A DNA stretch of 64,000 nucleotides from Calditrichaceae bacterium (GTDB taxonomy: Bacteria; Calditrichota; Calditrichia; Calditrichales; JBFXGD01): contig JBFXLE010000005.1 in the NCBI GenBank assembly GCA_050173015.1, forward strand, positions 96,001 to 160,000. The letters run 5' to 3'. A program made the translations under genes and the position numbers. The first letter of the stretch is position 1. Each line of letters opens with the position of its first letter. Positions 1-64,000 of this stretch are shown here, in pieces. The notes under the pieces were generated by a model. It saw only the letters and a program-made list of their open reading frames with translations, was not told where the DNA came from and did no database searches.

Positions 1-70
1 CCCGCAGCTATCACAAATGTAATCATAAGTTGGCATCTTAATCAATCACTCCTTTTTTTTCTTTCATCCA

Positions 71-1051
71 TCAGGACATTGTACTGCAAATACATGCCAC
101 ATTAACAATATCATCCACACTGCATCCGCGCGAAAGATCATTATATGGTTTTGCTAGTCCCTGAATGACCGGTCCGATTGCTTCCGCGCCGGCAAGACGC
201 TCGGCAATCTTATAACCAATATTTCCCGCATCCAAATCCGGGAAAATCAATACATTCGCATTTCCGGCTACCGGACTGCCCGGAGCCTTTCTTTTTGCTA
301 TTGAATCAACTAAAGCTGAATCAAATTGCAATTCACCATCAATTTTTAGATCCGGCTTAAGTGTCATAATTTTTTTAGTTGCCTGCAGAACCTTATCAAC
401 ATCTTCATGCGCCGCGCTTCCTTTTGTGGAGAATGAAAGCATCGCGACCATTGGTTCTTTTCCAACCAGTCGTTCGTATGTCTTTGCGCTGCTGATCGCG
501 ATACTCGCCAGCTGATCAATATCAGGATTTGGAATAACCGCGCAATCACCAAAGACCAGTTCCCGGCCGTCAGGAAGTACCATAACAAATGAGCTCGATA
601 CCGCCTGGATCCCTTCCGCCAGTCCGACTATCTGGATTGCCGCCCGGAGAACATCACCCGTTGTATTAACCGACCCGGCTACAGCACCTTCGGCTTCTCC
701 GTTTCGAACCATCAGCGCCCCGTAATACAATTCGTTTTCGATAATTCGGGCCGCATCTTCAGAAGTCATACCTTTGTGTTTTCTTAACTGATAATATTGT
801 TCGGCATACGCTTCTTTTTTAGGTGATTTTTTTGGATCTATAATTGTGATTCCGTCTAGAGAAACCGCATTCTCCTGAGCGACGGTTTTAATTATCTCGC
901 CATCGCCAAGCAAGATCGGTTCAACCAATTTACTCTCTTTCAGAATAGCCGCCGCTTTAATAACTCTCGGCTCCGTTCCCTCCGGCAAAACGATCCTGTT
1001 TGAATTCCTTTTCTTTGCATTTTCTCTGATTTTAACTACAAATTCAGTCAT
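71..1051 (-). CDS. pta: Phosphate acetyltransferase
   Basis: [37 protein letters not shown] and NDLSRGCS motifs of the Pta family. Confidence 0.95.
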
Positions 1052-1551
1052 CTTCCTACACCTTTAACTTTCATTTTATCTATTAGTTTATCAGAAACAT
1101 ATTTAGTTACAAATTTTTCCACATTGCCGCCAAATTTTGCCACATCTTTTACGATTGTCGAATTTAAATAGGTGTACTTCTCATTCGGCATAAGAAAAAC
1201 GGTTGTAATATTATGGGCTAATTGCCTGTTCATTAGCGCCATCTGAAATTCATATTCAAAATCAGATACCGCGCGAAGTCCTCTGATAATTCCTATTGCC
1301 TTCTGTTCTAACGCGAAATTTACCAATAATCCATCAAATTTATCCACTGAAACATTCGAAAAATTTTGACATGCGTTTTTGATCATATCAATCCGTTCGG
1401 ATTCGGTAAAAAGTGGTTTTTTTGTCTGGTTTATCGCAAGAGTGACAATTACACGGTCAAACAAACGGCTGGCCCGCTCAATGATATCTATGTGCCCAAG
1501 AGTAATCGGATCAAAGGTTCCCGGATAAATGGCGACTTTTAAATCACTCAT
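1048..1551 (-). CDS. coaD: Pantetheine-phosphate adenylyltransferase
   Basis: [25 protein letters not shown]; start moved to ATG 1551 (MSDLK), which overlaps the rsmD stop region. Confidence 0.95.
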
Positions 1552-2101
1552 TAATTTGCCTCTTTTCAAGAAATGATAATAAGCTTCTGCCAACTCTCTT
1601 TTGTTTTAAAATATTATAGTCTGATGATTCGGGCATAATTGGATTTGTGATTTCATGCTCCAGCACCAGAAGTCCTCCCGGACTGATAACATTTCGGATA
1701 AAAACCGTGTCAACCAATTCCTGAATTTGCGGATATACAAAAGGCGGGTCCATCAAACACAGATCAACCGAGAGCCCGGTCGTATTCGCAAAATCAATCG
1801 CGTCACTCCGGATTATTTCATGTTGATCTTGGCTGATCTTTAAATGTTCCAAATTGGAAGTAAGAATTTTGATTGATGTCGGAGCTTTTTCGACAAAATA
1901 GATTTTTTCTGCTCCTCTGCTCAGCGCTTCCAGCCCAAGATTGCCGCTTCCCGCGAACAAATCAATTACAATTTTCCCATACGGAAAATCCTGCAATATA
2001 TTAAAAATATCTTCTTTAACCCGGTCCGTTGTGGGTCTAATGGAAAGATCATTGCTGCTTTTTAAGCGCCTGCCCTTATAGATTCCTGAAATAATTCTCA
2101 T
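1544..2101 (-). CDS. rsmD: 16S rRNA m2G966 methyltransferase
   Basis: MRIISGIYKGRRL, RPTTDRVKE, DLFAGSG, DPPF; usual rsmD-coaD linkage. Confidence 0.93.
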   Translation of the reverse strand: MRIISGIYKGRRLKSSNDLSIRPTTDRVKEDIFNILQDFPYGKIVIDLFAGSGNLGLEALSRGAEKIYFVEKAPTSIKILTSNLEHLKISQDQHEIIRSDAIDFANTTGLSVDLCLMDPPFVYPQIQELVDTVFIRNVISPGGLLVLEHEITNPIMPESSDYNILKQKRVGRSLLSFLEKRQINE

Positions 2102-2104
2102 TTT

Positions 2105-3235
2105 CTAAACAAAAACCTGTACAATCAATTTAAGTTGGTATTTTGATAGTTTAAACGTTTTTTGATCGGCAGCGGACAGGGTTAATTTGTGTATTTTAAT
2201 ATTGCTGGCGGAAGATCCGATTGAATTCATTAATGATTTACATCCATCAAGGTTGCCTGAAATTACTGCTTCCACCTCATAGACCCTAAAATTATTTTTC
2301 GATGAAGCCGAGCCGCTCTTGATTGAATTCATCTTCAATTGGTTTTTTCTTGTGAGATCTGTTAGCCACGACTTGGCGTCATCTGCGCTGTTAAGCCTTA
2401 ATCCCAGTTCTCTTGCCTGCGGCATTCCATTCATCTCCGCGGTATATAATCCAAATATACCTCCGTTTTTTCCGGGCCGCTGACTAGATGACAGAACAAC
2501 AAATTTTTTATCTTTGTACTTATTCTTCAGATCGAGATTGAGTTTTGCCAGGTCATCCCTGCTTTTACCAAACACTTCAAATAAAAATGAATTATCGTAT
2601 AGAAGGATACTCGACAAATTGATATTTTGACCACTAAAATTGAGGATATTTCCTATAAATGAAAGTTCATTGCCGGTTCTGTCCGCAAGACTTCCGAGAA
2701 ATCTTGTTTTTTCTAATTCCTCCGGTGAAACAGCCGGCTGTTCTTCAACAAGTTCGGTCGGTGGTATTTTACCGGTATCATCTTTAAAAACCCACTGGTT
2801 TAATCCGAGATAGACAATAAAGAGCAGTGCCACTATTCCTGCTCCGATTAGTATCGGCTTATAGTTTATGGCATCCGGCTTTTCATCAAAAAAACTTTCA
2901 TCCTGGATAAATGAAGGCTTCTTTTCTTTAACTCCTGAAGGCCGATCTTCATCAAATCCGGAAAATTTTGGCTCTGCCGGCGCCACACGATCCTGATCAA
3001 CATCAAATAAACTTGAATGCTGCTCCGGTTCACCGGTAAGGTCTATTACCTCACGCTGATCAAAAGAGTCGGTCGTTTTCTCTTTGCTGTCTTCAATAAT
3101 GACCGGCTCTTCTTTTTCAAGAGCATCAAAATCTATTTCATCCTTTTCTATATCTTTTTTATCGCCCGGTTGGTCATCTTCCCGTTTTTTTGGCGAAAAC
3201 AGCTCGTCATCTTCTAAAAGATTATACTTTCCCAT
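2105..3235 (-). CDS. Bitopic membrane protein: acidic cytoplasmic N-terminus, one TM helix, possible PilN/PilO-like periplasmic domains
   Basis: About 120 aa D/E-rich low-complexity region, TM ILIGAGIVALLFIVYLGL, two alternating alpha/beta segments; follows a PilM-like gene. Confidence 0.5.
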   Translation of the reverse strand: MGKYNLLEDDELFSPKKREDDQPGDKKDIEKDEIDFDALEKEEPVIIEDSKEKTTDSFDQREVIDLTGEPEQHSSLFDVDQDRVAPAEPKFSGFDEDRPSGVKEKKPSFIQDESFFDEKPDAINYKPILIGAGIVALLFIVYLGLNQWVFKDDTGKIPPTELVEEQPAVSPEELEKTRFLGSLADRTGNELSFIGNILNFSGQNINLSSILLYDNSFLFEVFGKSRDDLAKLNLDLKNKYKDKKFVVLSSSQRPGKNGGIFGLYTAEMNGMPQARELGLRLNSADDAKSWLTDLTRKNQLKMNSIKSGSASSKNNFRVYEVEAVISGNLDGCKSLMNSIGSSASNIKIHKLTLSAADQKTFKLSKYQLKLIVQVFV

Positions 3236-3249
3236 TCATACCTCCAAAT

Positions 3250-4170
3250 TTAACCATCATCCGAATTTCGAAGAACAGAACCGATCGCTTCAATATCACC
3301 ATTCCCGTTTGGAACTTCGACAGGATATTTATCCGTTTCTATTCTTTTCAACTCGATTGAAAAATTTTTCCGCAGAAGGTCAAATGTCGAATCCACGACA
3401 GATGGGCCGTAGATATATATCTGTAATTCTTTTTGACTTTCGGCTGACAACTGATTGGACAGATTTTCCAGCTCTTTAAAACGTTCAACCATCTTTTCAA
3501 GTATTTTTTGGTCTCTGTTTTGATGTCCGCTTAGTGTATTAATATTATCTAAAAAGGATGAGTAGTATTCTCCACTCAACATAAAATGTGTTTCAATGGA
3601 GTAGTTATTAACCTTAAATATCAACTGGTTTTTTTCATGAGTTATCAAACCATGACGATTGAGATAATTCTCCACAGCAAAATTATTCAAACTTACTGAA
3701 CTAAGATTCCCTTCGCAAAGGTGAGCAAACTCATTTAACTCATTAATGATCGATCTTTTGATCGCGATGACAATGATCTCACGGTACTCATCAAAAACAA
3801 ATTCATTCCCTAAGTTAATTTTATAGTTTGAGATATCATCGGGAAGATAATTGTTTAGTTCCCATTCTATTTGAACACGCAGGAGATCTCCGGAAATTTC
3901 TTTTGGAAGAGAGACTCTTTTTACAAAAGCAAAATTGTATGGTATTGAAATATCAATTTCTAAATTATCCAACACTCCGGCGCCTTTTTCCCTCAAGATA
4001 AGATCTGCCAATTTATTGAAATTTTCATTTTTTATAAAACTGTCGAATCGAAAATTGAAGGGATAGGGGAAATGGCTGGATTTGATGAATTGACTAACTC
4101 CCGCTTCGCCTCTGAATTGAGCCAGGTGCATGCCATTATCTGAAAATGATATACCAAAGATATTTTTCAT
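3250..4170 (-). CDS. PilM-like (actin-fold) pilus assembly protein
   Basis: N-terminal FGISFS (GIDIG-like), ISIP..AFVKRVSLP, QIEWELNNYLP and IIVIAIKR pattern resembling PilM. Confidence 0.55.
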   Translation of the reverse strand: MKNIFGISFSDNGMHLAQFRGEAGVSQFIKSSHFPYPFNFRFDSFIKNENFNKLADLILREKGAGVLDNLEIDISIPYNFAFVKRVSLPKEISGDLLRVQIEWELNNYLPDDISNYKINLGNEFVFDEYREIIVIAIKRSIINELNEFAHLCEGNLSSVSLNNFAVENYLNRHGLITHEKNQLIFKVNNYSIETHFMLSGEYYSSFLDNINTLSGHQNRDQKILEKMVERFKELENLSNQLSAESQKELQIYIYGPSVVDSTFDLLRKNFSIELKRIETDKYPVEVPNGNGDIEAIGSVLRNSDDG

Positions 4171-4186
4171 GATGTGTTTTCTAATT

Positions 4187-4213
4187 AAAAAAAGGAGGGA
4201 AAATTCCCTCCTT
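4187..4213 (-). terminator. Intrinsic terminator after the 560-aa pilin-like gene
   Basis: AAGGAGGGAA-AA-TTCCCTCCTT hairpin with a U-tract on the minus strand. Confidence 0.7.
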
Positions 4214-4239
4214 AATTTATTTTTATAAACATTTTACTT

Positions 4240-5922
4240 CTATTCTTCCCAGCTTTTGGTGTCTTTATAGATATAGCCGTAATTCTCGATTTGTTTTTTA
4301 AATAAGCCATATACATTTTCAGACTTTCCTTCGGAAGCAAAGAGGTATACCTCTCCCAATTCAAAATCCAATGATTTTAAAGTCGGGGTAACAGTAGAAC
4401 CGGTAATTGATTTAATTTTTCCAAATGAGTCATTCAATGCCGCGATATCCTCATCAAAGTTTTTTACACCGGCAGGAAGTCTTCGAATTTCTCCTAACAG
4501 CTGATTATACTCTTCAAGAACTTTAATCATATCCGAGTGAAGTGTATCTAAATTGCCGAAGATATTTTCAGAGTAAACCTGGTCAAATATTCTGACACTG
4601 TTGAGTGCATTTTCAGAATATAATTTAATATCACTAAAACTATTTGAGTTGGGCACTTCTTTTACAAACCGGGCCAAATCCGAATAAGCGGTAATCACGC
4701 TCAGATCTGTAAGCTTATTGGCAAGTTCTTCAACTTGCCTGTTCTTAACAAATATATCGACATTCTTGCGAATTTCCTGCTTCACTAACATGGATTTGTT
4801 TTTAATTCCGTTGATGGTGTCTACATAGGCTTTATATGCCGGCAGAATGGGCATACTTTTTGACTTTTCTACAAGAGGCAACGTCATTGCTTTCAAGTCA
4901 TCCAGTAGTTCCGGACTTTCCACTTTGACAGAGCCGGAATCATCCAAAATGGTTATGTTGTACATTTTCTTTGATACGGGACTGTAAAAATTAGCCTCTG
5001 TCAGATGCATAACCATCGAATCCGCCTCTGATAACCTGTAAAGCGCGGTTTTGCTTGTCGTGTTGAAATCCATTAAGAATTTTTGAAAGGTTGCATCAAT
5101 TTTTGCTGCTATTTCCTGAACCTTTTGGCCGTCTCCTGCCGTGTTTGATTTTGCAAGCTTATTAAAGGCTTTATCAATATTTGCATTAAAATCTTTCACA
5201 CGGTCAGAGACATTGGACACTTCTTTAATTGATGAGCGGTTAATGGATTTAACCAGGTCATTAATTCTTATGGAGAGGGGTTCCCATCCTGCTTCCAGTT
5301 TATTAAGCTCAACTCTTGTAATCATTCTGCTGATAGTATCTGTGATTGCCACAGCTCTTGATGCCGCAGACTGAAGAGTATAGTCAGAAAGATCCCTTCT
5401 GAGTTGTGTAAGGGAATCGACATAGTTTGCGGTTATAATATAATTTTCATATTTCGCATCGTTATTCATAACCGATAATTTTAATTTCAGCTCTTCCGCT
5501 TCCTCATTAATCTCTTCGTTGGTCATCAAGAATCTGGCGTTTGTATTAAGATCTTCAATGATGCTTGCGCTGTTTTGAGAAATTGTGTTTACAGCATTAA
5601 TATTCGGAATATTCAAAAATGCATCGATATGGCCAGCCAGCTCCTGTGTGTAATTCACAATTGTCTGGGCCATTACCAGTGTTGAATCTTCATGAACAAT
5701 TCTTAATAATTCGGCCGGATCTGATGTAAACCCACCTTGAGTACGATGATAAAATCTTTCTGCCTCATAAATGCTCATCATATTACTCCGAGCGGCTATT
5801 TTTTCATTTTGTTCTTCATTCCATATTCTTCCGGGTATTATAATCACCACAACCAACAAGACAATTAACATGAGAATCAATACTTTAAGAAGAATTGATC
5901 CCTTGCCTTCTGTATTAGACAT
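4240..5922 (-). CDS. Large helical protein with a type IV pilin-like N-terminus
   Basis: EGKG|SILLKVLILMLIVLLVVVIIIP...ARSNMMSIYEAERFY resembles a prepilin leader plus alpha1 helix; the rest looks helical. Confidence 0.55.
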   Translation of the reverse strand: MSNTEGKGSILLKVLILMLIVLLVVVIIIPGRIWNEEQNEKIAARSNMMSIYEAERFYHRTQGGFTSDPAELLRIVHEDSTLVMAQTIVNYTQELAGHIDAFLNIPNINAVNTISQNSASIIEDLNTNARFLMTNEEINEEAEELKLKLSVMNNDAKYENYIITANYVDSLTQLRRDLSDYTLQSAASRAVAITDTISRMITRVELNKLEAGWEPLSIRINDLVKSINRSSIKEVSNVSDRVKDFNANIDKAFNKLAKSNTAGDGQKVQEIAAKIDATFQKFLMDFNTTSKTALYRLSEADSMVMHLTEANFYSPVSKKMYNITILDDSGSVKVESPELLDDLKAMTLPLVEKSKSMPILPAYKAYVDTINGIKNKSMLVKQEIRKNVDIFVKNRQVEELANKLTDLSVITAYSDLARFVKEVPNSNSFSDIKLYSENALNSVRIFDQVYSENIFGNLDTLHSDMIKVLEEYNQLLGEIRRLPAGVKNFDEDIAALNDSFGKIKSITGSTVTPTLKSLDFELGEVYLFASEGKSENVYGLFKKQIENYGYIYKDTKSWEE

Positions 5923-6098
5923 TCTTCCTCCGACAAATTAATATTATTCAAAAGCGCGACTTTAGCAATTTTAAGTATAAAAAAACATTTGCAAGTTAAC
6001 CAAATCTCATTTGGATGTCAAACCTTTTTTAACGTGGCTTCTGCCATAAAACAAGTAATTATAAGAACTTCCAATTAGAGAGTTCCAACTAAAAGCTA

Positions 6099-6127
6099 TT
6101 GCAAAAATAATTATTTTTTACTATAAT
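6099..6127 (+). promoter_or_regulatory. Sigma70-type promoter
   Basis: TTGCAA-17 nt-TATAAT, 46 nt upstream of ATG 6174. Confidence 0.6.
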
Positions 6128-6173
6128 TTACAAATCATTATTTCCAAACAATTTAACGAAAGAATCGCCTCAG

Positions 6174-8162
6174 ATGATATTGAAATATTTCATAGTTTTA
6201 TTGAGCCTTTTTTATTTTGTCGGATGTTCATCAAATAATGATTCTCAGTCAGATGACTGGATTCTCCTGAAGAATCTTGAATTTTCCCGTTCTAATGACA
6301 TAGACGCGTTCACTAATATATATTCAAGTGGAAACGATAAATTAAAGATAGAAACGCTTCGTTCGATGGGGAGAGCAAAGAGCGATGTGTTTATCCCTCA
6401 TTTAAAAAAATGTCTGCTTACCGAGAAAGACCCTGAGCTGTTGAAGAACGCCGTCTTTGCTCTTGGTCAGATCGGAAATTCCGATTCGGAGAACATATTA
6501 ATAAATCTTCCTTTTTCCGGTCTTCCGTTTAGCGTTCAAAAAGCTGTCCTGCTGACATTGGGTAATTTTGGCGGGGAAAATTCTGTTCAATTCTTTCAGC
6601 GATATCTTAATGACCCGGATCTCCGGTCTGAAGCATTGATCGCATCGGCTTTAGCCGCAAAAAGAGGCATCCCTGTTTCCGGCATAGAAGAGAAGATTGA
6701 CAAAAAAACCATGGTTTCCGACCAGCTTTCATATTTTTATTATTACTCAACCACGCAAAGAGATTTGGATATTCTGGTATCATTGCTGCCATCCACGGAT
6801 GCAAATTCAGTTAAATATTTATATAAAAAAATCAATGGCTGGTATTTAAAGGATTCGGAACTAGTAACCGAACATATTCGATCTGACAGTCTTCAATTTT
6901 CTAATTTAAAAGCGTCTCTTGCGAATACTTTCAAGCCCGGCACTCCCTGGCAAACTTTATATTATGCTTTGCAAATTCTTCCAATCGTCGCCGACTCCAC
7001 AGATCTGGATTTAATTGGAAAATATTCGTCTTCTGAAAACATTCATTTGAAAATTGCCGCGCTACAAACACAGGCAAATTTATCAAAAGAAAAAAGCACC
7101 GCTTTTTTGCTAAATATTATTAACGAAACGGATGATCTGTATATAAAATCGGAAATAATAAAAATTATTGCCGGTATCAATAAAAACATGGCCTATCGGT
7201 TTGTTATGCAGAATCTTGATCAGGGTAACGACGCGTTTAAACAATCACTGCTTGAAACGTTATCCATACTTGAAATGCCGATGGCTACTGATCTTCTGCA
7301 TCAGTTTGTAAATGTCGCCTCTCCGGCTCTTGCTGAAAAAGCGTTCAACCTTCTTGCTGATAAACATAGGGCGAATCAGGAGGATTATAACGCGTTACTT
7401 CAATCTGAATCCTTTTCTTCGGTCGCCACGGCAATTGACTGGAAAATTGAAAGGAAACAATCGATTGCCATTGATAAACTTCTTAACTTGTATACCACAT
7501 TTAAGCAGCCAAACGCGTCGGAACTTCAATTGAGTATCATCAAATTGCTCAGTCAAACCCAGGCCGTTCTATCGGACAATGAATTAAAAGTGCTCGCCGA
7601 TAATGCATGTCAGGATAATGTGCTAAAGGCGCTTATGGATTTACCCGGAAGTATCGATAACTATCAGTACCGGGCGGACAGTCTGGCAAATTTAGCTCCC
7701 GCTTACCTCACCGCCGACTCCTTAACGGAATTCAGCGCCAATCCAAGGGTCCGTATTATAACCGGGAAGGGGACGATGGTTCTTGAATTATATTCAAATA
7801 TCGCGCCTTTAACTGTTCATAATTTTTTAACACTTGCAAATAAAAAATTCTATAATAACTTAACATTTCACCGAGTGGTGCCGGATTTCGTTATTCAGGG
7901 TGGTGATCCCATGGGTAACGGATGGGGAGGTCCCGGATATTCGATTCCGTCTGAACATAGTGATCTTCCCTTTATGAGGGGAAGTGTCGGGATCGCCACT
8001 TCAGGATGGGACACCGGTGGATGTCAGTTTTTCATCTGTCAATCGGAACAATTTCACCTCAATGGGAATTACACTCTATTCGGACAGGTTGTTGACGGCA
8101 TGAATATCGTTGATTCAATCGTGCCAGGTGATAAAATTATCAGCATAGATACTGTTCACTAA
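6174..8162 (+). CDS. Lipoprotein with HEAT repeats and a C-terminal cyclophilin-type PPIase
   Basis: Lipobox FVGC; HEAT-like repeats; FHRVVPDFVIQGGDP and DTGGCQFFI cyclophilin motifs. Confidence 0.9.
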   Translation: MILKYFIVLLSLFYFVGCSSNNDSQSDDWILLKNLEFSRSNDIDAFTNIYSSGNDKLKIETLRSMGRAKSDVFIPHLKKCLLTEKDPELLKNAVFALGQIGNSDSENILINLPFSGLPFSVQKAVLLTLGNFGGENSVQFFQRYLNDPDLRSEALIASALAAKRGIPVSGIEEKIDKKTMVSDQLSYFYYYSTTQRDLDILVSLLPSTDANSVKYLYKKINGWYLKDSELVTEHIRSDSLQFSNLKASLANTFKPGTPWQTLYYALQILPIVADSTDLDLIGKYSSSENIHLKIAALQTQANLSKEKSTAFLLNIINETDDLYIKSEIIKIIAGINKNMAYRFVMQNLDQGNDAFKQSLLETLSILEMPMATDLLHQFVNVASPALAEKAFNLLADKHRANQEDYNALLQSESFSSVATAIDWKIERKQSIAIDKLLNLYTTFKQPNASELQLSIIKLLSQTQAVLSDNELKVLADNACQDNVLKALMDLPGSIDNYQYRADSLANLAPAYLTADSLTEFSANPRVRIITGKGTMVLELYSNIAPLTVHNFLTLANKKFYNNLTFHRVVPDFVIQGGDPMGNGWGGPGYSIPSEHSDLPFMRGSVGIATSGWDTGGCQFFICQSEQFHLNGNYTLFGQVVDGMNIVDSIVPGDKIISIDTVH

Positions 8163-8210
8163 TTTCTTAGATAATAAAATGCAACAAACCACAATCCTAT
8201 TGGAGGCCCA

Positions 8211-8972
8211 ATGAAAACATTGAAATTCTTGTCTATTTTTCTGTTAAGCATGATCATTTTTGCTAATGCGCAGGAAACTCCTCCGCCTTCACTTTTACAA
8301 CAAGGTGATATGGCGTACAAAAATCTTGACAATAAAAAAGCTCTCGATTTTTATCTTAAGGTCTTCCAAAATGACACCACAAATTACGAAGCAGCATGGA
8401 AGTGTTCGCGCGCTTTTGTAGATGTTGGCGAGAAGCTAGAAGGTGATGCGCGTGCCGAGAACTACAAAAAAGGGAAGGAATTTGCCGAAAAAGCGATTGC
8501 CTTAAATCCTGAGGGGAGTAACGGGCATTTATTTTATAGTGTTGCCACCGGTCGTGTCGCTCTTGACGCCGGGGCAAAGGAAAGAATAAGGCTTTCTAAA
8601 GAAATTAAACAGCATGTTGATCTTGCGATCAAATATGACCCTCAAAATGATATTGCCTATCATGTTCTTGGCCGTTGGAATCGTAAACTTTCAAATTTAA
8701 GCTGGGTTGAAAAGAAATTCGCCAATCTCTTTTTGGGTGGTGTTCCAAAAGAAGCATCCTACGAAAACGCTGTTTTTAATTTTAAAAAAGCGATTGAACT
8801 TCATCCGGAACATATAAATCATCATCTGGAATTGGGCATTACGTATAAAGAGATGGATAATAAGGAGTTGGCGAAAAAAGAATTCGAAACCTGCCTGTCG
8901 CTTGCCAACAGCGACGCAGATGATCCGGAATATAAAGCTCAGGCTAAAAAATACCTGGATGACTTAAAATAG
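8211..8972 (+). CDS. Secreted TPR-repeat protein
   Basis: Signal peptide (ANA|Q), TPR helices (KAIALNP, KAIELHP), GGAGG RBS. Confidence 0.8.
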   Translation: MKTLKFLSIFLLSMIIFANAQETPPPSLLQQGDMAYKNLDNKKALDFYLKVFQNDTTNYEAAWKCSRAFVDVGEKLEGDARAENYKKGKEFAEKAIALNPEGSNGHLFYSVATGRVALDAGAKERIRLSKEIKQHVDLAIKYDPQNDIAYHVLGRWNRKLSNLSWVEKKFANLFLGGVPKEASYENAVFNFKKAIELHPEHINHHLELGITYKEMDNKELAKKEFETCLSLANSDADDPEYKAQAKKYLDDLK

Positions 8973-8979
8973 TTTTTAT

Positions 8980-9010
8980 GGCGGTCAGTTGACCGCCTTT
9001 TTTATTTTAT
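8980..9010 (+). terminator. Intrinsic terminator
   Basis: GGCGGTCA-GT-TGACCGCC followed by a T-rich tract. Confidence 0.7.
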
Positions 9011-9051
9011 TTTCTCATAATAAATTTAATCGTTGACCAACTTTTTATTTT

Positions 9052-10278
9052 GTGTTCCATTTTTCTATTCGGAGACATGAAGATTTGATTAAATCCGTTT
9101 ATCGTACCAAAGGCAATTTTAAGGGATTGCTCTTTATAATTGGGATTGCTTTAATCATTTCCGCGTTTTGGTATACACAGAGAATGGTTCAGGTTTTAAA
9201 AGATAATTCTACTGAGTATATGCGATTCAGAATCAAGGTTTTTGAGGAAAATATTAACAACCCTGATGTTAATATGGATCTTAGCTTTTTCTTCAATGAA
9301 GTAATCCGTGGCGCAGACTATCCGATTATATATACAGATACCGATAAAATCCCCCAAAGCTGGGTAAACATTTCCCCCGAACTCGATTATGCGACAAATA
9401 TCAGCCGGCAAGACAGCCTCTTTCTTTTTTCAGAACTTGAAAAGATGGTCAATGAAAATGACCCTTTGCCCATTAAATATGAAGGAGAGACTCTGGGATA
9501 TTATTACTACGGTCTTTCTCCGGTAATTCATCAGTTAAGATTATTACCCTATATGGCCGTTGGCAGTGTTTTTATATTTATAATGTTGGGCTACCTGGGA
9601 TTTTCACATATTAAGAAAAGTGAGCAACAATTTATTTGGGTAGGTATGGCAAAAGAAACGGCTCACCAATTAGGTACGCCGCTCAGTTCTCTGCTTGGAT
9701 GGATTGAGCTTATAAAATCTGACTCCGGTTTATTGCCAACCGCGCTTCAGGAAATGCAGAATGACCTCACACGTCTTAATAAAATAGCCAATCGTTTTTC
9801 AAAAATTGGTTCAATGCCCAAATTAAAACCGGTACCATTGAATGATGTGATTGACAATATCTCTTCTTATTTCGGGAAGAGATTACCCAATATGCAGAGG
9901 ACCGTTTCGATTAATTCGCATTTTGATGGTAATCCAACCGTTCAGCTGAATACTGAGCTTTTTGAATGGGTACTTGAAAATTTAATTAAAAACGCCCTCG
10001 ATGCCATAGAAGGGAATAATGGCATAATCTCTATTTCTACTCAGATAAATTCAAAAAAGAAGTCCGTCTGCATCGAGATGTCAGACAATGGTAAAGGTAT
10101 TCCATTAAAAGATCAAAAAAATATATTTAAACCCGGGTATAGTACGAAACAAAGAGGTTGGGGACTGGGTTTAAGTTTAGCAAGAAGAATTATCGAGGAA
10201 TATCACGGCGGAAAATTGACCCTAAAAGAAAGCCGGCCGGAACACGGAACAACCTTTCAAATTTTTTTAAAGGTATAA
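9052..10278 (+). CDS. Membrane sensor histidine kinase (start uncertain)
   Basis: Two TM helices, H-box ETAHQLGTPLSS, N-box ENLIKNALDA, DNGKGI, GWGLGL; no response regulator adjacent. Confidence 0.92.
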   Translation: MFHFSIRRHEDLIKSVYRTKGNFKGLLFIIGIALIISAFWYTQRMVQVLKDNSTEYMRFRIKVFEENINNPDVNMDLSFFFNEVIRGADYPIIYTDTDKIPQSWVNISPELDYATNISRQDSLFLFSELEKMVNENDPLPIKYEGETLGYYYYGLSPVIHQLRLLPYMAVGSVFIFIMLGYLGFSHIKKSEQQFIWVGMAKETAHQLGTPLSSLLGWIELIKSDSGLLPTALQEMQNDLTRLNKIANRFSKIGSMPKLKPVPLNDVIDNISSYFGKRLPNMQRTVSINSHFDGNPTVQLNTELFEWVLENLIKNALDAIEGNNGIISISTQINSKKKSVCIEMSDNGKGIPLKDQKNIFKPGYSTKQRGWGLGLSLARRIIEEYHGGKLTLKESRPEHGTTFQIFLKV

Positions 10279-10297
10279 ACATCAAATTTTAATAACC

Positions 10298-10326
10298 TTG
10301 ATTTATGATGATAATTTTTTTAAAAT
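10298..10326 (+). promoter_or_regulatory. Sigma70-type promoter of the ECF sigma operon
   Basis: TTGATT-17 nt-TAAAAT. Confidence 0.45.
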
Positions 10327-10368
10327 TAACATGTTTAAAAGCAACTTATACTAGATAAGGAGTTTTTT

Positions 10369-10953
10369 TTGATTACTGAGCGCCAGCGTGAATTTTCTGA
10401 ACTTATCGATCCGCACTTACAGTCTTTATACAGCACTGCCTTAAGAATGACCCACAATCAGAATGATGCTGAAGATTTGGTACAGGACACTCTGTACAAA
10501 GCATTCAGAGCACTCGATCAATATCAGAAAAATACCAATTTTAGAGCATGGGTCTTCAGGATTTTGGTAAATACATTTATAACCGCGTACAGAAAAGCGA
10601 TAAAACAGCCACAAAAAGTAAGCTATGATGATCTTGAAGAATTTTTTCTGTATAAAAGACTTGATGAATCGATTAGTCTTCAGGAAACATCAAAGGAAGA
10701 ATTTCTTGAGAATTTCTTTGAAGACGATGTAAAAGAGGCGCTTGAAAATTTGCCCTATCAGTTCAGATTGGTGGTTTTGCTTTGTGATGTGGAAGGCTTT
10801 TCATATAATGAGATCGCCAATATCATAGACGCGCCGCTTGGGACAGTGATGTCCAGACTTTACAGGGGCAGAAAATTATTACAAAGATATTTATGGAATT
10901 ATGCAAAAACAAGAGGTTATATAAGTGACGACACAGACAAAAAAGATAGATAA
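10369..10953 (+). CDS. ECF RNA polymerase sigma factor (SigH/SigR-like)
   Basis: DAEDLVQDT, NFRAWVFRILVNTFI, GTVMSRLYRGR; TTG start after AGGAG. Confidence 0.93.
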   Translation: MITERQREFSELIDPHLQSLYSTALRMTHNQNDAEDLVQDTLYKAFRALDQYQKNTNFRAWVFRILVNTFITAYRKAIKQPQKVSYDDLEEFFLYKRLDESISLQETSKEEFLENFFEDDVKEALENLPYQFRLVVLLCDVEGFSYNEIANIIDAPLGTVMSRLYRGRKLLQRYLWNYAKTRGYISDDTDKKDR

Positions 10954-11182
10954 GTACAATTGCGCGGATATTGAAAAACATGTCCATGCTTATATTGACG
11001 GTGTTTTGAACGCGGAAGAAACCAGATTATTTAATGAACATCTTGACTATTGTCTTCCCTGTGATAAAAAAATTGAATTTGAAAAACGGCTTAAAGAAGT
11101 TGTCCGTTTAAAATCAAAAGACAATACACCTGTTGACCGTTTAAAATTAAGAATCGATAAAATGCTTACCGATCTCCTTTAA
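10925..11182 (+). CDS. Zinc-binding anti-sigma factor (zf-HC2, RsrA/RshA-like)
   Basis: N-terminal Cys plus HxxxCxxC (HLDYCLPC); overlaps the sigma gene; no TM segment. Confidence 0.88.
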   Translation: MTTQTKKIDKYNCADIEKHVHAYIDGVLNAEETRLFNEHLDYCLPCDKKIEFEKRLKEVVRLKSKDNTPVDRLKLRIDKMLTDLL

Positions 11183-11987
11183 CATCATTTAATAGCTGCA
11201 GTGGTTGATTAAAAAGGTAATTTTTTATTTTAATGATTTCGGTGAATTTCTCGCCGGTATTCTTTTGGGCTTCTATTGAAATTTCTATCGGCACAAAAAT
11301 ATCCTGAACTACCCTGTTTTTTAAGAGAACCAAATAACCATTTCTTATCTGATCCTGATTGCTTACCTGAACCTCCCACCCCTCGCATATCCATTTTGTC
11401 TTGACTGTCCGAAATTTAGGATAGGTCGTCACTTTGTTATTATCCCTATGGTAAAAGGATTCAATTTTTAAACAAAGTCCGTTTAATCCGAAGGTATATC
11501 GGTAATCAATCGGGTTTCCATCCAGGTTCATCGAATATGAAACCTGAATTGTCTGATTATTTTGAACCAATTGATAATCATTACTTATGCTTGTGTATAT
11601 GCCATTGATATAAAATCGCTGTAAATCTAACAATATGGTTCTGAACTGCTGTTTTAATGCTTCGACGGACCGTCGGTAATTAGTTTGATTTTCGTCCGGG
11701 ATGGGCGGGACGCCTTGTTCAGAAAGATATATGCTGTTTGGTTTTACCCATATCATTTGCAGAGGAAAAATTTCCGAATTTTTCCAGTTCTTTTCGGCGA
11801 AATTTTCTATTTTTGCACTCGTTACCAGAGAAACAACATTATTTAGGTTCGTCTCCTCGAGTGTATAGTATGAAGTTTTTAAATTTTCGAAAAACTCTTG
11901 TTCATCAAATATTATATCCTGACAAAAAACCGGAGTTAACCAGATTATTAATAAGAGACCTATTTTTTTAAGACCGGCTTTTTGCAT
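11166..11987 (-). CDS. Hypothetical secreted protein
   Basis: 273-aa ORF with a signal-peptide-like N-terminus; no recognised motif. Confidence 0.65.
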   Translation of the reverse strand: MQKAGLKKIGLLLIIWLTPVFCQDIIFDEQEFFENLKTSYYTLEETNLNNVVSLVTSAKIENFAEKNWKNSEIFPLQMIWVKPNSIYLSEQGVPPIPDENQTNYRRSVEALKQQFRTILLDLQRFYINGIYTSISNDYQLVQNNQTIQVSYSMNLDGNPIDYRYTFGLNGLCLKIESFYHRDNNKVTTYPKFRTVKTKWICEGWEVQVSNQDQIRNGYLVLLKNRVVQDIFVPIEISIEAQKNTGEKFTEIIKIKNYLFNQPLQLLNDVKGDR

Positions 11988-12144
11988 TGAAAATTTTCCT
12001 CATCAGTTTTATTTTTTATACATAAATTTAATTAGATATAATAATTATAACAATATAAAATTGGATATACAGGTTATTGCTTTTTCTTGCAATCGAAATG
12101 TTAATTTATTAGCTTTTACGCTCACAAAAAATATAATGGAATGA

Positions 12145-13182
12145 ATGATTATACAAGCAATTAATTTCAAAAACAATAATCTCGATATCATTGATCAAAC
12201 ATTGCTGCCGAATGAATATAAAATCATTCGTCTCAACAATTTAAACGAATCAATTGAAGCGATTAAACGACTCCGTGTAAGAGGGGCGCCGGCAATTGGA
12301 ATAGTGGCGGCCTACTCGCTATATCTTCACGCGCTCCGATTGGCTGACACCAGCAGCTTAAATGATGATACTTTTATTTCGGCCGCCGATTCTCTGAAAG
12401 ATAGCAGACCGACCGCCGTCAATCTTGAATGGGCGATTGAGAAGTTAACCAAAACATATTTCTCTTTTAATAAGAATGACCATTCGATGCTTCTCAATGA
12501 ACTACAGAATACAGCAATCGATATTCATAAAAAGGACATCATCACCTGTGATCGGATAGGGAAGTATGGCTCTGAAGTTATACGCGATGGATTTAATATA
12601 CTTACTCACTGCAATGCAGGAATTCTTGCGACCGGCGGCAGCGGTACCGCTTTATCACCGATTTACACAGCAAAAAAATCCGGAAAAAATATACATGTAT
12701 TTGTGGATGAAACACGTCCGCTTGGACAGGGCGCGCGACTTACTTATTGGGAACTTAAAAAAAACAATATCCCTGCCACTTTGATCACCGATGGAATGGC
12801 CGCGAGTCTTATGCAAGAGCAAAAAATTGATCTGGTTATTGTCGGCGCGGATCGCATATCATCCAATGGAGATTTCGCCAACAAAATCGGAACATATTCA
12901 TTGGCGGTTCTTGCAGAGTATCATGATGTGCCGTTTTATACAGCCGCGCCCTCATCATCTTTTGATTTATCGATTGGCGACGGATCAGAAATTCCCATTG
13001 AATATCGGGATAAATCTGAAGTTTTAAATTTTTGGAATATATCGGATTATGAAGGTTATGATGTCCATAATCCCGCTTTTGATGTAACCCCGAACAAATT
13101 ACTTACGGGCATCATCACAGAGCATGGCATCATCGAACCACCATTTTTAAAAAACATCAACTCTATTATTAACACCAATTAA
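12145..13182 (+). CDS. mtnA: S-methyl-5-thioribose-1-phosphate isomerase
   Basis: VRGAPAIG, RPTAVNL, THCNAG, ETRP, ANKIGTY, NPAFDVTP. Confidence 0.95.
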   Translation: MIIQAINFKNNNLDIIDQTLLPNEYKIIRLNNLNESIEAIKRLRVRGAPAIGIVAAYSLYLHALRLADTSSLNDDTFISAADSLKDSRPTAVNLEWAIEKLTKTYFSFNKNDHSMLLNELQNTAIDIHKKDIITCDRIGKYGSEVIRDGFNILTHCNAGILATGGSGTALSPIYTAKKSGKNIHVFVDETRPLGQGARLTYWELKKNNIPATLITDGMAASLMQEQKIDLVIVGADRISSNGDFANKIGTYSLAVLAEYHDVPFYTAAPSSSFDLSIGDGSEIPIEYRDKSEVLNFWNISDYEGYDVHNPAFDVTPNKLLTGIITEHGIIEPPFLKNINSIINTN

Positions 13183-13192
13183 GGAGATCATT

Positions 13193-14275
13193 ATGAAAAA
13201 AACAATCCTGATGATATTTTCATCATTGTTGATTTTATCAGTGCTTAGTTCATGCCGTCCACCGGAACTTGAGGGAGCGTTCGTTGATTACAAAGCCGGA
13301 CGTTTTGAAAGCGCACTCGTTCTTGCAAAAGAGGCCACCGAAAAATATCCCAGCAATCCTGAAGCATGGTATCTTTTAGGTGAATTATACGGAAAACAGG
13401 GCGACATCAAAGAAATGGTGGGCGCTTTCGAAAATTCTCTTAAAATAGGACCGCAGTTTAAACCCCAGATTACTGAATCCAGAAATTATTACTATTCAAC
13501 TGAGTTTAATAAAGGCGTCGGCAATTATAATAACTTCACGAAACTGGAAGACAAAAAATCTGATTCCGCGGTTAAATTGTTAAACGCGGCGCTTGTCAAT
13601 TTTAATAATGTTACTTTTCTTAAAAATGATTTCCGGGTGAACGAACTTATCGCTCTTTGTTATACCTTGCTGGATGACAAGGAAAATGCCCTCAATTCAT
13701 ACAAATCACTTACCGTTAATTTCCCGGACTCCGTTGCTTCATGGGTAGAACTTGGTACCTACTTTTTTAATGGCAAACAGTATGACGATGCCATTACCAA
13801 TTACAAGAAAGCGATTGAGCTGGATGCTAATAATGCCGAAGCGATAACCTATCTTGCCCAAAGTTATGATTTTTTAAATCGTCGTGACGAAGCCGTTGAG
13901 GCTTACAACAAAGCCATGCAGATTAATCCGCAGGAAAAAGCATTTCCTTTTAATGCCGGACTATTGTTTATAAAAGCCGGAAATGAGGAAGGAATCGATG
14001 AAAACCTGCAGAAAGAATATCTTGCAAAGTCCATTGATTATTTTGCAAAGGCTCTTGAGATTGACGCTAATCTGAAAGAAGCCTATCAATTAAAAAGCAC
14101 ATCCGAGCTTCGAATCGGAAAATTCACTGAGGCTAAAAGCACGTTACTGGCGGGATTGGATATTTATCCCGAAGATGGTTCAATGTGGTATAACCTTGGC
14201 GTTAGCTATGCACGCCTTAATGAAAAGACAAAATCTGAAGAAGCTTTCAAGAAAGCCACCGAGTTAGGAAACTGA
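13193..14275 (+). CDS. TPR-repeat lipoprotein
   Basis: Lipobox LSSC; multiple TPR motifs. Confidence 0.85.
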   Translation: MKKTILMIFSSLLILSVLSSCRPPELEGAFVDYKAGRFESALVLAKEATEKYPSNPEAWYLLGELYGKQGDIKEMVGAFENSLKIGPQFKPQITESRNYYYSTEFNKGVGNYNNFTKLEDKKSDSAVKLLNAALVNFNNVTFLKNDFRVNELIALCYTLLDDKENALNSYKSLTVNFPDSVASWVELGTYFFNGKQYDDAITNYKKAIELDANNAEAITYLAQSYDFLNRRDEAVEAYNKAMQINPQEKAFPFNAGLLFIKAGNEEGIDENLQKEYLAKSIDYFAKALEIDANLKEAYQLKSTSELRIGKFTEAKSTLLAGLDIYPEDGSMWYNLGVSYARLNEKTKSEEAFKKATELGN

Positions 14276-14279
14276 TATT

Positions 14280-14320
14280 AAAAAAATGGCTGCCCTTATT
14301 AAAGCGACAGCCATTTTTTT
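14280..14320. terminator. Bidirectional intrinsic terminator
   Basis: AAAAAAATGGCTG...CAGCCATTTTTTT between convergent genes. Confidence 0.8.
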
Positions 14321-14949
14321 TATTTTTTTAGATCGTTTGTAATGTAATAAGACAGAGCTTCCAGCTCGATTGACATATTTTCATTTTTTACCAGAACATC
14401 CGGTGGCGTTTTTATGCTTATAGGCGCAAAATTTAATATGGCTTTGACACCGCAGTTTACAAAAAAGTCTGTGACCCCCTGAGCAACTTTTGCCGGCACC
14501 GCGATAATGGCAATTTCAATATTTTTATCTTTGACCACATGGCAAACATCATTGATATTGTTTATAACCAAGCCATTTACTTCATCCCCAATCTTTTCCG
14601 GATCGCTGTCAAACAATGCCTTAACCTGAAAGCCCTGTTTTTTAAATTCCTGATAATCAATTAACGCGCGTCCAATATTCCCAATTCCAACCAGAGCAAT
14701 ATTCCAGGTTTTTTTAAGACCAAGAATCTTTCCGATTTCTTCTCTCAGGTCTTTTGTGTTATATCCTAGCCCTCGTTTCCCAAAAGTTCCGAAAAAGGAG
14801 AGATCCTTACGGACCTGAGCCGAAGTGACACCATCAATTTCCGCGATTTCATCCGAAGACACCGTTTCAATCTTTTGTTCGATAAGCAGACTTAATGTTC
14901 TGTAATACCGGGATAAACGGCTGATAGTTGAATCTGATATTTTTTTCAT
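14320..14949 (-). CDS. rex: Redox-sensing transcriptional repressor Rex
   Basis: STISRLSRYYR, QVRKDLSFFG, GIGNIG, ILNFAP; start moved to ATG 14949 behind a GGAGG RBS. Confidence 0.95.
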   Translation of the reverse strand: MKKISDSTISRLSRYYRTLSLLIEQKIETVSSDEIAEIDGVTSAQVRKDLSFFGTFGKRGLGYNTKDLREEIGKILGLKKTWNIALVGIGNIGRALIDYQEFKKQGFQVKALFDSDPEKIGDEVNGLVINNINDVCHVVKDKNIEIAIIAVPAKVAQGVTDFFVNCGVKAILNFAPISIKTPPDVLVKNENMSIELEALSYYITNDLKK

Positions 14950-15008
14950 CTTTCCTCCGTATAGGATTTGATTCAATATATCGTTACCAGCAATCCGCTG
15001 AAAATAGT

Positions 15009-17471
15009 TTACTCCTCAGGAGTTTCCCCGTTTTCTTCATCTTCTGTCGGAAATACTTTGGTTATATCACTTACTTTGTCATTTTCATCCAACCGGATCA
15101 ATCTTACACCCTGCGTGTTTCTGCCTATTACATTTATATCATCGATACTTTGACGTATGACAACTCCGTTTTCCGTAATTATCATTAAGTCTTCTGATTC
15201 ACTGATATCTATCGCATCAATCAGTTTTCCTGTTTTGGCGGTAACACGCATGGCGATAATTCCGCTTCCGCCGCGGCTCTGAAGCCTGAAATTGCCAACG
15301 GCAGTTCTTTTTCCATAACCGTTTTCAGAAATCGTTAATAGTTCATTTTCATCTTTTACGACAGCCATCGATATGACATGATCATCATTTTTAAGTCTGA
15401 TACCACGTACACCCGTTGCGTTTCTGCCCATTGAGCGGATCCCGTTTTCCGAAAAGCGGATAGATTTTCCATTTTTTGTAACCAGGATGATGTCACTTTC
15501 ACCATCGGATAGTGAAGCGCCGACCAGTCGGTCTTCCTCTTTAATATTAATCGCGATAATCCCGCCTTTTCTTGGACGACTGAACGCGGAAAGATCAGTT
15601 TTTTTAATTACTCCCTTTTCAGATGAAAATACAATATAACCCGGTTGATCAAAATTCCGGATCGACATAAACGCCTGTATTTTTTCACCACTTTCAATAT
15701 TTATTAAGTTTATGATCGGTCTGCCCTTTGATATTCTCCCGGCAGGCGGAATCGTATACACTTTCAACCAATGGCAGCGTCCTTTGTCCGTAAAAAAGAG
15801 AATGTAATCATGTGTTCCGGCAACAAAGAGATGTTCAATATAATCCTCATCTTTCGTTTTGGCCGCGGTGGTTCCTCTTCCTCCTCTGTTCTGGGTCCGG
15901 TAGGCATTCACCGGAATTCTTTTGATCGCGCCGGAATGAGATATGGTAATTACCATATCTTCTTCGGTGATCATATCTTCTATATCAACTTCTTCATAAT
16001 TAAAAACGATTTCAGTTCTTCGCATATCCGAATACTTGGATACGACGCCGTCCAATTCCTCTTTTATCAATTCCTTCTGCATCTGAGGGCTATTGAGAAT
16101 TGCTTTAAAATGTTCGATTTGTTTTAACAGTTCACGGTATTCTTCTTCAATTTTTTCTCTTTCGAGACCTGTAAGTCTCTGCAGTCTCATTTCCAGAATG
16201 GCTTTTGCCTGAATCTCTGTCAATCCAAACCGGTCAATAAGCCTTATTTTTGCTTCCTCCGGATTTGGTGATGTTTTAATAAGCTCAATGATCTCATCAA
16301 TATTATCAATGGCAATTCTCAGACCTTCGAGAATATGCGCTCTTTTTTCAGCTTCTTCAAGATCATATCTTGTGCGACGTATAATTACTTCTACTCTGTG
16401 ATCAATAAAATATTGAATCATTTCTTTTAGATTTAGGACCCGCGGACGTCCCTTAACCAAAGCAAGCATTATAATTCCGAATGTCGTCTGCATCTGGCTG
16501 TGTTTATATAGTAAATTAAGAATGGCATTAGGATCAATATCTTTTTTTAATTCTATAACGATCCTCATTCCATCCCGGTCAGATTCATCCCGAAGATCTG
16601 AAATGCCTTCGATTCGCTTATCCTTTACAAGTTCAACAATTTTATTGATCAGGTTTAATTTATTCACCTGATAGGGAATTTCCTTGACTAAAATGGTTGA
16701 TTTGCCGTTCGGGTGCGTTTCAATTTCGGTTCTGGCCCTGACAATTACTTTTCCTCTGCCGCTATTGTAAGCTTTTATTATTTCAGCTCCGCCATATATA
16801 AATCCACCTGTCGGAAAGTCCGGTCCCTTAATATGCTGCATCAAGTCGCTGATAGATATATCCGGATTGTCGATCACCGCTTTTGTCGCGTCCACAACTT
16901 CATTAAGATTGTGCGGTGGTATATTTGTGGCCATGCCGACGGCGATACCTGATGAGCCGTTTATCAGCAAATTTGGTAATTTTGCCGGAAGCACCACCGG
17001 TTCATCAAGCGTGTCGTCAAAATTTCTTGTATAATCGACCGTGTTCTTATTGATGTCCGTTAAAAGTTCTTCAGCTATTTCTCTCATTCTGACTTCAGTG
17101 TATCTCATCGCCGCCGCTGAATCACCATCAACCGAGCCAAAGTTTCCCTGGCCGTCAATTAATGGATAACGGAGTGAAAAATCCTGAACCATACGTACAA
17201 TAGTATCGTAAACCGCTGAATCACCATGAGGGTGATACTTACCTAATACCTCACCGACAACTCTGGCGCTTTTTTTATGTGCTCTATTGTGTAGATTGCC
17301 GAGTTCACGCATGCCATAAAGTACTCTGCGGTGCACAGGCTTAAGACCGTCACGCACGTCAGGTAAAGCTCTCGAAACAATTACGGACATGGAGTAGTCC
17401 AGATAGGACTCCTTCATCTCATCTTCTATTAGTTTTGGAAGTATTTTTTCATTTTCAGCCATATGACTCAT
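15009..17471 (-). CDS. gyrA: DNA gyrase subunit A
   Basis: [25 protein letters not shown], GyrA-box QNRGGRG. Confidence 0.98.
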
Positions 17472-17483
17472 TATCCTTGAAAA

Positions 17484-19685
<2,202 letters not shown>

Positions 19686-19696
<11 letters not shown>

Positions 19697-20807
19697 TCAC
19701 TATGGCCCCGTTTTGTAAATGTATGTAATTATTACTTTTAAGGCTTGTATCTTTAAATTTGGCCTTAAGGGTGGTAGTAATAAAAGTTTGCCCGATGGTA
19801 TTCGTGAAATCCAGCAGACTGGCAATTCTGTTGTCATCAAGTTCGCCAAAAATATCATCCATTAAAAATACCGGATTTTCTTTTAAGTGTTGTTTTAAAA
19901 ATTCACTTTCGACAAATTTTAACGCGATCAAAAACGTTTTATTTTCTCCCTGAGAACCATAGTATTTTAAAAAATTCCCATCTTTCATAAAATTAAAATC
20001 ATCCCTGTGCGGTCCGACTGAAGTACTTTTTCTCTCAATATCAGCATTCAGATTTTCTGATAAATTATCATGATACTGTTCTTTAAGTTCCGCTTGATCA
20101 GCATTAAGATTTTTACTGATGTTAGAAACGTAACTTCCTGAGATATTTTCATGTGTTTTTGAAATAAACCGGTAATACTCTGTTATTTTTTTATTAATAA
20201 ATTCGATAAATTTTTGCCGTGACAGAATAATCTCAACGCCATTTGCGATAAGCTGTTCATCCCAGGGGAACAGAGCCTTTTTATTTGATTTTCCTTCATT
20301 TATTAAAGTCAGAAGTTTATTGCGATGCTGAAGACTTTTTTTATATTTCTGCAGCGCGTGCAAATATACCGGACTTGTTTGTGACAGCAGTATATCAACA
20401 AATCGACGGCGGTTTGCAGGAACACCATACGTTAATTCCAAATCTTCAAGTGACAATAGAATTGTGGGAACAACACCAATTAATTCCGAGAAGTTTTGTA
20501 ATTTGTTTTCATTCAAAAAAACGTTTTTACCGTCTTTTAATGAAAAAAACAGCCTTATATCAACTTCATTACTTGTATCGGTATTAAATCTACCTTTCAG
20601 ATCGAAATATTCTTTTGACTGCTGCAAAGCAATTTTTTCTGAATTTATTCTAAAACTTCTGGTAATCGCTAGAAAATATATGGCTTCAAGAAGCGATGTT
20701 TTACCCTGACCGTTTTCTCCGTAGATAATATTTATATTTTTATCAAATTCGATCTCTTCATTTGCAATATTACGAAAATTTTTAATTTCTATCTTTTTTA
20801 TATGCAT
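19686..20807 (-). CDS. recF: DNA replication/repair protein RecF
   Basis: NFRN, GENGQGKT, GPHRDD, SQGE, LMDDIFGELD. Confidence 0.96.
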
Positions 20808-20813
20808 TCTAAC

Positions 20814-21926
20814 TTAATTTAGCCTCACGGGCATAATAAGCATAAGAATTTCATCCATTTCATCGCCATTTACGGGATAAACCAAACCAGGACCATCCGC
20901 ATCTTTAACCATGATCTTAATTTCATCCGTATCGAGATGTCGTAAAATATCCATCAGATAATTGGCGTTATAAGCAATTTCAAGTGAATCACTGTTGTAT
21001 TTGCATGGTATTGTCTCATTCGCTTCTCCGCCGAAATCAATATCCTGAGCAAATACAGCCATATTATCTTTATCAATATTTAAACGAACCTGATAAGTAA
21101 TAGGATTTGAAAACAGAGAAACGCGCTTCACCGAAGAAATAAAGCTTTCACGGTCTATAGATAATTCCTTTGAATATTCAGTAGGAATAACTCTTTCATA
21201 GTCCGGATACGGTTCTTTAATTATTCGTGAATAAATTTTTGTATCCGGCAACTCGAACAATACATGGTTTTCGCTGAATACAATCTGCTGGTTTCCGTCT
21301 TCAGGAAGATTCCGCGCCACAAAATTCAATGCCTTGGTCGGAATAATCAGATCCCTCGTAAAATCAAGAGATTCAAAATCTTTGTTAATATATTTAACCA
21401 GACGATGTCCGTCAGTCGCCACCATACGATATTCGTTTTCAAAAATCTGACAATACACACCGGTTAACGCAGGTCTTAAATTATCAGTGGAACAGGCGAA
21501 AAGTGTTTTTTCTATCATTCTCTTAAATTTTTTATTATTCAGACTAATTTTCTGTTCCGATTCCACAAGCGGCACGCTGGGATATTCATTTTTATCCTGT
21601 CCGGATAATTTGTATTCACCCAGAGATGATTTTATTACTATCTTTAAATTTGAATCCACATTAAAATTAAGATCAATCTCCGGCATCTCACGTATAATGT
21701 CCAATAACAATTTTCCCGGAACCGTAATTGATCCTTCTTCTTTTATGGTACACTTTGTCCAGGTGATTTGTGTGATTTCAAGATCAGTAGCAATAATTTT
21801 CAACTCTTCATTTTCTGCAATTATCAGGACATTATAAAGAATATCAACTGTTGATTTTGCAGGGATTACATTAATAACTTTTTGTAAAGATTTAAAAAAT
21901 GAGTTGCGTGAGACAGTAAAATTCAT
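20814..21926 (-). CDS. dnaN: DNA polymerase III beta sliding clamp
   Basis: ATDLE, RPALTGV, VATDGHRL, YPDYERVIP, LIMPVR. Confidence 0.97.
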   Translation of the reverse strand: MNFTVSRNSFFKSLQKVINVIPAKSTVDILYNVLIIAENEELKIIATDLEITQITWTKCTIKEEGSITVPGKLLLDIIREMPEIDLNFNVDSNLKIVIKSSLGEYKLSGQDKNEYPSVPLVESEQKISLNNKKFKRMIEKTLFACSTDNLRPALTGVYCQIFENEYRMVATDGHRLVKYINKDFESLDFTRDLIIPTKALNFVARNLPEDGNQQIVFSENHVLFELPDTKIYSRIIKEPYPDYERVIPTEYSKELSIDRESFISSVKRVSLFSNPITYQVRLNIDKDNMAVFAQDIDFGGEANETIPCKYNSDSLEIAYNANYLMDILRHLDTDEIKIMVKDADGPGLVYPVNGDEMDEILMLIMPVRLN

Positions 21927-22040
21927 TTTCCCTCCAAATTAGGCAATTTCAATCCTATCAAAATAACCAAAATTTATAACTATTTCAAGGATTTTTAAGT
22001 AATATAAAGAGATGGCCGACGTGAAATATTTATACTCTAA

Positions 22041-22340
22041 TATTATTGTTTTTATTTAAAATAAATTGAAGATATAGTAATAGATAATGTGAATTTGTGG
22101 ATAAATATCAAAAAGCCGCGTTAGATATGGAAATAAGCGTCATATTAGAGTGTGGATTAAATATAAAATTATTGTGGAATAAAACATTTTTCATATTGAT
22201 GGTGGTGTGGGTAAATATAGACATGTTTATAAAGATTGTTTTTTAAAGAAGTATTCCACAAAATTATCCACAATAAGTTTTATGGCTTAAGTATAATAAA
22301 TTCAATTTGATGTGATGTTAAAAATAAAAAGATATTCACA
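22041..22340. other. Replication origin oriC (DnaA-box cluster, DnaA-trios, AT-rich unwinding element)
   Basis: Perfect DnaA boxes at 22096-22104 (TGTGGATAA) and 22264-22272 (TTATCCACA); near-consensus boxes at 22151, 22173, 22206, 22224, 22252 and 22332; TAG-TAA-TAG at 22075-22083; AT-rich 22041-22070; gene strand switches here. Confidence 0.88.
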
Positions 22341-22448
22341 ATTTTTATAAATTTAAGAAAAAAAATATTTTTGTTTATTAATTTGCCTTGCAATATAGTA
22401 TATAGCTATATTAAAATTTGTGAATATTTTGAGACAATTGGAGGATAA

Positions 22449-22607
22449 ATGAAGCGTACATTTCAACCGAGTAATCGTAAAAGAAAAAACAAACATGGGT
22501 TCAGGGAACGCATGAGCAGTAAAAACGGACGCGCCGTTTTAGCCAGTAGAAGAGCAAAAGGCCGTAAGCGTTTAACTGTTAGTGATGAATATAACCAGAC
22601 AGCATAA
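22449..22607 (+). CDS. rpmH: 50S ribosomal protein L34 (missing from the ORF track)
   Basis: Hand translation [60 protein letters not shown]. Confidence 0.97.
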
Positions 22608-22920
22608 AATAACCACTATATCCGGTAGAGACGAAATAAAATTTATTCTAGATAATGGTAAAAAAATTTACACTCGTCTTGGATTAATTTTTCTCTACAA
22701 GGAAGTAGATGAGTCAGAATTTCAAAAAGCAGCCATCCTTCTCAAAAAAAATATAGGATCGGCAGTAAAAAGAAATTATGTTAAAAGAATTATTCGTCAT
22801 TTTTTGAGAGACCATATCACCCTGTTTAAAAATTACAACAGGGTGATATTTCTTTATACATATCGAGGAGATATTGATTATAATTCTCTGAAAGAAATTT
22901 ATGTACGCGCCCTGAGTTAG
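22582..22920 (+). CDS. rnpA: Ribonuclease P protein component
   Basis: [18 protein letters not shown] (RNR motif); follows rpmH. Confidence 0.88.
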
Positions 22921-22921
22921 T

Positions 22922-23137
22922 ATGAAAAAAATACTTTTGCTTTTAATTCGCGGGTATCAAAAAATCATTTCCCCGCTTTTTTCACCTTCGTGCAGGTTTT
23001 ATCCCACTTGTTCAGAATATGCCTATCAGTCAATAGACAGACATGGTTTTTTTAAAGGACTCTGGTATTCAATAATTAGAATTAGTAAGTGTCATCCGTT
23101 TCATCCCGGCGGATTTGATCCTGTGAAAGAAAAATAG
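22922..23137 (+). CDS. yidD: Membrane protein insertion efficiency factor
   Basis: [30 protein letters not shown]. Confidence 0.95.
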
Positions 23138-23154
23138 AAGGAATACATTTTATT

Positions 23155-24948
23155 ATGGATAGAAAATCAATTATAGCAATGGTCCTGATCGCGATCATCA
23201 TCGTAACCGTTCCCTATTATCAGAAACTTATTGTAGGTGATCAGCCTGTTGATGAAAAGAAAGAAATTTATCAGACTCAAAAACAGGATTCGGTTACATC
23301 AGTGCCCGTGGCGCAGGATGAAAAAATTGCGGAAAGAGAGACGCCGCCGGTTGAAACAAAGAAGGAACCGGGTGCCATATCTTATACCGATCTGACGATT
23401 GATCAGGATTCCGCTGAAAAAAAGATCGAGATCAATACCGACAAAATAAGAGTCATATTATCAAACCGCGGCGGCGGAAGTCTTGAAAAATTTGTTTTAA
23501 AAAAATACGCCAAGTTTGATACCACACTCGTTAATATGATTGACAATGAAATTCATAATGATTTATATCTCAGTTTTCAATCATTAAATGGTTCATATAT
23601 TGATGTAAAGGATTTGATTTTTTTTAGCAGTTCAGAGATAACAAAAAAAGATCTCCGGGAAGGAGAGTCTTTTAAAATCACTTACTCGCTGAAAATAAAT
23701 AATTCTGAACTGACAAAAACATACATATTCTATGATGATGTCTATCATTTCGATGTAAAAATAAACTTTATCAATCCTGATGAACTTCTTTTGAACAGAC
23801 AGTATGAATTTGGTTGGAAGAATGGATTGCCATCTACAGAATCCTATGAATCAGATGATTACAGTTATAATCAGGTTTACGCGTATATGGCTGAAGACCT
23901 TGAAAGTTATGATGTAACAGAAGCAGGTGAAAAAGAGAGAGTGACATTAACCGGAACTGCTGACTGGCTGGCTATTCGAACAAAATATTTTGTCACAAGC
24001 GTTTCAAATATTAACGCCGATGTTTCAAATGGAATATATTTTTCGGGTATTGGAATTCAAAAAGAAGATTTTGTTCAGCGGTTATATAACACCGGTTTTT
24101 TTATTCAGTATAAAAATGAAACAGGCGGGGATTCAATGCGGGTTTACATGGGCCCCCTGGATGATCATGAACTGAGTAAATATGATAATAATTTAGAAAT
24201 AATGATAATGAATAATGGCTGGTATGAAAGAATGTTCAGATGGATCAGTCTTTTAATACTGCCAATCCTTACGTTTTTATATTCTTTTATTCCGAATTAC
24301 GGTATAGTAATCATTATTTTTTCTATCCTTGTAAAGTTCGCTTTGCATCCGCTCACCAAAAAAAGTTATCAATCCATGAAAGAGATGCAAAAAATTCAGC
24401 CGATTATGGCCGAGTTAAAGGAAAAATACAAAAGCGATCCTCAGCGGATGAACAAGGAGACAATGAAGCTTTACAAAGAACATGGCGTAAATCCATTGGG
24501 CGGTTGTCTTCCTACATTGCTACAGATGCCGCTGTTAATCGCTTTATTCATTGTATTCCGTTCTACAATTCAGCTAAGAGGCGCCATGTTTATTCCGGGC
24601 TGGATTGAGGATCTTTCAAGGACAGATACTTTATTTCATTTACCCTTTTCGCTGCCGATGTACGGCAATGAATTTAACCTGTTGCCTATTCTTATGGCAG
24701 TCACCATGATCTTTCAATCAAAGATGACCATGACTGATCCGAAACAAAAGGCGATGGTTTATATAATGCCGGTATTTATGTTATTAATCTTTAATCGTTT
24801 CCCGGCAGGATTAAATCTCTATTACACCATGTTTAATCTGCTGACGATTATACAGCAAAAATTTATCAGTAAGGGAACAAGTCCGGCGAAGGCTCCCGTC
24901 AAAGTTTCTGTAAAAGAGAAAAAAGCAAACAAGAGCAAGAGGAGATAA
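23155..24948 (+). CDS. yidC: Membrane protein insertase YidC
   Basis: NYGIVII, GVNPLGGCLP.LLQMP, FPAGLNLYY. Confidence 0.96.
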   Translation: MDRKSIIAMVLIAIIIVTVPYYQKLIVGDQPVDEKKEIYQTQKQDSVTSVPVAQDEKIAERETPPVETKKEPGAISYTDLTIDQDSAEKKIEINTDKIRVILSNRGGGSLEKFVLKKYAKFDTTLVNMIDNEIHNDLYLSFQSLNGSYIDVKDLIFFSSSEITKKDLREGESFKITYSLKINNSELTKTYIFYDDVYHFDVKINFINPDELLLNRQYEFGWKNGLPSTESYESDDYSYNQVYAYMAEDLESYDVTEAGEKERVTLTGTADWLAIRTKYFVTSVSNINADVSNGIYFSGIGIQKEDFVQRLYNTGFFIQYKNETGGDSMRVYMGPLDDHELSKYDNNLEIMIMNNGWYERMFRWISLLILPILTFLYSFIPNYGIVIIIFSILVKFALHPLTKKSYQSMKEMQKIQPIMAELKEKYKSDPQRMNKETMKLYKEHGVNPLGGCLPTLLQMPLLIALFIVFRSTIQLRGAMFIPGWIEDLSRTDTLFHLPFSLPMYGNEFNLLPILMAVTMIFQSKMTMTDPKQKAMVYIMPVFMLLIFNRFPAGLNLYYTMFNLLTIIQQKFISKGTSPAKAPVKVSVKEKKANKSKRR

Positions 24949-24977
24949 AAGACGCCTCCGCAGAGAGGTGTCTTCGT

Positions 24978-26366
24978 ATGATAAGAGAAGAACAAAATGA
25001 CACCATTATTTCGCTGATCAGCTCATCCGCCGGAGGAAGCGTGGCGATTTTAAGGATCAGCGGAAATAACGCGGTGAGCATAACGGATAAATATTTTCCC
25101 GGCCACGACTTGATAAATTCACCCGGGGGAAGGTTTTATGTTGGTAATTTTCTTGCCGGGTCAAAAGAAATAATTGATCAGGTTGTTGTTTTAGTATATA
25201 AAAAACCCCACTCCTATACCGGCGAAGATGTGGTTGAAATAAATTGCCACGCGAATCCATTTATCATCCGGGAAATAATTGAAGAGTATCTTGCTGACAA
25301 TTGCAGAATGGCGGCTCCGGGAGAGTTTTCAAAAAGGGCTTTTCTGAACGGGAAAATGGATCTGGTTCAGGCCGAAGCTGTAGCCGATCTGATAAACGCT
25401 AAATCAAACGCGATTATTAAAAACTCTCTGCTTCAGCTTAGTGGCCAGCTATCGGGGATCATCCTTAAAATAAAAGATGATTTAATCAGAATTGCTTCAT
25501 TGCTTGAGCTGGATCTCGATTTCAGCGAAGAAGGTCTTGAAATCGTTACATCCGAACAAATACTTGAGATTGTCATCAATGCGGAAAGTAAAATTGATAC
25601 CCTCCTTGCAAGTTATAAAGTTGGCCATGTTCTGACAAAAGGAATCGATGTTCTTATAATAGGTAAACCAAACGTCGGAAAATCCAGCTTGATGAACGCT
25701 TTTCTTAACAAGGACCGGGTTATTGTTTCCAGTATTCCCGGCACTACACGCGACATCATACATGAAGATATTGTCATTAACAATACACTTGTTCGATTTA
25801 TTGATACCGCCGGCATCAGAATTACGGATGATTTTGTGGAGGCTGAAGGGGTTGCGAGAACCAACAAATTTATGGACCTGGCGGATGTGATTATTCTACT
25901 GGTGGATGCATCAGTAGATCTGACGGAAGATGATCTGCGATTAATTGATTCTGTGTCTGTAAAATATCCATCAAAACTGATTATCGCCGCAAACAAAATT
26001 GACAAAGGAATCGATACAAGCTGCGAAGAATATTTAAATCGATTTGAAGGAAACATACAGTACATTTCAGCTAAACTGTACCAGAATATTGATGTTTTAA
26101 AAAACAGTATCACTGAAAAAGTTTTTCTCCTTGAAAATCAAATCAGTGAAGAAGTTTTAATCACAAATGAACGGCAGTTTGAGTCGCTAAGAAAATGCAG
26201 GGCTGCCTTAAAGAACACAAATGATGGATTGATGAAGAGTGTAGGTAATGAATTTATTGCAGTGGATATGCGCGCTGCCGTTGAGCATCTCTCCGAAATA
26301 ACCGGTGAAATTTCCACGAATGATATTTTAAACAACATCTTTTCTCATTTTTGTATCGGCAAATAA
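24978..26366 (+). CDS. mnmE: tRNA modification GTPase MnmE
   Basis: SYTGEDVVE, GKPNVGKSS, GTTRD, DTAG, C-terminal FCIGK. Confidence 0.97.
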   Translation: MIREEQNDTIISLISSSAGGSVAILRISGNNAVSITDKYFPGHDLINSPGGRFYVGNFLAGSKEIIDQVVVLVYKKPHSYTGEDVVEINCHANPFIIREIIEEYLADNCRMAAPGEFSKRAFLNGKMDLVQAEAVADLINAKSNAIIKNSLLQLSGQLSGIILKIKDDLIRIASLLELDLDFSEEGLEIVTSEQILEIVINAESKIDTLLASYKVGHVLTKGIDVLIIGKPNVGKSSLMNAFLNKDRVIVSSIPGTTRDIIHEDIVINNTLVRFIDTAGIRITDDFVEAEGVARTNKFMDLADVIILLVDASVDLTEDDLRLIDSVSVKYPSKLIIAANKIDKGIDTSCEEYLNRFEGNIQYISAKLYQNIDVLKNSITEKVFLLENQISEEVLITNERQFESLRKCRAALKNTNDGLMKSVGNEFIAVDMRAAVEHLSEITGEISTNDILNNIFSHFCIGK

Positions 26367-26367
26367 A

Positions 26368-26383
26368 CGTTCCACGTGAAACA
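26368..26383. promoter_or_regulatory. parS site
   Basis: CGTTCCACGTGAAACA, a close match to the TGTTTCACGTGAAACA consensus; intergenic mnmE-mnmG. Confidence 0.85.
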
Positions 26384-26400
26384 ATTAAAACAGGTAATAC

Positions 26401-28272
26401 ATGAAACAGTTTGATGTCGCGGTAATCGGAGGCGGCCACGCGGGAATTGAGGCGGCCATCGTCTCGGCCAGGCTTGGATTAAAGACCGCGTTGATAACTC
26501 TGGATAAAAACAAAATCGGACTAATGTCCTGTAATCCGGCGATCGGCGGACTGGCAAAGGGTCAGTTGGTTCGTGAGATTGACGCGCTGGGCGGGGTGAT
26601 GGGAAAAATTACGGACGAGTCGGGCATACACTTTAAGATGCTCAACACATCAAAAGGACCCGCGGTTCAGTCACCCAGAGCTCAGGCAGACCGGATTTAC
26701 TATGCGAAAGTAGCGCAAAAATATATTGAAAACACTGAAAACCTGACAGTAATTCAGGATATGGCAACGGGCATAAATGTCAGGGGCGATAAAGTTGATT
26801 CGGTAACATTGAAAAAAAACGGAATCCTTCCGGTTCACGCGGCGGTATTGACCGCCGGCACTTTTTTGAATGGAATTATCCATATCGGGTTGAACCAGCT
26901 GGCGGCAGGGAGGTCGGGGGAGCTACCCGCAGTTGGTATAACGGAGTCGTTAAAATTACTTGGTTTTGAATCGGGTCGGTTAAAAACAGGAACACCACCG
27001 AGAATACATCGTGACAGTATCGATTATTCCAAAATCGAAGTTCAGCTTCCGGATGAATTTCCACAGCCGTTTTCGTTTTCAACCGAAGGTATTTCCCGAA
27101 AACAGATTAACTGTCACATCACATACACCAATCCATCCACCCATGATGAGCTGCGCCGGGGATTTGATTTTTCACCCATGTTTGGCGGCAGAATTCAGGG
27201 CGTTGGTCCGCGGTACTGCCCATCGATAGAAGATAAAATTAATCGATTTGCTGATCGGGAACGGCATCAGCTCTTTCTGGAGCCGGAAGGATACGAAAAT
27301 GATGAAGTGTATTTAAACGGATTCTCTACCAGTCTCCCGGCGGATGTACAAGAAAAAGCCATCCGCACAATCCGGGGACTTGAAAACGCAAAAATTATAA
27401 GACTGGGGTACGCCGTTGAATACGATTTTTTTTCACCCAATCAGTTACAGTTTACCCTGGAAACAAAAATGATAGGAAGCCTCTATTTTGCCGGACAGAT
27501 CAACGGAACATCCGGCTATGAAGAGGCGGCTGCTCAGGGATTTGTCGCGGGAATTAACGCGGCATTAAAATTAAAGGGCCTGGAGCCGTTTGTGTTAAAA
27601 CGGTCTGACGCGTATGTGGGCGTCCTGGTCGATGATTTGATTAATAAAATTCATGAAGAGCCTTATAGAATGTTTACATCGCGCGCGGAATTCAGATTAA
27701 TGTTGAGACATGATAATGCAGATCTGAGACTGATGGAAAAGGGAAGAGCGTTTGGCTTGATCGATGACGGGACGTATGAAAGATATCAAAAACGACAAAC
27801 TCAAATCGAGTATCTTCGCGATAAAGAGCTAAATAAAAAAATTATGCCGGAGACATTTAATTTATCATTTAAAAACATCAGTTCATCCATTTCTCAGGGA
27901 ATCGCTGTAAAGGACATTGTAAAGAGACCGGAGATTACGCTGAGTGAAATTTTAAATTTAGTTTCTGAGAAAAATTATGACCAGTCATCAATTAAAGAAG
28001 TTGAGTTTGGCGTTAAGTATGACGGCTATATTGATCGCCAGAACATGTTAATGGAGAAATTTAAAAAGATAGAGGACAAGAAAATCGCGGAAGATATAAA
28101 TTATGATTTAATCAAGTCACTTTCTACGGAAGCCCGCGAAAAATTGAATAAAATCCGACCGGTTAGTCTGGGGCAGGCATCACGAATATCCGGGGTCAGT
28201 CCCGCCGATCTATCCGTTCTGGTGATATATATTGAAAAATTTAGCATGAGCGGTGTTTCACGTGAAACATAA
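26401..28272 (+). CDS. mnmG: tRNA uridine-34 carboxymethylaminomethyl modification enzyme MnmG (GidA)
   Basis: GGGHAG, MSCNPAIGG, RLKTGTPPR, GPRYCPSIEDK, GQINGTSGYEEAAAQG. Confidence 0.98.
   Translation: MKQFDVAVIGGGHAGIEAAIVSARLGLKTALITLDKNKIGLMSCNPAIGGLAKGQLVREIDALGGVMGKITDESGIHFKMLNTSKGPAVQSPRAQADRIYYAKVAQKYIENTENLTVIQDMATGINVRGDKVDSVTLKKNGILPVHAAVLTAGTFLNGIIHIGLNQLAAGRSGELPAVGITESLKLLGFESGRLKTGTPPRIHRDSIDYSKIEVQLPDEFPQPFSFSTEGISRKQINCHITYTNPSTHDELRRGFDFSPMFGGRIQGVGPRYCPSIEDKINRFADRERHQLFLEPEGYENDEVYLNGFSTSLPADVQEKAIRTIRGLENAKIIRLGYAVEYDFFSPNQLQFTLETKMIGSLYFAGQINGTSGYEEAAAQGFVAGINAALKLKGLEPFVLKRSDAYVGVLVDDLINKIHEEPYRMFTSRAEFRLMLRHDNADLRLMEKGRAFGLIDDGTYERYQKRQTQIEYLRDKELNKKIMPETFNLSFKNISSSISQGIAVKDIVKRPEITLSEILNLVSEKNYDQSSIKEVEFGVKYDGYIDRQNMLMEKFKKIEDKKIAEDINYDLIKSLSTEAREKLNKIRPVSLGQASRISGVSPADLSVLVIYIEKFSMSGVSRET
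28254..28269. promoter_or_regulatory. parS site (perfect palindrome) inside the last codons of mnmG
   Basis: TGTTTCACGTGAAACA, translated as VSRET* in mnmG. Confidence 0.92.
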
Positions 28273-28273
28273 T

Positions 28274-28930
28274 ATGATGCTCCCGGATTTGATTTCATTT
28301 CTAAATGCGCAGGGGATTGTTCTTGATGAGCGGCAGATGTCCCAACTGCGCTTGTATTATGATGAGCTGGCGGGCTGGAGCAGGAAGATGAATCTGGTTT
28401 CAACCGGAGATATTCCGCACATCGTTGAACGGCATTTTCTACCCTCTTTTGCCTATGTCAATCAATTGGCCGGAGATAATATTGGCGCCGGATCCCGGAT
28501 ATTGGATCTGGGCACCGGTTCCGGTTTGCCCGGAATCATACTTTCAATATTTTTTAATGAGCACAGAATCACGTTGCTGGATTCGTCCAGAAAAAAAATA
28601 CTATTTTTAAAAAGTCTGATTAAAAAAATGGAGCTGTCTGCGGATGTTATACTTGGCCGGGCGGAGAGCGCAAGCGAATTGTTCGATGTTGTTGTAGCCA
28701 GGGCAGTAGCAGATATACCGACCTTGATTGATCTCTCTTTGCCGCTTTTGAATCGACCGGGATTTCTTTACACGATGAAAGGAGATGACTACCGGCAGGA
28801 GATAAAGGAGTCCTTGCCGGAAAACGTTTTTCTTACTGAAGTAGAAATTCCTGAAAGCTGGATACGGTTCTCGCCTTACCTTCAGAATAAACTTTTTATA
28901 AAGATTGAGTTCACTGATGTCAAAAGATAA
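28274..28930 (+). CDS. rsmG: 16S rRNA m7G527 methyltransferase RsmG (GidB)
   Basis: MNLVS, RHFL.S, LDLGTGSGLPG, VVARAV; start moved to ATG 28274 or 28277 because the upstream MFHVKH is only the parS sequence read in frame. Confidence 0.92.
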   Translation: MMLPDLISFLNAQGIVLDERQMSQLRLYYDELAGWSRKMNLVSTGDIPHIVERHFLPSFAYVNQLAGDNIGAGSRILDLGTGSGLPGIILSIFFNEHRITLLDSSRKKILFLKSLIKKMELSADVILGRAESASELFDVVVARAVADIPTLIDLSLPLLNRPGFLYTMKGDDYRQEIKESLPENVFLTEVEIPESWIRFSPYLQNKLFIKIEFTDVKR

Positions 28931-29849
28931 AGTCTTTGAGGATTTGTCGGATCTGATAACAGAAGAGCGAAATCCGCGATCTGTAAATATTGATTTGATG
29001 AGCACCGATGAAATCATACGATTGATTAATGATAAAGACAAAGCGGTGGCGGAAGCGGTGAGAATGGAATTACCGAATATTTCCCGCGCGGTCGATTTAA
29101 TTGTAAATGCCTTCCGGACGAAAGGCCGTTTAATTTATGTTGGAGCCGGGACATCGGGAAGACTTGGGATGTATGACGCCGCTGAGTGCCCTCCAACATT
29201 CGGCGTAGATCCTGAAATGGTGACGGCGGTTATCGCCGGAGGTAATGACGCGCTGGTGATGTCGATTGAAGGAGCGGAAGATGATGAAAAGGCGGGGCGG
29301 GAAGATTTAAGACGCGTGCTGCGATCGGATAAAGATGTGGTTTGTGGAATCGCCGCGAGTGCCAGAACGCCTTATGTGAAAGGTGCTCTTGATGAAGCCG
29401 CGGCTGCAGGCGCAAAAAGAATTTTCATCGTTTGTAATCCCATAAATAAAATGAAATTCGATTTTGATGTTGTCATTGGTCCGGTTACCGGTCCGGAAGT
29501 GATTACGGGATCCACAAGAATGAAAGCAGGGTTGGCTCAAAAGATGATTTTAAATATGCTTACAACGGCATCGATGATAAAAATGGGTAAGGTCTACGAA
29601 AATCTGATGGTGGACTTAAAACTGAATTCAAAAAAACTTACAGAACGAGCCAAAAAACTGATCATGACCGCGGCAGACGTTGATTATGAAAAAGCCGCTG
29701 AACTGCTTATCGCCTCAGGCGGGAATGTAAAAACAGCTATATTTATGGCCAAAACAGGGTGTTCGTTCGATGATGCCAGCAATTTTCTGTCCCAAGGTGA
29801 AGGTTTTCTTAGAAAGGTAATCCGGGAGTGGGAATCATCGCAAGCTTAA
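28917..29849 (+). CDS. murQ: N-acetylmuramic acid 6-phosphate etherase
   Basis: TEERNP, GAGTSGRLG, DAAECPPTFG, GPEVITGSTRMKAG. Confidence 0.95.
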   Translation: MSKDKVFEDLSDLITEERNPRSVNIDLMSTDEIIRLINDKDKAVAEAVRMELPNISRAVDLIVNAFRTKGRLIYVGAGTSGRLGMYDAAECPPTFGVDPEMVTAVIAGGNDALVMSIEGAEDDEKAGREDLRRVLRSDKDVVCGIAASARTPYVKGALDEAAAAGAKRIFIVCNPINKMKFDFDVVIGPVTGPEVITGSTRMKAGLAQKMILNMLTTASMIKMGKVYENLMVDLKLNSKKLTERAKKLIMTAADVDYEKAAELLIASGGNVKTAIFMAKTGCSFDDASNFLSQGEGFLRKVIREWESSQA

Positions 29850-31024
29850 ATCGCGCTTTGAATAGCCGGGTCATGAATAGACTCAAAGCTCAGATACTTT
29901 TCATACACCGGCTTGGTTAGGTTCATTTCCGGAAAACGATGATATAAACTCTCCGCGAACATGAAATCGAGATGATTGGTACTGGCCGGTGTGAAGTCCA
30001 TTACTTTTTTCCAGATTTCTTTATCTTCCATGCAAAAATAAACGAATACCTCCGGAGAGTAATTTCTAATTCGGCTATAAATTGATCTGAACATTTGGAG
30101 ACGAATCGGTTTAAAATAACGTGTCTTCTGGTCTTTGCCCGTTATCTGTTCACCTCGGATGATTGATGTTCCCGGGAACCGGTCTCTGATTGTCTCTTTG
30201 AGCGACGGAGGAAATCGCAATCCTCCTATGCTGATCCAGGCGATATTGGCTGGATTTATGGAATTGAAAAGCTGCTCAATAACATTCCCATAACCTGATT
30301 CCCACTCTTCATAAAAAATAACCGGATCAAAATGAAATCCCAGCTTGAAGCCCATTTTCTCCGCCAAAGCAGCCGATTCAAATCTTTCTTCAAGGCTGGC
30401 GGTTTTAAATTCTATATCCTTTATAACCTGATCAGGGTTTAATGACCATGATAGTACTAAGTTATTCGTTTTATTCCGGAAAGATTCCAAATGACGCACA
30501 TGATTTGTTTTTGATTTAAGTTCAAAAAAAATATTAGGTTTGGTGCTGAAATACGGAATCAGCAAAGAAGAAATTCCCGTATATTCCTCCAGAGCAAGGC
30601 TGTCGGCCAGTTCACCGGTTCCAATTCGAATAATACGTTCGGGAAACTTAGCCGTAAAGACATCGAATTCCTCTAATATCTTATGATAATTCGCATAAAC
30701 GGTAAGAACAGAGCTGCTCATGTAGCTCTGTAGAATACAGTAGGCGCAATCAAGTGGACATCCGGTTGTTTCATTGATAACCTGGTAATTGCAGCAAATA
30801 TAATCATGAGAAGTCCCGGGGCAGGGCTTACAAAAATTGCCTTTATAGGTTGTTATGTAAAGCAGTCGCTTGCCCTCGGTAATGGAAGATGATTCAAGTT
30901 GCTCCGGCGGCGCGTCAGAAATAGTAACAGGTGTATCCGGAAGCTTTGAGATAATATTCTTCGCAAAGGCGCTATCGAGAACGTCGCGATTAATATATAT
31001 GTGTGAGATTAATACCGGTCTCAT
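29846..31024 (-). CDS. Spore-photoproduct-lyase-like radical SAM protein
   Basis: CPGT...CC, CxxxCxxC (CPLDCAYC)ILQSY, GELADSL, ELKSKT, LSWSLNP, FHFDP, YFCME. Confidence 0.85.
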   Translation of the reverse strand: MRPVLISHIYINRDVLDSAFAKNIISKLPDTPVTISDAPPEQLESSSITEGKRLLYITTYKGNFCKPCPGTSHDYICCNYQVINETTGCPLDCAYCILQSYMSSSVLTVYANYHKILEEFDVFTAKFPERIIRIGTGELADSLALEEYTGISSLLIPYFSTKPNIFFELKSKTNHVRHLESFRNKTNNLVLSWSLNPDQVIKDIEFKTASLEERFESAALAEKMGFKLGFHFDPVIFYEEWESGYGNVIEQLFNSINPANIAWISIGGLRFPPSLKETIRDRFPGTSIIRGEQITGKDQKTRYFKPIRLQMFRSIYSRIRNYSPEVFVYFCMEDKEIWKKVMDFTPASTNHLDFMFAESLYHRFPEMNLTKPVYEKYLSFESIHDPAIQSAI

Positions 31025-31983
31025 AAGATATCGAGAAGCTCCTTCATTAACTTATGATTTTTATCTGTGTCAAGCTGGCTGAGAGATGTTCTAAAATCAT
31101 TCACATGTTTAATATTTATAATTAGTTGCACTCCCTCGGATTCAAAGGATTTATCAAATTTAATTTGAGCGCCGGACGGCAAATCTATTTCTTTGATTTT
31201 TTGTAGTGTCTTATCCCTGTGCTGAGATATAGTCGGATAGCGCAAGGAATAGAGGGCGTTTTTCAGGTGTTGGGTTTTTTGGCTTTTTGTTAAACGGTCA
31301 TTTGATAAAACCACCCGGACGGATTCATGGTTAAGAATCTTTTTGATGCCGGTGTTTTTATTCAGAGCGGACTCAAAAACCAGCTCGCTGATATTGATCA
31401 ATTCAACAAGACGTACAGATAACTGAAATCCAATATCAAAAATAGGAGATAATTCAGTTTCGGATTTATCCAAAAGCGGGCGCAGTTGTCTGTATGTCGC
31501 GTTATATTTGTTTATATACCTTAAAAAAGGTTCGGGCCAGAGCAGTATGCGATTGATTTTAGCCATTTGTGATTTGTCATGCGGAAGATTTAGTCGTTTC
31601 CGCCATGTGTCGAGTTCTGGCGGCGGAACAGAATTTTTAACCAAAAAATGATAAAGAGCGATTTTTTGATATATGTTTGGTTCTGAATCATAGATCAGCG
31701 AAAAAAGTCTGATTTTTGCGATATCGGAAGGATCTAGAGAAGAATCCAAAATAGTAACGGGAACAGACTTAAGAGAGAGCTCAGCGGCGATATCCAGTCT
31801 TTTGTAACCGTCGACAACATAAATTCTGCCCTTATTGTAAAAACAAATTAAAGGACTTAGTATTCCGAATTGTTCTATCGAAGAACGAAGATGGACTGAT
31901 TCCGGTGTTAGGTTAATATTAAAATCGGCCTCAATATAAATTTCATCCGGATTCAAATTTTTTGTTATATTTAAGTCTTTCAT
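31021..31983 (-). CDS. ParB/Srx N-terminal-domain protein
   Basis: SIEQFGILSPL...VVDGYKRL..A..L....VPV, ParB box I/II-like; stop overlaps the radical SAM start (ATGA). Confidence 0.75.
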   Translation of the reverse strand: MKDLNITKNLNPDEIYIEADFNINLTPESVHLRSSIEQFGILSPLICFYNKGRIYVVDGYKRLDIAAELSLKSVPVTILDSSLDPSDIAKIRLFSLIYDSEPNIYQKIALYHFLVKNSVPPPELDTWRKRLNLPHDKSQMAKINRILLWPEPFLRYINKYNATYRQLRPLLDKSETELSPIFDIGFQLSVRLVELINISELVFESALNKNTGIKKILNHESVRVVLSNDRLTKSQKTQHLKNALYSLRYPTISQHRDKTLQKIKEIDLPSGAQIKFDKSFESEGVQLIINIKHVNDFRTSLSQLDTDKNHKLMKELLDIL

Positions 31984-32154
31984 TTGCTCTACATTCTGAA
32001 TATTGGCAACATTAGTTTTATCGTTTCAGTCTTTATTCAATACACTCCGCAAAGATATTATTAAATTCACAATTATAAAAATTAAATAGAATAAAACAAA
32101 TAATTTTTGTATGTTTATTTATAGGTAGAAGTATAATTCCTGAAGGAGTTTTAT

Positions 32155-32502
32155 ATGAGACGATATATCAAATCCAGCTGGATTCAAACCAATGCTGAAT
32201 CTCTTGATCCAAAGCTCACTCAGCAGGTATTTAAGTCACAGAATATCATGGTGGTGCGCTATGTTTATGAACCGGGTCTGGAATTTCCGGAACATTCTCA
32301 TCCTCAGGAACAGGTAACCATCGTAAGCAGTGGTGAACTTCTTTTTGATATTGACGGAGAAAAGGTTAAAGTTAAGAAAGATGAAATCTGCGCAATTTCC
32401 CCCAATGTTCCACATAGCACAAAGGTGATAAGCGAAGAAGGAGCGCAGACCGTCAGCATCTTTACGCCAATTAAAGATAGAGTCATCATCGAACGAGAAT
32501 AA
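32155..32502 (+). CDS. Cupin domain protein
   Basis: PEHSHPQEQ and PNVPHS cupin motifs. Confidence 0.88.
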   Translation: MRRYIKSSWIQTNAESLDPKLTQQVFKSQNIMVVRYVYEPGLEFPEHSHPQEQVTIVSSGELLFDIDGEKVKVKKDEICAISPNVPHSTKVISEEGAQTVSIFTPIKDRVIIERE

Positions 32503-32578
32503 CTATTTCCACTTTATTCTATTAAATCTAAACCCTGGTTGAAACAGTATATGATAAATATTTAATTATAAAGGGTTT

Positions 32579-33757
32579 ATGACAACTTTACTAAGTCTTG
32601 TTCTGCTCATATTTGTCGCGTATATCGGATCAATCTTTTATCAACGTCTGCGGATTAACGCGCTCTGGATGAAGAGTTTTGCTTATTCTGGAAGTGTGTA
32701 TCTGCTGCTCGGGTATTTGATTGGACCATCATCGCTAAAAATTGTGACCATGGATATCCTGGATCAATTGAAAGTACTTTTCGCACTTGTTTTGGGTTGG
32801 GCAGGGTTCTTAATAGGATTACAGGTTAATATCAGGGCTTTAAAAAGATTCCAAATATCATATTATAAATTTGCAACATTAAATTTTATCATTGCTTTAT
32901 TATTGACATATTTCGCGCTTCTTTATTCCTTTGAACAAATTTTTCACATCACCGATAAAAATGAGATATTTATACTTTCACTTGCTACCGCGGTGACATC
33001 TCCGATTATCATTGGTGTGGTATCCAGGGAAAGAAAACTGTCTGGTAGATTATCGCATTTGCTTCAGTTTAGCGCTGGCTATGATAATATTCTTGGAATC
33101 ATAATCGTGGGCATATTCGCGGCGGTTGTTTGTGATACAACGCTTATTGGGGGTTTTCATCCGGGGGTGTTGCTGATCCTTGTATCGGCGGCCATTGGAC
33201 TGATAGCCGCGTATCTTTATCAGTTACTGTCAAAAGAATTGAAGACAGAAGAAGAGAATTTCCTGCTTCTGCTTGGGTTGATGATATTTATTGTAGGGAT
33301 TGCCCTATACCTAAGCCAGAGCCTGCTTTTTATATCATTCGTATTCGGCGCGGGACTTGCGAACCGAAAAATGGATACCAAAAAGTTGTTTTTAAATATT
33401 GAAAAAATAGAGAAACCACTATATATCCTGCTATTAATATATGTAGGCGCCAAATTGGATTTAACGGATCCCGTGTATATAGCATTATTAACAATATTTC
33501 TGGCTGTAAATGTTTTAACAAAATTGTTATCTGGAGTTATGGCGAATTATACGCTGAATAAACACTCAAGATTAAAAAAATCGATCGGACTGGCAAATTT
33601 GGGCATGGGAGGTTTGTCGCTGGCCCTGATTCTTGATTTTCATTTGATAAATTCATCTGAATATACGCCGATACTTTTATTTGTGTTAACAATTTCAATT
33701 ATTCTAAACGATTTGTTTTCAATGATTTATCTGGATAAAATAACGGTAAAGAATTAA
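32579..33757 (+). CDS. Cation:proton antiporter-family membrane protein
   Basis: About 12 TM segments; GYLIGP, WAGFLIGL, AVTSP, YDN. Confidence 0.7.
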   Translation: MTTLLSLVLLIFVAYIGSIFYQRLRINALWMKSFAYSGSVYLLLGYLIGPSSLKIVTMDILDQLKVLFALVLGWAGFLIGLQVNIRALKRFQISYYKFATLNFIIALLLTYFALLYSFEQIFHITDKNEIFILSLATAVTSPIIIGVVSRERKLSGRLSHLLQFSAGYDNILGIIIVGIFAAVVCDTTLIGGFHPGVLLILVSAAIGLIAAYLYQLLSKELKTEEENFLLLLGLMIFIVGIALYLSQSLLFISFVFGAGLANRKMDTKKLFLNIEKIEKPLYILLLIYVGAKLDLTDPVYIALLTIFLAVNVLTKLLSGVMANYTLNKHSRLKKSIGLANLGMGGLSLALILDFHLINSSEYTPILLFVLTISIILNDLFSMIYLDKITVKN

Positions 33758-33771
33758 ACTAAAAGGACAGA

Positions 33772-35061
33772 ATGGCCAGAATTATCATCACAATTTCTTT
33801 ACTGGTACTGTTTTCTTTTATCAAATATGTTGTCAACTATGACGGAGATTTGTCCGCGGAAACGACGATGTTGACAGGTATTATGTTACTGTCTTCATAC
33901 CTTTTAGCTATTTCATTAAAGGATATAAAGCTACCTAAATTATCCGGTTATATGCTGATGGGGATCGTTCTGGGACCCATCGGATTAAATTTTCTCACCC
34001 ATGATATTCTGGATAATTTAAAATTCCTCGAAAATCTGGCGCTATCATTTATTGCAATAACAGCAGGAGGCGAATTTAAGCGGGAACGTGTGAGAAAGAT
34101 CCTAAAGTCTGTTATTTATTTAATCGTAGGGCAGTCAGTATTCGTTTTTGTGGGATTATTTATTTTAATAATATTTCTTGCTGAATATATACCTTACCTT
34201 GCACGGCTGGATTCGGGCCTGTTAATCGGATTCGCGATTATGTTCGCAGGGACGGCAACCGCAAAATCACCCGCGATAACCATTGGTATAATTACAGAGC
34301 TTAAGTCAAAGGGAAAAATGACGGATATGGTTCTGGCGGTGACAGTAATTAAATCAATCTTGCTGATTTTGCTGTTTCCGTTTATGATATCCGCCGCAAA
34401 GATATTTATAATAGAGGGAACCGTTATAAATATCGGAATGCTTTCTGAACTTTCCGTTCAATTTATGAGTTCGATCGGGCTGGGGACAATCCTGGGCGTT
34501 TTGACAATTATTTATATAAAATATATTAATAAGGAAGTCAGCTTGTTTTTGTTGGGTATAGCGATAATCATTATGGAAATAAGCGCTCTCTTTAATGTGG
34601 AAATTCTGCTGGCGTCGCTTGTAACAGGCATAATAGTGGAAAATTTTTCCAAACATGGAGATTCGCTGATTCAGGGAATTGAAGGAAGCTCTCTGCCGCT
34701 ATACATCATATTTTTCTGTTTCGCGGGCGCGGATTTACATTTGGGGACGTTAAAGCAGGCGTTATTATTGACAACATTGCTTGTTCTGGGGCGATTAGTA
34801 TTCATCTATGCGGGAAATTACGTAGGCGCTCTTCTTGCCGGTGAAAACAGGAACATTAAAAATCTTTCATGGATGGGATTTGTTGGGCAGGCGGGTATTG
34901 CTGTGGGATTGGCAACGATAATTGAGAATACCTTCCCGGGTGTGGTAGGACAACAATTAAAGACGATCCTGATCGCGACGGTAGTCATCAATGAATTGAT
35001 AGGCCCGATTTTCTTTAAATATATTTTGATTAAGTCTGGTGAAACACAAAAAAAGGGGTAG
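33772..35061 (+). CDS. Cation:proton antiporter-family membrane protein
   Basis: LPKLSGYMLMGIVLGP, ATAKSPA, GQAGIAVGL, INELIGP. Confidence 0.8.
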   Translation: MARIIITISLLVLFSFIKYVVNYDGDLSAETTMLTGIMLLSSYLLAISLKDIKLPKLSGYMLMGIVLGPIGLNFLTHDILDNLKFLENLALSFIAITAGGEFKRERVRKILKSVIYLIVGQSVFVFVGLFILIIFLAEYIPYLARLDSGLLIGFAIMFAGTATAKSPAITIGIITELKSKGKMTDMVLAVTVIKSILLILLFPFMISAAKIFIIEGTVINIGMLSELSVQFMSSIGLGTILGVLTIIYIKYINKEVSLFLLGIAIIIMEISALFNVEILLASLVTGIIVENFSKHGDSLIQGIEGSSLPLYIIFFCFAGADLHLGTLKQALLLTTLLVLGRLVFIYAGNYVGALLAGENRNIKNLSWMGFVGQAGIAVGLATIIENTFPGVVGQQLKTILIATVVINELIGPIFFKYILIKSGETQKKG

Positions 35062-35065
35062 TAGT

Positions 35066-35824
35066 TTGGCGGAAACAGAAAAAAAAATTATGCCTGGGTG
35101 TGAGCCCATATTTCAGAAAGGAAATAAAACCGGTGTATTGCTGCTGCACGGCTTTACGGGGAGTCCGTTTGAAATGAAGCCCTTAGCGGATTCTCTTATT
35201 CAGGATGGGTATACGGTAAGCGTGCCTCTGTTGTGCGGCCATGGCACAAATCATGACGATTTGTTAAAATGTAAATGGGATGACTGGTTTAATAACGTAA
35301 AAGAAGCATTGTTTGAGATGCGTAAAAACTGTAAAAAAGTAATAGTTTGCGGATTGTCAACGGGGGGGAGCCTTGCCTTGCATTTGGCGGCGCATTATCA
35401 GATTGAAGGGATCGTGGCTCTTGCCCCGGGACTTGTTTTGAAGGAGAAAAAATCAATACTTCTCCCATTTGTCGCACCGTTTAAAAAATACCGTAGCAAT
35501 AACAGCGGGCCGGATATAAGTGATTCTGAAATGAAAAAAAAGATACCTGTTTATACAAAGACCCCATTAAAAGCAGCTCTGGAAATCGTAAGACTTTACG
35601 AGCATCTTCGTATGGATCTTCCAGAAATTTATTCTCCCCTAATGCTTGCGCACTCCAGGAATGATCATGTGGTGGATTTTAAAAGTTCCGAACTGATTTA
35701 TGAGAACGTTTCATCAAAAAACAAAAGATTTTTAAAACTGGAGAAATCATATCATATAATCACATTGGACATTGAGCAAAAAATTTTATTTCGGGAAATA
35801 AAGAAATTTATAAATGAAGTTTAA
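35066..35824 (+). CDS. Alpha/beta-hydrolase carboxylesterase (start uncertain)
   Basis: LLHGFTG, GLSTGG nucleophile elbow, DHVV, SYHIIT. Confidence 0.88.
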   Translation: MAETEKKIMPGCEPIFQKGNKTGVLLLHGFTGSPFEMKPLADSLIQDGYTVSVPLLCGHGTNHDDLLKCKWDDWFNNVKEALFEMRKNCKKVIVCGLSTGGSLALHLAAHYQIEGIVALAPGLVLKEKKSILLPFVAPFKKYRSNNSGPDISDSEMKKKIPVYTKTPLKAALEIVRLYEHLRMDLPEIYSPLMLAHSRNDHVVDFKSSELIYENVSSKNKRFLKLEKSYHIITLDIEQKILFREIKKFINEV

Positions 35825-35908
35825 ACTGCGGATGCCCGGACATAGCAAATCTTGATTAACAGTTTAAAATTAATTAAATTATAAACTTAATAAAAAAAAT
35901 ATACCAAT

Positions 35909-36892
35909 ATGTCAGAACTGCGAAAAGATCCGATTTTAGGCCGGTGGGTAATTATTTCAAAAGAAAGAGGTAAGCGTCCGATTGATTTTGAGATAATCGC
36001 CGCCTCTTCCAAATCCGAATATTGCCCTTTCTGCCCCGGAAACGAAGAAAGCACACCGCCGGAAATTTATCAATTCTCCGGTGAGAATCATGGCTGGGAT
36101 CTAAGAGTAATACCAAATAAATTTCCGGTATTACATGTTGAAGGGAATCTGGATCGCAAGGGAGAAGGAATTTATGATCTTCTGAACGGCATCGGCGCCC
36201 ATGAGGTGATTATTGAAACGAATGATCATGACGTACAGATGGAAAATTATAACCAGCCACATCTTGAAAATATCCTCAAGACTTATCGCTCGAGAATACT
36301 TGATTTAAAAAATGATCAGCGTCTTAAGTATGCGATTGTATTCAAGAATCATGGCGCGGATGCCGGTGCATCATTGGAGCACGCGCATTCCCAACTGGTT
36401 GCGCTTCCGATAGTACCCCAGATCATAAGCGAAGAACTTGCCGGGTCGAAGAAATATTTTGATTTTAAGGAACGGTGTATTTTTTGTGATATCATTGATC
36501 AGGAGCTTGAACAGCAAAAAAGAATCGTTCTTGATAGTGAGCATTTTATAGCGATAGAGCCTTATGCAGCCAGGTTCCCGTTCGAAACTTGGATACTCCC
36601 AAAAAAACATGAGTCCAATTTTGAGATGCTGGAGAACAACCGAATACCCAACCTGGCAAATTTGTTGTTGAACACATTAAAAAAACTAAAAATCGCATTA
36701 AATAATGCATCATATAACCTGGTTATTCACAGTGCTCCTTTTGCAAATGAATTTATGTCTTATTATCACTGGCATATCGAAATTATACCTAAGATTTCTC
36801 AGGTAGCGGGTTTTGAATGGGGGACCGGATTCTATATTAATCCGACATCACCCGAAGAAGCTGCAGAGTTTTTACAAAATATAACATTTTAA
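35909..36892 (+). CDS. galT: Galactose-1-phosphate uridylyltransferase family (HIT) protein
   Basis: ELRKDP, CPFCPGNE, PNKFP, GASLEHAHSQ, YHWHIEI.P. Confidence 0.88.
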   Translation: MSELRKDPILGRWVIISKERGKRPIDFEIIAASSKSEYCPFCPGNEESTPPEIYQFSGENHGWDLRVIPNKFPVLHVEGNLDRKGEGIYDLLNGIGAHEVIIETNDHDVQMENYNQPHLENILKTYRSRILDLKNDQRLKYAIVFKNHGADAGASLEHAHSQLVALPIVPQIISEELAGSKKYFDFKERCIFCDIIDQELEQQKRIVLDSEHFIAIEPYAARFPFETWILPKKHESNFEMLENNRIPNLANLLLNTLKKLKIALNNASYNLVIHSAPFANEFMSYYHWHIEIIPKISQVAGFEWGTGFYINPTSPEEAAEFLQNITF

Positions 36893-36914
36893 AGCTAAAG
36901 ATGATGAGGTTATC

Positions 36915-38393
36915 ATGAAACAGTTCAAAATTTTATATCTGGCATCAGAAGTGGCACCTTTTGCAAAAGCAGGCGGCTTAGCGGATGTAACCGGTGCCTT
37001 GCCGAAAGCACTAAAAGGATTGAACCAGGAAATTCGAATCATGATGCCGAAATATAAATTCATAAATGAAAGAAAGTTTGTGCTCCGGGAGGTTATCCGA
37101 TTAAAAGAAATACCGGTTACTATTAACGGCCGCACAGAGATAGCGAATGTGAAGTCCGCTTTTCTGCCCGATAGTAAGGTTCAGATATATTTTATTGAAA
37201 TTGCCGATTTCTTCTCTCGTCCGGGAATCTATGGAGATCCCAATACGGGCGAACCGTATGAGGATAATGCCGAAAGATTCGCTTTTTTCTCAAAAGCGGC
37301 GATGGAAACATTAAAAATACTATCCTGGCAGCCTGACGCGATACATTGTAATGACTGGCAGACTGCGTGCGTCCCGGTGTATCTCAAAACGCTCTATCAG
37401 GGAGATCCCTTTTTCAAAGGTGTAAAAACAGTATATACTATTCATAATCTGACTTCGCAGGGGGCGTTTGATACAAAAAAGGCCAAGCCGATAGAATTTG
37501 ATGAGAGCCAGGTTAAGGAAGGTGGAATGTTTTACAAGGACGGCATGCTGAATCTCACCAAAGGCGCGATTTACTTTTCAGATTTTATTACCACCGTTTC
37601 AGGAAATTACGCGTCTGAGATTGTCAGCGATGCTAAATTCGGATTTGGATTCGGAAAGCTGTTAGATGAGATGGGTGAGAAATTTGAAGGTATTCTTAAC
37701 GGAGTAGATTACACGGTCTGGACGCCGGACACGGATAAACTGATTCCGAATCAATATTCCGGTGAAGATATGTCGGGCAAGGAAGAGAACAAAGAAGCGC
37801 TTATACTTAGGCTGGGCGTAAAAATCAAACCCGATGTTCCCGTGATCAGTTTGATTTCCAGGATTTCAGAGCAAAAAGGATTAGATCTGGTCGTGGGTGC
37901 TTTGGATGAGTTGTTAAAATTGAATTTACATCTAAGTATCATTGGTGACGGAGAACCGGAGCTCACTGAAAAAATAGCTGCCTATCATAAGAAATTTCCG
38001 GATAAAATTAGTATTAATGTCAATTTTGATGAAAAAATGATACATCTGGCTCTTGCCGGGTCGGATCTGTATATAATGCCATCAAAATATGAACCGTGTG
38101 GTTTGAATCAGATATACAGTATGAAATACGGCACCATTCCAATCGTGTCAGCCGTCGGTGGGCTTTATGATACCGTGGATGATATAGATATGAAATCGGG
38201 TGAAGGCACCGGACTCATACTTGAAACTCTTTCATCAAAGAGTATTGTAGATGCCGTCAAAAAGGCGCTTACTTTATACGGAAACAAGGAATTGTGGAGC
38301 GAATTGCAGAAGCGGATTATGAATGAAGATTTTTCATGGGAAGTTTCCGCAAATCGATATGTCGATATATATGACAGAGTCATAAATGATTAA
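36915..38393 (+). CDS. glgA: Glycogen synthase
   Basis: SEVAPFAKAGGLADV, HCNDWQT, TIHNL, PSKYEPCGL. Confidence 0.93.
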   Translation: MKQFKILYLASEVAPFAKAGGLADVTGALPKALKGLNQEIRIMMPKYKFINERKFVLREVIRLKEIPVTINGRTEIANVKSAFLPDSKVQIYFIEIADFFSRPGIYGDPNTGEPYEDNAERFAFFSKAAMETLKILSWQPDAIHCNDWQTACVPVYLKTLYQGDPFFKGVKTVYTIHNLTSQGAFDTKKAKPIEFDESQVKEGGMFYKDGMLNLTKGAIYFSDFITTVSGNYASEIVSDAKFGFGFGKLLDEMGEKFEGILNGVDYTVWTPDTDKLIPNQYSGEDMSGKEENKEALILRLGVKIKPDVPVISLISRISEQKGLDLVVGALDELLKLNLHLSIIGDGEPELTEKIAAYHKKFPDKISINVNFDEKMIHLALAGSDLYIMPSKYEPCGLNQIYSMKYGTIPIVSAVGGLYDTVDDIDMKSGEGTGLILETLSSKSIVDAVKKALTLYGNKELWSELQKRIMNEDFSWEVSANRYVDIYDRVIND

Positions 38394-38448
38394 ACTTCGG
38401 AGGTTTAATATCCGGGAACGGCGGATTTAATACAACGGGAACACCGGT

Positions 38449-39018
38449 ATGAACAGAGCAGTATTTCTCGACAGGGATGGAACCATAAATGAGGAAATGG
38501 GTTATATAAACCACGTCAAAAGGTTCCGGATATTTGATTTTGTTCCTGAGGCAATTAAGATTTTTAATTTACTTGGATTTAAGGTAATAGTAGTTACAAA
38601 TCAGTCAGGGCTTGGTCGGGGTTATTTTGATGAGCGCTTATTGGATGAAGTTCACAAAACACTTCTAACAACGGTATCGGAGCAGGACGGAAAAATAGAT
38701 AAAATCTACTATTGCCCGCATCATCCAACGGACGCGATAGATAAATACAGAATGGATTGTAATTGCCGTAAACCAAAGACAGGAATGATTGATCAGGCCC
38801 GGGAAGAATTTAACATCGATATGAACAATTCGTTCATGATCGGAGACCGGTTTAAGGATGTGGAATTTGGTAAAAAAGCAGGATTGCAGACGGTTATGGT
38901 GTTAACAGGTTATGGATTGGGAGAATATACTTATCAAAGAAAAGACTGGTCATTCCTTCCCGACCATTTTGCGGATAATCTGCTTGAAGCGGCAAAGATA
39001 ATTACAAAACTGGTCTGA
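38449..39018 (+). CDS. gmhB: D-glycero-D-manno-heptose 1,7-bisphosphate phosphatase (HAD IIIA)
   Basis: FLDRDGTIN, VTNQSG, CPHHP...CNCRKP, IGDR. Confidence 0.88.
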   Translation: MNRAVFLDRDGTINEEMGYINHVKRFRIFDFVPEAIKIFNLLGFKVIVVTNQSGLGRGYFDERLLDEVHKTLLTTVSEQDGKIDKIYYCPHHPTDAIDKYRMDCNCRKPKTGMIDQAREEFNIDMNNSFMIGDRFKDVEFGKKAGLQTVMVLTGYGLGEYTYQRKDWSFLPDHFADNLLEAAKIITKLV

Positions 39019-39041
39019 GAAACAAAACGGTTTATTTCAGA

Positions 39042-39070
39042 TTGACATAAAAAATGTGAATTTATAAATT
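39042..39070 (+). promoter_or_regulatory. Sigma70-type promoter
   Basis: TTGACA-17 nt-TAAATT. Confidence 0.45.
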
Positions 39071-39101
39071 AGCAAACTCAAAATTATCACTCAGGGACGG
39101 T

Positions 39102-40307
39102 ATGAAATCTAAGCTTATATTAATTTCAATTGTGTTTTTGGCATCATTATGGGGATGCTCAGATCTGGAAGATACACCTTCCAGCGCTGAATTTAATCTT
39201 GATGATCGCTATGGTTCGTTTGTAATAGATACGATTTACGCGGTAAAAGATACTTTTATCGTTGGTGATTATTTCGATACAGATCTTTCCGAGAAACTGT
39301 CAGTTGGCAAGATTGATGGGATTGAAGCCAGTTTCCTCATTAAAGTTCTAAGTTTTCCCGACAGCGCGCTTCACCTGGATTCTGCGTTTATATTGCTAAA
39401 TGGGGCCGGTACTTTTTCAAGAGACATTCAGAATATTGATCTCAAAATTTATGAAACCGGAAAAGAATGGGAACAAGATGTCAATAAAGATGAGACGTGG
39501 CATCATTTTCAGCCGGCAACGGATCCAATAATAAATTATTCCCTGGATGTGGATGATACTACGGAGCATAAAATTTCTATTGATCCGGAAGTGGTTTTGA
39601 GATGGCGCGATGAGCAAGAATTAAACACCGGGCTATATTTTAAAGCGGCTGAAAATACGGATGGTGTAATTAAGGAATTCGGATCATTTAATTCCAGCAC
39701 ACTATTTCCAAAAATTGTGTATGTAATGAGTACGGACACATCTACAATTCGGGATACTATTAATGTTGGTCTGGATGCTACTATTTTTGATTATCCAGAT
39801 GACGGTAGCGGCGCGTTCGATCTCAGCAAGAACGAAGATAAATTGTTTGTATCAAGCGGGATTTCAGCGCATTCGTTTTTTAAGTTTGATTTTTCTGTAA
39901 TACCAAAGACCGCCTTGATTGACCAGGCCATTTTATCGGTTGAGATAGATGATGATAATGATCTTGAAAATCCGGGCCATTCCGCAACGTTTTATATTAG
40001 ATCAATTACTGAAGCGAGCGAGGATCTAAGTACCTATGAAATGGATTCTCTGTTCATCACATATGCAGATTTGAATTTCCTGCATTCTGAAGATGACGGA
40101 ATGCTGGTGACCTCCGAAACAAGCAGATCAAGTTTTGGAAAAAATCTAATTCAGCTAAGCGTAGATGGATCTGTAACGAATGAGTGGTTATATCTGCAAT
40201 ATGTTTCAGAAAGAACAGATTTTTCGGTTAAAAAGTTTCGCGGCTTAGAATCGTATGTTAATCATCCGCCAAGGATCATCGTCAAGTATTTTAGAGTAGA
40301 ACAATAA
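39102..40307 (+). CDS. Hypothetical acidic, beta-rich lipoprotein
   Basis: Lipobox LWGC; FKFDFS.IP..A.I..A.L pattern. Confidence 0.7.
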   Translation: MKSKLILISIVFLASLWGCSDLEDTPSSAEFNLDDRYGSFVIDTIYAVKDTFIVGDYFDTDLSEKLSVGKIDGIEASFLIKVLSFPDSALHLDSAFILLNGAGTFSRDIQNIDLKIYETGKEWEQDVNKDETWHHFQPATDPIINYSLDVDDTTEHKISIDPEVVLRWRDEQELNTGLYFKAAENTDGVIKEFGSFNSSTLFPKIVYVMSTDTSTIRDTINVGLDATIFDYPDDGSGAFDLSKNEDKLFVSSGISAHSFFKFDFSVIPKTALIDQAILSVEIDDDNDLENPGHSATFYIRSITEASEDLSTYEMDSLFITYADLNFLHSEDDGMLVTSETSRSSFGKNLIQLSVDGSVTNEWLYLQYVSERTDFSVKKFRGLESYVNHPPRIIVKYFRVEQ

Positions 40308-40332
40308 TCTTAAAAATGAATTGGACCTGTGA

Positions 40333-41538
40333 ATGAAACGAAATATTGTGATTTTTCTTTTACTTCTTGTAAATATATCTTTCGCCGGTGAATCGATGTT
40401 CGGAGTGGTCGATAATGGCGTTGGTTTCTTAAAAACAATCAGTTCGGCAGCGGGACAGGGAAGATCCTATGAGATGGCCGTGAATGATTCTGTGCAGTTA
40501 AACTATAGAAATTATGCAAACTGGACGAGTATCCCAAATACATCATTTACAATTAAGTTTGGATATGACGCGATTTTTTCGGATGACCTGACGAATGATT
40601 ATTACGGGGATTCCGGAAATTTTCAGGGCGGGTATCTCGCCATACCGATCTTGCAGAGAAAATTAATTTTAGGCGGTGGTATTCAGCCGATCACGAACGT
40701 GGAACAGCGTATCGTTGATGAGACCAGTTATGATTCAGGTAGCACTACGGTTATTAAAGAAAATTTATTTATGGATGGTGGGCTCGACAGAGCGCTGCTT
40801 AATCTTTCATACAGATTTAATTTGCTAAGTGTCAGTCTCGGGTGGGAATATACATTTGGCAATATAACCGAGAATCTGGTTCTCGATATAGAAGATAATA
40901 CCACATCCCAACTGTATTTAAATTATGACAATTTATACTCGGGACATGGTATGGTGATCAATGCGTTTACAGATAAAATTAAGGATGTGAATCTGGGAGT
41001 CACCATACGTCCGGCAGTGGACCTTGATCTTGAAAGAAAGGGCGATTCCAATTCGGAAGTAGTCGATAAAACCCAAAAGAGCACGGTGACTCTTCCTGCG
41101 GAATATAATCTGGGTATGGAATACCAGATTAGCAATCGCCTGGCGGCCGGCATGGATGTGATGTATCAGGATTGGAAGAACGGTTATAAAATCGATGGAA
41201 ATAAAGTTGAAAACTATGAAAAATATTATAAAATTGGTGTAGGAATAGAAAGAAAATCAAGCGAGAAAAGATTCATCAATTTAGGCCAGCAGATTGATTA
41301 TAGAATGGGCCTATATCTGAGTCAATTAAATATCACAAGAAATGAAGAACCCGTAAAGGAATATGGACTTTCTCTGGGGTTTTCATTGCCGATTCAGAGG
41401 TTCCGGTCCAAAATTGATTTTTCCGGTATCGTTGGCAAACGCGGAAGTCTTTCTACCAATGGCCTGGAAGAGACATTCGTTTCATTCGGTATATCGGTAA
41501 GCGCCAGTGAGAAATGGTTTGTGAAGCTTGACAAGTGA
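40333..41538 (+). CDS. Outer-membrane beta-barrel protein (FadL/PorV-like)
   Basis: Signal peptide, amphipathic beta-strands, C-terminal EKWF. Confidence 0.65.
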   Translation: MKRNIVIFLLLLVNISFAGESMFGVVDNGVGFLKTISSAAGQGRSYEMAVNDSVQLNYRNYANWTSIPNTSFTIKFGYDAIFSDDLTNDYYGDSGNFQGGYLAIPILQRKLILGGGIQPITNVEQRIVDETSYDSGSTTVIKENLFMDGGLDRALLNLSYRFNLLSVSLGWEYTFGNITENLVLDIEDNTTSQLYLNYDNLYSGHGMVINAFTDKIKDVNLGVTIRPAVDLDLERKGDSNSEVVDKTQKSTVTLPAEYNLGMEYQISNRLAAGMDVMYQDWKNGYKIDGNKVENYEKYYKIGVGIERKSSEKRFINLGQQIDYRMGLYLSQLNITRNEEPVKEYGLSLGFSLPIQRFRSKIDFSGIVGKRGSLSTNGLEETFVSFGISVSASEKWFVKLDK

Positions 41539-41548
41539 TGCGTGAATA

Positions 41549-42841
41549 ATGGAGGATTCAGAAATGATTAAAATGAAATGGTTGTTAATCATCACGGTTT
41601 TAATGACTATGGCAGCATTTAATTCACCGCTGCAGGCTCAGGTAGATGAAATACTGGAGCTGGATTCAACAGAACAGACAGAACAAAATAATTGTGTGCC
41701 CGAAAATTTAAATACACCTTATGATAAATTTGCAGAGACTGAATTTGAAACCAGTGTTCCAATGCTGTATAACTTCGGAACAGAGCATTTTAAAAACAAA
41801 AATTATAAGGAAGCTCTGCCTTATTTATGGAAAGTGTTTTTGCATGATGAAGGCAAAAGAGCGCGCTTATCTATCAGTAAAATAGCGCAAATATATTTTG
41901 AAGAACAAAAAGTGGATAGTGTATTAATTTCCTGTTTCAGGGGTTTGGAACGTTTTCCGGAATTGATCCTTCTGCATTATTATGCCGGTTATATTCAGGA
42001 TAAGCTTGGTAAATTCCGCTGCGCGATTCCTCATTATGAAAAACTGGTGGAGAGTGATTCCACAAATAAAGCATATCTGAAAACGATTGCTTTCCTCTAT
42101 TATAAGGATGAGGATGAAAGGGCGATAGAAATGCAGGAAAGATTGGTCGCTCTTGATCCGGCTAACTCGGAGGAGGCAAATTCTCTGGCCCAATACAATG
42201 TATATTTCCATGGAGCCGGAGCCGGGCTGGACGCCTACAAACAGGCTTATGAGAATGATCCGGAAAATGTGGATGTTGCCTTAAGTTACGGAAAGTCTGC
42301 TCTGGAATCAGGCAAATATAACGAATCGCTTGAACCGTTGAGCAAAGCAATCGCAAAAAATCCGGGCACAAAAGCCCTGACTCTGAGAGCGTCGGCTTAT
42401 GAAAACCTGAGCAGATTTAATGATGCGATTTCTGACTATAAAAAAGTTTTGGAAAATGAACCAAACAACGCGGATGTCATGTTAAACATTTCCTTGAATT
42501 ACCGTTCATTGAATAGCTATAGTAACGCAAACTATTGGATAAGTAAAGCTCTGAGCGCGAAACCCGGTTATGGTTTTGCTTATATCATCAGAGGGGAGCT
42601 TTATGAAGCGGCTGTTTCATATTGCCAGGGTCAGAGAGGCGGCAAAGTAAAATATGAAGATAAACTGGTATATGAAAAAGCGAATTCCGAATATGATAAA
42701 GCGAAGAATGATCCTATCTTCCGTTCAAAAGCGACGGTCAAACAAAATAATTTAAAACCGTTTTTACCGACAACTGAAGATAAATTTATGCACAAGAACG
42801 ATAAGATAAAAGACGACTGCTTCAGTTGGATCGCTAATTAG
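41549..42841 (+). CDS. Secreted TPR-repeat protein
   Basis: Signal peptide and multiple TPR motifs. Confidence 0.8.
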   Translation: MEDSEMIKMKWLLIITVLMTMAAFNSPLQAQVDEILELDSTEQTEQNNCVPENLNTPYDKFAETEFETSVPMLYNFGTEHFKNKNYKEALPYLWKVFLHDEGKRARLSISKIAQIYFEEQKVDSVLISCFRGLERFPELILLHYYAGYIQDKLGKFRCAIPHYEKLVESDSTNKAYLKTIAFLYYKDEDERAIEMQERLVALDPANSEEANSLAQYNVYFHGAGAGLDAYKQAYENDPENVDVALSYGKSALESGKYNESLEPLSKAIAKNPGTKALTLRASAYENLSRFNDAISDYKKVLENEPNNADVMLNISLNYRSLNSYSNANYWISKALSAKPGYGFAYIIRGELYEAAVSYCQGQRGGKVKYEDKLVYEKANSEYDKAKNDPIFRSKATVKQNNLKPFLPTTEDKFMHKNDKIKDDCFSWIAN

Positions 42842-42850
42842 GAGTATGAT

Positions 42851-43291
42851 TTGAAGATAGCAATTGGTTCTGATCACGCAGGGTATTTGCTGAAAGAAAC
42901 GATTAAAAAATTTCTTGGCGAAAAGGAAATCGAATTTACTGATTATGGTACATTTAAAATGGATTCAGTCGATTATCCTGAATATAGTTATAAGGTCGGT
43001 CAGTCGGTAGCGTCCGGTGATTGTGACCTGGGCATTCTTATATGCGGAACCGGAATCGGAATGTGTATTACGGCAAATAAAATTAAAGGAATCCGTGCTG
43101 CTCTGGCCTATAATGTTGAAACAGCTCAGCTAAGCCGTTTGCATAATGACTCGAATGTATTGTGCTTAGGCGGAAGGATGTTAAAAGAAGAAGACGCTCT
43201 TGAAATAGTCGACGCCTGGTTTAATACAACTTTTGAAGGGGGACGCCACCAATCCAGGCTTAACCTGATTTCTCAATTAACAGGATTGTAA
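42851..43291 (+). CDS. rpiB: Ribose-5-phosphate isomerase B
   Basis: GSDHAG, VDYP, CGTGIG, HNDSNVL, FEGGRH. Confidence 0.96.
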
Positions 43292-43301
43292 GGGAGTTGT
43301 T

Positions 43302-44597
43302 ATGTTAGAAGAACTGAAAAAATCTGATCCCGAAGTATATGAATCCATCGTTAAAGAACTTGATCGGCAAAATAATACTCTTGAACTGATCGCTTCAGAA
43401 AATTTTGTATCACAGGCTGTTTTGGAAGCAAATGGCTCGGTATTGACTAATAAATATGCCGAAGGATATCCCGGGAAAAGATATTACGGAGGCTGTGAAT
43501 TTGTTGATATCGCGGAAGATCTGGCAAGAGACCGGGCAAAAACGCTCTTTAATTGTGAATATGTAAACGTCCAACCGCACTCAGGTTCACAAGCGAATAT
43601 GGCGGTTTATTTTACATATCTTGAACACGGCGATAAAATCCTTGGAATGGATCTCGCTCACGGCGGGCATTTAACACACGGATCACCCGTAAATTTTTCA
43701 GGAAAGATCTATAATTTTGTCTCATACGGAGTAAATAAAGAGACCGGTTATATTGATATGTCTGTGGTAGCAAAACAAGCCCGCGAGCATAAACCGAAGA
43801 TGATTGTTGTGGGCGCCAGCGCCTATTCAAGACATTATGAATTTGCTAAATTTAAAGAAATCGCTGATGAAATCGGCGCCATATTATTTGCAGATGTCGC
43901 TCATCCTTCGGGATTGATCGCCGCGGGGCTGCATCCCAGCCCGATACCCCATTGTGATGTGGTAACGACGACCACACATAAGACATTGCGCGGCCCGAGG
44001 GGCGGAATGATTATGGCGGGGAAAGATACTGAAAATAAAATGGGTATTATCGCCCCAAAATCAGGCCGCGTGAAAATGATGTCGGAAATCATCGATAGTA
44101 ACGTGATGCCCGGAATTCAGGGCGGTCCTCTTATGCATGTGATAGCCGCAAAAGCTGTTGCATTTGGAGAAGCCTTAAAACCGGAATTTAAAACATATGC
44201 CGCTCAAATTATTAAAAATGCAAAAACACTTGCCGATAGCCTGATAGAAAAAGGGTACGATATTGTTTCAGGTGGCACGGATAATCATGTTTTTCTGGTG
44301 GATTTAACAAATAAAAACATCACCGGAAAAGCCGCCGAAAACGCATTGCATGCCGCGGGAATTACGGTGAATAAAAACATGGTGCCGTTTGATACGAGAA
44401 GTCCTTTTGTAACCAGTGGAATTCGTCTTGGGACGGCAGCCCTTACCACGAAGGGTATGATTGAAAAAGAAATGAAATTGATTGCCGGATATATAGATAA
44501 AGTATTAACCAATATTGACGATGAGCAGGTGTACAGAGAAATAAATGGTAATATAAAAGAACTGAATCGCCATTTTCAGTTATATAAGCTTGATTAA
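43302..44597 (+). CDS. glyA: Serine hydroxymethyltransferase
   Basis: [33 protein letters not shown]. Confidence 0.98.
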
Positions 44598-44646
44598 GCA
44601 TAAAATTAAACACATCTTTTTGGATTGAGCATAAAGTAGACGGATT

Positions 44647-45375
44647 ATGAAAGAAGTTGAAATGCACTTCCTGGATCATCTGGAAGAACTTCGGTGGCGA
44701 ATATTGAAAGCGCTCGCATTCGTATTTGTACTGACTATAATCTGTTTTGCGTTTTCTGATCAGATCTTAAATCTGCTGCTGATTCCAACCGAGAATTTAA
44801 CTTACAAAATTAATCTGCAAGTCCTTAAAGTGCAGACCATTTTTGTAATTAAACTGGAATTGGCTCTGATCGCAGGGATTATCCTAAGTCTGCCGGTCAT
44901 ATTTTATCAAATCTGGGCATTTATCGCGCCGGGTCTTCTGGATCGTGAAAGAAAATATATCATACCCGTCATAACTTTTGCGACACTTAGCTTTCTTGCT
45001 GGCAGCGCGTTTGCCTATTATATTATTGTACCCTATTCACTGGAATTTTTTCTTAGTCTTGCCCCGCCCTCAATTACAAACAATATTGCCATAGATTTTT
45101 ATTTTGGATATGTCATCAGAATCATCCTCGTTTTTGGTGTAGTATTTGAGTTACCGGTTGTTAGTTTGTTGCTGACAAAAATAGGGCTGATCACGCCGTC
45201 GATGCTAAGAAAATACAGAAGCTACGCAATTGTAGTTATCTTTATTGCCGCCGCAATCTTAACACCTCCCGATCCTACCACACAAATACTGCTGGCGGTA
45301 CCTCTTGTTATACTCTATGAAATTACCATCCTTGTCAGTTATTTCTTTGTCCGGAAGGACAAAAAATCCGCATAA
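44647..45375 (+). CDS. tatC: Twin-arginine translocase TatC
   Basis: FLDHLEELRWR, QIWAFIAPGL, FELP, TPPDP. Confidence 0.96.
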   Translation: MKEVEMHFLDHLEELRWRILKALAFVFVLTIICFAFSDQILNLLLIPTENLTYKINLQVLKVQTIFVIKLELALIAGIILSLPVIFYQIWAFIAPGLLDRERKYIIPVITFATLSFLAGSAFAYYIIVPYSLEFFLSLAPPSITNNIAIDFYFGYVIRIILVFGVVFELPVVSLLLTKIGLITPSMLRKYRSYAIVVIFIAAAILTPPDPTTQILLAVPLVILYEITILVSYFFVRKDKKSA

Positions 45376-45433
45376 TGGTTCGACAGATAATGTTGATTAA
45401 CTTGATATTAATGTTTACATTAATTTCTTTTTT

Positions 45434-46447
45434 ATGATTATGGAAAATAGTTTAATCAAGGATAAAAGAGATAAATTGAATTTAAGCGCGATAAAGAAAC
45501 CTTTTAAAAAAGAATTAGATGAATACGATATCACTTTTAATAAAATAATGTCATCTGATGTCAAACTGATTGATTCCGTTGTAAAGTATATTGTCCGTCA
45601 TAAAGGTAAAAATCTTCGTCCTCTGCTCGTATTAATGTCCGCTAAATTAGTGGGAACGACCAATGAAAATACATACATAGTCGCGTCAATTGTTGAAATG
45701 CTGCATTCCGCCTCATTAATACATGATGATGTAGTCGATGATTCAGATATGCGAAGAAGTTTTCCGTCAATAAACGCCATATGGAAAAATAAAATTGCTG
45801 TTCTCATCGGTGACTATTTATTGTCAAAATGTTTAATAGGCGCGACGATGTCCGGTAAGCTGGAAGTCATGAATATTTTAGCTCACGCGTCGAAGAGGCT
45901 TAGTAAGGGAGAATTGCTGCAGATTGAAAAGTCGCTGAAAATGAATATTACGGAAGAAGACTACTTTAAAATGATTTCTGATAAAACCGCCGCGCTCATA
46001 AGCGCCGCGGCGGAGCTAGGCGCTCTAACGACATCATCCAACGAAAAAGACCACGAAAATCTCAGAAATTTTGGTGAATATCTCGGCATAGCGTTTCAGA
46101 TCAAAGATGATTTACTGGACTATTACGGTCATCAAAGTATTCTTGGAAAGCCGGTCGGTAATGATTTCAAAGATAAAAAAATTACTTTGCCATTAATCTA
46201 CGCGTTTCAGAATTCTAAAGACGGGGAAATTAAAAAGATAAAAAAGGCCCTGAAGAAAGGCGTTAATAAAGCCGATGTAAAGAAAATTATCGGATTCGCG
46301 GAAAAGAACGGCGGAATCGATTATGCCAAGCAAAAACAAAATGAATACGCCCAGAAGGCCAAAGATTGTCTGGAAGAATATCCGGATTCGGATTTAAAAT
46401 CGGCAATGTGGCATTTCGTGGATTATGTTATTGAGAGAAAAATGTAA
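45434..46447 (+). CDS. Long-chain polyprenyl diphosphate synthase (IspB-like)
   Basis: GKNLRP, HDDVVD, FQIKDDLLD. Confidence 0.92.
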   Translation: MIMENSLIKDKRDKLNLSAIKKPFKKELDEYDITFNKIMSSDVKLIDSVVKYIVRHKGKNLRPLLVLMSAKLVGTTNENTYIVASIVEMLHSASLIHDDVVDDSDMRRSFPSINAIWKNKIAVLIGDYLLSKCLIGATMSGKLEVMNILAHASKRLSKGELLQIEKSLKMNITEEDYFKMISDKTAALISAAAELGALTTSSNEKDHENLRNFGEYLGIAFQIKDDLLDYYGHQSILGKPVGNDFKDKKITLPLIYAFQNSKDGEIKKIKKALKKGVNKADVKKIIGFAEKNGGIDYAKQKQNEYAQKAKDCLEEYPDSDLKSAMWHFVDYVIERKM

Positions 46448-46452
46448 GAAAG

Positions 46453-47484
46453 ATGAGTGACAATTCTCCAAAAATATTAATAATTCGGCTAAGCTCCATC
46501 GGTGATGTACTACTAACCACTCCATTTATAAGACAAGCCCGTATCAAATTCCCAACGGCTCAAATAGATTTCGTTGTTAAAAAGGAATTCGCGGACCTGA
46601 TAAAACATAATCCCCACATCAACCATGTGCATATATTTGACAAGCATAATAAAAACAAGGGATTAAAACATCTTTTACAGCAAATTAAAGCGGTCAATTA
46701 CAACTATATATTTGATCTGCATAATAATTTCCGGTCAAAATATTTGTTGAAAGCCGGAAGCAATGCCGCACAATCGCATATTAAAAAAGACAAATTGAAA
46801 CGAGCGCTTCTTGTTTACGCCAAAATAAATCTCTATAGTGAAATTAAACCAATCCCCCTCAGGTATTTGGATGTCGGAAAGCTGGCAGGCATAGAAAACG
46901 ATTTCCAGGGACTTGAAATTTTCTGGAAAAACGCGGTTGAGGAGAAAATTGACCGAATCCTGAAAGAGAGGGGTGTCAAGAGTGATTATATCGTATTTGC
47001 CCCGGGAGCCGGATTTTTTACAAAACAATGGCCGATAGAATATTTTAAGGATCTCACGAGGTTGTTTTTAGAAAAACGTGAAGAAAATATCATCATACTC
47101 GGCGGGAAAAATGAAATCGGTAAATTCGATTCACTTGAAATATCCGGGAAAGTGATTAATTTAACCGGAAAATTAAGTTTGTTGGAATCGGCAGCGGTTT
47201 TATCGCGCGCAAGAGCAGTTGTGTCAAATGATTCCGGATTGATGCATATGGCATCCGCTGTAAAGACGCCTGTCGTGGCGATCTTTGGGTCGACGGTCAA
47301 AGAGCTGGGATTCTTCCCTTACAGAAGCAATTCGATCATAATTGAAAATCGGGATTTGAAATGCCGTCCATGTTCACACATCGGAAGGAAAAAATGCCCT
47401 CGGGGTCATTTTAAGTGTATGCTTGAGATAGAACCCGATCTGGTATTTAAGAATGCGGAAGCCATATTGACGGGGAAGTTATAA
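46453..47484 (+). CDS. LPS heptosyltransferase (GT9, WaaF-like)
   Basis: IRLSSIGDV, NDSGLMH, AIFGST, CRPCS. Confidence 0.9.
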   Translation: MSDNSPKILIIRLSSIGDVLLTTPFIRQARIKFPTAQIDFVVKKEFADLIKHNPHINHVHIFDKHNKNKGLKHLLQQIKAVNYNYIFDLHNNFRSKYLLKAGSNAAQSHIKKDKLKRALLVYAKINLYSEIKPIPLRYLDVGKLAGIENDFQGLEIFWKNAVEEKIDRILKERGVKSDYIVFAPGAGFFTKQWPIEYFKDLTRLFLEKREENIIILGGKNEIGKFDSLEISGKVINLTGKLSLLESAAVLSRARAVVSNDSGLMHMASAVKTPVVAIFGSTVKELGFFPYRSNSIIIENRDLKCRPCSHIGRKKCPRGHFKCMLEIEPDLVFKNAEAILTGKL

Positions 47485-48762
47485 ATGATGAAATGGGTAA
47501 CCGGTTCAATATATACATACTTCGTTTTTCCGTGCATTCTATTAATCGCAAAGACGGTAAGCTTGTTCAACAAAGAAATAAGAAAAGCTCTGAATCTGAG
47601 ATATCGTGTTTTTGACGAACTGAAGCGGATAAAAGATACGATACCCCGGGAAAATAAAATCGTCCTGCTGCACGCCGCGTCGATGGGTGAATTTGAACAC
47701 ATAAAACCACTCATAACAAAACTTAAATCAACATATAACACTTCAATAATTGTGACGTTTTTTTCGCCATCCGCCTATGAAAACGTCAAGCAGTATCCCG
47801 GTGTTGAATTGTTTATTTATCTGCCATTGGACAAAAGGTCAAACTGGCAAAAATTTTATGATATTTTAAAACCGGATTTGATCATTATTTCAAAACATGA
47901 TGTATGGCCCAATCAAATATGGATGGCTAAGAAATACGGAATTCCAATATTTCTCGTCAATGCTTCCTTATCCGGGGATTCAAGCAGGACAAAATTCTGG
48001 ATACGTTCTTTTCTTAAATATGTGTATCGCTCCTTTGATCATATTTTTGCCATAAGCACCCAGGACATGGAAAGATTTGCCAAATACTTCCCGCGTTGCC
48101 GCGTATCTAAGATGGGAGATACAAAATTTGATCAGGTATTGATCAGAAAAGATGAGGCAGCCGCTAAACAATTTATTCCGGAAAACTGGACCAAAAACAG
48201 TTTGGTCATTCTCCTGGGAAGCATCTGGCCGGAAGATTCTGAACATATTCTGCCCGCTGTCGGTTCTATATTAGAAAAAAAATCCAATGTAAAGGTTATT
48301 GTGGTCCCGCATCAGCCATCCACTCAATATATTGAGTCATTAAGTGTGCGCCTGCAGAAGTTTAACCCGGTACTCTTTACAGATCGAAGCCGTCTTGCGG
48401 AATCCCGTTTGCTGATAGTTGATGTGGTCGGTGTGTTGGCTGATCTTTACAAATACGCGAATATCGCCTATGTCGGCGGCAGTTTTAAACAGGGAATCCA
48501 TAATGTGATGGAACCGGCCATATATAAGATTCCCGTCCTTTACGGTCCGATTCACACTAATTCATTCGAAGCCATAAATTTACTTAAAGCCGGCGGCAGT
48601 ATTCTTCTGAATAATGAAAATGATGGCCTGGCGATTATGGAAGATTTGGCGGGGAATGAAAATAATCGTATCGAAATTGGCGAAAAGGCATATCGGTTTG
48701 CTGTTGAAAATCTTGGCGCTACGGACAGAATTGTTAAAGAATGGGGAAGATATCTAAGTTGA
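47485..48762 (+). CDS. waaA: 3-deoxy-D-manno-octulosonic acid transferase
   Basis: HAASMGE, GDTKFD, VPH, YVGGSF, HNVMEPA. Confidence 0.93.
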   Translation: MMKWVTGSIYTYFVFPCILLIAKTVSLFNKEIRKALNLRYRVFDELKRIKDTIPRENKIVLLHAASMGEFEHIKPLITKLKSTYNTSIIVTFFSPSAYENVKQYPGVELFIYLPLDKRSNWQKFYDILKPDLIIISKHDVWPNQIWMAKKYGIPIFLVNASLSGDSSRTKFWIRSFLKYVYRSFDHIFAISTQDMERFAKYFPRCRVSKMGDTKFDQVLIRKDEAAAKQFIPENWTKNSLVILLGSIWPEDSEHILPAVGSILEKKSNVKVIVVPHQPSTQYIESLSVRLQKFNPVLFTDRSRLAESRLLIVDVVGVLADLYKYANIAYVGGSFKQGIHNVMEPAIYKIPVLYGPIHTNSFEAINLLKAGGSILLNNENDGLAIMEDLAGNENNRIEIGEKAYRFAVENLGATDRIVKEWGRYLS

Positions 48763-48796
48763 GCGTCACAGAAAAAATCTGACTGTTGAATAAATT

Positions 48797-48831
48797 AAAA
48801 AAGCCCGCGATTTGATGACGGGCTTTTTTTT
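48797..48831. terminator. Bidirectional intrinsic terminator
   Basis: AAAAAAGCCCG...CGGGCTTTTTTTT between convergent genes. Confidence 0.8.
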
Positions 48832-48849
48832 ATACCTAAAATAGTTGGC

Positions 48850-50049
48850 TCAGGATACTCTTCCGGGGTATGCTTTTAATCCTTCAGACAGAATAAACAT
48901 GGCGCGCTTTATATCTGTAACATTCAATACATAGGCAATCCGGACTTCATTTTTCCCAAGACCGGGAGTAGAGTAAAAACCATTGGCCGGCGCGATCATA
49001 ACGGTTTCGTTGTCAATATCAAAATCGGTCAGCATCCAGCGGGCAAAATTATCGGCGTCATCAACCGGTAATTTTACTACCAGATAGAACGCCCCCTTAG
49101 GCATTGGCGCGATCACACCGGGCATTGCTCTAAGCGCGTTTACCATCGTGTCCCGGCGTTCTTTGTACTCGGAGATCACGGCTTCAAAATATTCATTTGG
49201 CGTGTCTATTCCTGACTCCGCTCCTATCTGCTCAATTGTCGGAGGGCATAACCGGGCCATTCCGAATTTCAGCGCGGCTTCAATGATCCGATTGTTTTTT
49301 GTAACAATCATGCCGATACGCGCTCCGCAGGCCGAGTATCTTTTTGATACACTGTCAAGCATGATCGCCCGGTCTTCAATATCCGGTAAATGCATGACCG
49401 ATGTATGAGTCTCACCGTCATAGAGAAATTCCCGGTAAACTTCATCAGAAAGTAAAAAAAGATCATGTTTCTTTACGATTTCTTTTAATGCCATCAGTTC
49501 CTTTTCAGAATAAACATACCCTGTCGGATTGTTTGGATTACAGATTAAAATAGCCCTCGTTTTATCAGTAATCTTTTCCGCGATGGATTGAATAGATGGT
49601 AGCTGGAAATCATTTTCAATACTGGATGTGATGGGAACAATCCGTACACCGGCTTCAACCGCGAAGCCATTGTAATTTGTATAAAAGGGTTCCGGAACAA
49701 TAATTTCGTCGCCGGGATCCGCGATGGCCATCAGTGTGAAAATAATGGCTTCACTTCCTCCGGTTGTTATCAGAATATCATCCATAGTGACATTGATATT
49801 AAATTTGCGATAGTACTTTGTCATTTTTGTTCTGAGTGACGTCAGGCCTGCCGAAGGCCCGTAGGATAAGACAGGCATATTCAAATTTTTTATCGGGTTC
49901 ATAAATGAATCAGGCGTTTTAATGTCCGGCTGACCGATATTCAAATAATAAACATGTTTACCCTTTGCCACAGCCTGATCCGCGAACGGAACAAGTTTAC
50001 GGATGGGGGAAGAAGGCATCAAATTACCGCGACTAGATAAGAATTTCAT
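48850..50049 (-). CDS. PLP-dependent class I/II aminotransferase (aspartate aminotransferase-like)
   Basis: LNIGQPD, NPNNPTG, SDEVY, SVSKRYSACGARIG. Confidence 0.93.
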   Translation of the reverse strand: MKFLSSRGNLMPSSPIRKLVPFADQAVAKGKHVYYLNIGQPDIKTPDSFMNPIKNLNMPVLSYGPSAGLTSLRTKMTKYYRKFNINVTMDDILITTGGSEAIIFTLMAIADPGDEIIVPEPFYTNYNGFAVEAGVRIVPITSSIENDFQLPSIQSIAEKITDKTRAILICNPNNPTGYVYSEKELMALKEIVKKHDLFLLSDEVYREFLYDGETHTSVMHLPDIEDRAIMLDSVSKRYSACGARIGMIVTKNNRIIEAALKFGMARLCPPTIEQIGAESGIDTPNEYFEAVISEYKERRDTMVNALRAMPGVIAPMPKGAFYLVVKLPVDDADNFARWMLTDFDIDNETVMIAPANGFYSTPGLGKNEVRIAYVLNVTDIKRAMFILSEGLKAYPGRVS

Positions 50050-50341
50050 TTTATATTTATCCCTAAATTTATATTTTGTCTATAATATAATATAGATAAA
50101 AAATATATCTATTGTTAAATAAAAAAAAGGATTAATCGACCTGAAAATAGCTAAAAAAAATAAAGAGAAGTTGTGAAAATAGGATTAAATGTCTAAATTG
50201 TGTGACTTCCTAAAATTAGGAAAAACAATAATATTTAACTTGAACGGTAAGAAATAAGAATATTAAATCATTGAATTAAATTTTATATTAATTCTAAAAT
50301 AAATATAGGCTTACGAGATTTGTATATATAACCGGTATCAA

Positions 50342-50357
50342 TGGCATATAATTTGTA
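50342..50357 (+). promoter_or_regulatory. Possible sigma54 (-24/-12) promoter of nifJ
   Basis: TGGCATATAATTTGTA: correct GG-N10-G spacing but GT instead of GC at -12. Confidence 0.3.
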
Positions 50358-50442
50358 ATAATACAGAATCAATGCAAATTTCTATAGTTCTGAAAACAAG
50401 GTTAAAATATAAACCTTCACCGCACAACAGAAGGAGTCGCGC

Positions 50443-53400
50443 ATGAAACGAAAAAAGGTCACAATAGATGGAAACGAAGCAGCTGCTTATGTGGCCCATA
50501 AAGTAAATGAAGTCATAGCCATTTATCCGATAACACCATCTTCAAATATGGGTGAGTGGGCTGATGAATATACCGCAAAAGGCCAGAAAAACATATGGGG
50601 AACCATTCCGAGCGTCACAGAGATGCAGAGTGAAGGCGGTGCCTCCGGCGCGGTACACGGAGCATTGCAGACCGGCGCGTTAACAACCACATTCACGGCG
50701 TCACAGGGATTGCTACTCATGATCCCGAATATGTATAAAATCGCGGGTGAATTAACATCTACAGTCTTTCATGTCTCGGCGCGATCCATTGCCGCCCAGG
50801 CTTTATCTATCTTTGGTGATCATAGTGACGTGATGGCAACCCGCCAGACCGGATTCGCATTATTGGCGTCAAATTCGGTTCAGGAAGTTATGGACTTCGC
50901 GCTGATCACACAGGCTGCCACACTTGAGGCGAGAGTTCCCTTTATTCACTTTTTTGATGGTTTCAGAACATCTCACGAAGTTATGAAAATAGAGCAGCTT
51001 ACGATTGATGATATGAAAGAGATGATCGACGATGATCTGGTCATCGCTCACAGAAAAAGAGGTCTGACCCCTGATAAACCTGTGGTCCGTGGAACCGCGC
51101 AGAATCCGGATGTATTTTTCCAGGCCAGGGAAACAGTGAATCCCTATTACGAAAAAACTCCGAATATTGTCCAGGACGCGATGGATAAATTTGCGAAGAT
51201 AACGGGTCGCCAATATAAATTGTTTGAATATGTCGGTCATCCGGAAGCTGAACGCGTAATTGTAGTAATGGGTTCGGGCGCGGAAGCCGTTCAGGAAGCG
51301 GTTGAATTTTTAATGGCTGCCGGGGAAAAAGTTGGTATGATAAAAGTTCGTCTATACCGCCCCTTCTCCAAAAAACATCTAATGGAAGCTCTGCCAAAGA
51401 CAACCAAAGCAATGGCTGTTTTAGACAGAACAAAAGAGCCGGGTTCCGCGGGTGAACCATTGTACCAGGATGTCATGACTTCAATGATGGAAGGCATGAC
51501 GGAAGGAATTCTGCCCACTGAACGTTTCCCGAAATTTATCGGTGGCCGTTACGGTCTTTCATCCAAAGAATTTACGCCGGCCATGATTATGGGTATTTAT
51601 GACGAATTAAAGAAAGATAAGCCCAAAAATCATTTCACGATCGGTATAAAAGATGATTTATCAAACACCAGTCTCGAATATGATCCGAGTTTGTCCACAG
51701 AATCCAAAGAAGTTATCCGTGGAATGTTTTACGGATTGGGAGCTGACGGGACGGTTGGAGCGAATAAGAATTCAATAAAGATTATTGGTGAAGAAACGGA
51801 TAATTACGCTCAGGGTTATTTTGTATATGATTCAAAAAAATCCGGTTCGGTGACCATTTCTCATCTTCGTTTCGGGAAAAAACCGATTCATTCAACCTAT
51901 CTGATCTCAAAAGCCAATTTTATCGCTTGTCATCAATTCACATTTGTTGAAAAATTTGATATTCTTGGAAACGCGATGGAAGGCGCGACATTCTTGTTGA
52001 ACAGTCCATACGAAAAGGATGAAGTATGGAATAAACTGCCCAAGATTGTTCAAAAACAGATGATTGATAAGAAACTCAAGTTTTATGTGATTGACGCTTA
52101 TGATGTGGCAAAAGATACCGGTATGGGCCAGCGTATCAATACGATTATGCAGACCTGCTTCTTTGCCATTTCCGGTGTCCTGCCAAAAGACGAAGCGATT
52201 GAAAAAATTAAAAACACCATCAAAAAAACATACGGCCGCAAAGGCGAAGATATTGTAAAGATGAATTATAACGCGGTTGATCAGACACTGGCCAATTTGC
52301 ATGAAATAAAAATTCCGGCTCAGGTAAGCAGTCTGATAGATCTGCCGCCGGTCGTATCGGAAAAAGCGCCTGATTTTGTTAAAGATGTGACCGCGATGAT
52401 GATGGCCGGTAAAGGTGATGACCTGCCGGTGAGCGCGATGCCCGATGATGGCACGTATCCTACGGGAACAACAAAGTGGGAAAAACGAAATATCGCTCTC
52501 GAAATTCCTGTCTGGGATGAAGAGATATGTATTCAATGCGGTAAATGCGCCATGGTATGTCCGCATGCGGTTATAAGAATAAAAGCATATGATGAAAAAC
52601 ATCTGGAAGGCGCTCCATCTACATTTAAACATATGGTTGCCAAGGGAAAAGAATGGCCGGAGAAAACCATGTACACGATTCAGGTTGCTCCGGAAGATTG
52701 TACCGGATGTGAGTTGTGTGTGGAAGTCTGCCCGGCGAAAAGCAAAGAAGTGGTTGGGCATAAAGCGCTGGATATGGCGCCTCAGCTGCCCCTCAAGGAA
52801 GCGGAAAAAGAAAACTGGGATTACTTCCTTAATATTCCTGAATTTGATCGATCGATGATTAAACAGGATACGGTAAAAGGCTCACAGTTCCTCCAGCCTC
52901 TTTTTGAATTCTCCGGAGCGTGCGCCGGATGCGGTGAAACACCTTATATCAAGCTGGTTACCCAGCTCTTTGGTGACAGGATGGTGATTGCCAATGCTAC
53001 AGGTTGTTCATCCATTTACGGCGGTAATTTGCCGACCACCCCATATACATCAAATGAAGAAGGCCGGGGACCGGCATGGTCAAATTCATTATTCGAAGAT
53101 AACGCTGAATTTGGTCTTGGTTACAGGCTTACCATTGATAAACAAACCGAACAGGCGTTTGAATTGCTGACTAAATTAAAGGATCAGCTTGATTCCGTGT
53201 TGGTTGATGAAATTATCAACGCAAATCAGGCAGAAGAGACCGAAATTTTTGAGCAAAGAAAACGTGTTGAAAAACTCAATGAGCAGTTGTTGAAGATAAA
53301 TTCAAAAGAGTCAAAACTGCTTCTGAGTTTGAGTAATTATCTGGTGAAGAAGAGCGTATGGATTATAGGCGGTGACGGCTGGGCTTATGATATCGGTTAC

Positions 53401-54030
53401 GGCGGTCTGGATCATGTTCTTGCCTCCGGTAAAAATGTGAATATTCTTGTCCTGGATACGGAGGTTTATTCCAATACCGGTGGTCAGATGTCCAAAGCGA
53501 CACCGATGGGCGCCGTGGCAAAATTCGCGGCCGGCGGTAAGCCCGCTCCAAAGAAAGATCTTGGAATGCTGGCCATGTCATACGGCAATGTTTACGTGGC
53601 GAAGATCGCTATGGGCGCGAGTGATACGCAAACCGTCAAGGCGATCATTGAAGCGGAAAAATATGACGGCCCGTCCCTGATTATTGCCTACAGCCACTGT
53701 ATCGCCCATGGATATAATATGCGTTACGGAATGCAGCAGCAAAAACTCGCGGTCGATTCCGGTCACTGGCATTTGTACCGCTACAATCCGGATATGGCAA
53801 AAGAGGGAGTCAATCCGTTAAAACTCGATTCCAAAGAGCCAAAAGTCGCGCTGGAAGATTACATTTACAATGAAACCCGTTACAAAATGCTGACCAAGAT
53901 GAATCCGAAAGCAGCAAAGGAACTTCTTGCTCAGGCCCAGGAAGATGTCAAGGAACGGTATAAGTTGTACGCCAATATGGCAAATATGGATTATTCTGCC
54001 GACAAAGAAGATGAGAATAATGAAAAATAA
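50443..54030 (+). CDS. nifJ: Pyruvate:ferredoxin (flavodoxin) oxidoreductase
   Basis: YPITPSS, two CxxCxxCxxxCP ferredoxin motifs, [18 protein letters not shown]. Confidence 0.97.
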
Positions 54031-54042
54031 TTAAGTTAAATG

Positions 54043-54077
54043 ATGCAGGAGGCATATCTTCAGCCTCCTGCATTTTT
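54043..54077 (+). terminator. Hairpin or possible terminator between nifJ and the DHOD-like gene
   Basis: ATGCAGGAGGC-9 nt-GCCTCCTGCAT-TTTT. Confidence 0.6.
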
Positions 54078-54101
54078 AAATTATGGGGGAAAGGAGCCGA
54101 T

Positions 54102-55094
54102 ATGGATCTTTCAACAAAGTATCTAGGCTTAAATTTAAAAAATCCGATTGTACCTTCCGCGTCACCGCTATCGAATAATATTGACACAGTAAAAAAACTT
54201 GAAGACGCCGGCGCTGCCGCGGTGGTAATGTACTCATTGTTTGAAGAACAGATCACACATGAGAGTAACGAGCTTGACACCTTCTTAACCTATGGTTCTG
54301 AAAGTTTTTCCGAAGCATTGAGTTATTTTCCTCAGCCCGAGGAGTTTAACAACCTTGACGCGGAAGAATATCTCGAACAGGTTGCCCGTCTGAAAAGCGC
54401 GGTTGATATCCCCATCATCGGGAGTTTAAACGGCGTTTCGTCCGGCGGATGGATGAAGTACGCGAAAAAAATTGAAGAAGCAGGCGCCGACGCGCTGGAA
54501 TTAAATGTGTATTACATCCCGACAGATCCAAATATGACGTCGCAGCAGGTTGAAGATATTTATCTTGATAATCTTAAAACGGTGAAAAATTCCGTCAAGA
54601 TACCGGTCGCGATCAAATTAAGTCCATATTTCAGCGCCTTTGCCAACATGGCATCAAGACTGGATAAGGCCGGAGCCGACGGCCTGGTACTGTTTAACCG
54701 CTTCTATCAACCGGATATAGATCTTGAAGAACTGGAGGTTGTTCCAAATCTAATCTTCAGCACATCACATGAAATGCGTCTGCCTTTGAGATGGCTGGCC
54801 ATTTTGCATGGTAAAATAAAAGCCAGCCTGGCCGCGACTACAGGGATTCATGACGCGAAGGATGTTCTCAAGATGGTCATGGCCGGCGCGGATGTGACCA
54901 TGATGGCGTCAATTCTCTTAAAGGATGGAGTCGGGGAAATTTCCAAGATTCTTGCCGACCTTGAGAGATGGATGGAGGAACATGAATATAACTCCATTTC
55001 GCAGATGAAGGGATCAATGAGCTACAAGAATGTGGCGGAACCGGCGGCCTACGAACGGGCCAACTATATGAAAACACTTCAGAGTATCAAATAA
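54102..55094 (+). CDS. Dihydroorotate dehydrogenase-like flavoprotein (NifJ-associated type)
   Basis: [36 protein letters not shown]. Confidence 0.88.
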
Positions 55095-55097
55095 TCC

Positions 55098-55125
55098 AAG
55101 CCCCGCCTGTCGGGGCTTTTTTTTT
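55098..55125 (+). terminator. Intrinsic terminator
   Basis: AAGCCCCG-CCTGT-CGGGGCTT plus a T-tract. Confidence 0.85.
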
Positions 55126-55220
55126 CTGATACTAAAAAATATGCATATGCGTTATTTTCGCACTATATTCTTACTCATCAAACCGCTATTTTTAATGCCA
55201 TCTATTTCCTGGAGAGAAAA

Positions 55221-56195
55221 ATGTCTGTTGAAAATTCTAAACTAGGTCTGGTTCTGGGAAGCGGCGCTTCAAGAGGTTTGGCTCATATCGGCGTCATAAA
55301 AGTACTTGAAAAATATGATGTTAAAATCGGCAGCGTCACCGGTACAAGCATCGGCGCGTTGATTGGCGGACTGTACGCGTCGGGAATGACCGGAAAACAG
55401 ATGGAGGAAATTGCCTGCAATACGGACTGGCGTACCGTGGCGAAAGTTTTTTTACCGACGCTATTTAGAAATACTTCTTTTGCGGGAAAATATCTTAAGG
55501 AATTTATCACGGCTCTGGTGGGAGATACGGATTTTAAGGATTTGAATATTCCGTTTGCCTGTGTCACAACCGATTTGTTAAGCGGGAATGAGATTATCAT
55601 CGATAAGGGTTCGCTTTCGGAGGCGATTCTTGCCAGCGTCTCTCTGCCGGGTTTATTCAAGCCGGTTCAAACCAACGGCCGGCTTCTGGTGGATGGCGGA
55701 TTGGTAAATCCCCTGCCGGTGAATCTGGCAAAATATCTTGGTTCGGACAAAACGATTTCGGTAAACGTGACACCACCCATGGACCGGCCAATGAAGAAAC
55801 TAAAAGTCAAATCAAATCAAAGATCATCTTTTTTTAAATTCGCGGGGAATTCAAAAATATTGTCTGATCGGTTGTCATTGTATTTTAAGATCGCGGAGAA
55901 TTTTAAAGAGGAAAAATTTTTGTTCTTTGATCCGGGCCGGCCAAAAAAAGGGATGAAAGTACCCTCCTTGATGGAGACGGCAACCCAGGCGGTGGTGATC
56001 ATGCAAAATCAAATCATCCGGTTAAACCTCGCTGAATCTCCGACCAATATTCTGATTGAACCGGATGTCTCACAATTCCAGCTTTTGGATTTTTCAGACG
56101 CCAAAAAGATCATCAAACAAGGCGAAATTGAGACAGAAAAGCATATCAGAAAAATTATTAAAATCATTGAAAAAGTGGATAAACTTAGGATCTAA
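55221..56195 (+). CDS. Patatin-like phospholipase (RssA/NTE family)
   Basis: GSGASRG.AHIG, GTSIG, DGG. Confidence 0.92.
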   Translation: MSVENSKLGLVLGSGASRGLAHIGVIKVLEKYDVKIGSVTGTSIGALIGGLYASGMTGKQMEEIACNTDWRTVAKVFLPTLFRNTSFAGKYLKEFITALVGDTDFKDLNIPFACVTTDLLSGNEIIIDKGSLSEAILASVSLPGLFKPVQTNGRLLVDGGLVNPLPVNLAKYLGSDKTISVNVTPPMDRPMKKLKVKSNQRSSFFKFAGNSKILSDRLSLYFKIAENFKEEKFLFFDPGRPKKGMKVPSLMETATQAVVIMQNQIIRLNLAESPTNILIEPDVSQFQLLDFSDAKKIIKQGEIETEKHIRKIIKIIEKVDKLRI

Positions 56196-56525
56196 ATCAA
56201 GAGATTGCCCCTCTTCCGTCTAATTTTAACATCCGTATAACATTTATTTCTTTTGTCTAAAAAGTAGCGGTTTTTACGCGTCTGTTATCTTTTTGCGTCA
56301 ATCGTGGAAATGTAGATACCATTATTTCTGTTTTATTAAGATATCAGCACATTATATTGACACAATCTAATACCGGATTACAAAGACAAGCAATGGATTG
56401 GGGCGTGTCGTACCATACCCGTTTTCTTTTAACTGGACGCGTGAAATGTTTTGGCAGTAATATTTAGGATATTGGAAAAAAGTTAAACTTAACCAAAACG
56501 GTAAATTAATATCTTCGGTAACAAA

Positions 56526-56969
56526 ATGGTAACCGTTAGAAAAGCAGAAAAATCAGATCGCGACGATTATTTAAAAATGCGAAAGCTTCTTTGGCCGGAG
56601 TGTTCCACCGACCGGCATGAGCATGAGATTGATTTGATTTTATCTTCATCGGGAGTTGTTCTTTTAGCAGAGCTGTCTCAATCAGGTGTAGTCGGTTTTG
56701 CCGAGGTATCAATTCGAAAAGACCATGTGGAAGGGACAACAAAATCACCCGTTCCCTATCTTGAAGGTTGGTATGTTTATCCTAAACACCAGGGAATGGG
56801 CATTGGAAAAGCTTTGATAAATGCAGCGGAAGATTTTGCAATAAAAATGGGATTTAATGAATTGGCAAGCGATACGGATCTGACTAATGCGACCGCTATC
56901 GCGATTCATAAAAGAATTGGATTCACGGAAGTCGGAAGAACGGTACATTTTGTCAAAAGGATCCGGTAA
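56526..56969 (+). CDS. GNAT acetyltransferase, aminoglycoside 6'-N-acetyltransferase AAC(6')-I-like
   Basis: MR..LWP, GFAEVSIR.DHVEG...SPVPYLEGWYV, ELASD....N......H...GF.EV. Confidence 0.82.
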   Translation: MVTVRKAEKSDRDDYLKMRKLLWPECSTDRHEHEIDLILSSSGVVLLAELSQSGVVGFAEVSIRKDHVEGTTKSPVPYLEGWYVYPKHQGMGIGKALINAAEDFAIKMGFNELASDTDLTNATAIAIHKRIGFTEVGRTVHFVKRIR

Positions 56970-57216
56970 GGAAAGTCCGGTATCAGGGGCGCCGGGCTTT
57001 CCGCCGCGTAATGCGTTAAAAAACAAACAAAACTCTTATACCTTATTTTTGTTTTCTTCAACCTTAGTAGTACAAAGACAACAAAAACACAAAACCTCAT
57101 TATTTTATTTGATTTACAAATCAGACTAACAATCTGCCATGCATTTGGTATTTAGTTTTTTAGAATAGCAACCATTAATTCCGGAACGGCAGGGGGATGT
57201 TTTTGCGGAAACATGG

Positions 57217-57309
57217 TAAGTTAGCCCTGTAACTTGAGAAGTTACGCCGGAAAGTTCTGAAGTTACGCCGGAAAGTTCTGAAGTTATTATCGAAACTTGG
57301 GAAGTTACA
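57217..57309. repeat. Five-unit tandem array with a 21-bp period
   Basis: AAGTTA at 57218, 57239, 57260, 57281 and 57302; units 57238-57258 and 57259-57279 are identical (GAAGTTACGCCGGAAAGTTCT). Confidence 0.85.
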
Positions 57310-57648
57310 GACAGTTGCTCCCATAACCTTTTTTTATAGGCTTCAGAAGATTTTAATTTGAAGCATGAGGATCATGGAAAATAACGACCTGGAGCCGGCT
57401 CAAAATACCGATGGCGAGAGATGAATATCCTCTTCATTCTCAGTTATGTATGATTATAATCCGGTTCTTGAATTTTTAAATATTTCTGTTTATAATAATA
57501 ACGTTTTTAGTTTTATCTTTTGCTTTTTCTTCAATCTTTGAAAACGATTACAATAGGGAGTTTGGCATATATTAATGACGACGTATGTTTTGGATTTCGA
57601 CTCATGCCGGTTTTAAGATATCAAACAAAGAATAATGGGGGAATTACA

Positions 57649-57792
57649 CTTGAACAGGATACAGATTTAAGGTGTTTTCAAGAGTTGCTGGGCCATAATA
57701 GTTCCAAAACTACTGAGATATATACGCACGTTTCAAAAAAGGCTATTGATAGAATCAGGAATCCGATTGATGATTTTTTTGAACAAGATTAA
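57649..57792 (+). pseudogene. C-terminal remnant of a tyrosine recombinase/integrase
   Basis: LEQDTDLRCFQELLGHNSSKTTEIYTHVS...IRNPID carries the LGH box and catalytic Tyr; no HxLRH box or N-terminal domains upstream. Confidence 0.88.
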
Positions 57793-57807
57793 TATAATTG
57801 TAAAAGA

Positions 57808-57883
57808 AATATATAAACAATAGTGCTTATACCGCCAATTTAGGCGGATAAGAACGATAGAATATATACGCACGTTAGCAGCA
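57808..57883 (+). other. attI-like primary recombination site
   Basis: GTTAGCA core at 57874 with no attC left arm, preceded by hairpin CTTAT-A-CCGCC/GGCGG-ATAAG and two AATATATA direct repeats; lies just downstream of the integrase stop. Confidence 0.6.
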
Positions 57884-57972
57884 ACCATTAAAGAAAATCG
57901 AGTAATGAAAGATTTTTAAAAATTAATTGTAACATATGACTATTGTAATTCGTCAAACAAAAAAATATAATT

Positions 57973-58719
57973 ATGAGACAAATATTTATTTATTTAATTT
58001 TGGCAGGCACAATTTCGTGTAATAATCCGAAACAAGATCAAAATTCTGAAAGTATTAATTCGCAATTGGAAATAAACGATACTATTTCAATTAGATTAAT
58101 TTTACCAAGTTCTTTAGAAAATAGAAGACAAGAATTCCTTGACTATGTTAATTCCGCAAGAAAGAATATCAGAGATTTTTCTGAAAAATATGAGTGGAAG
58201 GATATAACAAAAGATGAATTCATGGATAGTGTTATTATCTTTGACAATAAAAACTATTTTAATAAAACGTTATTAAAACTTGCAGGAGCTGACACATCAA
58301 TAAATTTGCCTGATACATATTGCGCTGCATTGGAAAAAAGAACCTTAGTTTCTGTTTCGCCTGAATTTTATTCAAAAGTATATCCCGAAGGAATAGAAGA
58401 AAATTCTTTTGAAAAATTGCTTACACATGAAATCGCACATCAATTGCATGTGAGAATATTAAAAGGGGACGAAGAAGCCATGGGACCTATTTGGTTTTAT
58501 GAAGGTTTCGCAATGTATGTGGCAAATCAATTTTCAGGATCAAATATTGTTCTTAGTAAAGAGGAAATGATTAAAATAATGGGAAACCCAGACAGAGGCA
58601 GTTATATTAAATATAATTATATTTTTAGGTATTTTGTAAGTAAGATTTCGTTAAAAGAATTAATTTTTAAAGCAAAGAATGAAAATTTCAATGAAGAATT
58701 AATCAAATCGCTTCAATGA
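57973..58719 (+). CDS. Cassette 1: lipoprotein with a zinc metallopeptidase (HExxH, gluzincin-like) motif
   Basis: Lipobox TISC; THEIAHQLH...PIWFYEGFAMY. Confidence 0.78.
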   Translation: MRQIFIYLILAGTISCNNPKQDQNSESINSQLEINDTISIRLILPSSLENRRQEFLDYVNSARKNIRDFSEKYEWKDITKDEFMDSVIIFDNKNYFNKTLLKLAGADTSINLPDTYCAALEKRTLVSVSPEFYSKVYPEGIEENSFEKLLTHEIAHQLHVRILKGDEEAMGPIWFYEGFAMYVANQFSGSNIVLSKEEMIKIMGNPDRGSYIKYNYIFRYFVSKISLKELIFKAKNENFNEELIKSLQ

Positions 58720-58767
58720 CAATAAACAAGTCAAGCGAAATTAATGACTGAAAACAAAATGGCATGC

Positions 58768-58898
58768 TGCTAACATCGTGTATAAAACATTGGGGTATAG
58801 GTGGTTATATGAAGTTCCTGCCCCGCATCAAACTTTGGTGTTGGGGGATAGTTCCGTAGCCCGCAATCCCCAACGTTTCATACACGTAACCGTTAGGC
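58768..58898 (+). repeat. attC-like site 1 (131 bp)
   Basis: TGCTAAC-AT-CGTGTATAAAAC-A-TTGGGG ... CCCCAA-C-GTTTCATACACG-TAACC-GTTAGGC. Confidence 0.85.
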
Positions 58899-58944
58899 AA
58901 AATTTAAAATTGACTACCAGATAATAAATTTGACCGTGAAATAG

Positions 58945-60210
58945 ATGAAAAATAAAAGTCAAAAGAATAAACTAAATATAGTTTATAATATAGACGCTAG
59001 AAGAATTCTGGATAAAATACCTGAAGAAGTAAAAGTTGCAACGACAATTACATCTCCACCTTATTTTGAAATGAAAGATTATGATTCTGACAATCAGATT
59101 GGTTACGGACAAACTTATGATGAATATTTAGAAGACCTTAAATCAATTTTTGCGGGTGTTTTTCAAGTTACAAAGGACGATGGAACTTTATGGATTGTTA
59201 TTGATACATTCAAAAGAAATAATCAAGTAGTTCCATTACCTTTTGATTTATCTAATAAATTAAAAGAAATTGGTTGGTTGCTCCAAGATATAATAATTTG
59301 GAAAAAAGATAAAACTGTGCCTTGGTCATCTAATGGTTTTATGCAACGTAAATTTGAGTACATTCTATTCTTTTCAAAATCTGAAAATTATAAAACCAAT
59401 AAAGATAATGTTAGAGTTTACGATACTACTCAGCTAAAAAAATGGTGGGTTAAATACCCTGAAAGATATAATCCCAGAGGAAAAGCACTTGAAGAAGTTT
59501 GGGAATTTCCAATACCAACTCAAGGCTCTTGGGGTGACCAATATATACGACATTTTTGTCCTCTACCGCAGAGTATGGTAGCTACCATGATTCAAATTAG
59601 TTCAGATGAAAATGATATTGTCCTGGATCCTTTTGCAGGAAGTGGTACTGTATTGACCCAATCTGCCTATATGAAAAGAAATTATCTAGGATTTGAACTT
59701 AATGAGAGCTACATAAGAATGTTTGAAAATTATCTTAAAAAAACATTCAAAAAGAATAGGAAAGAATACGAGGCATCTGGGCAAATTATTGAACAGGACT
59801 TATTTGAAAAAAGAATTCTTGATTTAAGATCTTTAAAATACGCCAGAGTATTGATTAATAACTTTGAAAAGGCAACAAATATCAGCGATTTTAAAATATT
59901 TGTAAATCCGAAAGGAAGTAGTACAGCTAAAAACAAATTAATAAGAGTTGAATATCAAATTATTGGAGAAATTGACAACCGTGTATTTAAAGATTTAATC
60001 AACCAATTAATCCTTAAACCACCTTTATCCAAATATGGAATTGAACCCTCTTTTATCTTCAAAGAATCGAAAAAGTATAATTTAAAAAAGCATTACGGAT
60101 ATTCGAAAACGAATACTTATTCATTTATTAAAAATCCAAACTTTGATTCTTCAATGATCAGAGTAATAAGTGATATATGTGTTGATCTTAACGAAAATGA
60201 TTACTTATAG
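58945..60210 (+). CDS. Cassette 2, gene 1: beta-class amino (N4-C/N6-A) DNA methyltransferase with a C-terminal extension
   Basis: Motif IV TSPPY precedes motif I DPFAGSGT; IIWKK, FEYILFFSK; about 140 extra C-terminal residues. Confidence 0.92.
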   Translation: MKNKSQKNKLNIVYNIDARRILDKIPEEVKVATTITSPPYFEMKDYDSDNQIGYGQTYDEYLEDLKSIFAGVFQVTKDDGTLWIVIDTFKRNNQVVPLPFDLSNKLKEIGWLLQDIIIWKKDKTVPWSSNGFMQRKFEYILFFSKSENYKTNKDNVRVYDTTQLKKWWVKYPERYNPRGKALEEVWEFPIPTQGSWGDQYIRHFCPLPQSMVATMIQISSDENDIVLDPFAGSGTVLTQSAYMKRNYLGFELNESYIRMFENYLKKTFKKNRKEYEASGQIIEQDLFEKRILDLRSLKYARVLINNFEKATNISDFKIFVNPKGSSTAKNKLIRVEYQIIGEIDNRVFKDLINQLILKPPLSKYGIEPSFIFKESKKYNLKKHYGYSKTNTYSFIKNPNFDSSMIRVISDICVDLNENDYL

Positions 60211-60218
60211 TTATTGGT

Positions 60219-62003
60219 ATGGCGAAAATAAAAAGCAAAAAAAGAACCACTAGAAAAAAGTTGTCTCCACAAGAGAAAGCTATTTTAAAGGAAAAACGAG
60301 ATCAGCGAAACGAAATATCAACGATTTTAAAAAATATTGGTTTTTATAGACTGCCATTTATTGATGGCAAGCATTTTGAATATGAACAAAAAAAGACTGA
60401 AATGGATGATGTTTTTATCAATCAAAACATCATTTTAATTACTGAATACACTGTAGGAGATCCAAAAGATCATTTGTTTTCCAAAAAAATATTTTACGAT
60501 AAGATTAACCAAGATAAACGAAAATTTATTGACTTCCTTCTTTCAGAAGATAAGCTAAAGAGTTTTCAAAATTATTATTCAAATAATATACAAGGTAATT
60601 ATTCGAAGAATGAATTGCATCTTCAAATTTTATATTGTTCTAAAAAGTCAATTTCTGACGATCATAAAAATTTAGTTGACCATGTGATTTTTTTTGATTA
60701 TCACATTGTTCAATACTTTAAAAGTCTAACAAAAGTTATTAAGCAATCGAGTAAATATGAATTTCTTGATTTTATAAAAATACCTTTTGAAGAGTTTGGA
60801 TCAAATATTAAAAACTCATCAGTTTCATCTTCTAATAAATTTTCGGGACATATTTTGCCAGAAGAAAAAAGTTCATTTGATGAGGGTTATAAAATTGTTT
60901 CATTTTATATCGATGCAGAATCTTTGTTAAAAAGATCTTATGTTTTGAGACAATCTGGTTGGCGCGATCTTGAAAATGTTGGTCATTATCAGAGAATGTT
61001 TGAAGCGAAAAAAATATCAAGTATGCGAAGATATTTAACCGAAAAAAATAGAGTTTTTATAAACAATATTATTTCAACAATCTCAATCGATAAAATCAAA
61101 CTGTATGATAGGAAAGGTAAATTGCTATCGATTAGTGAAAATGGTCAATTTATTGGTGATAATGCAACAGAAGTCACACCTGCATTAATTGAAATAAATG
61201 ATGAATGCAATATTATTGGTTTAATAGATGGTCAACATCGAACTTATGCTTATCATGAGGGTGATGACCAATTTGAAGAGACTATTTCAAAACTCCGGAA
61301 AATTCAAAACCTACTTGTAACCGGTATTTTATTTCCAAAAACTGAGAACAAGCAAACAAGATTAAAATTTGAAGCAAATCTGTTTTTAGAAATAAATTCA
61401 AATCAAACCAATGTTAAATCTCAACTAAAACAAGAAATTGAATTAATGATTAGTCCATTTTCTACAGTTGCAATTGGAAAGAGAATATTACTAGGTTTGA
61501 ATAAAAGTGGACCATTGGGAAATTTAATTGAGCAGTACTGGTATGAAAAAGGGAAAATTAAAACTGCTTCTATTGTTAGTTTTGGATTAAAACCTTTAAT
61601 AAAAATTGAAGATGTAAAGGCTAAGGACAGTATATATTCTATTTGGAAAAATCCTGACAAGCAAAAATTAAAAATAAAAGACAATAAAGAATTTGATTTG
61701 TTGGATGAATACGTGAATTTCTCGGTTGAAAAGATTAGAGATATATTCATTGCCCTAAAAATGACATTGGCATCAGATCAGTGGGAAACATATAGACCAA
61801 GTAATCCTAGAGGAACTTTAACTGTTACATTTATTAATGGCATTTTGAATGTTTTAAGATTACTAATTGAAAATAATAAGGTGTCGACAATTGATGATTA
61901 TAAAATAAAGCTGAATGGTATTGATAAATTTGATTTTAAGAAATTTAAATCAAGTCAATATAGAAAAATGGGTGAAGAGATTTACAATAAATATTTTCGT
62001 TAA
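60219..62003 (+). CDS. Cassette 2, gene 2: DGQHR (DndB-like) domain protein with a possible PD-(D/E)xK-like N-terminus
   Basis: YQR, LIDGQHRTYAY, LFLEINSNQ; N-terminal TEMDDVF...ITEYT. Confidence 0.85.
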   Translation: MAKIKSKKRTTRKKLSPQEKAILKEKRDQRNEISTILKNIGFYRLPFIDGKHFEYEQKKTEMDDVFINQNIILITEYTVGDPKDHLFSKKIFYDKINQDKRKFIDFLLSEDKLKSFQNYYSNNIQGNYSKNELHLQILYCSKKSISDDHKNLVDHVIFFDYHIVQYFKSLTKVIKQSSKYEFLDFIKIPFEEFGSNIKNSSVSSSNKFSGHILPEEKSSFDEGYKIVSFYIDAESLLKRSYVLRQSGWRDLENVGHYQRMFEAKKISSMRRYLTEKNRVFINNIISTISIDKIKLYDRKGKLLSISENGQFIGDNATEVTPALIEINDECNIIGLIDGQHRTYAYHEGDDQFEETISKLRKIQNLLVTGILFPKTENKQTRLKFEANLFLEINSNQTNVKSQLKQEIELMISPFSTVAIGKRILLGLNKSGPLGNLIEQYWYEKGKIKTASIVSFGLKPLIKIEDVKAKDSIYSIWKNPDKQKLKIKDNKEFDLLDEYVNFSVEKIRDIFIALKMTLASDQWETYRPSNPRGTLTVTFINGILNVLRLLIENNKVSTIDDYKIKLNGIDKFDFKKFKSSQYRKMGEEIYNKYFR

Positions 62004-62013
62004 AAAAAACTTT

Positions 62014-62143
62014 GCCTAACAATGTATAAAAATAATAGACGAGACAGTAGTAAATTCAAGGCTTGTCGCTCGCTTCAACTTCATCTCGGTTTGACAGGAA
62101 AGTAGTACGCAGTCGGCCACTATTCTTATACTAACCATTAGCA
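62014..62143 (+). repeat. attC-like site 2 (130 bp), with core GTT changed to ATT
   Basis: GCCTAAC-AAT-GTATAAAAATA ... TATTCTTATAC-TAACC-ATTAGCA. Confidence 0.82.
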
Positions 62144-62149
62144 GCAAAG

Positions 62150-62178
62150 TTGACAAATCCATCTACTAAAACTATAAT
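62150..62178 (+). promoter_or_regulatory. Perfect-consensus sigma70 promoter inside cassette 3
   Basis: TTGACA (62150-62155)-17 nt-TATAAT (62173-62178). Confidence 0.75.
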
Positions 62179-62219
62179 CTAACTTGATTAATGAATAAAT
62201 ATGAAAAATATAGAAATCA

Positions 62220-63665
62220 ATGAATAAAAGAAAAACACGATATTCTTACATCTATTTGTTATTTGCATTTATTTCACTTTTCTTTTTTAATGGTAAATGG
62301 ATTTTACCAATTGCCGCATTTTTAGCACCAATATTTGTAATTCGTTTTTTACGGTTTCAAAAACCATTTAAAGGATTTCTGATAATTGTTCTTGTTGGTT
62401 GGGTGTCAAACATATTCGTCTGGAAGGGAATGATGCCCATGTCAGGATTTTTCTACTACCTGGTTTCTTTTATGATGAGCTTATTTACTTCGCTGACATT
62501 TTTGTTAGATCGAATTTACACTCAAAAATTTAAGGGAATCATTTCGACACTCATATTTCCTTCTGTTTATGTGACAATGGATTACATTACCATATTAACT
62601 AATCCTTCAGGTTCATACGGAACTTTGGTTCACACTCAGTCATCTTTACCCTTATTACAGCTTGTCTCCATAACTGGCATTTTTGGGGTAATATTTTTAA
62701 TTACGTGGACTGCATCAATTATAAATTGGCTTTGGGACAATCATTTTGAGAAAAATAAAGTTTATTCATCGTTTTGGGGATTTGGTATTCCTTTTCTCGC
62801 GGTAATTTTATGGGGGCAAATAAGATTGTCTTCAACAATTGATTCACAAACGGTAAGAATAGCTTCAATTAATAGCACTAAAACAGAGTATCATCATCGT
62901 ATGACAACGAATTTTGACTCTTTAGTTGAAAAGGCAAACCAGGGATTTTTAGAAAATTGTGAAATAGCGGCTTCATCAGGTGCCAAAATAATATTTGGAC
63001 GAGAAACAATCATCAGTTTGTCCGTTGATACTGAAACTAACTTCATCGAAAAAGCTAAAACAATTGCAATACGTGACAGTATTTACATTGGAATTCCCAT
63101 CAATTTAATACCTAAGGAAAACTCCAATGAAAATCCTGAAAACAAAATAACCTGGATTTCTCCAACAGGAAAAATACTATTTACATATCATAAGGCAAAG
63201 CCAACTTATCCGGGTGAATGTGATGATGGAAATGGAATTATAAAATATTTTGATTCGCCTTACGGAAGAATTGGTTCAGCCATTTGTTTCGATATGGATT
63301 TTCCCTCCTTGATTAGTCAAACCGGTAAAATGGATATTGACATTATGTTAGTGCCGGGTAGCGACTGGGAAGATATTTCGCCTTATCATACCTACGTGGC
63401 ATCCATAAGAGGCATTGAAAATGGTTTTAACATGGTTAGGTCAACATTCAAAGGATTTTCTGCTTCCTTTAATTATAAGGGGCAACTTTTATCGTCCAAT
63501 GACTTTTTTAAGACCAACGAAGTAATTTTATATTCTGATGTGCCTATTAAAGGACAAAAAACGATATATTCATTTTTAGGAAATTATTTTGCGTGGCTCT
63601 GTATTATATTCTTTCTCTCAATGAGTTTTGTTTTCTTTAAAAATAAATGGATTAATAAGAAGTAG
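62220..63665 (+). CDS. Cassette 3: membrane-bound nitrilase/carbon-nitrogen hydrolase (apolipoprotein N-acyltransferase-like)
   Basis: N-terminal TM bundle with QLVSITGIFGV; catalytic E (IFGRE), K (YHK) and C (AICFD); RGIENG. Confidence 0.85.
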   Translation: MNKRKTRYSYIYLLFAFISLFFFNGKWILPIAAFLAPIFVIRFLRFQKPFKGFLIIVLVGWVSNIFVWKGMMPMSGFFYYLVSFMMSLFTSLTFLLDRIYTQKFKGIISTLIFPSVYVTMDYITILTNPSGSYGTLVHTQSSLPLLQLVSITGIFGVIFLITWTASIINWLWDNHFEKNKVYSSFWGFGIPFLAVILWGQIRLSSTIDSQTVRIASINSTKTEYHHRMTTNFDSLVEKANQGFLENCEIAASSGAKIIFGRETIISLSVDTETNFIEKAKTIAIRDSIYIGIPINLIPKENSNENPENKITWISPTGKILFTYHKAKPTYPGECDDGNGIIKYFDSPYGRIGSAICFDMDFPSLISQTGKMDIDIMLVPGSDWEDISPYHTYVASIRGIENGFNMVRSTFKGFSASFNYKGQLLSSNDFFKTNEVILYSDVPIKGQKTIYSFLGNYFAWLCIIFFLSMSFVFFKNKWINKK

Positions 63666-63680
63666 GAATAAAAACCCAGC

Positions 63681-63811
63681 TGCTAACAATGTATAAAAAA
63701 ATAGGCGGTTTAGTAATAAATTCAAGGGCTGTAGCCCGATTCAACTTTCGTTGTATCTTGAAAGTGAAGTGCATTAAAATCCCGCACTACGCATAGCCGA
63801 AACCGTTAACC
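63681..63811 (+). repeat. attC-like site 3 (131 bp)
   Basis: TGCTAAC-AAT-GTATAAAAAAATAGGCGG ... CCGCACTACGCATAGCCGAAACC-GTTAACC; centre is 28/34 identical to site 2. Confidence 0.8.
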
Positions 63812-63833
63812 TTTAATAAATACCCGAAATCAA

Positions 63834-64000
63834 TTGAAAAAAATATTTACATCAATAGTCATACAGGACAAAGAAGAAAAGAAAGAGTATCGATGGCAGG
63901 TTTCGATAACGGTACTCATTCTGTTTATTTTCGGTTCAGTCATAAATATACCATTTAGCAGAGAAGTCAAAAAATTAAACATAGAAGCCGGCAAGACAGG
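63834..64000 (+). CDS. Cassette 4: 5' part of a membrane protein, truncated by the window end
   Basis: Open frame from TTG 63834: MKKIFTSIVIQDKEEKKEYRWQVSITVLILFIFGSVINIPFSREVKKLNIEAGKT... Confidence 0.55.
   Translation, partial: MKKIFTSIVIQDKEEKKEYRWQVSITVLILFIFGSVINIPFSREVKKLNIEAGKT

Follow-up and report, generated by a model that had tools for sequence, protein, structure and literature searches.

A probable integron-like system with a short tyrosine recombinase, left as a decayed platform and its cassettes

We analysed a 64,000-nt stretch of one contig (C5) from a Calditrichaceae bacterium, hereafter the window. Its last part very probably holds the decayed platform and the cassette array of an integron-like system, whose recombinase comes from a family of proteins of about 280 residues that lack the IntI-specific domain (Table 1). 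A preliminary description of this DNA had proposed an integron-type cassette array from a lineage distinct from classical integrons, and our analysis supports both proposals. The array comprises six cassettes and continues past the end of the window to position 163458 of the contig. There is no working integrase nearby, yet a recognisable stump and an attI remain. Systems of this type are apparently widespread and undescribed: our search of the literature outside subscription journals found no description of them.

Table 1. Features of the platform and of the cassette array, in window coordinates.
Feature	Position	Strand	Details
Tyrosine recombinase 3' stump	57649..57792	+	Residues 234-279 of about 280, plus stop codon
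15-nt stretch within the stump	57718..57732	+	IYTHV codons; same sequence as the attI core, with GTT at its end
attI-like region	57793..57876	+	Stop codon up to first junction, ...ATATATACGCAC G/TT (slash at the junction)
Cassette 1	57875..58892	+	1018 nt; ORF 57973-58719, 248 aa
Folded recombination site 1	58768..58898	+	attC-like, 131 nt
Cassette 2	58893..62137	+	3245 nt; N6/N4 DNA methyltransferase and DGQHR-domain protein
N6/N4 DNA methyltransferase gene (cassette 2)	58945-60210		
DGQHR-domain protein gene (cassette 2)	60219-62003		
Folded recombination site 2	62014..62143	+	130 nt; R' = ATT
Cassette 3	62138..63805	+	1668 nt; ORF 62220-63665, 481 aa
Folded recombination site 3	63681..63811	+	131 nt
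Cassette 4, start	63806..64000	+	CPBP/Rce1-like membrane protease, 271 aa
Beyond the window, in order			Site 4; ORF-less unit with degenerate site 5; katG cassette with site 6

The product of cassette 1 has an HExxH motif and gave no family match, and that of cassette 3 resembles apolipoprotein N-acyltransferase with a score under the curated cut-off. A RAYT gene and many REP-like repeats lie directly past the end of the array. The island is flanked by 124-nt direct repeats, which we considered as a possible att duplication and rejected: they are copies of a dispersed repeat also present on contigs C4, C10 and C13.

We first describe the ends of the cassettes. All the cores named in the preliminary description lie where it had placed them: GTTAGCAGCA from 57874 and TGCTGCTAAC to 58774 for cassette 1, GTTAGGCAAA from 58892 and TTTGCCTAAC to 62020 for cassette 2, and ATTAGCAGC from 62137 and GCTGCTAAC to 63687 for cassette 3, with the following R' from 63805. 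It had also been claimed that the start of a cassette is complementary to the cassette's own 3' end and not to the partner arm of the same hairpin. We compared positions 5-12, counted from the G of GTT, in 13 cassettes of this genome (six on the window's contig and seven on contig C9). The start of a cassette matched the reverse complement of its own end at a mean of 5.46 of 8 positions, versus 2.92 for the partner arm and 2.35 over all 156 non-own pairings. The observed sum was reached by none of 20,000 permutations, which bears the claim out. For 89 cassettes in arrays of other genomes, the means were 6.03 for the own end and 2.55 for the partner (0 of 5,000 permutations). The fit is poor for two of the six cassettes on the window's contig, namely cassette 4 (4/8) and the ORF-less cassette 5 (2/8). 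The junction footprint is present at every site and at the attI, where GTTAGCAGCA at 57874, once reverse-complemented, equals the end of cassette 1. These self-complementary ends had been labelled non-canonical. This label does not hold, because such ends arise from every circular cassette that is opened at the R' core, as the preliminary description had itself pointed out, and the footprint is the normal one of integrons. A prediction made for cassette 4 was partly right: the cassette is followed by a site (132 nt), but its end core reads ATGGCTAAC and not AAGGTTAAC (7 of 9 letters agree).

The stump at the head of the array corresponds to the last 46 codons of a tyrosine recombinase gene, and in a tblastn comparison its 46 residues were 93% identical to a full-length relative (P0003). 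It keeps the LLGH and IYTH motifs and has lost the catalytic Arg, Lys and HxxR motifs. The integrase had indeed been described as a mere stump, lying upstream of the cassettes in the same orientation, with the first insertion site past its stop codon, and we find the same. Full-length relatives are tyrosine recombinases of about 280 aa, with longer forms elsewhere (four long forms were searched for a HARP domain with Pfam at E <= 0.01, and none had it). The IntI-specific domain would lie outside the stump, and its absence is read from the full-length relatives: both IntI-specific blocks are missing from them in an alignment shown with four IntIs of the same class (28 IntIs underlie it). The check for this insertion in homologues, which had been suggested beforehand, thus found it absent. 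Against the integron integrase model TIGR02249 (cut-off 265 bits), three relatives scored 206.8 (P0003), 223.3 (P0016) and 203.9 (P0033), each in two stretches. As anticipated in the preliminary description, the lineage is probably under-annotated, and searches based on the integrase would probably miss it. The family also stays under the XerC and XerD models, with about 205 bits for each (cut-offs 335 and 330), and passes the archaeal XerA model NF040815 with 227-245 bits (cut-off 220). The product name attached to the latter model is 'site-specific tyrosine recombinase/integron integrase'. Identity to the Xer genes of the same genome is about 32%. The enzyme had been called XerD-type, which is right only roughly: the distance of the family to Xer is about the same as its distance to IntI.

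Relatives of the recombinase are found well beyond this genome. The family of the Flaviramulus sp. genome that carries locus L078, presumably Flavobacteriaceae, has a match at E <= 1e-120 in 52 of 301 sampled genomes, and identity among the places listed at this threshold is 51-100% over nearly the full length. In the metagenome scan, relatives had at most 63% identity, and near-identical 280-aa forms were not among the matches. Where the gene is intact, its stop codon is followed by 30-235 nt up to an attI ending in GTT, and then by co-directional cassettes that each end in a site of about 130 nt. Similar attI-like sequences stand behind decayed stumps on contigs C9 (two detected by motif search, a third by reading) and C43 (by reading).

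We built a covariance model (R1) from the sites of this genome and scanned the surroundings of homologous recombinase genes in genomes and metagenomes. This retrieved 168 further sites near 160 recombinase genes, so that intact homologues do adjoin such sites, as the preliminary description had asked to be verified. The linkage to the recombinase family is strict. The 80 genome loci, for which the search spanned 601 kb upstream and 316 kb downstream, gave 126 matches, all on the cassette strand and 125 of them downstream; the remaining one, at locus L063, is located upstream of its recombinase gene. All 42 matches in the 80 metagenome loci are downstream and co-oriented. Downstream sequence of 1 kb or more was available for 47 loci, of which 35 have an R1 match and 12 have none. 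We then searched for the attI junction, using the reverse complement of the R'' 10-mer of the first site within 250 nt after the recombinase stop. At least 9 of the 10 positions agreed in 22 of 33 loci (exactly in 15). As a control, we took about 20 upstream windows for each locus, and a score of 9 was reached in any of them in 4 of the 33 loci.

These results make it unlikely that we are dealing with an ordinary integron array (a CALIN) left behind by a lost classical IntI, in which the stump would be an unrelated Xer-like neighbour gene. In its favour, 41 of 86 genomes of the class encode an IntI above the curated cut-off, and the sites have AAC/GTT cores and a length within the attC range of 57-141 bp given in passages of PMC3053210. 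One R1-type site even lies within a classical, divergent IntI array (L042), hence classical IntI might handle such sites. Yet this is the only match in the 294 kb surveyed at 30 classical IntI loci of the class, against 126 in 1.0 Mb around the short recombinase. The genome under study has no IntI. All 168 matches share the orientation of the short recombinase, with 167 lying downstream, and the footprint of the first cassette comes directly past the recombinase stop in the 22 loci mentioned above. Finally, relatives of the recombinase are present in 52 of the 301 genomes of the L078 family, whose phylum, the Bacteroidetes, has almost no integrons detected by IntegronFinder 2.0 according to excerpts of PMC9024848.

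The sites have a conserved and covarying fold. The 13 sites of this genome are 122-135 nt long and share a consensus that combines a 5-bp AAC/GTT R box with a 6/3 internal loop and a covarying stem of 18 bp. Of its 23 pairs, 15 have compensatory changes. Paired cells amount to 89.4%, versus 34-46% after a shift of the partner by 1-3 columns, and none of 500 shuffles was as high. In 92 sites from 35 loci of other genomes, 92.6% of the cells are paired in an alignment that was itself fitted to the model. Sites 4 and 5 were put into the model partly by eye, so that the scores of these two sites follow from its construction. The stem is contiguous and has no conserved bulges: its asymmetry lies in the 6/3 loop and in two near-invariant G·T pairs, seen as G·U pairs in the other genomes (one in 92 of 92 sites, the second in 77 of 92). 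On the other strand these pairs would be A·C mismatches, and they would thereby mark one strand. Unpaired bases in this loop might take the role that extrahelical bases have in attC. Single-sequence folding energies are weak (z between +1.9 and -2.4 for the eight strands folded, three of them below -2), so that the structural case rests on covariation. Passages of PMC3053210 describe attC sites by an inverse core ...AAC, a core GTT..., an imperfect palindrome and a length of 57-141 bp. The 13 sites have all of these, and their cores pair; about 20 of the 126 matches in other genomes are about 190 nt long, beyond the attC range. A naive scan for folded AAC...GTT hairpins gave about 20 matches per strand in 20 kb and was dropped for this reason, while a stricter scan for ungapped stems retained only about half of the true sites. 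The latter also gave a cluster of matches near 37.4-39.0 kb of the window, which neither the covariance model nor Tandem Repeats Finder confirmed. An nhmmer profile that used sequence only was run on 15 classical IntI loci of relatives and detected no sites in 14 of them. A search of the platform region and the downstream locus against Rfam returned nothing relevant.

Such a fold leaves little room for Xer/dif-type modules (pdif, IMEX), in which an Xer-like enzyme would act on double-stranded inverted-repeat sites with no folded single strands. This explanation, slightly less probable than the former, draws on the recombinase itself, which lacks the IntI domain that reads extrahelical bases, has archaeal XerA as its best curated match (240 bits for a cut-off of 220) and has the XerA structures 4a8e and 5hxy as its best solved relatives. 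The sites tell otherwise. Their arms covary and are not fixed in sequence, since both sides have changed in 13 of the 18 stem pairs in this genome and in 17 of 18 elsewhere, and the G·T pairs distinguish the two strands. They measure about 130 nt, when pdif sites have about 28 bp. Behind a dedicated attI, the arrays run strictly in one direction, and in 35 of the 47 loci with enough downstream sequence it is such an array that lies downstream of the gene, not a single short dif.

The array in this genome is probably a frozen one, because the genome has neither an intact member of the short-recombinase family nor an IntI (no TIGR02249 match above the cut-off). It was probably acquired horizontally. 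The GC content falls to 0.26-0.35 across the array, from 0.42-0.47. None of the cassette DNA was found in the one other genome of the genus; there both flanks stop at contig ends, so that the locus itself cannot be seen, and the R1 search scored 150 of 798 candidates. Variants were found in other public sequencing runs. In contigs from runs X2 and X6, 1497 other letters replace positions 57733-62016 of the window, between the same stump and cassette 3. The match to the window ends exactly after the internal GTT of the stump, and cassette 3 keeps the hairpin body of site 2 although the preceding cargo differs, which a crossover only at G/TT does not predict. Run X9 has the cargo of cassette 2, at 97.6% identity, in another context. 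It is hardly credible that no mobile system is involved and that the hairpins are terminator-like or REP-like repeats between ordinary chromosomal genes: every site does begin 8-50 nt past a stop codon and the RAYT gene with its many repeats is close by, but complementarity joins the ends of a cassette and not the arms of one hairpin, GC drops across the array, the cassette DNA is missing from the other genome of the genus, the content differs in X2 and X6 and recurs elsewhere in X9, and R1 matched none of the REP-like repeats beside the RAYT gene at E <= 0.01 (150 of 924 candidates of this genome scored).

We thus return to an integron-like system. In the most probable mechanism, which follows the example of integrons, each site would form a hairpin in vivo from its bottom strand, and the short recombinase, as the presumed catalyst, would recognise the shape of this hairpin. 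Strand exchange would take place at or beside the GTT of the R' core; the one informative case for the exact cleavage point is the ATT at 62137. Circular cassettes would be inserted at attI and excised between two sites. We lean somewhat towards a broader interpretation, in which this is a second lineage of integron-type capture, common in Bacteroidota and present in other phyla too, with a short recombinase devoid of the IntI domain and hairpins in which conserved G·T pairs, and not extrahelical bases, mark the strand. The enzyme may also cut the copy of the attI core within its own IYTHV codons. This would explain the junction in X2 and X6, and would provide a route by which cassette traffic inactivates the gene of the enzyme.

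Both the definition of integrons and the search for them rely on the IntI-specific domain and on an attC model that was trained with classical sites. If the short recombinase runs such cassette traffic, much of it escapes surveys of integrons and of their cargo; in the present array, this cargo comprises genes for defence and for stress. The view that recombination of folded sites requires the IntI domain would then need qualifying, and mechanistic and engineering work would gain a simpler pair of enzyme and site.

The system shares many traits with classical integrons such as class 1 and the Vibrio chromosomal integron. A tyrosine recombinase has its attI in cis, the arrays are directional and their cassettes mostly lack promoters, the sites consist of an imperfect palindrome bounded by ...AAC and GTT... 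cores, the cassette ends bear the footprint of crossover at the R' core, and covariation points to a folded strand. Outside the insertion, IntI and the short recombinase have in common a QNQ...AI.F.Y block and, at the C-terminus, an (S/N)P(L/I)D tail. In contrast with classical integrons, the recombinase gene is co-oriented with the cassettes and attI lies past its stop codon. The preliminary description had regarded co-orientation as unusual; the feature is present, but it is no real novelty, because it is already known from Treponema (in passages of PMC3607928). In archaeal integrons, attI is immediately downstream of intI, and the hallmark of integron integrases is an additional, IntI-specific domain around patch III (both in excerpts of PMC9668308). 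Going by these portions of the two reports (PMC3607928, PMC9668308), the integrases of Treponema and archaeal integrons carry this domain, unlike the short-recombinase family, which also falls below the integron-integrase cut-off. The family resembles XerA and XerC/D in size, domain layout and lack of the IntI insertion, but differs from them in that it comes with an attI of its own and, in place of one short dif site, with long directional arrays whose folded sites measure about 130 nt. Classical attC sites have two extrahelical bases that are read by IntI, as stated in part of PMC3053210. Here the stem is contiguous over 18 bp, holds two conserved G·T pairs but no conserved single-base bulges, and is accompanied by a 6/3 loop. 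This stem, together with a recombinase without the IntI-specific domain, is what makes the system unusual.

The window lies at C5:96001-160000 of a 4.34 Mb genome in 54 contigs. All cores named in the preliminary description were present at their coordinates, and we used a profile built from the window's three sites to look for further copies. On the same contig, C5, this search revealed a complete fourth site just beyond the window end, a degenerate fifth and a sixth following katG. Contig C9 holds seven additional sites. Site length, taken from the R'' to the R' 7-mer, is 122-135 nt (n = 13). Every site starts 8-50 nt past a stop codon, and all cassette ORFs run in one direction. The proposal that the cores at the two ends of a cassette are reverse complements of each other was upheld. 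Over positions 5-12, numbered from the G of GTT, own ends agree on average at 5.46 of 8 positions (n = 13 cassettes), versus 2.92 for the partner arm within one hairpin and 2.35 for non-own pairings. The observed own-end sum was reached in none of 20,000 permutations. The fit is poor for cassettes 4 (4/8) and 5 (2/8) of C5. A further site had been predicted after cassette 4, and one of 132 nt does come next, but the cassette end reads ATGGCTAAC instead of the predicted AAGGTTAAC.

Single-sequence folding of the sites was unimpressive (z-scores +1.9 to -2.4). The 13 sites have a common bottom-strand fold with an R box of 5 bp, a 6/3-nt internal loop and an 18-bp stem; 15 of its 23 pairs show two-sided changes. 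Paired cells amount to 89.4%, against 34-46% for slid partners, and none of 500 shuffles scored as high. Two stem positions carry G·T in 12 of the 13 sites. Since these pairs would be A·C mismatches on the top strand, the two strands of a site are not equivalent. Among 92 sites from other loci, in an alignment fitted to the model, the stem is 95% paired, 17 of its 18 pairs show covariation and one G·T pair is invariant.

The stump, a 46-codon 3' remnant, shares 89-93% identity with the C-terminal ends of 278-282-residue proteins from several phyla. It corresponds to residues 234-279 of one of these full-length relatives, P0003 (tblastn, 93% identity); the Arg, Lys and HxxR motifs are missing from it. 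Full-length relatives score over the cut-off of the archaeal XerA model (227-245 bits versus 220), under that of the integron-integrase model (204-223 bits versus 265, matching in two stretches) and under those of XerC and XerD. The IntI-specific insertion, which the preliminary description had proposed to look for, is missing: both its blocks are absent from full-length homologues aligned with IntIs of the same class. Two features found in the short family and in IntI, but not in this genome's Xer proteins, are a QNQ..AI.F.Y block and, at the C-terminus, an (S/N)P(L/I)D tail. The nearest solved structures are XerA (4a8e, 5hxy), followed by VchIntIA (2a3v). Long forms of the family (L046-L125, loci in other genomes), of about 375-380 and about 480-570 aa, carry one to three N-terminal modules with a common W..W.IP-like motif, in which Pfam finds no named domain; a HARP domain was absent from all four long-form proteins searched (Pfam, E <= 0.01). 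This genome encodes no IntI over the cut-off and no intact member of the short family. By tblastn, the family is represented only by stumps, of which C9 carries three and C5 and contig C43 one each. An attI-like sequence follows the stumps of C5 and C9, and was identified by reading on C43, where it ends ...GTAACC GTTGTAC. The C43 stump is decayed (residues 232-280, 65% identity), and the own-genome search with the covariance model described below found no site on that contig (150 of 924 candidates scored).

We then analysed the linkage of the recombinase to arrays in other genomes with R1, a covariance model built from this genome's 13 sites (threshold E <= 0.01). In the species-representative genome collection, 126 R1 sites lie around homologues in 80 loci. 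All 126 are co-oriented with the recombinase gene and 125 are downstream of it, even though the sequence covered comprised more upstream (601 kb) than downstream DNA (316 kb). Many homologue contigs stop within ~1 kb past the gene. Where at least 1 kb of downstream sequence is available, 35 of 47 loci have an R1 match; for a minimum of 3 kb the figure is 29 of 35. Metagenomes gave 42 matches in 80 loci, all co-oriented and downstream. Some 20 of the 126 genome matches measure ~190 nt instead of ~130 nt. The own-end footprint recurs in these loci (own 6.03, partner 2.55; n = 89 cassettes), its sum being reached in none of 5,000 permutations. At the attI junction of 22 among 33 loci, the first cassette's R'' 10-mer agrees with a GTT-led site located 30-235 nt past the recombinase stop codon (at least 9 of 10 positions; exact in 15 of the 22). 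As a control, a score of 9 occurs in any of ~20 upstream windows at 4 of 33 loci. Classical IntI is present in 41 of the 86 genomes of the window's class, and its neighbourhoods yielded a single R1 match in 294 kb (30 loci). That match, an R1-type site in locus L042 (56 bits), lies within a divergent classical IntI cassette array of a same-class genome, which hints at cassette exchange between both systems. In the family of the Flaviramulus sp. genome that holds locus L078, the recombinase has a match in 103 of 301 sampled genomes at E <= 1e-70. At E <= 1e-120 the number is 52, and the places listed under this stricter threshold are 51-100% identical over nearly full length.

Contigs from other public sequencing runs differ from the window at this locus. 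Those of X2 and X6, from different studies, match it as far as 57732, continue with 1497 other letters, and match again over 62017-64000 (23 differences in 1984 letters). An exact 15-nt copy of the GTT-terminated attI core is present in the stump, where it encodes IYTHV. The left break lies immediately behind the GTT of this copy, the right one at the TAAC of the R'' of site 2. In 20 other loci the IYTHV codons and the attI core have 5-10 of 15 letters in common (raw counts without control). In run X9, the cassette 2 cargo (58880-61997, 97.6% identity) has a different hairpin before it and another gene in place of site 2 after it. Hence, locus content varies among close relatives, with breakpoints at core motifs. 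The hairpin body of site 2 remains with cassette 3 in both X2 and X6, while the preceding cargo differs. This is not predicted by crossover at G|TT only, unless the other cassette has a near-identical hairpin.

GC content drops over the cassettes from 0.42-0.47 to 0.26-0.35. The 2.3-kb katG cassette has complementary ends, GTTAGCAG and CTGCTAAC. The only other genome of the genus showed no cassette DNA and no R1 match (150 of 798 candidates scored), and both flanks end at contig ends there. Upstream of the stump, a 21-bp unit forms four tandem copies. A dispersed repeat of ~170 nt, matched at nine other genomic places, ends 15 nt ahead of the stump; it may be a trace of the way in which the recombinase gene was truncated. 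Direct repeats of 124 nt (85% identity) flank the platform and the array. A simple att duplication is excluded by weaker copies on contigs C4, C10 and C13, which make this a dispersed repeat. Directly past the array, an IS200/RAYT-type transposase gene sits among dozens of REP-like CCCGAAGGGGTG hairpin repeats. Beyond this block, a DNA-alkylation-repair gene is preceded by a weak half-site that is similar to the L'-spacer end of the sites (nhmmer E = 0.11, not significant).

Features of the cassette region and of related loci (unprefixed positions refer to the window; L003 is the stretch of C5 running past its end)
Feature	Position	Description
124-nt repeat, first copy	57028-57151	
21-nt tandem unit	57206-57308	
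~170-nt dispersed repeat	57463-57633	
Stump	57649-57792 (+)	
IYTHV codons	57718-57732	
attI core	57862-57876	
Cargo 1		HExxH protein; no family match
Cargo 2		DNA methyltransferase and DGQHR protein
Cargo 3		N-acyltransferase-like protein
Cargo 4		CPBP protease
Cargo 5		ORF-less unit
Cargo 6	L003:1469-3858 (C5:161071-163458)	katG, full-length catalase-peroxidase; 725 aa, 1263 bits
124-nt repeat, second copy	L003:4023-4146 (C5:163623-163746)	
REP-like repeats	L003:4200-6700 (C5:163800-166300)	
Transposase gene	L003:5406-5870	
Half-site	L003:6773-6838	
C43 stump	G000:C43:2300-2720 (minus)	
R1-type site in classical array	L042:4622-4743	

The integron variant seen in the window as a fossil copy is real and widespread, and with its short recombinase it is apparently undescribed. 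In the literature searched, chiefly main texts from outside subscription journals, we found no description of a short-recombinase cassette system. The preliminary description was correct in substance, yet placed the novelty in features already described: PMC3607928 describes a co-oriented integrase gene in Treponema, and PMC9668308 an attI just downstream of intI in Archaea. According to PMC9668308, the additional domain defines IntI and IntegronFinder demands a match to it; PMC9024848 gives one complete integron in Bacteroidetes proper per IntegronFinder 2.0. Classical attC has two extrahelical bases that are read by IntI (PMC3053210). The system follows the same logic as integrons. The short family does not clearly fit either the additional-domain definition of IntI or the extrahelical-base description of classical attC.
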